Origin: Harriotta raleighana
Taxonomy: Eukaryota
Assembly: GCA_050575255.1 (NCBI GenBank)
Contig: JBNZDD010013567.1
Location: forward strand, 652,842 to 716,841
Length of the DNA: 64,000 nt
Direction of reading: 5' to 3'
Part shown: positions 1 through 64,000 of the stretch, in pieces
Layout: every line of letters starts with the position of its first letter
Position numbering within the stretch: position 1 is the first letter of the stretch
The notes under the pieces: generated by a model
The model's database searches: none
Seen by the model: the letters and a program-made list of their open reading frames with translations, nothing else
Told to the model about the DNA's origin: nothing
Made by a program: the position numbers and the translations under genes

Positions 1-480
1 TCTGTGCAAAAACATCAACAGCAGGCTGATCTCAAAATATGATGATAAATTCTTGCCTCTGTGATCCACCAATCTGATGTATGAAGCATTTGAATTGGCT
101 CTACCCATTTCGGTAAAATGTGCCCAAGAGTTTTAAATGAGGAAGTAGACACACTGATAGGAGAAATCAAATGATACTGCTCAAGCAGCTGGGTCCAGGG
201 CTCTCAGTAACTTGCAGAGAGAGTGTGAGTCTTGAGAAAGCTTATCCCCTTTGATAAAACTGGTCATTCACCTCATGGCGGTTTGAACATAGGCTGCAGC
301 ATTCGTCCACCAATGCACAGACATGAAACTTCACAATAAATTGGCTGCCTCATTTCCCCCAAAAAACCTTTGGTCAATTCACTTTATAGTATATTCTGTG
401 AATCGCTTTGAGACGTCTCAAGGATGTGATAAGGTGCTATATCAAATGCAAGGATTGTTATTATAACTTTGCAAAGTGAT
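1..480 (+). repeat. 480-bp exact duplicate of 2390-2869 (probable assembly artefact)
   Basis: The two segments read identically, and copy 1 ends exactly at an N (481). Confidence 0.85.
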
Positions 481-744
481 NACAATCCCAAGAAAGGTGT
501 TAGGCAACAACAACTTGCATTTATATAAGCGCCTCTGAAGCCGTATAGGATCCTAGACTTGATCATTCATTTCACAGCTGTTTGTGGGGAAATTGCTGTA
601 GATAAATAAATTGCCATGTCTTTACAGTCAATTCTAGGAAGCGCTTTGAGACATCTTTCTGATGTGAATGGGGCTGTATCAAGTTCAAAGATTGCCAATG
701 TTATTATCATTTCCTAAATGGATTATTTTTCTTTAAACTAACAG

Positions 745-850
745 AGTGCTACAGTACTACTTCTGGAGCTGAAAGATGAACGCTGCTGGTTAAGGAAGTT
801 TCCAGTAACTATGAATGAAGAGTTGGCCAATTGTTCCATTTACTGTGAAG
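745..850 (+). CDS. ZFPM1: ZFPM1/FOG1 internal coding exon (PR-like domain, SATVLLLELKDERCWLRKFPVTMNEELANCSIYCE)
   Basis: Not in the ORF track (too short); read by eye. Acceptor ttttctttaaactaacag|, donor GAAG|gtagg, 106 bp, phase 0 to 1. The peptide resembles the FOG1 PR-domain segment (recalled human LLLVDEACWLRTLPQALTEAEANTEIH) and splices in frame to exon 6519. Confidence 0.85.
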
Positions 851-1519
851 GTAGGCTCTTGATATTAACATTTTAAAGGAAACATTGTTCAACTTCTAAA
901 GATATGTTTTAAAAATCGAACCATTTTCAACCTTAAAAAAAATTATTGCTGTTTAACAGCTAGAAAGCTGTTTAAAATATGGTCATTGAAGTGCTCTTGT
1001 GATATAGAAGTTAAAGCAGAAACTTCACTGTTTGTTTTACTGATGCAACCGCCTACTGAAATATCTTTCTGAGTGTTGAATTTTGTTTTATCGTATTGCT
1101 GTTTTAACACTCGATCCATCCTGTGCCAGTAAGTACAAAGGGAGGGGCGATTTGTTTTTCTTGTATTTTGGTCATCTGCCAACACTCAATGGACTTTGAG
1201 GTGGGTGCGTTAATCAAACTTGTAAAAGTGATTTCTGTTCTTCACATACTGAATTATTTTCCTGTTCTCTATAAAAGCACTGTATGTAGAAAACAGATTA
1301 CCACGGTATTTTTTTGGACAGCCGGATGTCTGACACATAAGAAAACCATGAGGGTGTATTTAGGAGTATGCAAGCCAATAAGTAAGAGTTCCACATAAGT
1401 ATGCCATCTGAACATGGAGTTTTCACTGTGTCTGGAATGGAGTACGCACTCTCTCTGGAGGGGTGCATCCTGCTTACCTAATTACAACACACATGCAGAT
1501 ATAAATATGTTTATATGTA

Positions 1520-1975
1520 CAGTAAAATTCCTTTAATCCGGCACCTGTTAATCCAGAAATCTTTATAATCCAGCATCTGCGACAGTCCATCTTTTTCCAA
1601 TATGCACATCTCTATGCGCATCCTTTCCCAGAGGTGTGTTTAAGACTTCACATCATTCGGTGCATTTTCCTAGGGAGCCCATCACCGATGTCACGTTTAA
1701 TAAGTGCGCATGCGCGATTTAATAAATGCGTGTGCATGCGCAGTTTTATTTTTTTTTAAATTAACTTTCAGCGGGTGTGATGCCTCTTTAGACGGCCCAC
1801 CTGCTCCGCCGGGCTGGGGAGAGCTCTGGTTTTCGCTATACAGGTATGTAACATAAATAAGAGCACAGCACACTCAAATCCTCCCATCCCTAAGAGTAAC
1901 ATCCAATAATCCGTCATATTTGCTAATCCAGCACTGTTTAGGTCCTGAATGTACCGGATTATCAGAATTTTATTA
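1520..1975. mobile_element. Non-autonomous Tc1/mariner (Tigger/pogo-like) MITE, family A copy 1
   Basis: TA|CAGTAAAATTCCTTTAATCCGGCAC ... GTACCGGATTATCAGAATTTTATTA|TA: imperfect TIRs of about 25 bp with TA flanks. The interior is homologous to 12586-13018. Confidence 0.85.
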
Positions 1976-3120
1976 TATACACACATATATATATCACCTT
2001 CTCCGCAGAGTGGGGGGAGCATATTAGGTTCAGATTGACAATGAACAAGGCTCACCTCAAAGTGTGTGTTGAGCTACTGTTGGACTTTGCCTTTAACCAA
2101 AAATGCATTGTGAGTCCTGTCTGGTGAACTTCCTGCTGTTTCCCTGCACTCTGCATAGAGCTGCATTCTTTCATGTGTTTGTCTCTAGGTATCTTTGCCC
2201 ACATCAGTGTTTTCTGAGATTTGGGGTGGGGGTGGGGATTGGAAATTGGAAAGAGAATTGAAAGAAAAAAAGTTACCAACAAATAAATGAAAAGTAAGGG
2301 CGAAGATAAAATTCTGTGGAGGAAAAAGTTGATTTGATTGCAGTGGAGATCTTTCGCTGAATTGCGGAGCTAACAAATCAAGGCACTGCTCTGTGCAAAA
2401 ACATCAACAGCAGGCTGATCTCAAAATATGATGATAAATTCTTGCCTCTGTGATCCACCAATCTGATGTATGAAGCATTTGAATTGGCTCTACCCATTTC
2501 GGTAAAATGTGCCCAAGAGTTTTAAATGAGGAAGTAGACACACTGATAGGAGAAATCAAATGATACTGCTCAAGCAGCTGGGTCCAGGGCTCTCAGTAAC
2601 TTGCAGAGAGAGTGTGAGTCTTGAGAAAGCTTATCCCCTTTGATAAAACTGGTCATTCACCTCATGGCGGTTTGAACATAGGCTGCAGCATTCGTCCACC
2701 AATGCACAGACATGAAACTTCACAATAAATTGGCTGCCTCATTTCCCCCAAAAAACCTTTGGTCAATTCACTTTATAGTATATTCTGTGAATCGCTTTGA
2801 GACGTCTCAAGGATGTGATAAGGTGCTATATCAAATGCAAGGATTGTTATTATAACTTTGCAAAGTGATTTGAGACATTCTGTCACAGACAAATGCAAGG
2901 AATTTAAGATGGACTTTTTTCAAAACAGAACACAAAATGAGTGAACGCTGTTTCAAGGAAGATATAATTTTTTTTTTAATTGCTTGCGTCGTATTGCATG
3001 TCTGCATTTTCTTTCACGTGTAAAAGTCAGGATACAGGTAGACTTTCCTAAGAATTGTTTATCATAATCAAATAAGGTTTCTGTTCTTTCCTGTTTAGTG
3101 CTTTTTCAATCCAAAGATGC

Positions 3121-3254
3121 AACCACGGAACTGTGATAATAGTGAGCTGCCTGGTAGATTGGGGTGATAATGATTTGTCTTTGTAAATCCTTTGTGGTTA
3201 GTAACCAATGTGGTTATGTCACTGTGTGGTAGTGATTACCTTAGAAGTACCACA
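3121..3254. promoter_or_regulatory. Candidate intronic RUNX/GATA enhancer
   Basis: TGTGGT at 3193, 3209 and 3225, ACCACA at 3249, AACCACG at 3121, TGATAA at 3134 and 3165. Confidence 0.4.
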
Positions 3255-4785
3255 ATAACATTTATTTGCATGAGGGGAAAATTGTGAGACGTGAACTCTT
3301 CAGGGTTTTTGTTTTTCTCATGTTAGCCTTGTGAGCTAAACGTTCTATCTGAGATGAGTAGTGTAAATAGTAAAGTCTCCTCTCAGCCTTGCTTGCTGGC
3401 ACTCCTCATAGAAATTCTTCTCTCACCCACCTGCCCCTAATACATTTACGCTTACTTCTATCACCATGGCTTCAGTCTCCTTTCCCCTCCTTGGCATCAA
3501 TCCCCACTACTGTTCTAAAACGATCAGAGACATTACTCCCAAGTGGAGGGCACTATGTAAATGCAAGTTGTTGTTGTTGACTCCATCCTCATTGACCAGG
3601 GCCAATTGGTCTTATACACTTATAAGTTTATAAGATTTAATTATTGAAGATGTGAAGAGTGTTACAGAAGATCCAGTGCATTTTATTTATGAGGAGAGCA
3701 GCTTGTCAAGCCCAAGTGAGTTAATTTCATACATCAAGTGGCGCAAGTGAACTCTGTACAGGGAAATCTTCTCCTCCACTTACTGTTGAAATACTGCAGA
3801 TTGTGGTGCTATTGTGTTAGAAGTAAAATCATTCACTGCTGATGCCTTTGAAGTGTGTTCATGGTTTACAAGCCAGCAGTTTCCTCTACAGGCACAGCGA
3901 GCTGCCTGTGATATTTAAGCACTTCCTATTGACCAGATGAATTTTCTACATATCCTCTTTAGAAGGAGACTGCTTTTGGGAACACCCTAGATATTTTTAA
4001 TGCTGTGTTTTGTACTGTCAGGTGCAAAGGATTTTGGCCATTATCTGAATAACTCCTCACTGACCAAGATAGCCTGGTTTCCCCGCCTCCTGGAATTGAG
4101 CAATGGTCAGCCACGTTCATGTACAACATCTATTAGTACAGAAGGAGATACGGAGACAGGAAGGCCTGTCAAGAGTTTGTGCTTCATGTGTTGACTTGAG
4201 AGGGACACCTAGTGCCCAAATGTTTTATCTCAAAAATAACTGGATGCCCTAGTTATGTACAGAAAAGGGGTCTGTTCTTTAAAAAGCTCTTTAAATTGAA
4301 AAGATTCATTATATGGACCCTGAATGATTCTTTCAACTACTGTGATATTCCACTTGTTCATTTCCAATCTTTGAACTCCAAATACGCAATGCTTATCTTG
4401 ATAACAGATATGCATCAGCTTTTCAGTTTTTTACCCTTTTTGGAGGAAAACTGGAAGGATATCATGATAACCAGGTTTGTCAGAGGTACCTGGATGCTTA
4501 AACTTCCGTTCATCCAATAATGCTGAAGTGGAAACCTGAACGAACTTCACAAGGTCATCTGTAATCTGTTTACTCTGTGATACTATCTAAATTCACGTTC
4601 CTCACTTTGAAAACTTATTAGTTTTATCTTATTACTTCTTCAGTAAGTGAACATCACACTCCAGTGACTGATGCACCTTACTGCATTTCACATTCAGAGA
4701 GAATGCAGTATTAAACTCATAATCAAAATTTTTTTTATTTCTAAACTGATTTGAGTTTATTTTTTCTGGTGCCTGTGCTTTTACC

Positions 4786-5026
4786 ATAATAATAATCCTT
4801 GCATTTGATATAAAGTGAATTTACTGTATGTTTGTGGACAAAATGTGGCAGCCAATTATGCACAGCAGCATCCTACAAATAGTCGTGAATTGAAATTACC
4901 AATTTATGGGGGGAGGATTATTATTAGGTATGTGGAATAAGGAAACTTGCTCAAGGTTTCGCCCTGATCTAACTGGAATTAAACTCGGCTCTCTGTCTTG
5001 TGAGTGCTCTAACCACTGAGTTACAG
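4786..5026 (-). mobile_element. tRNA-derived SINE copy (internally deleted)
   Basis: Reverse complement of the same family: ataatccttgcatttgatat ... gtgctctaaccactgagttacag. Confidence 0.8.
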
Positions 5027-6518
5027 TGGCATGATGATAGTTAATAATGATAATAATATTTCATCTCTGGAATTTTTCTATGTGTAGGTGGGATGCCCAG
5101 AATTCTCAGTTTGGTTAGAGACTCCTAAGCATGGGGATGAATGGGTTTCCACATGTGTCAAGACACCAGGCAGACCGTTTCAAGGCTACTTGAACTCATT
5201 AGGCCGTAGACCGGGTGGGAATGGCTCGGGGCTGGAGGGGTTAGCTTTTTAATATCCTAATGAGGAGCCAGATTAACCCCGTCACTTTGGAGAATGTTTA
5301 CCGGAACTTGCAGAGTTCCTTTGCAGAAGGAATACATTGATTATTCCAAGTTTGTAGAAACTGCGCTTTCCGTGTGGACACCAACATGTCCGATAGTTTG
5401 CTGGCAATTTGTTCAGTTGGAAGTAAAAATCTTTGTTGAACTAATCAATCAATCAATAATTACATTTATACAGCACCTTTCACGTCGGGAGGATGTCCCA
5501 ATTATTAGTTAGATCAATTCAACTTTTGTTGCATGTCAATTGGCTATTAGCTGATGGTTGTAGTAATGGTTTCCGTTTTCATGTGTTTGAGCCTGAACAA
5601 TCATGTGGGTTTCTCTGAACAATCTGCAAAGCAGCTATTCACGACCACAGAAGAAGCTGTGTTTTTACCGAATTATACTGTCTTTTTCTGGTGCTGTAGA
5701 GAACGATTGCTTCGGTATCTTCATTCTGGTATTGCACTATTTTTGTAGGATTACTTTGTGTATGGATGTTGAACAATAAGGATTAGTGTTTGCTATTTTG
5801 TTTCGGGGCTGCCCTCAATGTTAAACATAGTTTCTCCATGCTTCTCTTTCTCTGATTTTGTTCTTTTAAATTCTGAATGTTGTATTATCTTGGTCATCTC
5901 TACTGTCATATCTACCAAAAGAGGAGGATAGGCAGAGCATATGGTGTTTGCAGTTCAGAGCTGGGCATGAGTGTAGTTCATCAGCAAGAAATATGAAAGA
6001 TCATTCTGTGATTTTTGCTGATTCAGTTGCACTGGAGACTGAAATCCATTCAAAGTGCAAGGAATCTAATAACATTGTTCATTAATCATAATTTCTAAAA
6101 CATCAATACTATGATGACCTCAAATCAACAATAATTGCTTGTTAATGGAATCAGAGATATTTGCTGCAGTCTCTCACTTTGTTCAGTAAGTGAATGACCC
6201 ATGGCAGTGTTTGCCTCATTCACCTCGTTGCATTTCACATTTGGACAAGAGATTCTGAAGGTCCTTGAAACATATTTATTGTTTTTATTTGTATAATTGT
6301 TTTGAACCTCACAATTTGGCATGGAGCTTGCTAATACTTTCTGCTAAATTAGGGCTAAGGTTCAAAAATAAACATGCAGAATAAATGTTACTAGCCCACT
6401 GTGAATGTCCACAGTCTACCATTATCTTAAAAATTGTTTGTCTTTATTACATCCCGTGGTGTAATGCTACTCGGAACAATTGATGATTTAATAATGAATA
6501 TATTATTCCCCTGTGCAG

Positions 6519-6764
6519 GTGACCAGATCTGGTGTAAAACGACAAAGCCTATCGCAGAGGGGGAGAACTTAACTGCAATTATTGTTGCTCCGGATCAGAC
6601 CAACAAGTCTCCGAAGTCAAACCACAACGTTAAAACTGAGCTGGTGGAACCCGCAGAGATCTCTGACCCTTCAGCCATGTACCCGGCCACTTTACATTCC
6701 GACATCCAGCTTCTCCCTCAGCAGGCTGGGATGGCTGCCATTTTAGCAACTGCTGTTGTCAACA
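6519..6764 (+). CDS. ZFPM1: ZFPM1 coding exon (end of PR domain, DQIWCKTTKPI...IQLLPQQAGMAAILATAVVN)
   Basis: Acceptor ccctgtgcag|GT, donor AACA|gtaagt, 246 bp, phase 1-1. Contains the FOG-family IQLLPQQAGMAxILATAVxN motif. Confidence 0.95.
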
Positions 6765-7693
6765 GTAAGTTCCAGCGCTTCAAAAAAAAAACTAGGTCTC
6801 ATTAAGTATTGCGATGTCGAAAACATCTTTGTAGTTGCACTGTCTTTTTTGAGCTTTAATCATTGTTGTAGTTTGGTGGTAAAGGCTAAGATAACCAGAC
6901 TGTTAAAAGACTGTCATGCTATCGCACAGTGGGAAAGCAGTCTGTGGCTTTAACATTTAGAATGGGTCTCGTTTTTATTGGTGGCTTCGTGCTGGTTGAT
7001 TCCCAGGCAATAGGTAACTGGAGTGACCTAGAAATGGGGGAGGTGTGTCTACATTCTACAGAAAGGAGGATTCCTATTACAAGTAAACTATAGTTGTATT
7101 AATGTTTGAGAGTTTCTAGGCTTCCCTCCCTGTGTAAGGCCCCTTTTTTTGATACATCAGTTAGTAACATACTAACCAAGCAGATTGAACAAGCTACTAA
7201 GTTGTCATCTGTTTTATTTCTGCTTTGCCAGAAACCTGACTTATAGAAATGTCATGACTTATTACACAAACTGAGAGAAATTTAGCCACAATGTTAGTCC
7301 TTTTAGAATTTTGAAAACCTTTGAAGGAGAAGAAAAGGCTGGGCTGGTGGTTACCTTTTGGTGCATAACACCCTCCACTTCCACTTTATTTTTTGAACAA
7401 TTGGTATCTCCCAGCATTAGTTGTGTTGACATCTTCTCAGTCTTGTGGAACTGTTGTGTTTCTCTGGAGTCCATTCAAAGCGAGGTCTTTTAAACTTAAA
7501 GGATTCAAAAGCACAATACAGTACTTAACCCAACCCTTCCGTCATATTTAAATTGGAGTATAAATTATCCTGGGAGGAGAAAACCAGTTTAAACCAGTGT
7601 TCCTATCCACTTTCTTGTGAAATGTTGTGCATATTGTGTTTTTTCACCCTGTTACAGAATCTTTTCTGAATTTTTTTAAAATTTGTTTTTCAG

Positions 7694-7918
7694 AGGACAT
7701 CTTTCCTTGTAAATCCTGCGGGATCTGGTACAGAAGCGAACGGAATCTGCAAGCTCACCTGATGTATTACTGTGCGAGCCGGCAAAAACCCTTATCTATT
7801 CCCACAGAGGAGAAACCCAAGGAACCGTCACCGCACGAACGCATCTGCCCTTTCCCTCAGTGCAACAAAAGTTGCCCCAGCGCCAGCTCTCTAGAAATTC
7901 ACATGCGTAGCCATAGCG
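7694..7918 (+). CDS. ZFPM1: ZFPM1 coding exon: CCHC finger 1 and C2H2 finger 2
   Basis: Acceptor ttgtttttcag|, donor AGCG|gtaag, 225 bp. Encodes [26 protein letters not shown] and [24 protein letters not shown]; the latter is FOG1-type. Confidence 0.97.
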
Positions 7919-9941
7919 GTAAGATATTCCTCACATCTACACCTTTAACAGCTTTGTAGACTAGAGATCCCGTTTTTATATGAAATAAGAGCAAGGTTTC
8001 AAATTGAAATAACTATTTGGAGTGAAGGGGGTCAAACCAATTCTATCACAGTCTGAGACAAATGTATGTAGAACAACATGGACACTTTAGGTACATTATA
8101 AACACACTCAGCTACAAAACAATGGGAAGATTTTATACTTGTGAAAAGACATGATGGTAATCCATTGGACCTCTATGCTGTAGTTTCTGTAGTTATTGGA
8201 CGGATTCCATTTTTCATCTCACTTCTGCTACATTATAACAAGGCTACATTGTATAGGAATCAGTATATTGTGCAGCACTGTTTCACACCTGGAAACCAAA
8301 AGAATTGGATAATGCAGATTGACTTCAGTATATTAATAGAAGGTGGAAGGATAACTCTCATTGAGGATATTGATCGACTACAAGTCTGTTCTCTGCACAC
8401 AACGATAACATTAGAGGCAGTAAGCGAAACAGCCCTGATCCTTAACAGCTTAAAAAACACTTGTTCGAAGCAATTGCTAATTCTATGATGTCCTAGCATG
8501 AGATATTTAGCATGTTTTTATAATAGGACATTATATACAAAGCAAAAAATGTGGTTCAGATAGTTGTGTTCTGGTATGATAGAAAATATGTTGAGTCATA
8601 GAACCTCAGTTTGTCTCGAAATGTATTATATTGGAACGGCATTTGGCCCACATTGAATGGCTATTGCTGTTCTATTTTGACAGTTTAATGGATATTCACA
8701 TGAAGGAATATAAAGTGAGGTTGCCTTCTGATGGGGATTTATATTGGTGCTTTCCTGGCTTCCTGGTGGGGATTTATATTGCTGCCATTTCTCCTCCCGG
8801 CTCTGGTCAACTCAAAGTTACAAAATAGTGCCCTCTCTTTAGGTGCCCATAGATTTGCTGATCTTCTCTCGATCTCTTACTGGTAACAACAACAGCAACT
8901 AGCGCTTTTCACATTGGTGAAGTTTGACACTTGAGTGAGGGGAGGTGAGGAACGTCTGAAGATCCATGAAACTGTCCAGAAAGAATGTCCGTGGTGTTAT
9001 GCCTCACATGTACTCCTCAAAGGCACTGAGACGTCTGTATTATGAATCGTCTGGGCCGTTAAACCACTTAAACTATAATAGACTGCGTCTGAGTGATGGT
9101 CCTCAAGAAAACTTGGCCAAAGTTGCCATCACTTTCAATGTTCCACAAAGCAAGTAGTGTGGGCAGTGAATACAGTAGTGTGTAAAATGCCTAAAAGCAT
9201 TTGTGAGATATTATCAACTTTAGTCTAAAGAGTGCAGATACCACGGGAACAAGACAGAATAGTTTTACAGGTAATAAGTTGTGCTCTACTAATCTACTGG
9301 AATTCTTTGAGTAGGTAGCCAAATCAGGGCGGGAGGGAGGGAAGAAGGGAGGTAGTGAGGGGCTATAATTTAAATTATACAAGTGAATATAATTTAATAG
9401 GATTTCAAAAGGCATTTGTGGGGCTTTGAGCCCTTTGAGCATTGTCAGCAAGGTGACAATTTTCTACACTGCCTGGTTCCCTAACCTCCTGCTCAAGTAT
9501 CTTGTTGGACATCTAAGATGAAATCTTGCTCTGTTTCTGTGCTGTTGTTTGGTTGGAGTGTTCATTTTCCTAATCAGTTTAATGAAGAGTGTTTGGAATC
9601 ATTCTTTGGTTGTTTGAGAGACAATTTAGACGTGTACAGCGGGAGAAGGTGGCAGACATTCAGAAAAAAAACTAATGTTTTTGATATTCACGATTATAGA
9701 AATTTGGTAAAATTAAGTTAATACAGTAAATGGCATGAGAACTCTTTTTTTAAATAAAAGGCTTGAAATTAGAAAGAAAACTTTTGAGAATCTAGGATTT
9801 TTTTTGCAATTCTTTCAAAAATCCCGGATGCCCATTAATACTGGNCCTTAAGGCTGCCAATGCTTCAAACATCACAAGATTGGTTTGGGTGATGAATGCC
9901 CTTCATCCCATTTGATCACATTCTTCCACATCATCCACCCT

Positions 9942-10408
9942 CTATAACTCTTCTGATATTAATTACACTCTAGTAAATGTTTCCATTAATCAGCAAATTC
10001 AGCTTTGAAATCATACAAAAAGTATGAAAATAATCACTAGCTGAAACCTTGTAGTCGATTTAGCTACATCGAATTGGTAAACAACAAGGGTAAATAGAAC
10101 CTTTTTCTTNTACTTTTCTCGTCTAGTGTTTTGGCTTCAACCACTCACTCTTCCTGGCAACATTTTCCAGTTATTAATTACCCTCTGGCTAAAGCAAAAC
10201 TTCCTGGTATTTGTCCTGAATTCATATTTGGTTTTTAAACCTATAACTCTTCTGATATTAATTACACTCTAGTAAATGTTTCCATTAATCAGCAAATTCA
10301 GCTTTGAAATCATACAAAAAGTATGAAAATAATCACTAGCTGAAACCTTGTAGTCGATTTAGCTACATCGAATTGGTAAACAACAAGGGTAAATAGAACC
10401 TTTTTCTT
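9942..10408 (+). repeat. 168-bp exact duplicate (9942-10109 = 10241-10408), probable assembly artefact
   Basis: Copy 1 ends at N 10110; another N lies at 9845. Confidence 0.85.
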
Positions 10409-11523
10409 AAACATTGCACTAAATTCGCCCAGTAAATGGATATTTTGATAATTTGTTTATCAGTTTGAAAGACTCTTCCATCTGAACATACTTCGCAATT
10501 TCTACAAACAAGACATCATAAACTTGTCATTTATCGGTTTATGGCTAATTTGTACTGAATTGCAACTCTGTCATGACCGCTGAAAGAAGGGTTTAGTATC
10601 TTACAGCCATTGTTGTGGTAGTCAATAGCAGTGGGCGGTGGAGGTATCTGATTCTATGCCTGGTATGTATCTGTCTGAGAAAGCTTATTGATCTGCTTGT
10701 AACCAATCAATTGTTCTATTTAAATTTTAGTCTTTGAACTTGATTTATTAGATTTTTTTTAAAACCATTTAAATTGAGTTTTGGATAATCAGAATTTCTG
10801 TGAGGCTGAATTAATCCAAATGCTCATCCTTCAAATTGATTCAGCACAAATAAATTGCGCAGTTAATGGGAAGCAAAAGTTCCTACCTGGGCAGCCTAGA
10901 ACAATTTGATCTGATCTCTCCCAGAGTGCAATTGGTCACAACATGCAAGAATAATCAATGATTTCAAATCAAATTTCTCAGAATTTGTATGTGGGTGGAT
11001 GTGTACACATCCTGCAATTCTGAAGTTTCACTGTAAAAAAAAAAAGCACTTTATGAATGATAGTTGTGAGTGTAGCGATGTAATCTACTTTTGTCCTGGC
11101 CGGTGCAGTATGAAGGTTGCAAACTAGAAATTTGCAGGTTTGAATCTGCTGAGATTAGTTGATTGCAATCAATGGAGCAAACGGTGCCACAATCATCTTC
11201 GGTTCTAGCTCGGGGAAAATGTCACAGAATTCCTGATGGTGAGAAAACATTTGAGAAAAGCTTCACCAGCCAAAAGTTTAGGGTAACACTGTTATAAGGC
11301 GCTCTCGATAGATAGAGCTTGTGCCTTTATTCATTTGATGCCATTTTGATGCGGTTTCTAATTTTATGGGCTATGATTGAATTTGGTTGTTCCATGCTCC
11401 CAATTGTAGAAAGAGCCATCTTCCCTTGCCAAAGATCTGGAGCTGTTCAGCAGAACTCCGACAATTGCTCTTGAGAGTTCAAATAAGAAAGTTCATGCTA
11501 ATTGATAGTGTCACAAAGTACAA

Positions 11524-11867
11524 CAGTAAAACCTTTGTTATCCGGCACTCTCGGGATCTGACTGGTGCTGAATCGAATTAATCGAATATACCGGATATTC
11601 GAGTGGCAAGTTGCCGAAAATCCAACCATTTTTTAAAAACTTCATTTAAAACATACCATATTAATAACAGAATATTGCGTGGAATATTCCACCGTTCAGT
11701 AAGTTTAATAAGTGTGCATGTGCTACACATGCACAAAGTGAGCATACCGCAAGTGTCCCGGATGGCTACGGTATGAGATCCGGTTGCTGGAATTGTGAGT
11801 GATATTGGGAGATACTGGTTGGTTGAATATGCCGGTTGGTTGGGTACGGATAAACAAGGTTTTACGT
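11524..11867. mobile_element. Related Tigger/pogo-like MITE (family B)
   Basis: CAGTAAAACCTTTGTTATCCGGCAC ... GTACGGATAAACAAGGTTTTAC inverted termini. CpG-rich interior that shares the gtttaataagtg(c/t)gcatg(c/t)gc motif with family A. Confidence 0.7.
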
Positions 11868-12149
11868 TATCATAGAGGTAGGAGAAATCAGACACCTGTA
11901 AGCATACCTTATTCTAGCACAAAGTGACTGATTTGTACACTATGCCCAGGATATCAAGGTCCCTATTGGCTCATTCACCTGTTCATTCACCACAGTAACT
12001 TCATCAAAATAAAGAGCGGATAGGCAGAGGTGATGGGTACAGAGTCATCTGCATTGTCGCTTTCCTCCCACCTCCCACAGAATAATCATTTTCAGTTGTA
12101 TTATCCACCCTGATTTTTAGACTGATGTATGTTATCTTATTGTGCTCAG

Positions 12150-12245
12150 GTGAAAGGCCTTTTGTGTGTCTAATCTGTCTGTCAGCGTTTACAACAAAGG
12201 CAAACTGTGAACGACACCTGAAAGTACACACGGACTCACTGAATG
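12150..12245 (+). CDS. ZFPM1: ZFPM1 coding exon: C2H2 finger 3
   Basis: Acceptor tgtgctcag|GT, donor AATG|gtaat, 96 bp. ERPFVCLICLSAFTTKANCERHLKVHTD is FOG1-diagnostic. Confidence 0.97.
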
Positions 12246-12585
12246 GTAATTTATTTTTTAAACCCCAAGATTTCAGCTGTAAGGCACTCTTAGTTTGTAA
12301 TCTATCCCATGTCTAATATACTTCTTACTCGTGTAGTGACTTGTTCAGAACATAGGATACTATTCCGCTCATTGGTTCCCTTAAATGTGCCATCTTCAGT
12401 CACTAAGCAAATACTCAGATATCAGTGCTAATCAGTATTTACCAGTCTCTGAAACACCCAGTTGAGATTAAGGACTGGAAAAAAAGAAAGGAAAATCATA
12501 CAAATATTGTAATCACTTACTGTCTAGTTTTCTCTGAAATAAATCCTATGGAAATAGTGTTGTTTTTTTTTAAAAAAACAGAGTA

Positions 12586-13018
12586 CAGTAAAAGTCCTTT
12601 AATCCAGTATTTGATAATCCGGAAAGCTTTATAGTCTGGCATCTGCAACGGTCCGTTTATTTGCAATCTGCGCATCTCCAGGAGCATCTCTTCCCAGAGA
12701 TCCTTCACACTACTTGGTGCATTTTCCTTGGGGGCCCACCACTGACGTCACGTTTAATAAGTGCACATGTGCTTTAAAATATATATTTTTTAATTTAAAA
12801 AAATTAACTTTCAGTGGGTGCGATGCCTCTTTAGACAGACCTCCTGCTCCACCAGGATGGGGAGAGCTCTGGGTTTCGCTATACACATATGTAACATAGA
12901 TAAGAGCACAGCACACTCAAATCCTCCCATCCCTAAAAGTAACAACCAAAAATCCGGCATATCCGCTAATCCGGCACCGCCTAGGTCCCGATCGAGCCGG
13001 ATTATCAGACTTTTACTT
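12586..13018. mobile_element. Tigger/pogo-like MITE, family A copy 2
   Basis: TA|CAGTAAAAGTCCTTTAATCC ... GGATTATCAGACTTTTACT. Colinear with 1520-1975; both give the same spurious minus-strand peptide (LLLGMGGFECAVLL). Confidence 0.85.
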
Positions 13019-15781
13019 TTCCATGTTTCTAGCAAATTAAAATCACAGGCTTTTTGTGAAAACGTTCTGCATCATTTGTACATATGTAATTGGACTTCTT
13101 ATGTCTAAAAGCCTTGGAAGCTTTTGCCCTGGTTTGAGCGTTGGGTGGCATGAAACTTCTTGACCAAAACAATGGCTCTGTCTTTGATCAAAAGCTTTTT
13201 AGAACCACACTTTCTAGAAGCATTTGGCTCTAAGGAATCTTAATAGTTCAATGCAGCATCGCTATTTCTATTGCGTAAAGTTGGGAGAGATGGCCTGGAG
13301 TATTCTGAACACATATTTGAGATGAAGTGATCACATGTGCACAAATGATGAATTTATTTATTGAGAATCGCTGGTTTACCTTGGAGAGGTTCCGTATATA
13401 TCACATGTGCCTCGAAGCTGGAGTTTGTAGTGTTCATTATTGATTTGTTGATGTCTTCATTCATACATGGTGAGGTGTAATATTCTGTCATGTTTTGCCT
13501 ATCCCCCACTTTGCCCCAAAATAACCACTCAATGGCTAAATAGTTTTTCTACCACCCACTGCCCCACTTTTGACAGTTGTCCTAAATTGTCTCACAAAGC
13601 GTTGTTGCTAGTGACAAGCTGTGGATGTAGAAATCAGCAAAGTTGCGATCGACTGAATCTCCACATAACATTAGCCGAAGCAGTTAGTCTTCCTTTCTTA
13701 AAATGAATTATCTGGGAAAGATAGTGCTTTTTTAATATAAGCTGCAGTTATATTGCAGGGTTGAAAACAGTGAGGATTTACTGAGCCAGTGTTATCCTTT
13801 ATGCTCAGAATAAGGAGAGTTGTACACATGTATGTTTAAAGTCATATGCGGCAGGATTGAAACGACAGTGGATTTAGTCAGTTTTACCCTAGGGTAAAAA
13901 GATAGCTTTACTTCAGTTGCATTTATTCACTGGCCAGTGTGAGGAATGAGCCTGACCTAGTTTCCTGCTATGTATAAAGTGCTGGGATTACTCTCACATC
14001 TTGGACCTTTGCCCAATTACCTAGTGCAGTCTACTGGTGTGATGGGAAAATGTCTCGGCGCAGGAACCACATTTTAATTGCTCTGTGTATTGTGCCTTAT
14101 CCTTCCAAATGACTTCAAGCACTTCACAAGAGTTTGTGTAAAGTTTAGTCACTGTCATTTGTAAGCAGTGTGTACTTAGTTATGGGATTTTGCAATACAA
14201 TCAAAATTGCTGAATAATTGGTTAGAGAACATTTATAATTTTCTCCAGCAATTCTTGCAAGTGAGCAAAGGTTACATTGATCTGAAGGCCCTCCTCTCAG
14301 TGTGATCTATTCCCGAGTGCAGATTACACAAGCAGGACATTGAAATTAGATTGGATTACTTACAGAAGAGATTCCTCAAGGTGATCAATGTAACACATTC
14401 TACAACAGATGTGCATATCCAGTTACTTGCAAGAGACTCTTTTTGCAGCTTTAAAAACACTGTCAAATCACTGTCAATGTACACGATTTGTACATTATAC
14501 AGCCCCCTCCATACTACCGTGGGTAGTGCAAGTACAAGTTTTTGTTGTATATGAGCCAGGGTTTCGGTTGAAACAAGTGTGAGCCTATTAAGAATTTAAG
14601 AATTTAAAAGTGAGAGGTATTTAGTTTTAATACAACTAGATTTTACTGTTGCTAGTTATGATAGACAAAGCATACTCTGATGCAAACATAAGTAGTTTCA
14701 TTGAGTGGAGGTTTACATTTGCATCTATTGAACTCTTTTGGGTTTGGATACTCATTAAGCATGGTTAATGCATTTTCATGTGTCGAAAAATTTGGCATTC
14801 ATTCCCTCTGTTAGACTAAGAAGGGGTGATTTTAGACCCAGACATAATGTGTTAGTTTTATTACCATGTCACTAAGATGGATGGGCCAGAATAGAATGTT
14901 CAGTCATCACTGGAGTCTGAGAAGAGGTAAGGATAGTCTAAATCCCAATGTGCTCCTTCAGATAAAAGTTCAAGGGAAAAAAAAATCAGTTGGCAATGTT
15001 ATCAAGATTGAATCGATTAAAAAGCTCTCAGTGTGGTTCTCGGAATCTCTAAGCAATAAGTCAGCTGTTGTAACTGTATCTCAAATTTTCAGTGGACTCT
15101 CGAATAGCCAGCTTGACTGCAAATATGAAAGGCGAGAATGCCAATGTAATGAGTGCAGTGCAATATAAATAACTCTAGAGACGGATGTTTCTTACTGTAT
15201 TGTGTAGACTTTGCTGCAGTGCACACATCAAGGAGGGTTGGAATGTGGAATTCCATTCCACAAATCATCAACAAGGAAGAATCAGAGATTCTTTACATGG
15301 ACACTTGAAAAGAGGAGTATTAAAGGATATGTGCGACAAGCAAGACATTGAAATTAGATTGGATTACTCACGTGGAGAAAAATACCAGATGAGCCAAATG
15401 GCCTGTTTCTTTACTGTAGTATTGAATCATTCTATTATTGAGCCCATTCTGTCACTACCGTAATTATCCAGTAATAATATATTAGGATTATTAACCCACA
15501 TTGCTAACATAATAGATCTTTTTAGGAATCAGTAAGGAATTCTAGATGATTTGATGAGCCATGAAGTCCTAATAAGTTCTTTATCCTGGTTCTCCCAGCA
15601 AATCCGCCAATAGGCTCATGATTTGCCAGTTTATTAGGTGAATAATCTTATTTTAGTGCAGGAGGTAATCCTGAGGTGGGTGGGTGATGATGTGCCCTTT
15701 GCTCCTCAAAGATCTAGATGTGAGAGAGTGGATGGGAAAAGGTCATAAGCACTAAGACTGTTGTGGTGTGGTTTGACACAG

Positions 15782-15910
15782 GTATTTGTCAGGACTGTGG
15801 ATTTATCGCAACCACAAGAGAAATCCTGTACACTCATCTGGTTACTAATCACATGGCCTGCCAGCCAGGTGCAAAGGGTGACTTATACTCCTCTGTCCCT
15901 CCTTTATCAG
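15782..15910 (+). CDS. ZFPM1: ZFPM1 coding exon: C2H2 finger 4
   Basis: Acceptor gtttgacacag|GT, donor TCAG|gtaag, 129 bp. ICQDCGFIATTREILYTHLVTNHMACQPG matches FOG1 finger 4. Confidence 0.95.
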
Positions 15911-16307
15911 GTAAGAAAGAGAAGCACACTGGACACAACTTCTGCAGTCATTTTAGGATCATCTTGCACTGTGGCATGTGTCTTGTATACATACTGCATT
16001 TTCTGTGCAAACCTGTTTTTATCAAATTTTAGAATTTTTTTTTGCAAATTTTAGAAATAATTTCCTCAAAACGGTATTGCATCAAGATTCTGTATCAATC
16101 AAACACATGGCACCAGATGAAACTTGAAGCTAAGGGAAAGCTTCTGAGCTTGTAAGCATATCACCAGTTCTGTTCGTAGAGTGAATGTAACTAACAAGAA
16201 ATACTGTATAAGAGACAGATGCGTGTGTGCTTCATGTTCATTGCAAAATACGGATGAACAATTTTAGTATCAACATTTAGTTTTTTTTTAATCTCTGTTC
16301 ATCTCAG

Positions 16308-18823
16308 GTTTGAAGGTCGCAGATCCTTCCGCAAGCCTGAAGTGTTGCAAGTGCGAGTTCGTTGGTGATTCCGAATCAAGCTTGCAGCAGCACAGCTCAC
16401 TGCATCTCGTACAAGGTGCACTCCAGTGCAGTCAATGCCACAGGCATTTGAGAAGCGCAACTGAGCTAGCCAAGCACATGGAGGGTCACCAAGCTAGTGA
16501 ATCTCAGCATGGTACAGAGGAAGCAAAGGGCACAGATGAGGGGGGCACTCCAGTTTCCAGAAAAGAAGATCCCGAGGAAGCCATTCGAGCTGTGAAAATC
16601 AAAGAGGAGCCTCAGAGAGGTGTAAATTCCCAATCTGAGAGTGAGCCTGAGAAGACCGTGGAAGGTCTAGCAAATCCAACCACTGATAATTCCTCCAGCA
16701 CCTCGTCCCCGAGGAACACGCCTGTGGTCAAAGTGAAGTCCGAGCGCTCAAGCCCGATACCGGCCTCCAGTCCAGTCCATTATGGGGCAGCCTCGGTGAT
16801 GCCGGAAGGAACCGTGTTAATACCGTACATGTTCAATCACGAAACTTCCACATTTCCACAAGCTTCAGAAATCCTAGCCAAAATGTCGGAGTTGGTTCAC
16901 AGCAGACTGAAGCAAGGGGTGAATAATTACCCGCTGCTTTACGCGAGTGCCCCCATTCAAAAAGGAGCAACCTGCTACGAGTGTGACATTACATTCAATA
17001 ACGTCAACAACTACTTGGTACACAAACGTCTGTATTGTTCCAGCAGGCACCAGCAGCCAGACAACACCACTGCTACCAAACACTCAGTGCCACCCAACAA
17101 TGCTGACCAGGAGTCTCCAAGTCCTGCACCTCTCGTCGTCGAAAATCAGCAGGCTTCATCCTCCCAGACTGATCCAGAAGCGGATCTGCAAACAGCAAAC
17201 GTAGATGTTAAACCGCCGGAAATCAAAATGGAGGAGAATGTCACAAAGGACACCTCGTCTGAAGGAGACAGCCTCAGTAGAGTCAGTGAAGGTAGCCAGA
17301 GTCCAAGCAACTCCCTCGACGACTTGGAAGACGACCCTAATAGGACTGTGTGTGAGGCTTGCAATATAAGGTTCACCCGACATGAAACCTATGTGGTGCA
17401 CAAGCGCTTCTACTGTGCTTCCAGACACGACCCTCCTCTTCGAAGGCCAAACAGTGGGAAAGTGCCATTCCTCCAGCAAAACGTACGCACTCGCAAGCGT
17501 AGAAAGTTGTACGAGATCCACGGCACCGGACATCAGCCCCTGCCCCCACCTCCTGCAAACGAAGTGTCCGTCCATAGCCCTTCAGCAGCCGTGCTTCAAA
17601 GAAGTGGGCTGCCCAACAATGCAGAAGCTTTAAAAATAAAGCAAGAGTCTTTGCCGCTCTCTTCAAAGTCTACTGATGCTCTCTCTATGTTAACTCGATC
17701 TAGTGCAACTTCATCACCGGGCTCCAGTTCGGATGTAGATGGACCCATTGATCTCAGCAAAAAATCCCGCATTCAGGAAGAACCTGGAAGAGTCCACACT
17801 CCACCAATAGTTCCAGCCCCCAATATTTTGACAGACTATCATGAATGCACCTCCTGCAAAATCAGTTTCAACAATGTCGAAAACTACCTTGCCCATAAGA
17901 AGTACTATTGTCCCGCTACAGCTCTTCAGCACAGTAACGTGGAACATCTCGCCAGAGGAAAGACACAAGCCACTGCTTCAGTGAAACCCAGAAAGAGCAA
18001 CAAGACAGATGTTGGAGACCCTCCTATGCAATCCGAGGAGTTGAACAAAAAAAATGTAAATGCCAAATGTGTTCCAGAAAGTCCACACTTGGCCCATCCG
18101 TATATTACTCCAAATAATTCTCCAGGAATATATCACTACAGTGCAGACGTTTTGCAAGATAGACCTCAGTTGTCCCCTCACATTAAGCCCTTCCCAGCAC
18201 CCCAACGTACTCCAGTAGTTTGCCCTTACTGTCCACTTAATGGACCTATTGAAGGAGACCTTATTGAACATTTTAAACTTGTTCATGGCTTGCTGTTGAC
18301 CAAACAGACTGCAATTGGGCATCCGGCCGAGAGCAATACGATGGACACTCCATCACAAGGCAAACACCAGACAAACAATATTTCTGAAAGCAGCCCTCAC
18401 AATTCTAGAATTCCTGCCTCGTCTCTTCAGCCAGGCACTCAGATTCAGAAGAACATCTTGAATGCCAAAGATCAAAGAGAATCTGTCTCATCCCAGTCAT
18501 CGAGTGAAAACCCGTTGCAGAACATCTCTCTTAAACCTATACTGACTGCCTCCCCTAAAGTTATGAAAATCTCCCCTGGGACTGATGTTTCCACAGATCC
18601 AGGCTCCAAATCACCCATCCCACCCGTTAATATGGACAAATTGCCCATCTCACCTGTTAATGTAGACAAATCTGTTCAGACAGCAATGTCTCTCCCAAGC
18701 CCTGTGCAGAATGGAAACCACAGATTCTGTCGCTTGTGCAACATCAAATTCAGCAGTTTGTCTACATTTATAGCTCACAAGAAGTATTACTGTTCCTCTC
18801 ACACTTCTGAACATGTTAAATGA
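16308..18823 (+). CDS. ZFPM1: ZFPM1 terminal coding exon: two extra C2H2 fingers, four CCHC fingers, one C2H2 finger, NLS and CtBP-binding PIDLS
   Basis: Acceptor ctctgttcatctcag|GT leads into the 837-aa ORF. It has TCYECDITFNNVNNYLVHKRLYC, VCEACNIRFTRHETYVVHKRFYC, RTRKRRK, PIDLS (17744-17758), ECTSCKISFNNVENYLAHKKYYC, CPYCPLNGPIEGDLIEHFKLVH and FCRLCNIKFSSLSTFIAHKKYYC, then SEHVK-stop. The six exons total 3318 bp, an intact frame. Confidence 0.98.
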
Positions 18824-21264
18824 GTTTTTTCACCTTGACACTGTATTCTCAATGTGTGATCAGAAGTTTGGCACAAACTACCTAACACCTCAACATCATT
18901 TGGACATCTTGCTGTCAACTTAGAAACAATCATGAAAACACAATATTGGTTTCTGATGGTCAAATTTCCAACTTACTAAATTGTTTGAAATGCCCCTCGA
19001 TGGAGAAACTTTCAAATCTCATTCCTTCTGAAACCAGAGCTTTTAAAACAGATTCACCTCCAATTTCATATGCAGTGCATTATAGGAATGTACTTTCTCA
19101 TTTGCAGAAAATAGACAGTATATGTCAGCAGATTCCTTCAGTAAGTTTATTGCAAAACTCAATTTGTAATTATTTTGAAAATACTGCTACCGACAGTTTC
19201 ACCGATTGCTGAGCCTGATTTAGATTTGTTTTAAGTTGATGTGGTCTCCGTAAATGAACTTAGTGCAGATACTTTTGTTAAATCAATCAGAATTTCATGT
19301 GTCCTTTTATATTTTTTCCATTACTCAATAAACCATCAATCAGGCCACATCCTCTTTTTCCCGGGTTATAATCAGCAGAGTATCACTGCCATTAAAAAAT
19401 AACTAAACTAATCAGGAATTTCAAAACTTGTTTTGGCACCCTGGAAAAGTTTTAATTATATGACAGACTGCTGTGATTGACAGACATGGGTGATGTTGAG
19501 CCTAATCATTCAATATTTGTATATAGTTGTAGTCATAGATGCTAGAAACCACTCCAAAGTAAATATTGAAACAGTAACTTCCCCCCCCCCCACCCCCACA
19601 AAAATACTAATGGTTGAGTACTACTGAAATGCTGAAAGGTGGCCCAATGAGGCAGAGTAGTTTTTAAATTAACTTCTGCAAGGTTGTCTACTCATATTCC
19701 TAGAAACTGTTTAGTTCTTCACACTGTCTTATTTCTCAGTGCTTTCAAACTACCTGTAGGAAAATCCATTTTTTTAAATTTATTTGTGTATTTATTAGTA
19801 GGTCTTTGGTCTAAGGCCAGTGCTAAAGCTAAATAGCTAAATGTACTTCCAGCATGTCAGTGTTTTTGATTATTGTAGCTTTGCTAAACTAAAACTAGAT
19901 CTAAAATTGACAAATTAAAGGATTTTAAGGAAATATAATTTGGTTTGAGCAGTTGAATCTTACTTCACAAGTTCTGTAGGTCCCAATGTGTCTTGAGTTT
20001 GATGGCTTTTCTTTGGTATTGAGATATTTTTGTAGGGAAAGCTCATTTCTGTAATGCACTTGACGAAACCATTAAACATGCCAGACACATGCTCTAATCT
20101 GTGCTTAAAATGTAAATGATTCCTAACCTTCATCAATCTGGCAATTTCCATGTTTTTTTTAAAAAGTCTTGCATGGTCAGGATTTTTAAAATCTTGGTGG
20201 GAGAAAAAATGATGGAGAGTGAAGAAGTGATTGTACATGGTTTGTTGAGAGATGATAAGATGAATCACCTCTGTCCTTCCCTCTTCTTTTCTCACCTCCT
20301 TCCCTTTCCTACGTAGCTCGTCCAACCAAGAACTAATCAACTCATTGCATGCGTATTGCTGGGAAATGAAAGACTGTGGTAATGAGAACACACTGTCACA
20401 AATCAAGCCTCTTAAATACAATACTGCCAGGCAGATTTATCTTTTCTCGTGTGGGTCAAAACCCTGTTACTGACCAAATATTACGTTTGTGGATTGTTAC
20501 CTACAATGCCTTTGTCGCCATTTTACAAGTATGTTGTGGTATATTTTTAACATCACTCAACCTTCTTTCTTCCAGAAGATATGTGCTACATCACTAAGTT
20601 CAATAAAAAAAACACACGTTATTGTATCTACACAGTTTGTAGACTGCAAATATTTTCTAAAGATTTCTGAAAAGAGTTACATTTTAATGAAGTTTAGTAC
20701 CCATGTGGGTCTACATCTGTATAGATTAAACATAATGTATTAGTCTCTGAAACTCCTTGTTGTTTGCATGATTGTTCCTATAGTGGAAAACCTCTGCTTT
20801 CGTTGCACGTGTGTCTTTCCTACAACTTTATGACATATAAGATTTTTTTTTACTTTTTCAAAAGGTGCTGTTAATTTATTTATATAGTAGAGCAGTGTTT
20901 ACTATGATGATCCGTGGAATAAACAATGACGTAAGTAACTCCCTACAAAGCAGTGCAAAACGGATGTTCATTTTTCGTTCAAAAAACAAAACAATTTTTA
21001 CACTCTTTTTGCACTGCATTGTATAGATTCTGCAAAATGAAGTAGAGGCTATTTCAGCGTATTTATGTTTTGAATTCAGTACTTTTATACATCTGACTTT
21101 GGCTACTGTAGTGACCAATAACTTTCAACTCTTTCAGTTGAAGGCTGCCTTCAGTGATTAATCATGTCTGAGACTGATCATGCTGTTGAAGTGAATGTCA
21201 TTCTTAATTTCCGAATTGGGAATTGACCCACTACACAATAGTTTGAGCTATGCATGCTAATAAA
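18824..21264 (+). other. ZFPM1: Probable ZFPM1 3' UTR with candidate polyadenylation signals
   Basis: U-rich, repeat-free sequence after the stop codon. AATAAA occurs at 19327, 20602, 20918 and 21259. The true 3' end cannot be fixed from sequence alone. Confidence 0.5.
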
Positions 21265-21525
21265 TTGTCCTATTGGACATCTGAAGCACTACCGTGGCTC
21301 CTTTGTCTGTGTAAAGCCTTTTGTTTGTAGTGTGTGATTGCATGTCTGGAACTGAATACCTTTAATACTTGTCTGTTTACTTGCAGTTCAATGTTGTTGC
21401 ATTCACACATTGTACCCAGTAGATGGCACAATAAGATCTTATCCACAAAACACACACACATTCCATCTTATTGCAGGTCAGTCAAAGTTTGCATTGGCTA
21501 TTTTGCTCAGTGTAAATCCAAGAAG

Positions 21526-21829
21526 ATAATAATCTTTGCATTTGATACAGCACTCTTCAGATCTTCTAGTCGTCTCAAAGCGCTCCATGGAATATACTGC
21601 AAAGTGAATCGACTGTATACATGTGGGCGAAACACGGCAGCCAATTGCACAAAGCCGTGACCCACAAAAGATTGTGGATATAATATAACCATATTATAAT
21701 TTGGGGGACTGGGGGGATTATTATCAAAGAGTGTGGAGTAAGGAAATTTACTCAGGTTTCACCCTACCTGGAATTGAACCCAGATTTCTTGCTTGCGAGG
21801 CAAGTGCTCCAACTACTGAGCTACAGGAC
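21526..21829 (-). mobile_element. tRNA-derived SINE, full length
   Basis: ataataatctttgcatttgata ... ggaattgaaccc ... actgagctacaggac. Confidence 0.9.
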
Positions 21830-22369
21830 ATGATAAGATGGGACATGACTAGAAATATTTTCTTAAATATTCAACAATTTTTATTTGGATGCTAGTTGAC
21901 TTTACAAAAAAGTTAGATGTATAAAAGTGCTGAATTCAAAACATAAATACCCTGAAATAGTCTCTACTTCATTTTAATGAGCAAGGGACATCCAGCCTAT
22001 AAATCTGCCTGCTCCACAGACTATACATAGCCCAATCTTTTGAAGATAGGATGCCCCAAATTACTGACTATATTCAAAATATGATTATAAAGATTAAAAA
22101 TGAGCCTCTGACTTTTTATCGAATTATCTCACTTTTGGTAACAGTAGCTTCAGGTTGGCCACAAACATTAGGGTGAATGATTGACAATTGCATCTAAATC
22201 CCTTCATTGTCGGTGTTAATGGACTTCCTTTCATTTTATACCTGTTAATTGTTACTTGTTCCAACCTGTGTTCATTGAAAGATCATTATATTCCAATCTT
22301 TAAAGAACAAGCTATTTACGTAGCTCTCAAATTATAGGTCTGCTCTATAAAATCATAGTCTTTGCAATT

Positions 22370-22685
22370 GATATAGTGCTTTTCGTGTCGGTAGGTTGTC
22401 ACAAAGTAGATTTACTGAAAGTGTTGTGACTATTTGGAGATAAAAGCAGCCACTGTGTGCAAAGCATCATCGCCACAAACAGCCATGAAATAAATGTCCA
22501 ATTTTATCTGGAAGATTGTTGGTCAGGATACAGGGAGAAAATTCACTTCTCTTTTTAAATAGTGGTTTAGGATTTTTTAAATTTCCATCTGAGTTTATAA
22601 AAAGCAGAAAAAACTTTGGTTTATCATCTCATCCAATGGGCAGCACCTCTGACAAACAGCCCTGCCCCAAGCACAGCACTGGAGT
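22370..22685 (-). mobile_element. Older DeuSINE-type element
   Basis: ccacaaacagcc ... ggtttatcatctcatccaatgggcagcacctctgaca ... gcacagcactggagt resembles the reverse complement of the Deu domain. Confidence 0.6.
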
Positions 22686-23640
22686 TCATCCTGGACTGTT
22701 GAGTTCCTGTAAATCTTCTAATTAGTAAAGAAATAATAGAATATGAAACGGCCGGCGTCTCTGAAGCCTTCGATCTCCTGATAAATGGGCTGTTATGTCA
22801 ACAATGACTGATCTGCTTAATTCAATTTTAAAAATCAGGAACAAGTTAAACTCATCATCTTTACGTAACTGACAATAGGCTGATACTGAAGTAAAACCAA
22901 TTCTTAATTGGGAAGGAGGCAGGATATGTAGGGAGTTCAGTGAAGGCATTTTCTGATGAAGTTATTAGAATCACCAATTTTTAAATTGTGTTTCTTGAAG
23001 ATTTCAGTCACTCTAATATCCTGTATGACCTGTATAATATCCAGTAAAAATTGTTTAATTTGCACCCTGTGACACTTATGTGTTACATGGCATCTCTGTC
23101 TATGTGACCTGTAAAACTGTTACAGCAGGGTGATCTCAACTAATCCTTATATTTATCAGCCTTTGTGGTGAGTACATCAGTTTCACCTGATCAGATCTGC
23201 TTATCCTCTGCTGGTCAGTAAATACTGATGGTCAGGAATCACGTTGACATCTCGGCTTCTCTGTAAGTGTCTTTCTTGACTTTTCACTCACTGCCAGCTC
23301 TGTAACAGCTTCCCTGCAAGCATTTGGTTTTTATTTTCTTTCACCTGGGTTCAAAATCTAATCTGTTAGTGAAAGCGCTGCAAGGATTATTATTATTTAT
23401 TTACTGCATTCTGACATAGAATGTTCATAATGAAAAGCAATGCAAGATGTTTTTGAATAAGCAGTAGTTCATAAATGAAGAGATCTTTACTTTGTATAGC
23501 AATTATCTTAATGTATGCTACAGTTGAGTTGCCCGGCTGGAGCTTGAAAACATCTACATGTTGGGTAATGTAACACATTGGGGGATGTCCTGTTGAGATC
23601 AAAACTCGCATTTTAAAGCCAGATTGAATGCAGGATTGTC

Positions 23641-23888
23641 TTCGAGATGTCTCAAAGCGCTTCACAGAATATACTTACTGTAAAATGTTTGTGGGCGAAA
23701 CGTAGCAGATAATTGCGCAAAGCAGTGTCCCACAAATAGTCGTGGATTGAAATGACCAATTTTTTTTGAGGAATTATTATCAGGCATGTGGAGTAGGGAA
23801 ACTTACCCAAGGTTTTGCCCTGCCTGGAATCGGATCCAGGTGTCTCGCTAGCAAGGTGAGTGCTCTAATCACTGAGCTACAGGACTCC
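23641..23888 (-). mobile_element. tRNA-derived SINE copy
   Basis: gtctcaaagcgcttcacagaatatac ... cactgagctacaggactcc. Confidence 0.85.
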
Positions 23889-24194
23889 ATGATACTCTGT
23901 GCATTTAATACAGCATCTTTCACATCGGGACACCCCTCAATGTACCCCACAGAATCTACTGTAAAGTGTAATGAATGTGTTTTGGAGATTAATCAAGCAA
24001 AGGGTGAATAAATGCAAACCAAGGTTTTCTTGCAATTTTCTAAACAACAAAAACTGTATCTCCTGTAGAAGTAATATCCCTTAAAGCACCCACAGTTATT
24101 AAATTTATTCACGTCTGAAGCACTTTAAGGGTTAGATTAACCGTTGAAAAATACGGTCAGCAAACATTAAGAATCCACAATATATGAAGAAACA

Positions 24195-24472
24195 ATAACA
24201 AAATTACATTTATACAACAACAACTTCAATTTATAAAGCACCCTCCATTCCAGACGGAGTCTCAGCATGCTTCACAGCGCTTTATAGAGCACCTTTCGCA
24301 TCAGGAAAGGCACTGAACAGTCAGGGATCAGAACATAAGCATGGAGGAGTGGGGGCCAAGGCTGGGATGAGGGATGGCCAAGAGGTAGGAAGACGGCTGA
24401 AGACATGGTTGAAAAGGAGGGTCCAGTGCCTTGGGACATCCTCCCGCTTTATAAATGTAATTTTGTTGTTGT
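24195..24472. mobile_element. Cluster of fragmented L2 3' ends in both orientations
   Basis: Minus-strand tails (acaacaacttcaatttataaagcacc; tttatagagcacctttc), a purine-rich L2 reverse segment, then a plus-strand tail cagtgccttgggacatcctccc...aaatgtaattttgttgttg. Confidence 0.6.
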
Positions 24473-27326
24473 CTTGTGCCAGGCCTTGAAGTATTTTTAT
24501 ATGGCTTTATAAATAAGAAATGAACAAGTTAAAAGTCACACTCTGTCATGAGAAGGGAATTAAACCTGAATAGCCTGATGTCAGTTGTTTAATAAAAAAA
24601 ATGTAATTATCAATCATCTCGCCACATAAATAGTTCTGCTACTTCATTTGCATTTTCCTCATATGTTTGGGGTTCAGTCACGTCAACCTCTTGGTAAGAT
24701 AAAGGTCTTCCAACTAATATAAGCAGCTGAAGACTTTTTTTATTACACCTGTACGTGACATTCTCGTGCTCTTAAAAGTGTTTTAAAGATTTCATTTCCT
24801 TTGCTGCAATTACAGCCCTAATCCTCCAACGCCTCAAATATAAGACTAATTATGGCCTCTGTGGGTTGTTGTGTGGCCACAGATTTCATTGGATCTTCAC
24901 TGGAGAATGATTCATTCTGTATGATTTGACCTAGATGCACCACATTCAGAATATCAGAATATCAGTGTGTTTACCCAACCTTTCAAATCATTAAAAGCTG
25001 CTTTCTTTCAACCTCCCTCCCCTCAAACCCGCCTCCCCTCAAACCCGCCTCTTATTAATTAGACAGTCTGCACCCACTTAACTGTTAGGAATTAATTTTT
25101 CATAAATTGCACTTTTTTTTCATTCCCTCTCACTTAAATTTTTCTTTTCACGAGATTGAATTGCGCCAATTCCTTCATTCATATTTACAAAGCCATTATA
25201 AAAGTATTCAGCATTTGCCCACAAATTCTTTAGCGTGTACTCTGTGAATTGGAGGTGTCCTCTTCTCATGAAAGGTACTGTATCAAATGCAAGGATTATT
25301 TATTTAAGTATTCCTCTGTATTTCATTTCACATTTATTGGCCAATAATGAACACCAAAGTAATGTATTATTAATTAAAGAGGGGAATTAATTAGGCGGAT
25401 GTGGGGGAGAGCAAAACTAGCACACTGCCCTACTGAGTAAATGGACATATGTTTGTGTGTGTTATCATCATCTAAACTGATCTAAATTAAAGCCACTGAG
25501 GATAATCTTCTACAAGCATTCCACAGCAGGAAACATCAGATAGTGAATCAGGAAGGAAAGTGGACAATTTAAATTGGGTTCGTTTTCACATAAGACAACA
25601 AAAAAGAATGTGGCACATATACTGAAGTCAATTTTCCATGTAGCAGTTTGCGATACTTGCTACTGGCACAGAGCAACTGTCCATTCTGAATGCAACCAGC
25701 CAGAGCTGAATGCTGATCATAGCAATGTTGATCTATTTGTCTAAAAAATATTTCCTATAAAGATGCTAGAAAATCAGGAAGGGAACCCAACTGCTTCAGG
25801 TCACCACGTAACAGTGGGAAAGTATAGTATCCAAGAAAGTCACAGTCCAAAGCTTTGGGTGAACTTATTGCAAAATAGATTTTAAAATGAAAGCGGAAGT
25901 AAATTTAAGGAGAAAAAACAATACAGCTAAGTGTCGTCTCCCTTTAGCCTTTTTTATAGACTCTAGAGCATCATTTGTTCTAATCTCATTCCCTTTACAT
26001 TTCTGTCAGTGTTGCTGCTCTCTCCTTTTCTAATGAAGGATAAAGTCTCCGGTAGACGAGACTAATGGTTTCTCAAATTGATAAGCCATGGAGTAAGAGG
26101 GATATTCTTTAGCTTCATCAACTCTGTTGATTGTTTTTGTGAAGGGCAATTTGTACTATCCTTTGAAAGAATTACAGTTTATGATACTTGAGATCATAAA
26201 CATTTACTTATTAACAGTGCATTACCTAGCACCTTGGGACGTTTTCCCGACGTGAAAGGTGCTATACAAATGTAATTTTGTTGTTGCTGTTGTACTCTTG
26301 TGGATTCGCACCTCCTTTTTATTTTGCACTCTACCATTGAAGGATTTCATCCCCTTTTCATGTTGCTCAGTTAAGTTCCAACATATTTAAAACATCAATA
26401 AACTAATTAAGCTTTTGAGATTCACTCCATTGCACATCTTTAAAGATTACTAAAGCTAATTGATCCTACTTAAAAATTGCACTTTATTACTAAACTGCAG
26501 AAACTTGTTATAAAGCTTTTAATATATCTTTAACCCTCTCCCCGCCAAAAAAATATATATACTGCAAAGTGCTTTGAGACGTCTCAACGACATTTTACGG
26601 CGTTATATCAATTCCAAGGATTTTATTATCTGACAAAAAATTGGATTGACAAATTAAGTAGCTGTAGGGGAAGGCAGGAGAATATCACACTACTCTGGAG
26701 AATTCGGAATGTTGTTCTGTAAAGTGTTCTCCGAATATTGGGTTAAGTTAGCAAGAGCAGCAGCTCATACTAAAAGTTCCTCTTTATGGTATCAAAGGGC
26801 CATTGCCCCTTGGGGATGCTGAATTTAGTGTTGTTTAAGAACAAACCAAGATTACAGTTGCTTAAGCACTTGATCCAAATTCATTCTGAAACAGAGCCTT
26901 GGAGTATCTTACATGTCCCATCAGCTAACTCAGCAACGTGTCAAAACACCAACACCATGTAATGATGTATATTTGCCCCCTTTTTGCTGGAACCAAACTT
27001 TAAGGTTTGGAGCAGGTCATGGATGAAATTGCAGTAGATTCATTGCAATTAGCTGCTCCACAATGACTTGTTTCTATTTTCTCAACCAGGCTTCAGTCAA
27101 AGTCTCTGGCACTCAAAATCCTGCTCTGTCTGCAATCATCTGCTCAGCAGTATCGATGAGTACTTAATAGGATTTAAAATACTTCTATCATCTCAACTTT
27201 GCACAGATGAAAGATGGTTTTTTTTTCTCCCAAAGTTGGTTATTGGAAAAGCCATTCCTCTTCTAATGAAATATTTGAAATTTGCAGCACTAGTGAGATA
27301 CAATCCTTTTAACTTTAGATAAATGT

Positions 27327-27420
27327 CCTCCCCCCACTTGACTGTACAGCGCCTTGGGACGTCCTCCTGACGTGAAAGGCGCTATATAAATACAATAAAT
27401 TAAATAAATAAATAAATAAT
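27327..27420 (+). mobile_element. Extremely 5'-truncated L2 tail; similar tails near 5455, 24420, 26226, 29280, 34345 and 42745
   Basis: ctgtacagcgccttgggacgtcctcctgacgtgaaaggcgctatataaat followed by a (taaa)n tail. Confidence 0.8.
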
Positions 27421-28659
27421 GGATCTCTAAATCAGTCACTGGTGCAGACCTGCACATAGCATGCATTCCATTCCAATAAGCTGTCTCTGGGATTTCCACG
27501 TAAAGATGGGATGCATGAAAATCTCAGCTTGGTTTGCTTGTATACTCTTCAGCATGGTGATGGCTTTCTGCATGTGTCAGACACTAGGCCTGACTGAAAA
27601 AAAATCTTTAGGAAAATAACTGAAAGTATAAATACATTTTACATTTATCAAAAATAAAATGGAAATGCAAACTGTTGGCCGCTGTTGTGATAACTGCGTC
27701 ACAGAATACACTGGCTTATTACTGTTTTATATATGTGTGTGCACTGTAGCAGACTGCTCACAATGCCAAGCTCACAAAGATACTAGATTACAGAGTCGCA
27801 TTGCAATTTTACTTGTCAGACGCTGTAAATGCAGATCAGTGATGTAGATCAGCACTGCTGTGACAATTCAAAAGGCTTTCAGGTACTTTTCTTAGATGAA
27901 GGCGTATACATAATTCACACAAACAGACCTTGGCTTTTATGAACAAGGCCCTCTCGTTAACTGGATAGATTCCAACAGTTACCCCAACACTCACTCTGCT
28001 GTCGCCAAGCCTTGGCTATTGCCAACCTTGGCCCCAATACTTGATAGGATTAGGAAAGCAGGGTGTGGCGCTCCGGGGAGAGAGTGCACGTTCTATTCTA
28101 GACACAGGGATTTCTCTGTGTGGGTGGTAAGCAATTGAACTCTCAATCTGGTTTGAATACTCTTGAAGGCATGTTGAGTTTGCGTATGACTCACACACCC
28201 AGCTGTTCTAAAGTAAATAAACATTCAAATGACATCTCAAGAGGTATAAGCTTTGGCCTTTTTAAAGATTGATCGTATTTTATTGATCAAAACCACTTTT
28301 TTTTGTGGGGATTAAAAAAGGACTAAAAGCTCTGCTTGTGAAAAACAAAGGAATAGGGAAAGAATATTCTGAATGAAAGCAAATTCATCGCTTTAATTTC
28401 TCTGTTTGAGCTAACTTAAGGTGCTGTGATTATATTCTGTGAAAGTGGAGCATCATTTATTAAACAGCAGGTTTGTGTGATAGAATTATACCTTGTGTGA
28501 GCTCAGTGCTAATTACCGATCACTCTATCCATACAGAGATCTCTGAGCCACAACCACTTTGGGTTACTCAGTAGCCTGGAAACTTACAAGGGAGATTAGT
28601 ATCGGGTGCAATTGCCATTCGATTGAACAGTACACTAGAAAAGACTTCAAAAATAACAT

Positions 28660-28910
28660 TTACTCATTGATAAGAATGCGAGTTCCTTTTGAAACCACAG
28701 TACCTCAATGTAACCGCAGGTAAAATAGTTACATTTATAAGCGAGCATTGTCTGCGACTTAAAAACAAAAGCACTGAGACAGGCGGACAGACAGGTGCAT
28801 GACTCAGCTGATGTGAGTCTGGCAGTTTGAACAGCTTTGGACATTGATCTGCAGAGAGGAAAGCTGGAAGTCTGAGACAATAAATCAGTCTGTGAGGATT
28901 GCACAATCTT
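28660..28910. promoter_or_regulatory. Candidate haematopoietic enhancer 3' of ZFPM1
   Basis: GATA, two RUNX, two E-box, AP-1/NF-E2, ETS and C/EBP motifs within 250 bp of non-repetitive sequence. Confidence 0.45.
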
Positions 28911-29347
28911 TGCTTAATTGAAAATAAGATCTTCCGCCAAGGCGGACCAAAACATTTTGAAATGCTCCATATGAAAGAGCTCACGCTTCCATATTCAGAA
29001 TACATTCATTGATAATCCTCCTCTGCCTGCATTCTTGTTGTTTGAAAGGAACCCTACCCCTTTCCTCCCTTCAGTGGCAGCCCTGAGGGAAATGAACACA
29101 CTCTTCTCTCTGAATTGATTATCAAAGAGTGAATGATTCTTTTTCTTGATCTGTAGTGGATTGAATCCAATCTTTCTCTGCCCTTTAATAGAATGATCAA
29201 AGTGGGCAGTGTCCGTTTTGGCTGGAACTGTTAGCCTCTAAACACAAGACATTGTTGTAGTTTAGTCTTTGTGGAGTCTTGACTGTTCAGCACCTTGGGA
29301 CGTCCTCCCGACTTGAAAGACTCTAAAAATGTTATTTTGTTGTTCTT

Positions 29348-29645
29348 GTCCTGAGGCTCAGTGATTAGAGCACTTGCCTCACAAGCAAGAGACCCGGGTT
29401 TGATTCTTGGCAGGGCATAAACCTTGGGCAAGTTTCCCTACTCCAGATGCCTAAAAATAATCTCTCAAAATAATAAATAATAATAATTTGATCACTCAAT
29501 CCAAGACTGTTCGTGGGTCACTGCTGTGCACAACTGGCTGCCGTGTTTTCCAAATAGTATATACGTTCAATTCATTTTACAGTAGATTCTGTGAAGCGCT
29601 CCATACGTGATAAAGAGCAACATCGAATGCAAGGATTATTATTAT
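29348..29645 (+). mobile_element. tRNA-derived SINE, full length, abutting an L2 tail (29280-29345)
   Basis: gtcctgaggctcagtgattagagc, B box gggtttgattc, tail aatgcaaggattattattat. Confidence 0.85.
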
Positions 29646-30344
29646 CATTTAATAGCATCCTCATTGTCTTGTGATAAGATCATGTGAAATCAGAGCACAG
29701 CTGTCAGAACAGCCTCACTAATGGCAGAGAATTTATTTTTATTATTTAAACGTTCGATTTCCCACTCAAAATAATTTCCCAGTTTGCCTCCTCTGTTAGT
29801 GAGAAAAGAGTTGCAATCAAGGGGACAGCTCTGTGATTATAAATGTCTCGGACACTGGTGGCCACCTGTAATTAATAGATGGCTCACTGAGTGGAAAGTC
29901 ATTTTGGTGCTTATTTCATTTCTTGCTGCAAGAGTATCGCTCTCTCGCTCCCTCTTCAGTGAGTGGCGAGCTTTCTAAAGAGGAAACCCAGCAAGAAAAT
30001 CGTCCTCCTTTGCTAGTGGCGGGCCTATCAATAATTGAGCAGCAATGCCCTGCAGAATTTAATTAGTGCAGTTCATTAGTTGGTTTTACTTGTAATGGAG
30101 GGGCAGGACATAGGAGATCTTCCTTGGTGGATCCCTTGTCTGAGAGCACACTCTGCCTATTGCCACATTTAATTGAGTTGCTCTTCAAACGCCCTTTATT
30201 TTCAGCGTTTTGAGCTTTTGACAAGGAACAATTGTGGGGCGGTTTTAACACAAATGGGATACATTTAGGACGAGTCACTGGGATGAGAGTTGTAATGAGG
30301 ACAGAGTCCCAGAGCACTTGATAGTAATGGAACATGACATGGGC

Positions 30345-30504
30345 CCGGGAGAGATAGACGGATACTTAGGCAGTGGAGGTATACTGGATATGGCTGGATA
30401 TGTGGGGTATTGGGATTGAAAGATCTGATAAGATCTAATGCACACGTGGAACAAATTTGATTGGCTGAATGTTGTTCTCCTATTCCTGTTTTCCTATGTT
30501 CCTA
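30345..30504 (+). mobile_element. Degraded CR1 3' end
   Basis: ggctgaatg...tctcctattcctgttttcctatgttccta is a typical CR1 terminus. Confidence 0.5.
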
Positions 30505-32363
30505 AGCAGTACCGTATATCTGCCTGCTGAGGTGCATTATTTGTGTCAATTCTGTCGGTAGATTTGGATAACGTTCAGTTTGTGTCAACCAGTCACTACT
30601 GGGAGGAAATCTTTTATTACTACTGCCTACATTTGTATCTGCCAGCTATTTCTGATCGTTCTTTCCAACAAATCCCGGGGGAAAAGGTTGAAATTGTCCC
30701 GTGGGATTAGTTCAAAATCTAATATGCCTTGTAAGATAGTTCAATATCTCCCCAAATCCAGCCAGATATAGTCAGGGTGTTTAGAAAGATTTTCAGTCAG
30801 ATAGCCTGTAGAGGGCAAGTTGCCTTGATTTACTGCAGAGGCTGTATCTCAAGCAAAAAAAAATCTCTGTGGAATAACTATAATAATGAATCCATAATGA
30901 AGAGAAACTGTAGCCAAACACATACTCTAAATTCTGGCAAACCGCAGGCAGAGGTTTCAGGGTACAGCCTCGGGAAAGATATTGAAGAAAAACACTTTTG
31001 CTTCACTCATTATTACCCAGACTTGCAAACAAACTGAAGATGTATTAGTTCTATAATTGTTGGTCTTCCATGCATGACCTCCTGGATTAAGATTTATTGA
31101 TGCAGAAACATAATCTCCTCGTTTATAACAATTTCCAATTCCGATCACGTTACTCAGTTTTCACAGTTAGCTGAGGCCTGATATTCAGGACCTAGTCAAG
31201 CACTGTGAGACTCTGGGAGAGGGCGAGTGAACAAGCTCACTTAAAACCCATCTGTTTATTAGGAATACATTAACACTGATCTATTCGCAGCCCTGTTTCA
31301 GATCAAACTTAATGATACGGATTTGTGCATCTTTAAAGTCAAGGAGGCATGAAATGACTGGAAATCAATGCCTGATTTTAATGATTTATATGTGTTGCAA
31401 AATAATAGAAAAAACATTTGCAATTTTGGGGTATTATTAGTTCCTGTTGTTGTTGTGTTGACCTGTATGCCCCACCTCCTCTGAGCTCTACAACCCCCGA
31501 GATGAGAATTGCGTTGCTTAAAATTTTATTCCCCACCAAAATCATCGCAGCAATTGTCAGCTTCAGGAATAAGGGGGTCTCCGAGGTAGGGTTGCTTTGG
31601 GCATGGGAAAACCACTCAAATATTAATTACCACTGATTGCAGTGACTTCCTTAGAAATGATCACATCTCAGCCCCCACCCCCCTCCTGTTCAATATACAC
31701 TATTTGGAATCTGGACAGACCATGTGGTTGGAACATATTTCTATTCTGCCAGTTTAATATCAAATAAACGTTGAATTATTTCAGTTGCAGGGTCCGCTGA
31801 ATTCAAATTCTTTCTGACATAAATTGTGATAAATGACTCAATTTCTAAAGAGTGCTTATTGAATACTGGTGCTTATCAGAAGAGAAATGGAGCCAACAAG
31901 TCAATATTTTGAACACCTTCCATCATTAATTCAGCTAAGTGAAAAATATTGAAATAAGAAGGAAAGTATAAATAACGCAGTCACTTGAAGGAAGGAGATT
32001 TACCAGAATCTTTGTTCTTATTTAGTATCAAGGGATATTGATTCTTTAGGTAGGTTAAATTTTCGTCGTATGTGGCCTTTTCCTGATGTGCTCAAACACC
32101 TATGTGTAGCTATCAACTAAGTGATATCTTTCTCTCATCCCAGCAAGGAGAATCTCAAGCCAACACATCCCACAGCAGTATGGCTGAGAGTACAAAGGGA
32201 CTTGTGGGAGAGAATGTGTTTTGTGCATATTTACTTCTGGAGGAATGCAACCCATGCAGATGAGCTATCCCTCATGCTATCATGAAGTAACATTGCCAAT
32301 GTAGGCTAACAATGCCATTTAACCTGTGTAAACGTCCATTGTCAATGTTGCTGTTTTTAAGTA

Positions 32364-33046
32364 CAGGCAGTCCTCAAGTTACGTCAGGGTTAGGTTCCTA
32401 AGATGTGGTGTAAGTCGAATTTGTATGTAAGTCGAGTCACCCCCCAATAATGCTTACAGTAACATACAGTGATTGGTTATAGTGCATAGTGAGCTGCCCT
32501 CTCTCCCCTGCACCCCTCCTAATATGTACAGTTCTGTAAATAAAATAAAATATTACTAGGCTATTACTAGCCTACTTACCTGGCTTCATTGTGAGTCTGG
32601 CACTCGACGTAGCGCAACACAGGAGATCACACGCGACGTAGCGCAACGCAGATCACATGCGACATAGCGCAACGCAGGAGATCACATGCGACGTAACGCA
32701 ACGCAGATCACACGTGATGTAGCACAACGCAGATCACACGTGACGTAGCGCAGTCTAAAGGCTGGAGAGTACTTTACCGTCGAGCTCACAGACTCGCACA
32801 GTACCTGTACAGTACACACTCGCGTCTCGCCTCCATCCTGTTCCTGTCCTGAACGCGTATCGTGGTCCCGTAAGTGTTGAGAGCGTCGACTCCAGTTTTC
32901 TATCGTACGTGGGGCAACTAAAGTATTTATATAGTAGTGTCGTAACTTCGAGACTTTGGATGTAACTCGGACGTAATTTTACTGATATTAAGTGTCGTAA
33001 CTTCGAATTGTCGTACCTCGGAACGTCGTAACTAGAGGACTGCCTG
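32364..33046. mobile_element. Tigger/pogo-like MITE with internal minisatellite
   Basis: TA|CAGGCAGTCCTCAAGTTACG ... CGTAACTAGAGGACTGCCTG|TA (19/20 TIR match, TA duplication), with subterminal gtaagtcga and cgtaacttcga repeats. Confidence 0.9.
32605..32752. repeat. CpG-rich minisatellite, about 5.5 units of 29 or 26 bp
   Basis: Unit cgacgtagcgcaacgca(gga)gatcacacg; lengths 29, 26, 29, 26, 26 and a 12-bp partial. Confidence 0.95.
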
Positions 33047-33624
33047 TACCACAATATTTTTTGAAACCTTTTTGTACAGAAAAACAACAACAAAAAAATT
33101 CCTTTTAGCAGATGGTCTGAACATAACATACAAATGCAATGTAAAACATCCCCAGAGAGAGCTACTTTGTGCAGTAAATGTGTAGATTTTAGACAGACAA
33201 TGGAATAAAATTCAGCAGAACGAATAATATGAAAATGTAACCTTTCCTAGCTTCAATTAGAAACTGCGCATATGACGTCAGTGAAGTAGTTAGCAAGACA
33301 TGTGACTGTTTTAATCTTCAGAAAAATACCTTGAATGCTACGTGATGGTTCAAGCAAGGAGATGAACTCACAGGTTTAGGAGGAAAGCTTGTCATTATAA
33401 AACAAAAGGCAACAGACAACGCAAAACTAAATCATTTTTTAGTTGAGATACCTGGAAGAATTCCTAGGAAAAATGTAACACTGTCCCAAACTTTCTTTCT
33501 GTGGTCAAATATTGATGCATTCCAATGTGTGCTGTGCATGGTGTTGTGATATGTATTCAAGCCCTAAACACACAGAGTAGAGTGCTGCTCTCCATTGCAG
33601 CCGGTCTCCAAATCTCCCCCTCTT

Positions 33625-33861
33625 ATTTTGCAACTGATTGCAGCATTTCGCCCACAAAAGGTACAGGCAACCCACTTTACAATATAATAATCCTTGCATT
33701 TGATATAGCGCTTTTCACGTCTTCTCGACGTCTCAAAGTGCAGAATATACTGTAAAGTAAATTGACTGTATATTTGTGGGCAAAATATATTTTGTGAAGC
33801 GCGTTGGGGACGTTTCAGCGATGTGTGTTAAGGCCCTATATCAAACGCAAGGATTATTATT
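33625..33861. mobile_element. SINE-in-SINE nested insertion (minus-strand 3' fragment 33687-33783 inside a plus-strand copy)
   Basis: AATATA is duplicated at 33681-33686 and 33784-33789. Removing the insert restores cactttacaatatattttgtgaagcg, matching the family consensus. Confidence 0.8.
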
Positions 33862-36824
33862 CTTATTTGTGGCAGCGCTTGGGTGAAAATGAATGGGTGT
33901 TTTTACAAAGAAATTCTTGCTGGTCTTTGAAACAAATATAAAAATTTGAGGAAAGGAACCATTGCTGTGGACCAGTAATTAAACTCCAGTATCTGAGTAT
34001 TTTTTGAGTATTTTTGTGAATTCCACTTTCTTCAAAGGCAACCCCTTTTCAAGGCCAGTTTTGCCTTTTTATTGTAACATTTGCCCTTCACTTTGGCTTT
34101 TCGACTATCCAGATCCGTTTTATTGTGTCATTGAAAAATAAACAAATTTATTCACCTCCAAACAGAGCTTTGGGAATCAGCTGTTTGTTTCTGACCTGGA
34201 TCCAATGCCACCACATGAAGCAACAGCAGCTATTTCCTGACCAAAAGTAGCGCTTTGTGATGTACCATAGATCTTCATGGTCTTCAACATGGTCTTCAAC
34301 ATCATTCAACAGATTTCTTCATTTCCCTAGCAGTTTCTTGTGTTGCAGCTTGGGACATCCTCCTGATGTGAAAGGCACTATACAAGTGTAATTTTGTTGT
34401 TGTTGTTGTTGCTCAGGTTTGAGATTAGCTCGTACAGCTGCCTGCTAGCATTTGTTTCCAAAAGAGGAATGACTTTGAAGATGTCCCTCAGCATTTAACT
34501 GCTACTGTTCCATTTTGCATCAAATTGATCACCTCAACTGAGCATCTATGAATACGTAGTGTTATGAAGCTGTTTTTACTAAATTACTGGGTGTCTTTTA
34601 TTTATTTTGCAACAAATGTCTTTCCCCATAGCAGTGACCTAGAAGGTCCATTTTGCCTGAGGCCTGCTGTTGGTTTTCTTCCCACAATTAAATCAGTGAC
34701 TGATTTGAGCAACTGATGGGAAAAAGTCAATTGACTGGATCAAAATGAAACTCTTACAAGGAAATAATAACTCACAGCTCCTTCTCGGCCTACAGATGCT
34801 TGGAGTGAAATCATGTAAATTTATGGTTAGAGCAAACCACAAATCATTCCATTTTTTCTCTTGTAAACAACCCTCTCAGTAATGAAAGGGCAAATTAACA
34901 CAGCTATCATTGCAAAACTAAAATGAAAATTCGTTCAAAAAAAGAACAATCAGTAAATGTTGGGCAGAGATTCAGACATGGACCAGACAATGGTTCAGTT
35001 AAGTGGGTGGGTGGTGGGCGGTGGGGAGCAGAATAAAAATGATTCAAATTCAAAGCAGAGCTTGAAAACTGAGTACTGTATGAAAGTTATTGGTGATGGT
35101 GTCCAATGAATCATGAATTCATGATTCACTTGGGGGCAGTGAAGGAGGTAGAGCTGTTTCTGAAAATGAAGATCAGAGTGAGCTCCAAGCTGGTTTGCTC
35201 CTTTCAGACTGGGATGCTTGAGCCGTTGGCAATGGGTTGTGCTTTGTATTATTTAAAGTCCTGTTCTGCTTCAATTTATTGTAGAGAAATGTAGTTGTAC
35301 TGATGGGGTACTCTGCATTTGCTGGAGTATTGGAGCAGTGTGGTCTGATTTGATTAGCATTTCACCCCAATCAGGGTTGTCGCTTTCTGTAATTGTAGGA
35401 TTGTGCAGAATTGACTGTCAGAACATTTCTGTGACACTGATTCAGTGTTAAAAGTCCCAGGAACTCGACTTGCTTCTTGGTAAACATGAAGCTGTTGCTC
35501 ATTCAAGTCTGCGATGGTGTGAGAAATGGAATGGCCTGTGGGTTTCATCTGAACACACATTCATAATGACATCCTGAAGCTGCGGAAGCAGTACAGAGCT
35601 TTGTATCAGTCTGGGTGCCCGGGAAATGTCCAGGAAACTGAGGCGCATGGAATGAGGAAACTGGTTGAACATTTTGTCCTAACACGCGATTTTAACCCAT
35701 GTCTCTTACTTTCATTTTAAATGCAAGAAAGCAGTATTACTTGCAACTATGACATTTTCACCACAATTTACTGCTGTTCCAAACACCAAACGATTACAAT
35801 TTCTATTGTCTTTTGAAAATTATCATTGGCAGATCAATGCTGATCATACTATAAATTTGCTGAATTAACGAAGCATGAATTAAAACAATCAAGGCATTAT
35901 TTCGGTAAATTAAATATTCTTGTATTTATTGTATTAGAAATCACTGCACACTTTGAACAATTTTGGACCAGTTACAATGATTTTGACGCATTCTTTCCAG
36001 AAATACTATTACAGATCACAAAGCGTATATAACCATTTTAATCTGAACATCTGTTCTATTAGATGATTGCAAATCTCTTAACATATGGAGATGCAATGTG
36101 CAAAGCTAACTTCACTATTGTGAGTTTCTTTAACTTTAGTGATACTTTGGAAAAATGATGAATAAAAAGCACAAAACAGTCAATGAGGAAATGCATATTT
36201 AGCATTTTGAAAAAGCACTTTATTATGTCTCATAGCACTTCACAGAATATATTGTAAAATGAATTAACTGTATATTTTGTGTTTGCACTTGGCAATTTTT
36301 CCCGGCATCTTTAAAAGTCATGGAATTCTGTTCCCAAAATATTCTAGAGTAAGAAGTACATAAAAACTCCTGTCAAATCCTCTAAATCTTAAGAAACTGT
36401 TAGCATATAATAAAGATAGAGAAGCTAAGTACTGTACCTGGCCAGGTAATAATAAATTTTTAAAAAATGAACCCCATCAGTTACACAATACGAAATTCTG
36501 ATAAACGTTGGGGTTTGTTTCTTTAAACAACATAGCAATTCTTCATTAATGCAATGTTGCTTAAATAATTCAGTGCTTAACTAATGCAATGAATGTATTA
36601 AGTCTTAAACACTCAAATTGTTGTCAAATGTTAATTTGTTACATTGCATTTCAAAAGACCCAAGGATCAGAAACAAACAGCTGTCAATGTGAACAGGATT
36701 TTGAACCCTCCATAAATCCAATCTTGTTTTATTTTACATCAATGCCAGTCTTGGAGAAGGTGACAGAACATCCTAAGATTGTTGAAATCGAAAGGCAACT
36801 TTGCAAGATGGGAATTTAAACGCA

Positions 36825-37120
36825 ATCTGCCCACTCCCTTCGCTTAGTGGGCTCCAGCCTGCTTCACGTCCCTCGTCTTGCCCGCCCCACAATTGTCAGT
36901 GGGCCGTCAGCCGCTCTGCCTCACCCTCTGAAACTCCATAAATCCAATCTCTCTGCCTCGCCCCCTCCCTTGCCTACTTCAAGACGCACCTTAAGATAAT
37001 CCTCTTCACCCTTCTTTACCCCATTTCCTCCCACTCTCCTCAATCTGGATCGCCACCTCAGGTCCAAAACACTGACCCTCCAGCACCTCAGGACATTCTC
37101 ATGACATAAAAGGTGCTAAA
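36825..37120 (+). mobile_element. Degraded L2 3' fragment
   Basis: Homologous to 47570-47984 (cctgcttcacgtccct, cttcaagacgcaccttaag, cagcacctcaggacattctcatgacataaaaggtgcta). Confidence 0.7.
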
Positions 37121-37387
37121 CAATCTGCTACACAAAACCCTGGACACCTAGTATAACTCCTCTTCTTGTCCCGTGATTTCCACAAACAATTTGGGGTTTC
37201 AAAATAACACTGAAAGTGTTGGTGAGGACTTTCAGAGAAATGTAGTTGGTGTAACCAAAACTATTAGCTATTGATTTTTTTTCATTGCGTAACCTGGAAA
37301 TAGTGAATATCGAGAACTACTTATACATCATATATGCAAACATAAGCACATTTTGTAAATGTACTGAAAATCAGCATCTTAAATGGA

Positions 37388-37582
37388 CGTGCACAGTGTG
37401 TAATAAATATTCAGGAAAAAAAATGCTCCTTTAATCTGGTCAGAATAGTCTTCAATGNATAAGTGTGTAATAAATATTCAGGAAAAAAAATGCTCCTTTA
37501 ATCTGGTCAGANCGTGCACAGTGTGTAATAAATATTCAGGAAAAAAAATGCTCCTTTAATCTGGTCAGAATAGTCTTCAATG
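37388..37582 (+). repeat. Triplicated 50-70 bp segment separated by Ns (probable assembly artefact)
   Basis: agtgtgtaataaatattcaggaaaaaaaatgctcctttaatctggtcaga occurs three times, with N at 37458 and 37512. Confidence 0.85.
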
Positions 37583-40500
37583 TAATAAAGCTTTTATAAC
37601 ATGCATGGCACAGAGAGCTAATTAACTGGTCAACCATTAATCTGATCTCTTCTTGCATTATAATGGATCATTTAACATGGCATTCACAGCGTATAATAAG
37701 TTCTGAGAGATATAAGTTACAAAATGATGTAACTTTAGAGTTGTGATAATGGTGATCCCATACTATTAATTAAACCATAAAGCTTTGTTAGTGGATTACA
37801 GTTGGGTATCTACAGGTCAGTGCCAGGCCTGACAAGCCACATTCAAATGAAAGAAATTGGCAGTGGATGAAAGAAGCGTTGTCATAAACAATTAAAGATG
37901 TTCCAGGATTCATCAGATGAAAGCCTCATTCGGTAAATCCTGAACATGCAATTAAATGGAATAATTAGGCATTAGGCACTTTGATGGCGTAAACATATCT
38001 TTGCCCAATATTTTCCTCAGAAAATTCCTCGACTTTGTAGGGTTTCAAACATATTTAACCTTTTCACTGCAGAGAGATCTATTACTTTTGGAATTCAATG
38101 ATACGAGCTTGATAGCGGTGTTATTGAGATTTCGGAGATTGAAGACGAGAGATGAGAATGACATTTTCGCCTTTACTGATTCATGTGTTTCTCATGTTGC
38201 AAGTTGCTTGCCACGGCATGGCCCGGTGTTTCTTACTATTACACTTAATGTCATTGATTGTCCCAAAAATCTGATGCTGCTTGTCTATGGTGAAGAGCTG
38301 AATAATTTTGAAATTGATATTTGATTCAGTTTCTCTTCCCACCTTAATGTGTTTAATTTCCCTTATAAATCCTTCAAATCAAGGGTTTGGAGGCAGATAG
38401 AAGGCCATGTAATCTCTCTCGTGCATATTTCAGTGCCAATCCTCTGTGCTACTTAGGGGTGACATTTCTACGCTTAGATTTCTCCTGACTGTTTAAAACT
38501 TTAAAATTTGGATTTCACAGCAGCCCCAAAATTTGAAGGCCAACACCATTCCAGAAGTGGAACTTCAAATCTCAATTATGTCACACAATTAAATATTAAT
38601 TTTCATTGATTTATACTCTTGATTCTTGAAATCCACCTCTGACTCCTTTAGCTCAGAGAAAGAGGTTCATGCTGCTGTTTGAAACAGTCATTTGCTGTAA
38701 TATCTTTTAAGTCTTTTCAGCTTTTGTCATTTGTATTGGAGAATAATAGCTCCTTACAAGAATTTAGGATTAATGTTTTCATTGTCACAATAATAAATCA
38801 TAAATTATAATCCTGCAATGAAAAATGTGCCACAATTTATAGGATTGTCTTAGTAACAATGATGAATCATTCTTTGAAACTCAGATATGTTTCCATGTTC
38901 CTTAAATTTAAGATTTATTCCATGAACAGTATCACAAAATAGTTCATACATATAAAAAAAAGCATATTATTTGGATATTTGTTGGAACTAAACTGTTGAT
39001 AACTTGAATTTACTATTGTTAAAATCCGAATGAATAACAATAGTGTGGGTTCCCACTGAAAACAAAAGTGTGATTGCCTTGTATAAAAAAGGACATCTTT
39101 TATATTTCTTTGCTGATACTTAATATCTATTTAATGCAAATACACACCTCGTAAATAACTTATAATTTCAGTTTCTGCATTAGAATTCTGTAAACAATTT
39201 GGAGAGATCACAATATTAAAAACTCATCATAATTATTTTACATTTACAGTACTTATCAACAATTGTCAAGGGTTTTGAAAGCCAGTATTGATCTTTTTTC
39301 CAGTAATTCACCACAGTATTTTGCACTGAATCCTCTACTGTATAAACAAGTTATTGATATGTATTTCTGTGTCAAAGAAACAGGGCCTGATCTATTGGCA
39401 TTGACTGTATCACGGTGATCAGTCTTCATTATCCAAATTATCAAAGAAAAACACTCAGATTGGAGAGACTATGAAATTCGGTATTTAGGGAAGAAAAATT
39501 GCTGTGAAATATCATACTATAATTATCATGGGAATTCAATATCCCACAGGTGAAATAGACTGACTTGCCACAAGGGAGGAGTAGAAAGTCAATAGGTTAA
39601 TGGAAGTATGTGACAAATTCCCACAAGATTGTTTAGGAAGGAAATCATATAAAGACTCTTCTGGGAAACTGGATGCACATTGACCAACCAGCTGGATCCT
39701 GTTGTGAAATTGATCACATTAGAGGGGAGTTGAGATGTGCTTACAGTCTCCTTATTAAGGAACCCTGTTAGAAATCACTATATATTAGAGGACGTTGACA
39801 TTGATACCTTCATACTATTCACGGAGAGGAAGGCAGATTGTCCTCATTGCATGTTGGATTTATGAATAACAATAGTTTCCATAGTGATGGAATATTTGTC
39901 TTCGCCACATGTTTGCAAATTGAATTCGGGATACTAATAGTGTAAGGCTATTACAGACATATTTGTTGCAATTTCATCAATATATAAACTGGTCCGCAAC
40001 AAGAATAATAATGGAATTCCCCCCCAAAAAATAACTGGCCATTGAACCCTTGACGTTTTGTGGGACACTCACTGCGAGAAATTGGCTGCCACTTTTCGCC
40101 CACTAAACATATTATTTTTGTGAACTGTGTATTTTTTTGTGGGCAATGCAGGAAAGTAGGACCGGATATTTTTATTTTGTGGGAGTCATTAATCACATCC
40201 TCTGCTAAGGTTTCACCTTTCAGTGACACCCAATTAGCTTCCTCTCGCACATAACAGCAGTTTGTTCTTACTGCAGAGATGACATTTTGTGTTGTGATTC
40301 ACTGTGTCTCCACTTCCCTGCAGTGAGGAAGTTGTCAAACTCTTTGCTAGCACACTGATCTGGATTTTGTTTTTGACTTGATTGACTATATATCCCTTTT
40401 CTCCTGTGTGACAGCCTTTCAACGACTGTCCCAATGCCTAAATAAAGCCTTCGCTGTCTTTCATTTCTCGAGAAGGGTGACAGTAACTTAATTTATCTGT

Positions 40501-43500
40501 AAAGCTTGCAGTCGATTTGGAGCTCCATGAGTACACATCGGAAAGTTTGACTTATAGATAAAAACTCTCGACACGACTGCTTCACCAGATAGTCTGCACA
40601 TCTAGGAATGTCTGTCACCTAATTTACTTGGCTCATCTGAGTGAGTTTAATTGGTTCTCAGCCAAGCAGTAAGATGGAGCTTTGTGTGATAGAAAGGAAT
40701 CCATCTCAGGATAAGAGGGGAAAATCTCGCTGCTCATTTGCTCATTCAGTTCATCCCCGAAAGGCTTTCTTCCCAAGGCAGATTGAGAGATTCTCCTCTA
40801 TTGCCCCACTATTTCCAACAGCAGGCTTCACACAAAGCCACCAGATAACTCTTCTCTGAAGAGTAAAAAATTATGTTTCCTTGACCATCAAGGTAATGAA
40901 GCAAACTTTCAGACTAGCCTGGTTCCACCATTCCACTCTTCCCAGCTGTTTCTGCTGACAACACCAGCTCCCAGCTCCAGGAAACTAGGAGCTTTTATAC
41001 AATATTTGACTATTCCACTTCATACTTAGACGTTCAGCCTTTTGTGTTTTTATTGACTGCAGTGATTCATCATACTACTATTCTACTATTAATCAAGAAT
41101 TCTACCATACTACTATTAATCAAACTCTGATGAGATTAGACATTGTCAGGTTAATGTGTCTGAGGCTATGATGCATTCATGTATTTTCACATTATCTGCT
41201 TATTATCTGAGCTGCATAAATAGACTGTGCATTGCAACTGCTATCGAATCCAAGGGTTGGAAAGATACAGAGCTTTACAGTAAACTTTGCCTAACTTCAT
41301 CTGAAGATTTAGATGTAATGAGATCCAATCTTGTTGCCAGCCTATTAATAATAATTCATTTCCAATGATTCCCAAATTTTGTGATGCAACAAAAGATGCG
41401 ATTTCTTTCTTTAAGAGAAAGGATTGGCGTTGGCATTCACATCCAGATATATTTGAATATTCTTCTTGGTTCCGCTCAGTTTACATGGTGTTTGTCTGAG
41501 GGAAAATTGCAGTTGGGACTCTCTGAAGACTCAGAGATTCTCTATTATTAAGAAAAAATATATCCTCCCAGAGGCAGACTTCAAACAGAGATTCAGTAGT
41601 TAGCCTAAGCTTTCAACTTCCACATACATAGAGACAACAGCACAGGAGTGAGCAGAGAGAAGTATACACTTCCAAATAAAATAAAAATTGCTGCCAACAT
41701 GAAAAATACTATATAAATGTAAATCACAGCTGTTGTACGTAGATTTTGTGTTTATCTGCTTTGTGTATGAATACCATTTTATACATGTTTTGTTTTTCGG
41801 TGGCTTTAATCTTTGCTTACTTTGGACTACATTCCCTGCAGTGTTTCTGGCAGTGATGTGCATTTTGATATTTCTGTTTGTAAATGACTGTAAAATTGAA
41901 TCCCTCATGGGTGTTCTTTTTGCCTGATAATGCTGAAAGTGATTGTAATGTGAAATGACAGGTCGACCGTCAAACATTTTGGAAAGCCAAAAAGATTGAC
42001 GCTATTTTAGTGCCATTCAGTTTGCAGTTTAAAACAGCCCCTGCTATTATAACTATATTTTCATCTTCTACACCTGAGCATTATTATTATTATGTTGGAA
42101 GGGCTATCTTGTGACCAATGAAGCATCAAATTTCATAAACCCCTTTCCTGCCCCCTGACTCTCACTTCTCACTGAAAATAATAATACTCTTTGCATCTCT
42201 TATAATGCCTTACCACATTGTTGAAACGTCTTAAAGCGCTTCACAGAATATATTGTAAAGTGAATTGATTGTATATTTGTGTGTGAAATGTTTATGGAGG
42301 GGCGATACCTTCAAATAAAGTAATATTTTTAGAGCCCAACAAATATTTATTAATAACCTCCACAATTGACAATTCTAGAAGTCATTTGGTGGAAATTAAT
42401 GTCGTGTGTGTGGCATTTGCCTAATGTCACTCCTTCCTGCAAATACTCTTTTATACATATGTTTCTGATTTCACTTCATCATTGCTTTTTAATGTTTTCC
42501 CATTGTTAGTCTTCACTAAAATCTAGTATAGGTTCAGGCTATTCAAACCAAGTGCTGATTGTAAGGGAACAAACCATTTCATTTCCTCCCAGTGGGAGTG
42601 ACAACAAATCAAAGTTAAAGGTCATCGGGGTTCAGTATTAACCACTGCCTAAACTAATTCCTTAATATATCCAGAAAACCTGAGCATTCACACTATCCAT
42701 ACATCCGTTTAGACCAGTAGTGTGTGAATGAATCTTGCACAATACCAACAACAAAATTACATTTATAGAGCGCCTTTCAGGTCGAGAGGACGTCCCAAGA
42801 TGATGAATGAGAGGGAATAATAAGAAGGAGCTCTGTGGATTGAGCAGTGAATGATATAGGGAGTGGTAGTTGAACTGAATAGAGCATGACAAAGGGATCT
42901 CTGCACACAAAAAGGGCTAAAGTATAGTTTCTTTCAATTGCAAAGTATGTATATTGCAAATTGCAATTCAGAAAATTTTCGACAGCAGGATATGAGGGAT
43001 CTCTGGTTGTAATCTCTTGTTAATGCAAAAATGGTTGCAAGGTAATTGGGAGAGATCCAAAATCAATCTTCCTTTATAGACAGCACAAGATTAAACGGTT
43101 TGGACACCTGGCATGGAGTATTCTAATGCAGAGCCAATGAATCTGGCTTGAAATCATGTTGAATTAAAATGTCAATTAAATATTAATGAATTTCATCCAA
43201 TATCTCCATATTCAAATCATGTAGCTAAAACAGGGTGGATTTTCTTCAGCTCACGTTGCAGGCTGTAAGCTTAGTGCAAAGTCCATTCATTTAGCCCACA
43301 ACAGGTACATCCTACTCAGTACTACCTCTAAATAATATAACGTGATACTTTATCTTTCACCAAGAGGTCATCTAGTGGGTCTGCAGGAATTTATTCTGCC
43401 GGGCAAAGAAAGAGTTAATAAAAGCAGCGGTATGAACAACAACAACATCAGTTAAACAGTTGTATCAACAACAGGTTGATAAATTGTAAGGAGAAAATGG

Positions 43501-44629
43501 GGTGCGGAATTGGCACAGTTATCTCCTGAAGATGAGCGATCACCATCTCAAGCCTCCTCCTTTCCTGTGATTTCTATGATTCTATGAGTTCCAGTATAAT
43601 AATACATGACCCAAGGACCAAGATTGATAAACGTGACCTCCCCCAAAAATGTGCTTAACTCCAAACCCGCCTCAGATGCAAGGATCAAATCCGAGGATTT
43701 TTCTAAACATACAGATAATGGTGGAATTTCATATGCAAATTGCAAATCCCTCTGCTTCTCTTTGCTCTTTGCTTCAGCACTTGTGATCAGCCAGAATGAG
43801 GTGTTGCTATTTCCAGTCGTGAAGTGAAAGTGCATTGCAGCTATGATGACTCTGCCAGCTCGTTCATATGACAAATAGAATCGATTCAGTTCTGATATCA
43901 TTATAACTGCTCTTAGAGTTGAAGACAAGTGCCATGCAGAGCATGGCATTAAAAAGTTTCATAAACCCACAGATTGATATCAGGATTGATGTCACACATT
44001 TGCACAGAAGCTGGAAAGCGGTTATACCCAGGTAGTTGCAGAGAATGAGAACCCGAGAGGAGCAGCTGCCAATAAAACTCATGATTGTTTTTTTTTAATG
44101 GAAATGTTATACAGGGAATGGTTGGCAGGCAGTGGTTTCAGCAATGTCTTTGGGCACAGAAAGCAGGCCGAGTGCAAAACACAGCTCAGCATTCCCGATC
44201 GTAAACACCACCAATTGCTATCTTCAGCCATTTCATTTGCCAGTTAGAGAAGAACAGGAAGGGAAAGGGGATATAATTCTGAATATTGCTGCCTGAAATC
44301 GAGACCACATATCGACTAGTTTCGTAATAGAAAATACTTGTACCGCACATGCTTATGTTTTTATTCTGTAGAATCATATATATTGGATCTGCTTCCTGAT
44401 GTATAGTCATACATCACAGTAAAAGATTGAACTTGTGAGATAAGATATTCTTTTTCTATTAAGTGCAGGGACGCAAGCTTAGGGCAGAAAAAGCCAATTT
44501 CAGGACAGACACCAATAAGTATTTCTTTACCTCGAGGATAATTAACAGCTGGAACTAATCTTTGGAATACATAAATCACCTTAAAGATAAAATGCAGTGT
44601 TTTATGTATTAAATGTATATCTTCAATAT

Positions 44630-44825
44630 ATGCTTACTTACTCCATATGCCTAATAATAATTCCTTGGAAAAAAACAATAATAATTTGGTCATTTTCACT
44701 CCATGACTGCTTGTGGGACATGCTGTGCGGAATTGACTCCCGCGTTTCATCCACAAGTATACAGTCAATTCACTTTACAGTATATTCTGTGAAGCGCTTT
44801 GAGACGTCTAGAAGACGTGAAACCT
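44630..44825 (+). mobile_element. 5'-truncated SINE copy
   Basis: ttgtgggacatgctgtgcggaattg ... atattctgtgaagcgctttgagacgtctagaagacgtgaaa. Confidence 0.8.
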
Positions 44826-45141
44826 TCACTAAGATATTTTAAATAAACCTAAAGCAAGCCTATTAATCATTCTGACCTTTCACTGCCAGCTTCCTTTCAT
44901 GGAGAACTATTTGTCATCAGTTTATGCAGAGAATTTTTAGAGTGGGAGAAATTATTAATAATTTGGTAAGCTTCTCAAACAGTGCAAGCAATTATGGTAG
45001 TTATTAGAATGCCAGGAGCTAAATGGAGCTATTTTTACATTCTTTAAATTATCATTAAAATGGAAGATTCTTTGCAGTTATTATCACTATCGTTAATGCA
45101 GTGCTGGAAAAGTTTGGCATTGTTAGAGGTGCTATAATAAC

Positions 45142-45458
45142 ATAATAATAATAATCCTTGCATTTGATATAGAGCTTTTCACATCTTCTAGATCCCTCAA
45201 AGCACTTCACAGAATAAACTATAAAGTGAATTGACTGTATATTTGTGGGCAAAACGCTGCAGCTAATTGCGCACAGCAATATCCTACGAGCAGGATTGAA
45301 ATGTTCTAGATTGAAATGACCAATTTTTCTTACTGTGTTTTTTATCTGGGGATTATTATTGGAGTAAGAAAACTTGCCCGAGGTTTCACCGTGACCTGCC
45401 TGGATTCACACACAGGTCTCACGCTTGAAGTGCTCTAACCACTGAGCTGCAGAACTCC
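45142..45458 (-). mobile_element. tRNA-derived SINE, full length
   Basis: (aat)n ccttgcatttgatatagag ... gtgctctaaccactgagctgcagaactcc. Confidence 0.88.
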
Positions 45459-45464
45459 TACAAA

Positions 45465-45765
45465 TGAGGCATTGAAACAAGGCCTTTAGCTATCTGTTTA
45501 CTCAGGTGGATGTTAAACTTCCCATGGCACTGTTTGATAAGAAAAGTTTTTGCTGGTGTCCCAGCCAGCAATCCTCCAACCATATTCGTCATTCACTTCA
45601 TGGCTGTTTGTGGGATATTGTTATGGTCAAATGGCTGCCCTACCTGCCTGATTCATCAACAAATGCATAGCTACTACTATGTTTTACAATAATGTCTGTG
45701 AAGAACCATGAGAGGATTTTGATGATGTGATATAGCACTATATCAAATATAACTTATTATTGTTA
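45465..45765 (+). mobile_element. Older DeuSINE-type element (Deu domain, as in the SacSINE1/AmnSINE1/LmeSINE1 superfamily)
   Basis: ctcaggtggatgttaaacttcccatggcactgtttga ... gctgtttgtgggatattg ... aaatggctgcc resembles the recalled Deu-domain core ctcaggtggacgtaaaagatcccatggcactatt. Confidence 0.65.
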
Positions 45766-47569
45766 TAATGGGGGACATGTTCTGCTTATCTAAATTCTAG
45801 GCATGCATTAAATTAAGTTAAGTTCCTGAAAGCCTTTACAAATCACATTTTCACACAAGGTTTTCCTATGTAGGCTGTTTTATGTCCACGCACTAAACCC
45901 AGTCCAGGAAACAGAATAATTTCAGATATACTTTCATTTGTTATTGAAATTAGTCAGGGACCTTGTCGGTTATAGTGAGACAATAGGAATGTGATGAGGG
46001 AAGCAGCACAATTAAATTACATATTCTGAGACTCAAAAATAAATAATGGGGATATTATCAAGAAAGCTTTCCTTCAATACGCATTTTTCCTTCATACTTT
46101 TGTTTTTGCTGCAATATTTTATGGTAATAGCTGGAGACCCAATGTAAATGAGACCTTACCACTTCATTGTATGAATCATTTAAAATAGCATTGTTTGCAT
46201 TACGTGTCATAAGGGCTGGTTCTCTTAATCACCATGTACTGTATTGAGTCTTGTATCTTATCCAAGGCGGAACAGATGCGCTTTGTCAAACTGAATTTTC
46301 TGTCTCTACATTCATTCCCTCTGTCTCATGTTCCTAAAGAAAGCAATACCTACAAGACTACAATTGTTTTCCGGTTCCTAACTCAAGCGGCCATTTTTTT
46401 AAAGAAAATGTCTATTATGAAAACAAATCTCTGTTATTTCAGAATTCTCTTTTTTTATTGAAAGCATTTTATTGCGACGCTTGCAAGGCGAGTGCTCTAA
46501 CCACTGAACTACAGGACTCTACAAGTGTTGTATTGTCTGTACCAGGCTAATAGGACATAAGATTCTTCACGTACTGTGAGTGATGGTTAGAATAATAATA
46601 CTTCCGTTTGATATAGCACCTTTCATATCGGGAGCGGGTCTCAAAGTGTTCGCTGGATTTATTGTAAAGGACAGTGCCTGTATTTTGTAGGCAAACTTGT
46701 TCATTAATGACGCCAAAGAGAATTGTAAGAGAATACTCCCAAGGTCTATGAGCAATGATAGACCTGGCAGATTGGGTCTTCACAGTGAGAGATGGCAGTG
46801 GGGTGAATGGTTTTTGTTCCTGCTGTTACACCCAGTGACACCATCAATTTGCTAATCAGGTAAAATAAAGATTAGTGGTAGCTACTCTAACTCAGCTCCA
46901 AGTACTGAATATGTCTGAGAGGCACCCATGTTTCTTTTTCTCACATCAAGTACAGTAGTAACAACATCTCAGCAGGTTAGTGTCATAGACTATAGTATCT
47001 ACAAGCAGAAACTTTTCTGTCTTGTTGCACTTATACAACAAAGGGCGGCTTTCATTCCATCAGCTTTGGCTAAATTCAAGATGTCAAAATGGAAAACGCA
47101 ATTGGATTGCAAATTAAATCACTCAGCCTTTCCACATCCTTGAGTATATATTGAGTACTCCATAGCCTAATGAATGCTATTAGTTTCTTTGCATAACATG
47201 TGAGATATGTTTTTTGGCACTCTGCGTGATACATAGAAATAGATTGAGTTCTGACCCTTTTTGTGGTTTAATATTTGCCTTCTGCCAATGAGGATATTGA
47301 CAGATAGTTTGAGACGTCTAGAAGACATGAAAAGTGCTATATCAAATGCAAGCATTATTATTATTATTCAGCTATGTACTGAGTCCAGAAGTAATAACAG
47401 AAGACAATTACAATTAGATGACTAGCGATATTAGGACTTCATTTACGGCCTAAAAAGGCGATGCAGAGCCCTTCGTGAAACAATGACTGTAAGTGGAGAC
47501 TATCTTGGATGACTATTGAGAGGATCATTTCTATGTAGGTGGTGGTTGCCTCACTATCAAAGTCATTCA

Positions 47570-47984
47570 TGTAATCTTGCCCCTGCCTATCTCTCTGACC
47601 TGCTGTCTCCTTATCAGCCTGTCTGTCCCCTCCGTTCAGCGGGCTCTGGCTTGCTCCATGTCCCCCACTCAAATTGTCCTACCATCGGTGGCCAGGCTTT
47701 CAGCTTCTCTGCCCCCACACTCGGGATCTCCATCCCGCAATCCCTTGACCTTGCTTCCTCCCTTTCCTCCTTCAAGGCCGGTCTCAAGACCTTCCTCTTC
47801 AACCATGCCTTCTGCCCCCCTCCTAACTCTCCCCCCCTTTTCCACTCTCCTTGCCCCTGCCCCTACACTTCCCCCCCCACTCTCCCCCCCCCGCTCCCGC
47901 TCGAGTCTCATCCTAACTGTTCAGCGCCTTGGGATGTCCTCCCGACATGAAAGGCGCTGTATAAATATAATGTTGTTGTTGTTG
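47570..47984 (+). mobile_element. L2-clade LINE 3' fragment (ORF2 C-terminus, C-rich 3' UTR, stem-loop tail)
   Basis: LAPAYLSDLLSPYQPVCPLRSAGSGLLHVP...GGQAFSFSAP...SSLSSFKAGLKTFLF is the classic L2 ORF2 end. Tail cagcgccttgggatgtcctcccgacatgaaaggcgctgtataaat...(ttg)n. Confidence 0.9.
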
Positions 47985-50679
47985 GTAATTGTAATATAAA
48001 AGATTTTTACAGGATTGGCTGGGAGCTTGGTTTGACTCAACTCAGTTTCTGATATTTTCAGCAAACTGGTAGGCTGAGAAGGAGCAGCATTCAGACACCA
48101 TCTGGCATAATGCATAACGGCACATTGAATTTTACCAGATTATTTATTATAACATGGCAATGTTGAACATATTACCCGGTAATACATATGTGCTGAGCTG
48201 GCAATCAGTAATGTGCACTTACCTGACTGTGATGCTTGACTGCCTACAAAAGGGCAAGGCAACCCAGCGTTCAATTATCTATCTCTCATCGACTGCTAAA
48301 CCCTAAGCTCTTTAATTGCCTATGACTTCCTCTCACCGCCTTCCTACCCTCTATCAGTCACCAAATCCCACCTAAAAAATCTACCTGTTTGTCTGTGTCT
48401 TGTGAAGGGCTCCAAGATCCTATGTGAAGGGCACAATAAAATATTAAAATGGGAATACTAAAAATCCTCTTGATTTTTAAATCTTTATGAGGCAATCGTT
48501 TTTTGCTGAAACGATATAAAGTATCATCACATTAGGTTACTTCCGAGAATTCACCTCGTTAAATGGTGTCACCCTTTCTCCTTGTTCTTTTTCTCCTCAA
48601 ACAACAAAAGCATTGTCAGGCGCTTTGTCATGTTACAAGTATCCCTTTCCACATGAGAATCCGACCTGCCTATTTGCAGTCATTCATTGCGCACAACGTA
48701 CTGTAAGATCTTTTTTTCCCTGTGTCTGTTTGTTTATCACATTACAAAAGATCTTTAAAAAGTCCCAATGTTCCAGCTGACAGAGAATTAATGTATTGCC
48801 TGAGAATAGATTTTCGGCAGTGATATCTTCTCCTTATTTTCAGTTCAATTGTTGTTAAAACATAAAACAAGGATTAGCCAAGAAATCACTTAAATAGATA
48901 TTGTCACTATTGAATAGGGCTTAGAGATCTGTTTGGGTTCAAATCAGCCCAGGTGGCTGTACTAAGAATTGATATAGTGGACAGGATTGTGACCACCTCT
49001 ACAATCAAAAAGGATCTGACTTTGAGCACCTTTCTAATTTTAATTCGCTTAGCCTACCCTCTAGGATACATTTGCATTAAGATTTATACCACTGTGTACA
49101 GCAATTCTGAACACATTTTTATTTTTATTTATTTGAACAAAAAGTGGGACAAAAATAAATTAGAAACATCACATCGCCACAAAATTCATACGCAATTAGC
49201 ATTTTTTCTTTTAACAAGACAAACATTTAGCATAAACATTTCTCTTCATATTAAAACAGAAACATCACAAGGCGCTACAAATCCAGTGACACTTATCAAA
49301 TGCCATGCTGCACAATTTTAAAGTCTGACAATATATACTTTACAAATCCATATTTCATATCAAGCAATATATCCAATTAAAAAAAGATAGATGAACAAAT
49401 ATCACTACATTTCAGTGAATTAATTAATCTAACCAAGAAAAAAAACTCCAGCGTGACTGACAAAAGTAGAGTGAATCACAGTTCTATCACAGAGTTAAAT
49501 CATTTGTCACTATTGCCCCACTGTTCAGAATGATGTTCAGAATGAAAATGGAGCAACTTAATTATATTAAGTTTTTTATTCGTCTACAAACACTTCGTCA
49601 CTACACTTGACAGCAATCCCCTGTGAAGAGCAATTGTGATGTTTCAATGTTTTATGCCAGGATTTTATTTTGCATTCAAACCCTCAACCTGATTAATGCT
49701 AAAATATATTGGCATCTTTTATCAGCTCGGAGTAGTTCAGCAGCTGAACTGACATCTTTGGACCTTCGGGAGATCAATCCAGTCAAAGAATGTCACTAGA
49801 GGTGGTGCAGTGAAGATGATTCAGAGGTGAGTGTATTAAGTTCATAGTGTGTTGAGAATCTTACTGTGAAATCACAAACACGTCAAAGCAGGAAAATTTA
49901 AGTAAGCAATTACCTGTGTATGAATGCAATTATTAAGAACGTTTTCCTGTCAAACATACTGTGGTTTAATGCGTTTACTGCTAGGTGGAAATGTAGAAAG
50001 GTGAATGTTTTGCTGCTTTTCTATCATGACTTAATTCTATGTATCTTATTTCCTCTGTCCGCCCACAGATGTTTACCCTTTGTATTTCTACTTCAACTGG
50101 TATCTTGGAGACCAAGTCAGCATAGTATAAATGCTTTCACAACATCTGCTCGAAAACCTGCTGCATTCTGAAAATAGATGCAGTAGCAATAGATACATTA
50201 AAATGTAAGGATTATTCAGTATTTACTGGAAGGAAAGGCAAAATGACAGTTTTTTGTCCAAGGAAAGGTTCATCCATGAGTCACTCTCACATAACAAGAC
50301 AGCTCAGAACTGAGTGAACTTATCATGCATTTGGGAGGGTTGTCTGAATTAACATTTAGCCTCTTAACAATAAATCAACACTCTGCCTCACAGAAATCAT
50401 AGCAATGTGAAGGTGAAGTGCTTTTGCAGCATCCCAGCAAATTCTCCGCACTTCCCATCACAGTAGCAGTGAACATTGAGTCTAATGTTTCACAATTTCT
50501 AATCACTCGTGAGTTACAGTATCATCCATTTATTGGAACCACACAACACTGAACCCTTGGACTCTGTTCAGTAGGTTGGATCAGAGTTTTGGTGGGGGAT
50601 GTGACATACTTTCAGGAAGAGGCGAGGTTTGCAAATCAGCGTCACTGTTAAATTCCTATTACCAATTGCCATAATTTAA

Positions 50680-51030
50680 ACAAAGGAACAGGAGTAGGCT
50701 ATTTAGCCCTTCGTACATGTTCCACCATTTAACTACTAGACCACGGCTGATCTATACCTCAACGAATTCTTTCAATTTCAATTTCCTGCTTTCTCCCCAT
50801 ATTCCTTAATATATACCCTGACCTACCAAAAATCTATCAACCTCAATCTTGAAAGGGTGGATGAATCCAGCATCCACAGCTTTTAGGGGAGAGTATTCCA
50901 GATTTTTACCACCCTATCAAATCCTTTTATCGTCTTAAATACCTCAATCAAATCACCCCTCAGTCTTCTAAACTCAAGTGAATACAGTCCAAGTTTACAC
51001 AGTGTTTCCTCGTAACTTAATCCTTTTAAG
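50680..51030 (-). mobile_element. CR1-clade LINE 3' fragment
   Basis: ggaacaggagtaggctatttagcccttcg ... ggctgatct ... tctccccatattcctt ... gcatccacagc ... ttccagatt resembles the reverse complement of fish/shark CR1 3' ends. Confidence 0.7.
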
Positions 51031-52069
51031 TTTTATGTCATTATGACACAAAAAATGATTTAAAACAAACAACTTTAAAACAAACCAGGTTCACTGATAC
51101 AATTCTCAATAAGTGTTTTTTCTTTGTCAGAATCTATGTATAATCTGTAACTGTAGTTGAAACCGCTTAGAACATTTTGCTATGAACATTTGAGTTAGTC
51201 ACCGAGCACAATGATATACTGTACAGTATAGGTATACTAAATGCACTTACGTAAACTTAAATTCTCAGCTAGTGAGTCCATTTCAATGTTACCAAATATT
51301 TATATTTCTACCATTCAACACACATTAAAACAAACATTAAAGATGCAGCCTGCTCAAACCTACCACAGATAATGCAAATGTAACTACATTAGCCACCTTT
51401 AATGTGAGAATCCAAACTGTTCACTCAGATATTTTCTGATAGGGCTCTATTTCAGTAGCTAATCATTGTACTCCCTATATGCCAGCAATTAGGACATAAC
51501 CCTGTGGAGGCTTGCTTGGTTTTACTGTATAATATTTAGTAGGTGTCAGGGTACATTTGTTATAGGTTGTTTAAGGTACTTTTGGTCAGAATCAGTGACA
51601 TCTTCCGAAATGCAATGAGGCAACCATGGTGGAGGGGATTCTTGTAGTTTCAGCGGGTGCTTTTCAATGGTCAGAATGAGTGACCAGCAACTTTCATTAT
51701 CTTGAGGATGTCGGGTGGGTGAATGCAATCAATACTGTATTACACTTGTGTGAGATAAGAAGCATATTATTTTGGGACCATGATCATTGCATAATAGAGC
51801 TTTCCACGCAAACTGTCAAACACTAGTTGCATTATTTGTCTTAGCAACCTGGAATTGTGTCGTTAGAATAAAACATATAACCGATTACAATCCATGTACT
51901 ATTGATTGCATCGGACCAATTAGAATTATGTGCAATTAATTCCCTTGGCGTAATATTGAGTAAAATCTATTTTGCAATGAATGCTTGTACAATTTTTAAA
52001 AATTTAACCTCTTATGCTTCTGACAGTTTTTCAATAAACTTCAACTGTATATAAATAAAAAAACTTGTG

Positions 52070-52483
52070 TCAAACAACACTAAAGTACATCTCCTCTTCC
52101 ACGGTAAGTTTAGTGTCTTCCTTGTTGCCTTTGCTCTCTTGAGCCGGCGCCTTGGCTTGCTCCTTGCCATTGACTTCGGGGCTTCCGTTGATCGCCTCCC
52201 GTACCACACTGTAATTCACTGGGTTTCTGTATAAGGGACGGCTTGGGGTATCATTGTGGCGGCAGTGGCACAGTTTTTTGAAAGCAGATCTGAATTTCTG
52301 AGACATTAGGTTATAAATGACTGGATTGATCGCGCTGTTGGCATACACACAAAGTCTGCAGAATAAAAGGAACCAAGCATTGTCGTATTGTTTGTCTATG
52401 AAGGAGTTGACCACGACTATTGTCCTGTATGGCATCCAGAGCAAAGCAAAGAGAACAACCACCACAGCCAGCATCTTAGTAAC
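52070..52483 (-). CDS. TRHR2: TRHR2 coding exon 2 (TM6, TM7, C-tail; 137 aa plus stop)
   Basis: Acceptor tattttctccacag|GTT. Encodes [46 protein letters not shown] and a CxC palmitoylation motif (LCHC). Phase 0 join gives a 408-aa protein. Confidence 0.95.
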
Positions 52484-52602
52484 CTGTGGAGAAAATACAG
52501 ATGTTGTTTTAGTTTTTGAAAGTTGCCCAAAATTAAATTCAGTTTCCTCCTGAAATATATTGCCATGCACGTTTGACAACATATATTTCCTTCAAGTGGA
52601 GT

Positions 52603-52917
52603 GGAGCTCCTGTAGCTCAGTGGTTAGAGCACTCGCCTTACAAGCATGAGACCCGTGTTCAAGTCCAGGCAGGTCAGGGCAAAACCTTGGCCAAGTTTCC
52701 TTATTCCACACGCCTAATAATAAGCCATACAAAAAAAAACACAATGATAAAATTGATCATTTCAATCCATGGCTGTTTGTGGGACACTGCTGGGTGCAAT
52801 TGGCTGCCGCACATTGCCCACAAATATGCAATCAATTCACTTTGCAATGTATTCTGTGAAGCGATTTGAGATGTCAATAAGAAAAGTGCTACATCAAATG
52901 CAAGGATTATTATTATT
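52603..52917 (+). mobile_element. Full-length tRNA-derived SINE in the TRHR2 intron
   Basis: tRNA-like head with A box (tagctcagtggttagagc) and B box (gtgttcaagtcc); Deu-like body (gtttgtgggacactgctgggtgcaattggctgccgc); L2-like tail ending aaatgcaaggattattattatt. Confidence 0.9.
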
Positions 52918-53768
52918 TAAGGCAAATTTGTGTGGAATCTTAATTGTGATACCTTTACAGACTTTCGAAATATGCACTCACTGTTTTGAGGTTTTAATGT
53001 TTGTAGTAGGACAGTTTCCTATTTGTACAGCATTACTAAATATATATCTTCAATCAATGATGGGTTAGATCAGTAATTCATAACATAAAACATCAAGGAT
53101 TCACCCTGTTGTTTGTGCTAATTTCTCACTGGGCTCCAAGTGGGTCTTATAAGCACCCAATCGCTGAGAACCAGGAGATGGTGTATAATATTCTCTAAAC
53201 AAACAAAACAGAATGTTCTATTATCTTTCCTTCTGATTTTGCACCACTAAACGTTGAAGAAAGCGAGTTTTATTTCTGCTCAGTACTCTACAAGGCTGCA
53301 GCTCCAAACCATTAGGGAAATCAAATGAAATGGAAACCATGTGTCTGGTGGCATATTTAACTCTGCTATTTGAATCCATTATCTTAATAATTTGAAAAAC
53401 GTGCATCAGTTTATTTGGAAAATATAACCTGTTCTGTAATTTACCGTACAACCTGACAATCTGTATAATTGTGTGTTACTCTGGAGGGACTATTCCAGAT
53501 AAAGGCATTTTCCATTGTGTGGCTGACATGTATTTATGGGCGTCTGTTCCTCAGCATGGTAATGGGTTTCCATGTACAGTATGTCAGACATCCAACTGAA
53601 CAAAATAAATGCCGCTTTTTTACTTTTTTCCATATTTTGACTATTGTGGTTATTTCCTTCATCTTGTTTCCAGGCTATTTATTGGTATCATTTAGCTCCA
53701 AGAAAAAAATCGCAAACAAATCACAAACCTTATCTTTTGATCCGCTTCCCAGAGAACCACCACATTAC

Positions 53769-54581
53769 CTGTTTTCTGGATGAGATGGCCCCTTTGCTTA
53801 TCCGGCAGGAGACAGAGCTACCAGGAGCCCCCGAGCTCTTGAGTTCTGCCTCAGACCGCTCCTTCCAACTCTTAACTCCCATCTCGATTCTAGTTGGAAT
53901 AGGACTGAGGAAGAGCACACGGCCGATCAATCCATATAGCACTGTGGCCACTACCAGAGGAATGACGTAGAAGATGGTGAAATCGATGAAATAGATGGGC
54001 AAGTATAGGTTCCGAGAGACCTTGTAACCACACTCGGCATGCTGCCTGCTGTTGATGTTGATGTCCACCAGAAAGAACCAGACCATGCAATAGAAAGAGG
54101 TGATGATCCAGAGGAAGGCGAGGATTTTCTTAGCTCTGGTTATGGTGCACATAGAATGGGCTTTCATCGGGTGGCAGATGGCGATGTATCTTTCCACGGT
54201 GAATGCTGTGATGGAGCAGGATGACACATTGATGCCCAAGTACTGCAGGTATGTGATGGCCAGGCAGCCTGCATGTCCATAGATCCACGACTCGGTCAGA
54301 CTGTCAGAGACATTGGGAAGCCCTGCGGCCACGAGGACCATCAGATCAGCCACCGCCAGACTGACGAGATAGCAATTAGTCGGGGTTCTCATGTGTCTTG
54401 TGGTCAGAACCACCAGCACCACCATCATATTCCCGATAATACCAATGCCACAGATGGTCAACACAAGCATCACTGAAACACTTTTGTATTCGATGGACTT
54501 GTAGATCAAACCAGTGTCGGCAGAAATTGGGTTTGCCAGGGAACTGTTTATGGGGGTTAGAAACCTACTCACGTTCTCCAT
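53769..54581 (-). CDS. TRHR2: Thyrotropin-releasing hormone receptor 2, coding exon 1 (N-terminus to ICL3, 271 codons)
   Basis: Strong Kozak context aaacgATGG. Class A GPCR motifs GN (TM1), LAVAD (TM2) and ERY; TRHR-family [31 protein letters not shown] and [14 protein letters not shown]. Donor at SSRKQ|gtaatg is the conserved TRHR intron position. Subtype 2 is called from [16 protein letters not shown] and adjacency to ZFPM1. Confidence 0.93.
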
Positions 54582-54649
54582 CGTTTAGACGTTCTTTACA
54601 GGTTTAAATATGTAATGGATTTAACTCCGATGAGAATGCTCCTAATCCG
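54582..54649 (-). other. TRHR2: Probable TRHR2 5' UTR portion of the ATG-containing exon
   Basis: Minus-strand acceptor ctttcattctgctattactttgattaattacag| 68 nt upstream of the ATG, with no upstream ATG in between. TRHR genes are known to have a 5' UTR intron. Confidence 0.55.
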
Positions 54650-55723
54650 CTGTAATTAATCAAAGTAATAGCAGAATGAAAGGTAGGTGCCTTGGATTAT
54701 GAAACTATTTATTTCAAATCTGACTCTGATTTTAACATACTTTATATCATACTGAAATTGTTAACTTGTTTAGTGGGGAGAATATTTGTTTGTTATTTAA
54801 AGTGTGTATTCTTTTCCTATTTTCTAACAATTTTCAGATGAGTTCTACGTATGCATAAAATAGAATTAGAGCATTGCTTAGTTTGAAATAATTCGATCAG
54901 TAATAAATTAACACAGCATTCTTGAGTTTATTTGCAGCAAATATACTTCTCATCATCAATATGCTCACTGTAAAAAAATTAATGAAATCTTACAAAAACA
55001 TCTCTTCACTGTACTATTTCACTTTTCATTAACTACAATTTGAAATGTACAACAGAATTTAATTTTTTACATCCAAGGGTCCCCCAGTGTGATTGATGGT
55101 TAAAAGTAGCTGCAAAATCAGTCACTGCGATTTACAGTAAATCCTATGAAGCAATTTGAAATGCCCAGCCGACATGAGAGATGCAATATCGAAAACGAGG
55201 ATAATTCAGTTCACTACCACACCAGATGTGTAAAAAAATTGCAAAAATAAACATTTGATTTAGTATCAATTTATTGTTTCAAAATATATAAACTCATAAC
55301 CATTAACCACTCATCGGTCAGATTTATAACAAAAACAAATTCACCAGATTAAATCTGACAAACTGACCTTTCAGATTCTAAAGTTCCAAATTATAAATTT
55401 TAAAAGACTTTCGCCCCACCTATTGCCAATCATCTTCCTTATTTACTTTACATTCTTCACGTGTAGGATATTTGAATTAAAAGATGCCAAAGATTGAATC
55501 AAAGACAAATTTAATGATTTGCTCTGGAAGTCAGAAGAAATAAAATCAATCCGTTTACCTCCTATATTCTGAAAACTTTCTTAGCGTTTAGTATTGTGGG
55601 GAGACTGCAGGAATATAAGATTTTTTAAATGTACTGTATATAGTAATTCTTTTCTGTTCCAGTTTCTGCATATTTTCTAAATGAATAACACACTTTCAAA
55701 TGATATTTTCAAAAGGGACATAC

Positions 55724-55914
55724 CTTACAGTAAAGTCCAGCTGTACACTTGAAACATCTGATTGTCTGTGAAACCTTGATTGCTTTGATTGGTTTTGGCT
55801 TCTGTTCGAACAGATTTCTGTGAAGGAGAAATTCAGAGCACCCCCTGCAGAAAACCTTTGAACAATTTGCTTCCAAGTCTATCTGACAGACCTGAGCACC
55901 CAGCTCTGATATAG
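55724..55914 (-). promoter_or_regulatory. TRHR2: Candidate TRHR2 core promoter and non-coding first exon
   Basis: Minus strand: TATA-like CTATATC at about 55914-55908, Inr-like TCAGAT about 29 nt downstream (about 55884), and a strong donor AAG|GTATGT at 55724/55723. Confidence 0.3.
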
Positions 55915-58212
55915 TCCCCTTCAATCAGCAACCAGTCACATGCTTTGATCTGAATTTATGTTTGTAACCATGGCTACGCAGCTTACACCGTATGTGCAAT
56001 TCAACAATGTATTCATCCAATATCCATCAGCTCCATGAACCAGACTAGTGTTAGGGTAGCGTATTTATTATATAGATCTTTGGATTATTATTAATATTAT
56101 TGTTATCTTATTCCATGGGTGGCTTTTAAACATATATTCAATTACAGATAGTTATATGTTCTGTTACTTTCATTAATGTTATGGAAAAGATGCATATTTT
56201 TCATTGCATGGTAAATGCACAGCTTGACAATGCAGGTCTTAAAGTTGGTGAGCTGTTTCCTCATTCTTTTACTCACATCTTAGAAGCTGTTTGCCCACGC
56301 CAACACACACACAACGACGCTCATTATCTTCTATTTTTTCCTGTCAGATAGGACTCAATGAATAATTCATTCATTCATTTGCAAAATACCTATTAACTCG
56401 AATGAAAGCAATGATAAAGATCAAACTTTTCAGAGATTTATAGGCAAATTGTATAATGCAATTGTGTGCCGTTTAAAATTGGTTAATTAAGCCATCCCAA
56501 CTAATGCTTTAGAATTAATTTAACCCTTTCAGAATTTTGGTTGCAATTTGCAGCTTTCAAAATTAACGCATCTCATCTCTCTGGCACAAAGGAGCTACTT
56601 AAGTTTCTTCAATAACACAAAATGTAGAGTTAGCAATACAAGTTATTTCTGAGAGTTCAAGCAACCAATGAAAGCTTTGAAAAGTTCCTCAGGTAGGTGG
56701 CTGATGTCATGAGTAGCTAAATAAGAAATTCCTGTGTTCACACAATTTACATTTACACAGTGCTTTTTCATCCACATGGAAGCCTAATAAGCTGGAGCGT
56801 TGGTCACAGTTGGCTACCCCCCTCAAGTTGAGGGCAAGAGGGATGAGAGCTGAAGGTAAAAGATAGGCTGGGGATGTACAATTGGGCTAAGTTTGCCAAG
56901 CAAAGGGGGCAGGCTGAAATGTGAGGCGAGGGGACAAAAACTTGGATTTATATCGAGCCCTCCTCGCCGAATGGCGTCTCAGGGACAGCACAGAGTTAGT
57001 TTTGAGGCAAGAAAGGAATTCTTGTTGAAGATAAAAGATCTTAAATAAATTTAGTCTGCTGGATGTCACAATGTTGACCTCTATTTGAATGGATAAATTT
57101 TATCCTGTTAATATATGAAAAAAAAACAGATGTGCTGCCTTGGACCACAGTAGCAAAGACATTTGTGGAATAAACTAATGGTGACTGACATTTTCGCCTT
57201 AAACCAAGATTCACAGTTCATAACATAAATTGTTTTAGTATTACCCTTTTCCAATGCGGTTATTAAAGCAGCATATTCTGCTAAAGAACACTGCATTTAC
57301 TGATCGCTATTTGTAGTGTTCATCAATCACAGGAAGCCTTTCATCTCATTGAATCTAAACTGATCAACAATTCTACACCCCTCTCGATCCCTACGGTAGT
57401 TATACATACACTTTAACAGAAGTCTCTTCCCAGTTCCCGTTACATACTATTGGGTGGAAGTTTAAAAGCTATAATTTTATGCAACACTTCAACGATCACA
57501 AGAACAGGTTCCACCCCCTTCATTTTCTAACGTGCTTGAAGGCGCTGCCATTTCCTCAGCCTTTTCTGATTAAGTGGCTGCCGGGAAGCTTCATTAGCAT
57601 GTGATTTGCATGTTTAAATGGTCATTGTGAAAGTGATGTCAGATTCTGATGAGAAATACCATTTTGACAAATAATTGGGATTAAATGTCACTCATATCCC
57701 ATCTCAGCATCCCACAAGCTTCCTCTCAAACCTTTCAAATTGTTACAATCTATAAATATATATGTGCAAACGGAAAATCTCTTAATATCCCAAGAAAATG
57801 TACTGTACTTCAATAGTGCCATCTTCTGTCAGGTATTGTGAATATGACGATTTAAAGCTGCCAGGTACATAAAAATAAAAAGGTACGCTTTTAGTGAACA
57901 AAATTGCTCCAATCTATGTGGGATTTGAGTCATTGGAGTATCTGAACTTAATAACATGATCAGTAAGTTATTATGCAAAATACATTGGAACATCCAGAAA
58001 ATACTGATCCAAGCTCTGAATACTGAAGTGTCCTTTGCAGGCATTTTACTCCGTGTAGCGTTTCAACAACGTGATAAGGTGCTATATCAAATGCAAGGAT
58101 TATTATTACTGTATTATTTACTCACCTTGATTTGCACATCAGGGAATATCTGTTACTAACCCTGTGTGAGTGAGAAGGGTAGGAATATTTTAGGAGGCCG
58201 AGGTGTCTAAAG

Positions 58213-58506
58213 CAGTGGTTCCCAACCTTTTTTGCTGTGATCCTACATTGGCCTGCAACAGGTCCTCCAGATTCTTACTGCGCGACTGAAGCAAAGCTCA
58301 GCCAAAATGATATCTTCTTCTCTTTTCTGGACCCAGCGCAACTTGCCGGTACAGTCTTTCATACAAATTGGTCGGCGGTGTTTCCTCGGGCACTTTTCAG
58401 CATTAAAAATGCATTTTCTGCATTAAAAATTTCTGATGACCCTTCATGACCTCCGAGGACCCCTGCGCCCCTGATGTGGGTTGGGACCCGAGGTTGGGAA
58501 CCACTG
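58213..58506. mobile_element. hAT (Charlie-type) MITE, 294 bp, intact ends
   Basis: TIRs CAGTGGTTCCCAACC ... GGTTGGGAACCACTG with a perfect 8-bp target-site duplication GTCTAAAG (58205-58212 and 58507-58514). Confidence 0.95.
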
Positions 58507-60593
58507 GTCTAAAGGATGATTCATCCTAGGTACCATTTGGAATTCAGTAAAAAAAAATTCTATTCAAGGAAGAAAAATGGTAGTCCAGTTTCTTTTCACA
58601 ACAAATGACCATTACGACAAATAGCTTTGAGACCCTGACATAAGCTATAATTAAATCTCCCCAATTAGCCAAAAGTGAACAATAAATACCAGATGTTTAC
58701 CATGTTTATGCCATTTATATTTTTGTGTACAAATAGGACAGAAGCTATCAAGAACCCACACCTTTATATCATTTAATTTGAAAAGGACAAGTGCATCTTT
58801 TCCATACAGGCACAACTCAAAACGCTATCATAGCATCATATACAGTATATTTACAATTAGTCAGTTCAGGTTTTGTTGACAACAGATTGAAAGTAATACA
58901 ATTTTAAAAATGCAGTACTCATTTACAAAATACATAAATCTGTTTTATGTACTCTTGAAAATATACATAAAAGTAGTAAAGTAAGATCTCAAATTACAGT
59001 AAAATATTTCCAGGATATATGTAAATGGAAAAAAATTTAAATGACCAAGAAATTCAAAGGCACTGCTGAACATCTGTGGACTTTTAGCTGCATTCTGTTC
59101 TAGTGACTTAACACTGTAAGCAAACAGAGCAAAGAGCACAAGTGACCGTCAATGAGGAAGCATGAAAAAAATCTGTCATCGGTATCTTCAAACTGCAAAT
59201 CTATTATTAATTGTTTTATTTGCCACCAATTTGACTAGATGTGCAACTATTTCCGTTTTTATGATCTTGGAATGTACACCAGTAACAGTAGATATTTCTG
59301 ATATATGTAGTACTGCACAGGCTTCTGTTTTGAGTAATCACTTGCAGCATTACATCAAGAATGGCAGAATGCAGCTGATATCCCACTAAATGCTGACAGT
59401 ACCAGTAACTTTACTAGAACTTAAAAAAAGTACAACAGTTTATCAATAACATTAGGCATGACCTTTAATGTTGTTTACCCTTTCACCACCTTCGTGCCTG
59501 TACCTCTTACAATGTAGTATAGTACCTTAAGGTAGCTATAATTTATTACCCCAACTGGTGTTGATACTTCCAGCAAAGAGTAGCAAATCAGGAAAAGACT
59601 GTATCCACTATTAACACAATAACAAATGGAGGTTTCCCTAACAGGTCCGTTTTTCAGCTGCTCAGTTTAATTATTCAGCGTTTTAATCCTTAAAAGTGTA
59701 TGTCTTGCTGGTCTTCCAGGAAACAACACAACACATATTCTTTAACCTTTTAAAGTATAAAGTTGGTTTCAAAATGTACTTAACCTCCATAAATCTAAGA
59801 AAATCTTTAGATGCAGATGCAAGGTGAAGAGCAGAAAGATTAATTGTTTCTTATTTTCATCTTCAATCAATTATTCCAGCTATGAAGCCTCTAATACACT
59901 GAATTTACAGATTTATCATCAAATATAAATATCCATCCGCAACAGTAAATTATATCCCCATTGTTGGATATGCAGTGGCTTGAGAATAACTGAACAATTA
60001 CAACATTCTACATTAAAATGTGTGGATAGTTATATTTTACTTTCTAATCTCACTAAAGTAAGCAGGGTTCCAGAAAATATTGATGTCCTACACAAAAGGT
60101 ACATGGGATTTGTAATGGACATGTCTAGAATTCAGGGCTTTGGTTATATGAACAACTTTTTAGATCAGCTACTTTGAAACTTTTTCTTTATTCTGACGCT
60201 TGCTAACAATTTCACAACACATGTTCTAGAAGTAGAAATGGTTTGAACGCAGGGGCTTATTTACAAATAATCAGCTCTAATTTCTCAATAGTTACTAATT
60301 CCTATCCAGTGTGGAGATGTTTAACGATAGGGTGTATGGATTCAACAGTTGATTGGGAATTATTATGCAAATGCTTGTTCATAAGTGAAACTGTATATTT
60401 TTAGAATTATCCGGTTGCTTGAATTAGTGAAATGATATATTGAAGTACAGGTTACATATCAGAGAATGCTTATCAACAAAAAGTGAAGGTCAGGGTTTGT
60501 GCAATTGCCCTATTGCTCCAATATTGCCAATATTGCCAATATTCTCATCTGTCCTGCCAGCAGCGCTCATCTCACCCTGTACATCTCACCCTG

Positions 60594-60893
60594 NNNNNNN
60601 NNNNNNNNNNNNNNNNNNNNNNNNNNNNNNNNNNNNNNNNNNNNNNNNNNNNNNNNNNNNNNNNNNNNNNNNNNNNNNNNNNNNNNNNNNNNNNNNNNNN
60701 NNNNNNNNNNNNNNNNNNNNNNNNNNNNNNNNNNNNNNNNNNNNNNNNNNNNNNNNNNNNNNNNNNNNNNNNNNNNNNNNNNNNNNNNNNNNNNNNNNNN
60801 NNNNNNNNNNNNNNNNNNNNNNNNNNNNNNNNNNNNNNNNNNNNNNNNNNNNNNNNNNNNNNNNNNNNNNNNNNNNNNNNNNNNNNNNNNNNN
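60594..60893. other. Scaffold gap (300 N)
   Basis: Run of N; preceded by the start of a catctcaccctg tandem repeat. Confidence 1.
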
Positions 60894-61875
60894 AGAAAGA
60901 AGGCCTGATTAGAATTTAGCTGCAGGCGCCTCCTACAAACAGAAAGCATAATATGTTAGAAGCAATCATTTTAATTGATTGATAATTTCCCTCTATTTAA
61001 TCAATGCAAATCCATGCTTGCTAACAGTTCAATGTTCTAAACTTCAAGCAGCTGAGGAGGAAATGTTTCCCCTTCCTTTGCTGAACGTTCCAGGATGCAG
61101 ACTCACAACGGTTGAGCAGTACAACACCAAAATATCAATTCATGATAAACACACACTGAGTTTACAATAGTTTGTACATGTAATATGAGATAATACAATT
61201 TAAAACTGCATGCTGGAAATTAAGATTATTATTCACAGATGCATTCATCTGAATCACTGTGTTCATTTTTCAAATCAAATATAACCGTAAAAGATTTTTC
61301 AATCTAAGATCGTTATCCAAATTATTGGATTTACAAGCCTGTATAAAGAATGGAAAACAAACACAAATGCTGTTTTGCAGTAAAATGAAACCAAATCTGG
61401 CGAGTTTTTATTTAGTTCCTAGTGATCAAGGGACAACAGCAATGCACACACTGAGTGCTTGAAGCAGTAAATGTTTCATTCTCTAGAACTGATATTCACT
61501 TTGATAAGCACTGAAATGTATTGGGGAAAATGATATTACATTACCTAGTAGCATCATTCATAATACTCGAGTGATAAAACTATATGTGGGCACTGAAGAA
61601 ATGTTAATAGAAAAGATGTTAAGGTAAATTATGGACATTAAATTCTATTTTCGATCCCTACATAATTATGTCCAATGGCAATATGAGATTGACAGCACTG
61701 ACATGACTATATAACTAACAATAAAATGTACAACAATGGCCGGAAAATCATTCAATGGTACAATCAGTAAGTTTCTCAACAATTCCAAAAAGTTATTGAA
61801 TAAGGAAAACAATATAAGAACCTCTAACATGGAACAGAGCATTCCAAGCCATTTCTCTGTTCAGAATAGATCTTA

Positions 61876-62007
<132 letters not shown>

Positions 62008-62034
62008 TTATTTTCTGGCAAAAGTCCTTCTATA

Positions 62035-62755
62035 CAGGTATCCTCCCATTTACGATGGTTCTATTTATACTGTTTTGATTTAATGAACATAATTTTTTTA
62101 ATACCTTTTTATCGATATACAACATTTGGTTTCATTATAACAACAAAAAATTTGGCGCATTTTTTCATGCATATTTTGCGGTAAAATCGCAGTCGTACAC
62201 TGCATCCAAGCGTTTGAACTGGCCAATAGCAGGTTGCTACGTCAGTGGTTCCCAACCTTTTTTTGCTATGACCCAAATTAGCCTCCCACCACTAGAGGGC
62301 GATATCACGATTGACGCTCAGCTTGTGGACTCAGCTCTTTTGTAAGTACACTCTTTATACAAATTGGTTGGCAGTGGCATTTTTTTTAGTGTTAAAAGCT
62401 TTTTTCTAGCGTTTTTGATGCGACACCACACAATTTCCAGCTTCTACCCCATTTCTATAATGTCAGAAAAGAGACCATAAGTGAAATGAGCAGCAGTAAT
62501 ACTGCTAGCGGTAAAAACAAACGCAAAATCATTACTTTAGATACTAAATCTTGCCCATGTGTGTTATTTTGTGTGTTTTGTGTGTTATTTTGTGTTATTT
62601 TAGTGGGTTTAAGGTCCCAAAATTTTGTCAAAAGAATACATCTCAGGTCATATAATGGGACAGCATGGGAAACCACCTTCCAATTTATGACATTTCGAGT
62701 TAATTACGTGACATTTTTCAGGAACGCAACCCTGTCGGAAATCAGGGGATACATG
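62035..62755 (+). mobile_element. Internally deleted Tigger/pogo element with transposase N-terminal remnant
   Basis: TA|CAGGTATCCTCCCATTTACGA ... TCGGAAATCAGGGGATACATG|TA (16/21 TIR match). The ORF at 62486 starts MSSSNTASGKNKRKIITLDTK, like the KRKxITLxxK start of Tigger/CENP-B-type HTH domains. Confidence 0.7.
62243..62400 (+). mobile_element. Truncated copy of the hAT MITE nested in the Tigger-like element
   Basis: Left TIR CAGTGGTTCCCAACCTTTTTT and internal tacactctttatacaaattggttggcagtg, homologous to 58213-58506. No right TIR is seen, so the end coordinate is approximate. Confidence 0.7.
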
Positions 62756-64000
62756 TACTTGCAAACCTGTACATATATCTAATATTAACAGAATATGCTA
62801 ATTATTGTCAGGGCACACTTCTAAAGAGAAAATGTCTGCAGAAATGAAAACAAACCATTTTAAGGATACAATTATTGTAATTAAGAATTTAAGATTTTAT
62901 GATATTTATAAAGCTTTAATGCTCATACTCAAACGTATTACTCTACATCATTAAAGTAACTACCATTGAAACAATACAACTGTGACACTAAAAAGCAGCG
63001 GAATCAAGTTCATCATTCACGGAATCCATCCTTATAGTTTAACAAAAAAACACTCATTTTGTTTACCGTGAACTGAATGCTGCAAAACATTGGTTTGAAA
63101 GTTGTTTTAAAAGCTTATCTATATATAAAAAAAACTGTAAGGTAGGTAAATACTCAAGGACACAATGCCCCAGTGGCACAACAAGAGTAAACATAATATT
63201 ATTGGATAATAACCCAAAGATCCAGTATCTCCCACTATAGATCAAATCACAGCAACATTCTTGCATATTTCAAATGCTAAATGTTATCAATATTTAAAAA
63301 TCAATGCTACAGGATACTTACAGGTATTTTGTTTGGATGCTGTTCACGAATAACTTGGACATCTTCCACTCTCTGTTCTATAAAATAGAAGCAAAGGGGG
63401 AATAAAAACTATTTTAGTCCTTTCTGAATAGCAAATATAGCGATGATCAACTGTGTGTCAAGACAGACCAATGTATTTTGTTCGTCAATCTGAAGTTTAG
63501 CTCTCGCATGACCAAGGATACCTCTACCAGAGTAACAGTATTCCCTCCTCCCATTTCCCCCTTCTACAGCCAGCATACTGAACTCATTTACAAATGTTGC
63601 AAATGTTACTGTAGGGTTTTACTTTAGTGTTAAGTATGCTGGCAGGTTGAGATTAAATTTATCTGAACCATTCTTGTGACCTCAAAATACCTTCAAGGAT
63701 AGTGTGACAATCTGCTATAAATCCTATATCAATCACTGAATAGGAAGTGCTCCTGTAGATATTAATATCACAGTTATCATTAGAAATTGCTTTTGCAAGT
63801 TTGAGGACCAATGTCTTCTAAGCAAATTCAAAGATGTAAAAATTATGAACAAAAATAACCAGTATTTCTCTCAAAACCCATAACCATAAATTTACTAACT
63901 TTAATCTTGAACAACAGGATAAAACAAGATTAATCTGTTAAAACTCTAGATGAGAAAGCTACCTATAAAGGCAATTTAATCAGAACTACATTTTTTTCAT

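Follow-up and report, generated by a model that had tools for sequence, protein, structure and literature searches.

An intact eleven-finger FOG1 gene in the chimaera Harriotta raleighana with two additional C2H2 fingers that are probable homologues of FOG2 fingers 3 and 4

The window, a stretch of 64,000 nucleotides from the chimaera Harriotta raleighana, contains on its + strand an intact ZFPM1/FOG1 gene with 11 zinc fingers (Table 1). The + strand frame at positions 16292 to 18823 is open over 843 codons, and six exons, all with AG/GT ends, could be joined into a single frame of 1,105 residues without stop codons. This model covers the exons in the window, the 5′ exons being located outside it. 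The 11 fingers of the joined model follow each other in the order CCHC, five C2H2, three CCHC, C2H2, and CCHC. The finger-4 exon has 5 codons fewer than its counterpart in Callorhinchus milii, in the linker after the finger. The introns contain two pairs of 100% identical direct copies (1-480 and 2390-2869, 9942-10109 and 10241-10408) with N near each of them, which are probably assembly duplications.

Table 1. Positions in the window of the FOG1 exons, fingers and CtBP-type motif and of the neighbouring TRH-receptor gene
Feature	Position	Strand	Remark
FOG1 internal coding exon, part of PR-like region	745..850	+	AG/GT ends, open frame in joined model
FOG1 coding exon, terminates ...AAILATAVVN	6519..6764	+	joined model
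FOG1 exon with fingers 1 and 2, phase-1 donor	7694..7918	+	joined model
Finger 1 (CCHC)	7708-7773	+	within exon 7694..7918
Finger 2 (C2H2)	7846-7914	+	within exon 7694..7918
FOG1 finger-3 exon, skippable, phase 1-1	12150..12245	+	absent from 120/120 FOG2 proteins
FOG1 finger 3	12167-12229	+	within exon 12150..12245
FOG1 finger-4 exon, skippable, phase 1-1	15782..15910	+	without FOG2 counterpart
FOG1 finger 4	15787-15852	+	within exon 15782..15910
FOG1 terminal coding exon	16308..18823	+	acceptor 16308 matches FOG2 terminal-exon acceptor
Extra finger A (C2H2)	16343..16405	+	C-x2-C-x12-H-x3-H; probable homologue of FOG2 finger 3
Extra finger B (C2H2)	16427..16489	+	position and pair score; probable homologue of FOG2 finger 4
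Canonical FOG1 finger 5 (CCHC)	16973..17038	+	pattern
Canonical finger 6 (CCHC)	17351..17416	+	pattern
PIDLS CtBP-type motif, between canonical fingers 6 and 7	17744..17758	+	sequence; position as described in PMC4146578
Canonical finger 7 (CCHC)	17846..17911	+	pattern
Canonical finger 8 (C2H2)	18221..18286	+	FOG2 has just a short C-L-Y-P-G trace there
Canonical finger 9 (CCHC)	18728..18793	+	pattern
TRH-receptor gene, two exons (first 54581-53769, second from about 52483)	52070-54581	-	tail to tail with FOG1

Membership in the FOG/ZFPM family was evident from the five CCHC fingers, a score of 111 bits for Pfam PF25445, and the PXDLS CtBP motif, which is present as PIDLS. In a whole-protein tree of 21 proteins and 944 columns, the gene grouped with FOG1 and not with FOG2 (support 100/100), and the FOG1-type fingers 3, 4, and 8 reached 82, 65, and 68 bits, respectively, on profiles of bony-vertebrate FOG1. 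The terminal exon is 91% identical to C. milii ZFPM1, and the C. milii FOG1 orthologue matches the solved FOG1 PR domain 2mpl. One other FOG gene was found in the genome, which is FOG2 and is located on a separate contig. Its paralogous exon shows 68% identity to the finger-1/2 exon of FOG1.

The original prediction stated that the terminal exon opens with two C2H2 fingers which are additional to counterparts of all nine canonical FOG1 fingers. Both parts of this statement were borne out, as the exact C-x2-C-x12-H-x3-H spacing was present twice, with LKC at position 16337, and the joined model contained the nine canonical fingers besides. The two additional fingers, here termed A and B, are connected by the 7-residue linker LVQGALQ. 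A structure predicted from a 30-row alignment showed two beta-beta-alpha units with a pLDDT of about 79 to 83 in the fingers and a mean of 71.4; a fold predicted without an alignment had a pLDDT of 55.8 and was discarded. Spacing and modelled fold thus characterize A and B as classical C2H2 fingers. All matches in a Foldseek search with the A/B model were C2H2 arrays, none of them at an E value of 0.001, and a PDB sequence search with A/B returned generic C2H2 proteins only.

Fingers A and B form the first element of the FOG1 terminal exon after a phase-1 acceptor, as does the finger 3/4 pair in FOG2. Within the Harriotta genome, the terminal exons of both paralogues begin with cag/GTTTGAA at a phase-1 acceptor and with the residues G-L-K-V, and the FOG2 terminal exon opens with the same finger pair. 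The A/B pair was present in all 120 FOG2 proteins retrieved, a sample that favours pair-carrying proteins because the pair-bearing region served as the query, and FOG1 finger 3 or 4 was present in none of them. The 4.4-kb intron that separates the finger-2 exon of FOG2 from its terminal exon contains no N and showed no trace of fingers 3 and 4 (best tblastn E value of 0.86, with 50 kb searched). The head of the exon also has a counterpart to a known modification site: positions 16308 to 16321 align with the SUMO site K324 of mouse FOG2, which lies at the terminal-exon head between fingers 2 and 3 (PMC3511347). In the window, the lysine is conserved and the consensus glutamate is not, while the FOG2 of the same genome keeps the glutamate.

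On a profile built from 62 distinct FOG2 finger-3/4 pairs, the A/B pair of the window scored 40.5 bits and those of other chondrichthyans scored 39.6 to 53.9 bits. The background of 1,063 unrelated pairs with identical spacing had a mean of 16.6 and a maximum of 38.1 bits, so that the margin is thin for the window pair and wider in most sharks. FOG1 fingers 3 and 4 reached between 0.7 and 7.1 bits on this profile. Scored alone, finger A obtained 21 bits on the FOG2 finger-3 profile and 28 bits on the bony FOG1 finger-A profile, each value being equalled by 0.2% of 1,673 unrelated fingers, whereas the 14 bits of finger B were equalled by 7.7% of these fingers and do not distinguish it from the background. 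The human FOG2 stretch quoted in the original prediction proved identical to the corresponding stretch of the mammalian FOG2 protein P0162. These results agree with the proposal that A and B are homologues of FOG2 fingers 3 and 4, with which they share the exon head, the phase, the linker length, and a pair score above background. They likewise agree with the proposal that fingers 3 and 4 of FOG1, which are encoded by different exons and scored 3.5 bits in the window, are not homologous to fingers 3 and 4 of FOG2.

Per-finger trees, which had been suggested as a check, gave weak results. A tree of 83 single fingers over 29 columns had no resolution, but a tree of pairs grouped FOG1 A/B, FOG2 3/4, and both invertebrate pairs described below with a support of 79/89. 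AU tests yielded p values of 0.26 and 0.09; the first was run without the two invertebrate pairs, which fall within the group in the best tree, and the rival grouping of FOG1 3/4 with FOG2 3/4 was not rejected (p of 0.09). The homology case is built on exon position, linker length, and pair score in combination, and the trees add little to it. A TRH-receptor gene is located 3′ of both paralogues, at a distance of about 33 kb in the case of FOG1 and of about 1.07 Mb in the case of FOG2, an arrangement that fits a block duplication. The genome contains three TRH-receptor paralogues, one of them on the FOG2 contig.

FOG proteins of amphioxus, acorn worm, lamprey, hagfish, and arthropods were obtained as outgroups from a profile search of 1.84 billion representatives. 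At the position of A/B, amphioxus XP_035679450.1 and acorn worm XP_070575941.1 each contain two tandem fingers connected by a linker of 7 residues. The acorn-worm pair scored 42.9 bits on the FOG2 pair profile, a value reached by none of the 1,063 background pairs, and the amphioxus pair scored 34.3 bits (9 of 1,063 background pairs as high). Judged from these sequences, A and B are likely to predate the FOG1/FOG2 duplication. The amphioxus pair was outscored on the bony-FOG1 finger-A profile by a finger of an arthropod Ush and by another amphioxus finger, which makes deep orthology of single fingers ambiguous. Amphioxus FOG contains 12 pattern-matching fingers, some of which are absent from vertebrates. 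The finger directly after finger 2 has the A-F-x-x-K-A core of finger 3 and resembles it by eye, and finger 3 probably predates the FOG1/FOG2 split as well; the score at the finger-3 position was 16 bits, equalled by 18.9% of the background. A finger-4 counterpart was found neither in amphioxus or acorn-worm FOG nor in the other outgroup proteins examined. Thus, the proposal that the pre-duplication FOG possessed both pairs is supported with respect to A/B, but the match for finger 3 is weak and finger 4 occurs in no outgroup.

The lamprey and hagfish FOGs examined (P0256, P0260, P0271, P0274, P0395) keep CCHC fingers and have no N-terminal C2H2 block, with no intact fingers 2 to 4 or A/B. Since this whole block is absent, they are uninformative as an outgroup. 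One lamprey protein shows a possible decayed trace of fingers, by eye only. Among the 120 matches listed in one homologue search, which were mostly from jawed vertebrates, there was no tunicate or echinoderm FOG. The invertebrate FOG P0367 has at residues 662 to 711 a C-terminal tandem pair that resembles FOG1 fingers 2 and 3, which are N-terminal in vertebrates; this could reflect finger shuffling or generic similarity.

The outgroup data leave room for a different history, which we regard as a real possibility while not favouring it: A and B would be ancestral, but finger 4, and perhaps finger 3, would have been gained by FOG1 after the duplication, for instance as a finger-A copy or through the insertion of a phase 1-1 exon. 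In that case, FOG2 would have lost at most one exon, and a reciprocal loss of two pairs would not have occurred. Such a gain is consistent with the lack of a finger-4 counterpart in amphioxus and acorn worm, the background-level score of the amphioxus finger at the finger-3 position, the symmetric phase 1 of both the finger-3 and the finger-4 exon, and the C-x2-C-G-F start shared by finger 4 and the bony finger A, which are adjacent in the single-finger tree with a support of only 34/47. The A-F-x-x-K-A core directly after finger 2 in amphioxus and the tandem pair of P0367 argue against it.

We then considered the distribution of A and B in a census of 178 FOG1 proteins, comprising that of the window and 177 proteins from homologue searches. 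Both fingers were intact in 15 proteins, one finger in 139, and none in 19, and 5 proteins were unscorable. The 15 two-finger proteins were that of the window and 14 of the 15 chondrichthyan proteins (13 of 14 species), the exception being the stingray Hemitrygon, whose finger B lacks one cysteine. Finger B was intact in none of the 157 scorable bony-vertebrate proteins. In the 138 one-finger proteins of bony vertebrates, from bony fishes, coelacanth, lungfish, amphibians, reptiles, and marsupials, the finger present was always A. In the FOG1 of Latimeria (P0017), an H-x-x-F-Q stretch just after A aligns by eye with FOG2 finger B and is possibly a decayed remnant of B. The 19 proteins without A or B were from 14 named birds, a marmot, and a wallaby carrying a three-residue deletion, together with one turtle model that looks mis-spliced and two fragments; the census took in no palaeognath bird and no named monotreme FOG1. 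Further placental FOG1 proteins without an intact A were found in hyaena, langurs, aardvark, bat, and peccary. A broken copy of A, consisting of LKCGPWG followed by the helix of A, is left in hyaena isoform X1 and in the bat model, and the common placental form appears to be spliced into the middle of finger A via a downstream acceptor.

The census contradicts the assumption that mammalian FOG1 lost a pair in one event, as B is gone from all sampled bony vertebrates and A is mostly kept. By parsimony, B would have been lost in the bony-vertebrate stem and A separately in birds and in placentals. The 11-finger set claimed for this gene is indeed present, but it is general in cartilaginous fishes and not special to Harriotta. 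FOG1 proteins with 11 fingers are already contained in databases.

Among 14 chondrichthyan FOG1 proteins, the mean pairwise identity was 0.85 for A, 0.73 for B, 0.84 for finger 4, and 0.88 to 1.0 for the other fingers, compared to 0.60 for the 60 residues after B. A and B are thus among the least conserved fingers of these proteins and under weak constraint; the equivalent fingers of 11 chondrichthyan FOG2 proteins had values of 0.93 and 0.88. A hand count against one relative, for which 40 of 61 differences were shown, yielded a pN/pS of 0.39 in A/B (8 replacement changes, 5 silent) and of 0.33 in the flank (14 replacement changes, 13 silent). It is unlikely, in our estimation, that A and B of chondrichthyan FOG1 are functionless relics that survived through slow genome evolution. 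The pN/pS of A/B in this single pairwise count, which is not below that of the flank, the cysteine loss in B of Hemitrygon, and the repeated losses in other lineages would fit such relics. Against this, all eight zinc ligands of A/B are kept in 13 of 14 chondrichthyan species (chimaeras, sharks, and rays) while flank identity falls to 0.60, none of the eight replacements in A/B hits a zinc ligand, and A is kept in 138 bony-vertebrate proteins. Unchanged ligands together with replacements elsewhere suggest that the scaffold of A/B is kept while the surface drifts.

The A/B pairs of FOG1 have a net charge of -1 to -5 and no arginine at helix positions -1, 2, 3, and 6; in the window, the net charge is -1 and the base-contact positions are S,S,S,Q and S,T,E,K. 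A TGEKP-type linker is absent from A/B, which do not classify as a DNA-reading array of the Kruppel type. As the fingers of FOG1 have been reported to recruit proteins and to lack DNA binding (PMC4146578), charge, contact residues, and linker point to a protein-contact surface. From the sequence features, we therefore lean towards A and B being a putative accessory protein-contact surface of this GATA cofactor and not a DNA reader.

Entry of A and B into chondrichthyan FOG1 from FOG2 by gene conversion or exon transfer, to which the matching exon heads could be attributed, is very improbable in view of an identity of just 34 to 40% to FOG2 over the stretch, the placement of FOG1 A/B in a group of their own that is not nested in chondrichthyan FOG2 (95/91), the occurrence of A across bony-vertebrate FOG1, and the location of the paralogues on different contigs.

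The predicted junction between positions 15910 and 16308 was analyzed with contigs of a related organism from 4 of 8 listed runs, the RNA status of which is presumed. Of the AG sites listed for positions 15930 to 16700, acceptor 16308 has the best pyrimidine tract (0.79). In runs X1 and X4, which come from two studies, contigs stopped at this acceptor with loose ends corresponding to the finger-4 exon end, and the joins coincided with the predicted splice sites. The junction is thus supported by presumed RNA of a relative, with both fingers covered. In run X3, one contig extended into the intron. One contig of run X5 (depth of 4.2) joined the acceptor directly to the finger-1/2 exon end, its loose end matching positions 7888 to 7917 in 29 of 30 letters by eye, and represents a form that skips fingers 3 and 4. 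In the contigs of the relative, the finger-3 and finger-4 exons are represented through loose ends only. The six C. milii database models, which without exception contain A and B, include forms without finger 3, without finger 4, and without either; two teleost FOG1 models (P0114, P0441) skip both the finger-3 and the finger-4 exon. The notion that A and B are an annotation artefact upstream of the true acceptor is refuted for the main form by the contigs of two studies that splice at 16308 and cover both fingers, and the pyrimidine tract and the six C. milii models also speak against it, even though placental FOG1 uses a downstream acceptor inside A and in-frame AG sites downstream in the window make a minor form of this kind possible.

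Gene anatomy, the matching exon position in both paralogues, and the species distribution were observed directly. We have good confidence in the reading that this is an intact 11-finger FOG1 whose fingers A and B are homologues of FOG2 fingers 3 and 4, likely an ancestral pair that was kept by FOG2 and lost stepwise in bony-vertebrate FOG1. After the duplication, the skippable finger-3 and finger-4 exons would have been lost from FOG2, in which A/B would have stayed under strong constraint, whereas FOG1 would have kept fingers 3 and 4 and relaxed A/B. The decay of B would have taken place in the stem of the bony vertebrates and, a second time, in one stingray, and that of A in birds and in placentals. 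As the exons for fingers 3 and 4 are cassettes of symmetric phase 1 and can be skipped in frame, FOG2 could have lost them without a frameshift, and the fully skipped form has the finger order of FOG2, namely, 1, 2, A, B. A cassette-skipping route to FOG2, based on one contig and the database models, is plausible. It is conceivable, though rather doubtful, that cartilaginous-fish FOG1 makes both FOG1- and FOG2-type arrays by cassette use, that FOG2 fixed the skipped form, and that A/B carry a FOG2-type partner contact which placental FOG1 lost. If true, the human genes FOG1 and FOG2 would descend from what were once two splice forms.

In the development of blood, heart, and gonads, FOG1 and FOG2 act as core GATA cofactors. 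The numbering of their fingers implies a matching, but fingers 3 and 4 of each would be different modules, and results obtained on one pair would then not be transferable to the other. The proposed homology would also account for the 'putative tenth finger' described for FOG1 of fish and frogs and for the short helix remnant in placental FOG1, and the natural series of 11, 10, and 9 fingers along with the skipped forms offers a handle on what FOG2 fingers 3 and 4 do. It refines the history of a known gene family and introduces no new mechanism. With respect to novelty, our literature search, which did not extend to the original cloning papers, found no report of an eleventh FOG1 finger or of a homology to FOG2 fingers 3 and 4, whereas a 'putative tenth zinc finger', most likely finger A, has already been published for FOG1 of fish and frogs (Mimoto and Christian 2012, PMC3250481). 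The available passages of that article do not link the tenth finger to FOG2, and those of PMC7761934, PMC7891773, and PMC13102351 contain nothing on finger homology.

Mammalian ZFPM1/FOG1 has nine fingers (PMC4146578). The window gene is its orthologue (100/100) and shares with it these nine fingers, the PIDLS motif, and the PR-region exons; it differs by two intact C2H2 fingers at the terminal-exon head, where placental FOG1 has a broken A and no B. Fish and frog FOG1 have one extra finger, most likely finger A, and the window gene has B as a second. ZFPM2/FOG2 resembles the window gene in its fingers 3 and 4, which are the probable homologues of A/B and share with them the exon head and the phase, but is without FOG1 fingers 3, 4, and 8, and its A/B equivalents are better conserved. 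Eight fingers were present in 88 of the 120 FOG2 proteins, the other 32 being without fingers at an end; 31 of the 120 show a six-finger pattern, some of them being fragments. Many FOG2 models (P0123, P0126, P0129, P0146-P0148, and others, from sharks, turtles, frogs, and macaque) skip the finger-1/2 exon in frame, which removes the first GATA-type finger. The FOG proteins of amphioxus and acorn worm have, like the window gene, an A/B-like pair that follows the N-terminal fingers and precedes the central CCHC fingers; unlike the window gene, amphioxus FOG contains extra non-vertebrate fingers and no counterpart of finger 4.
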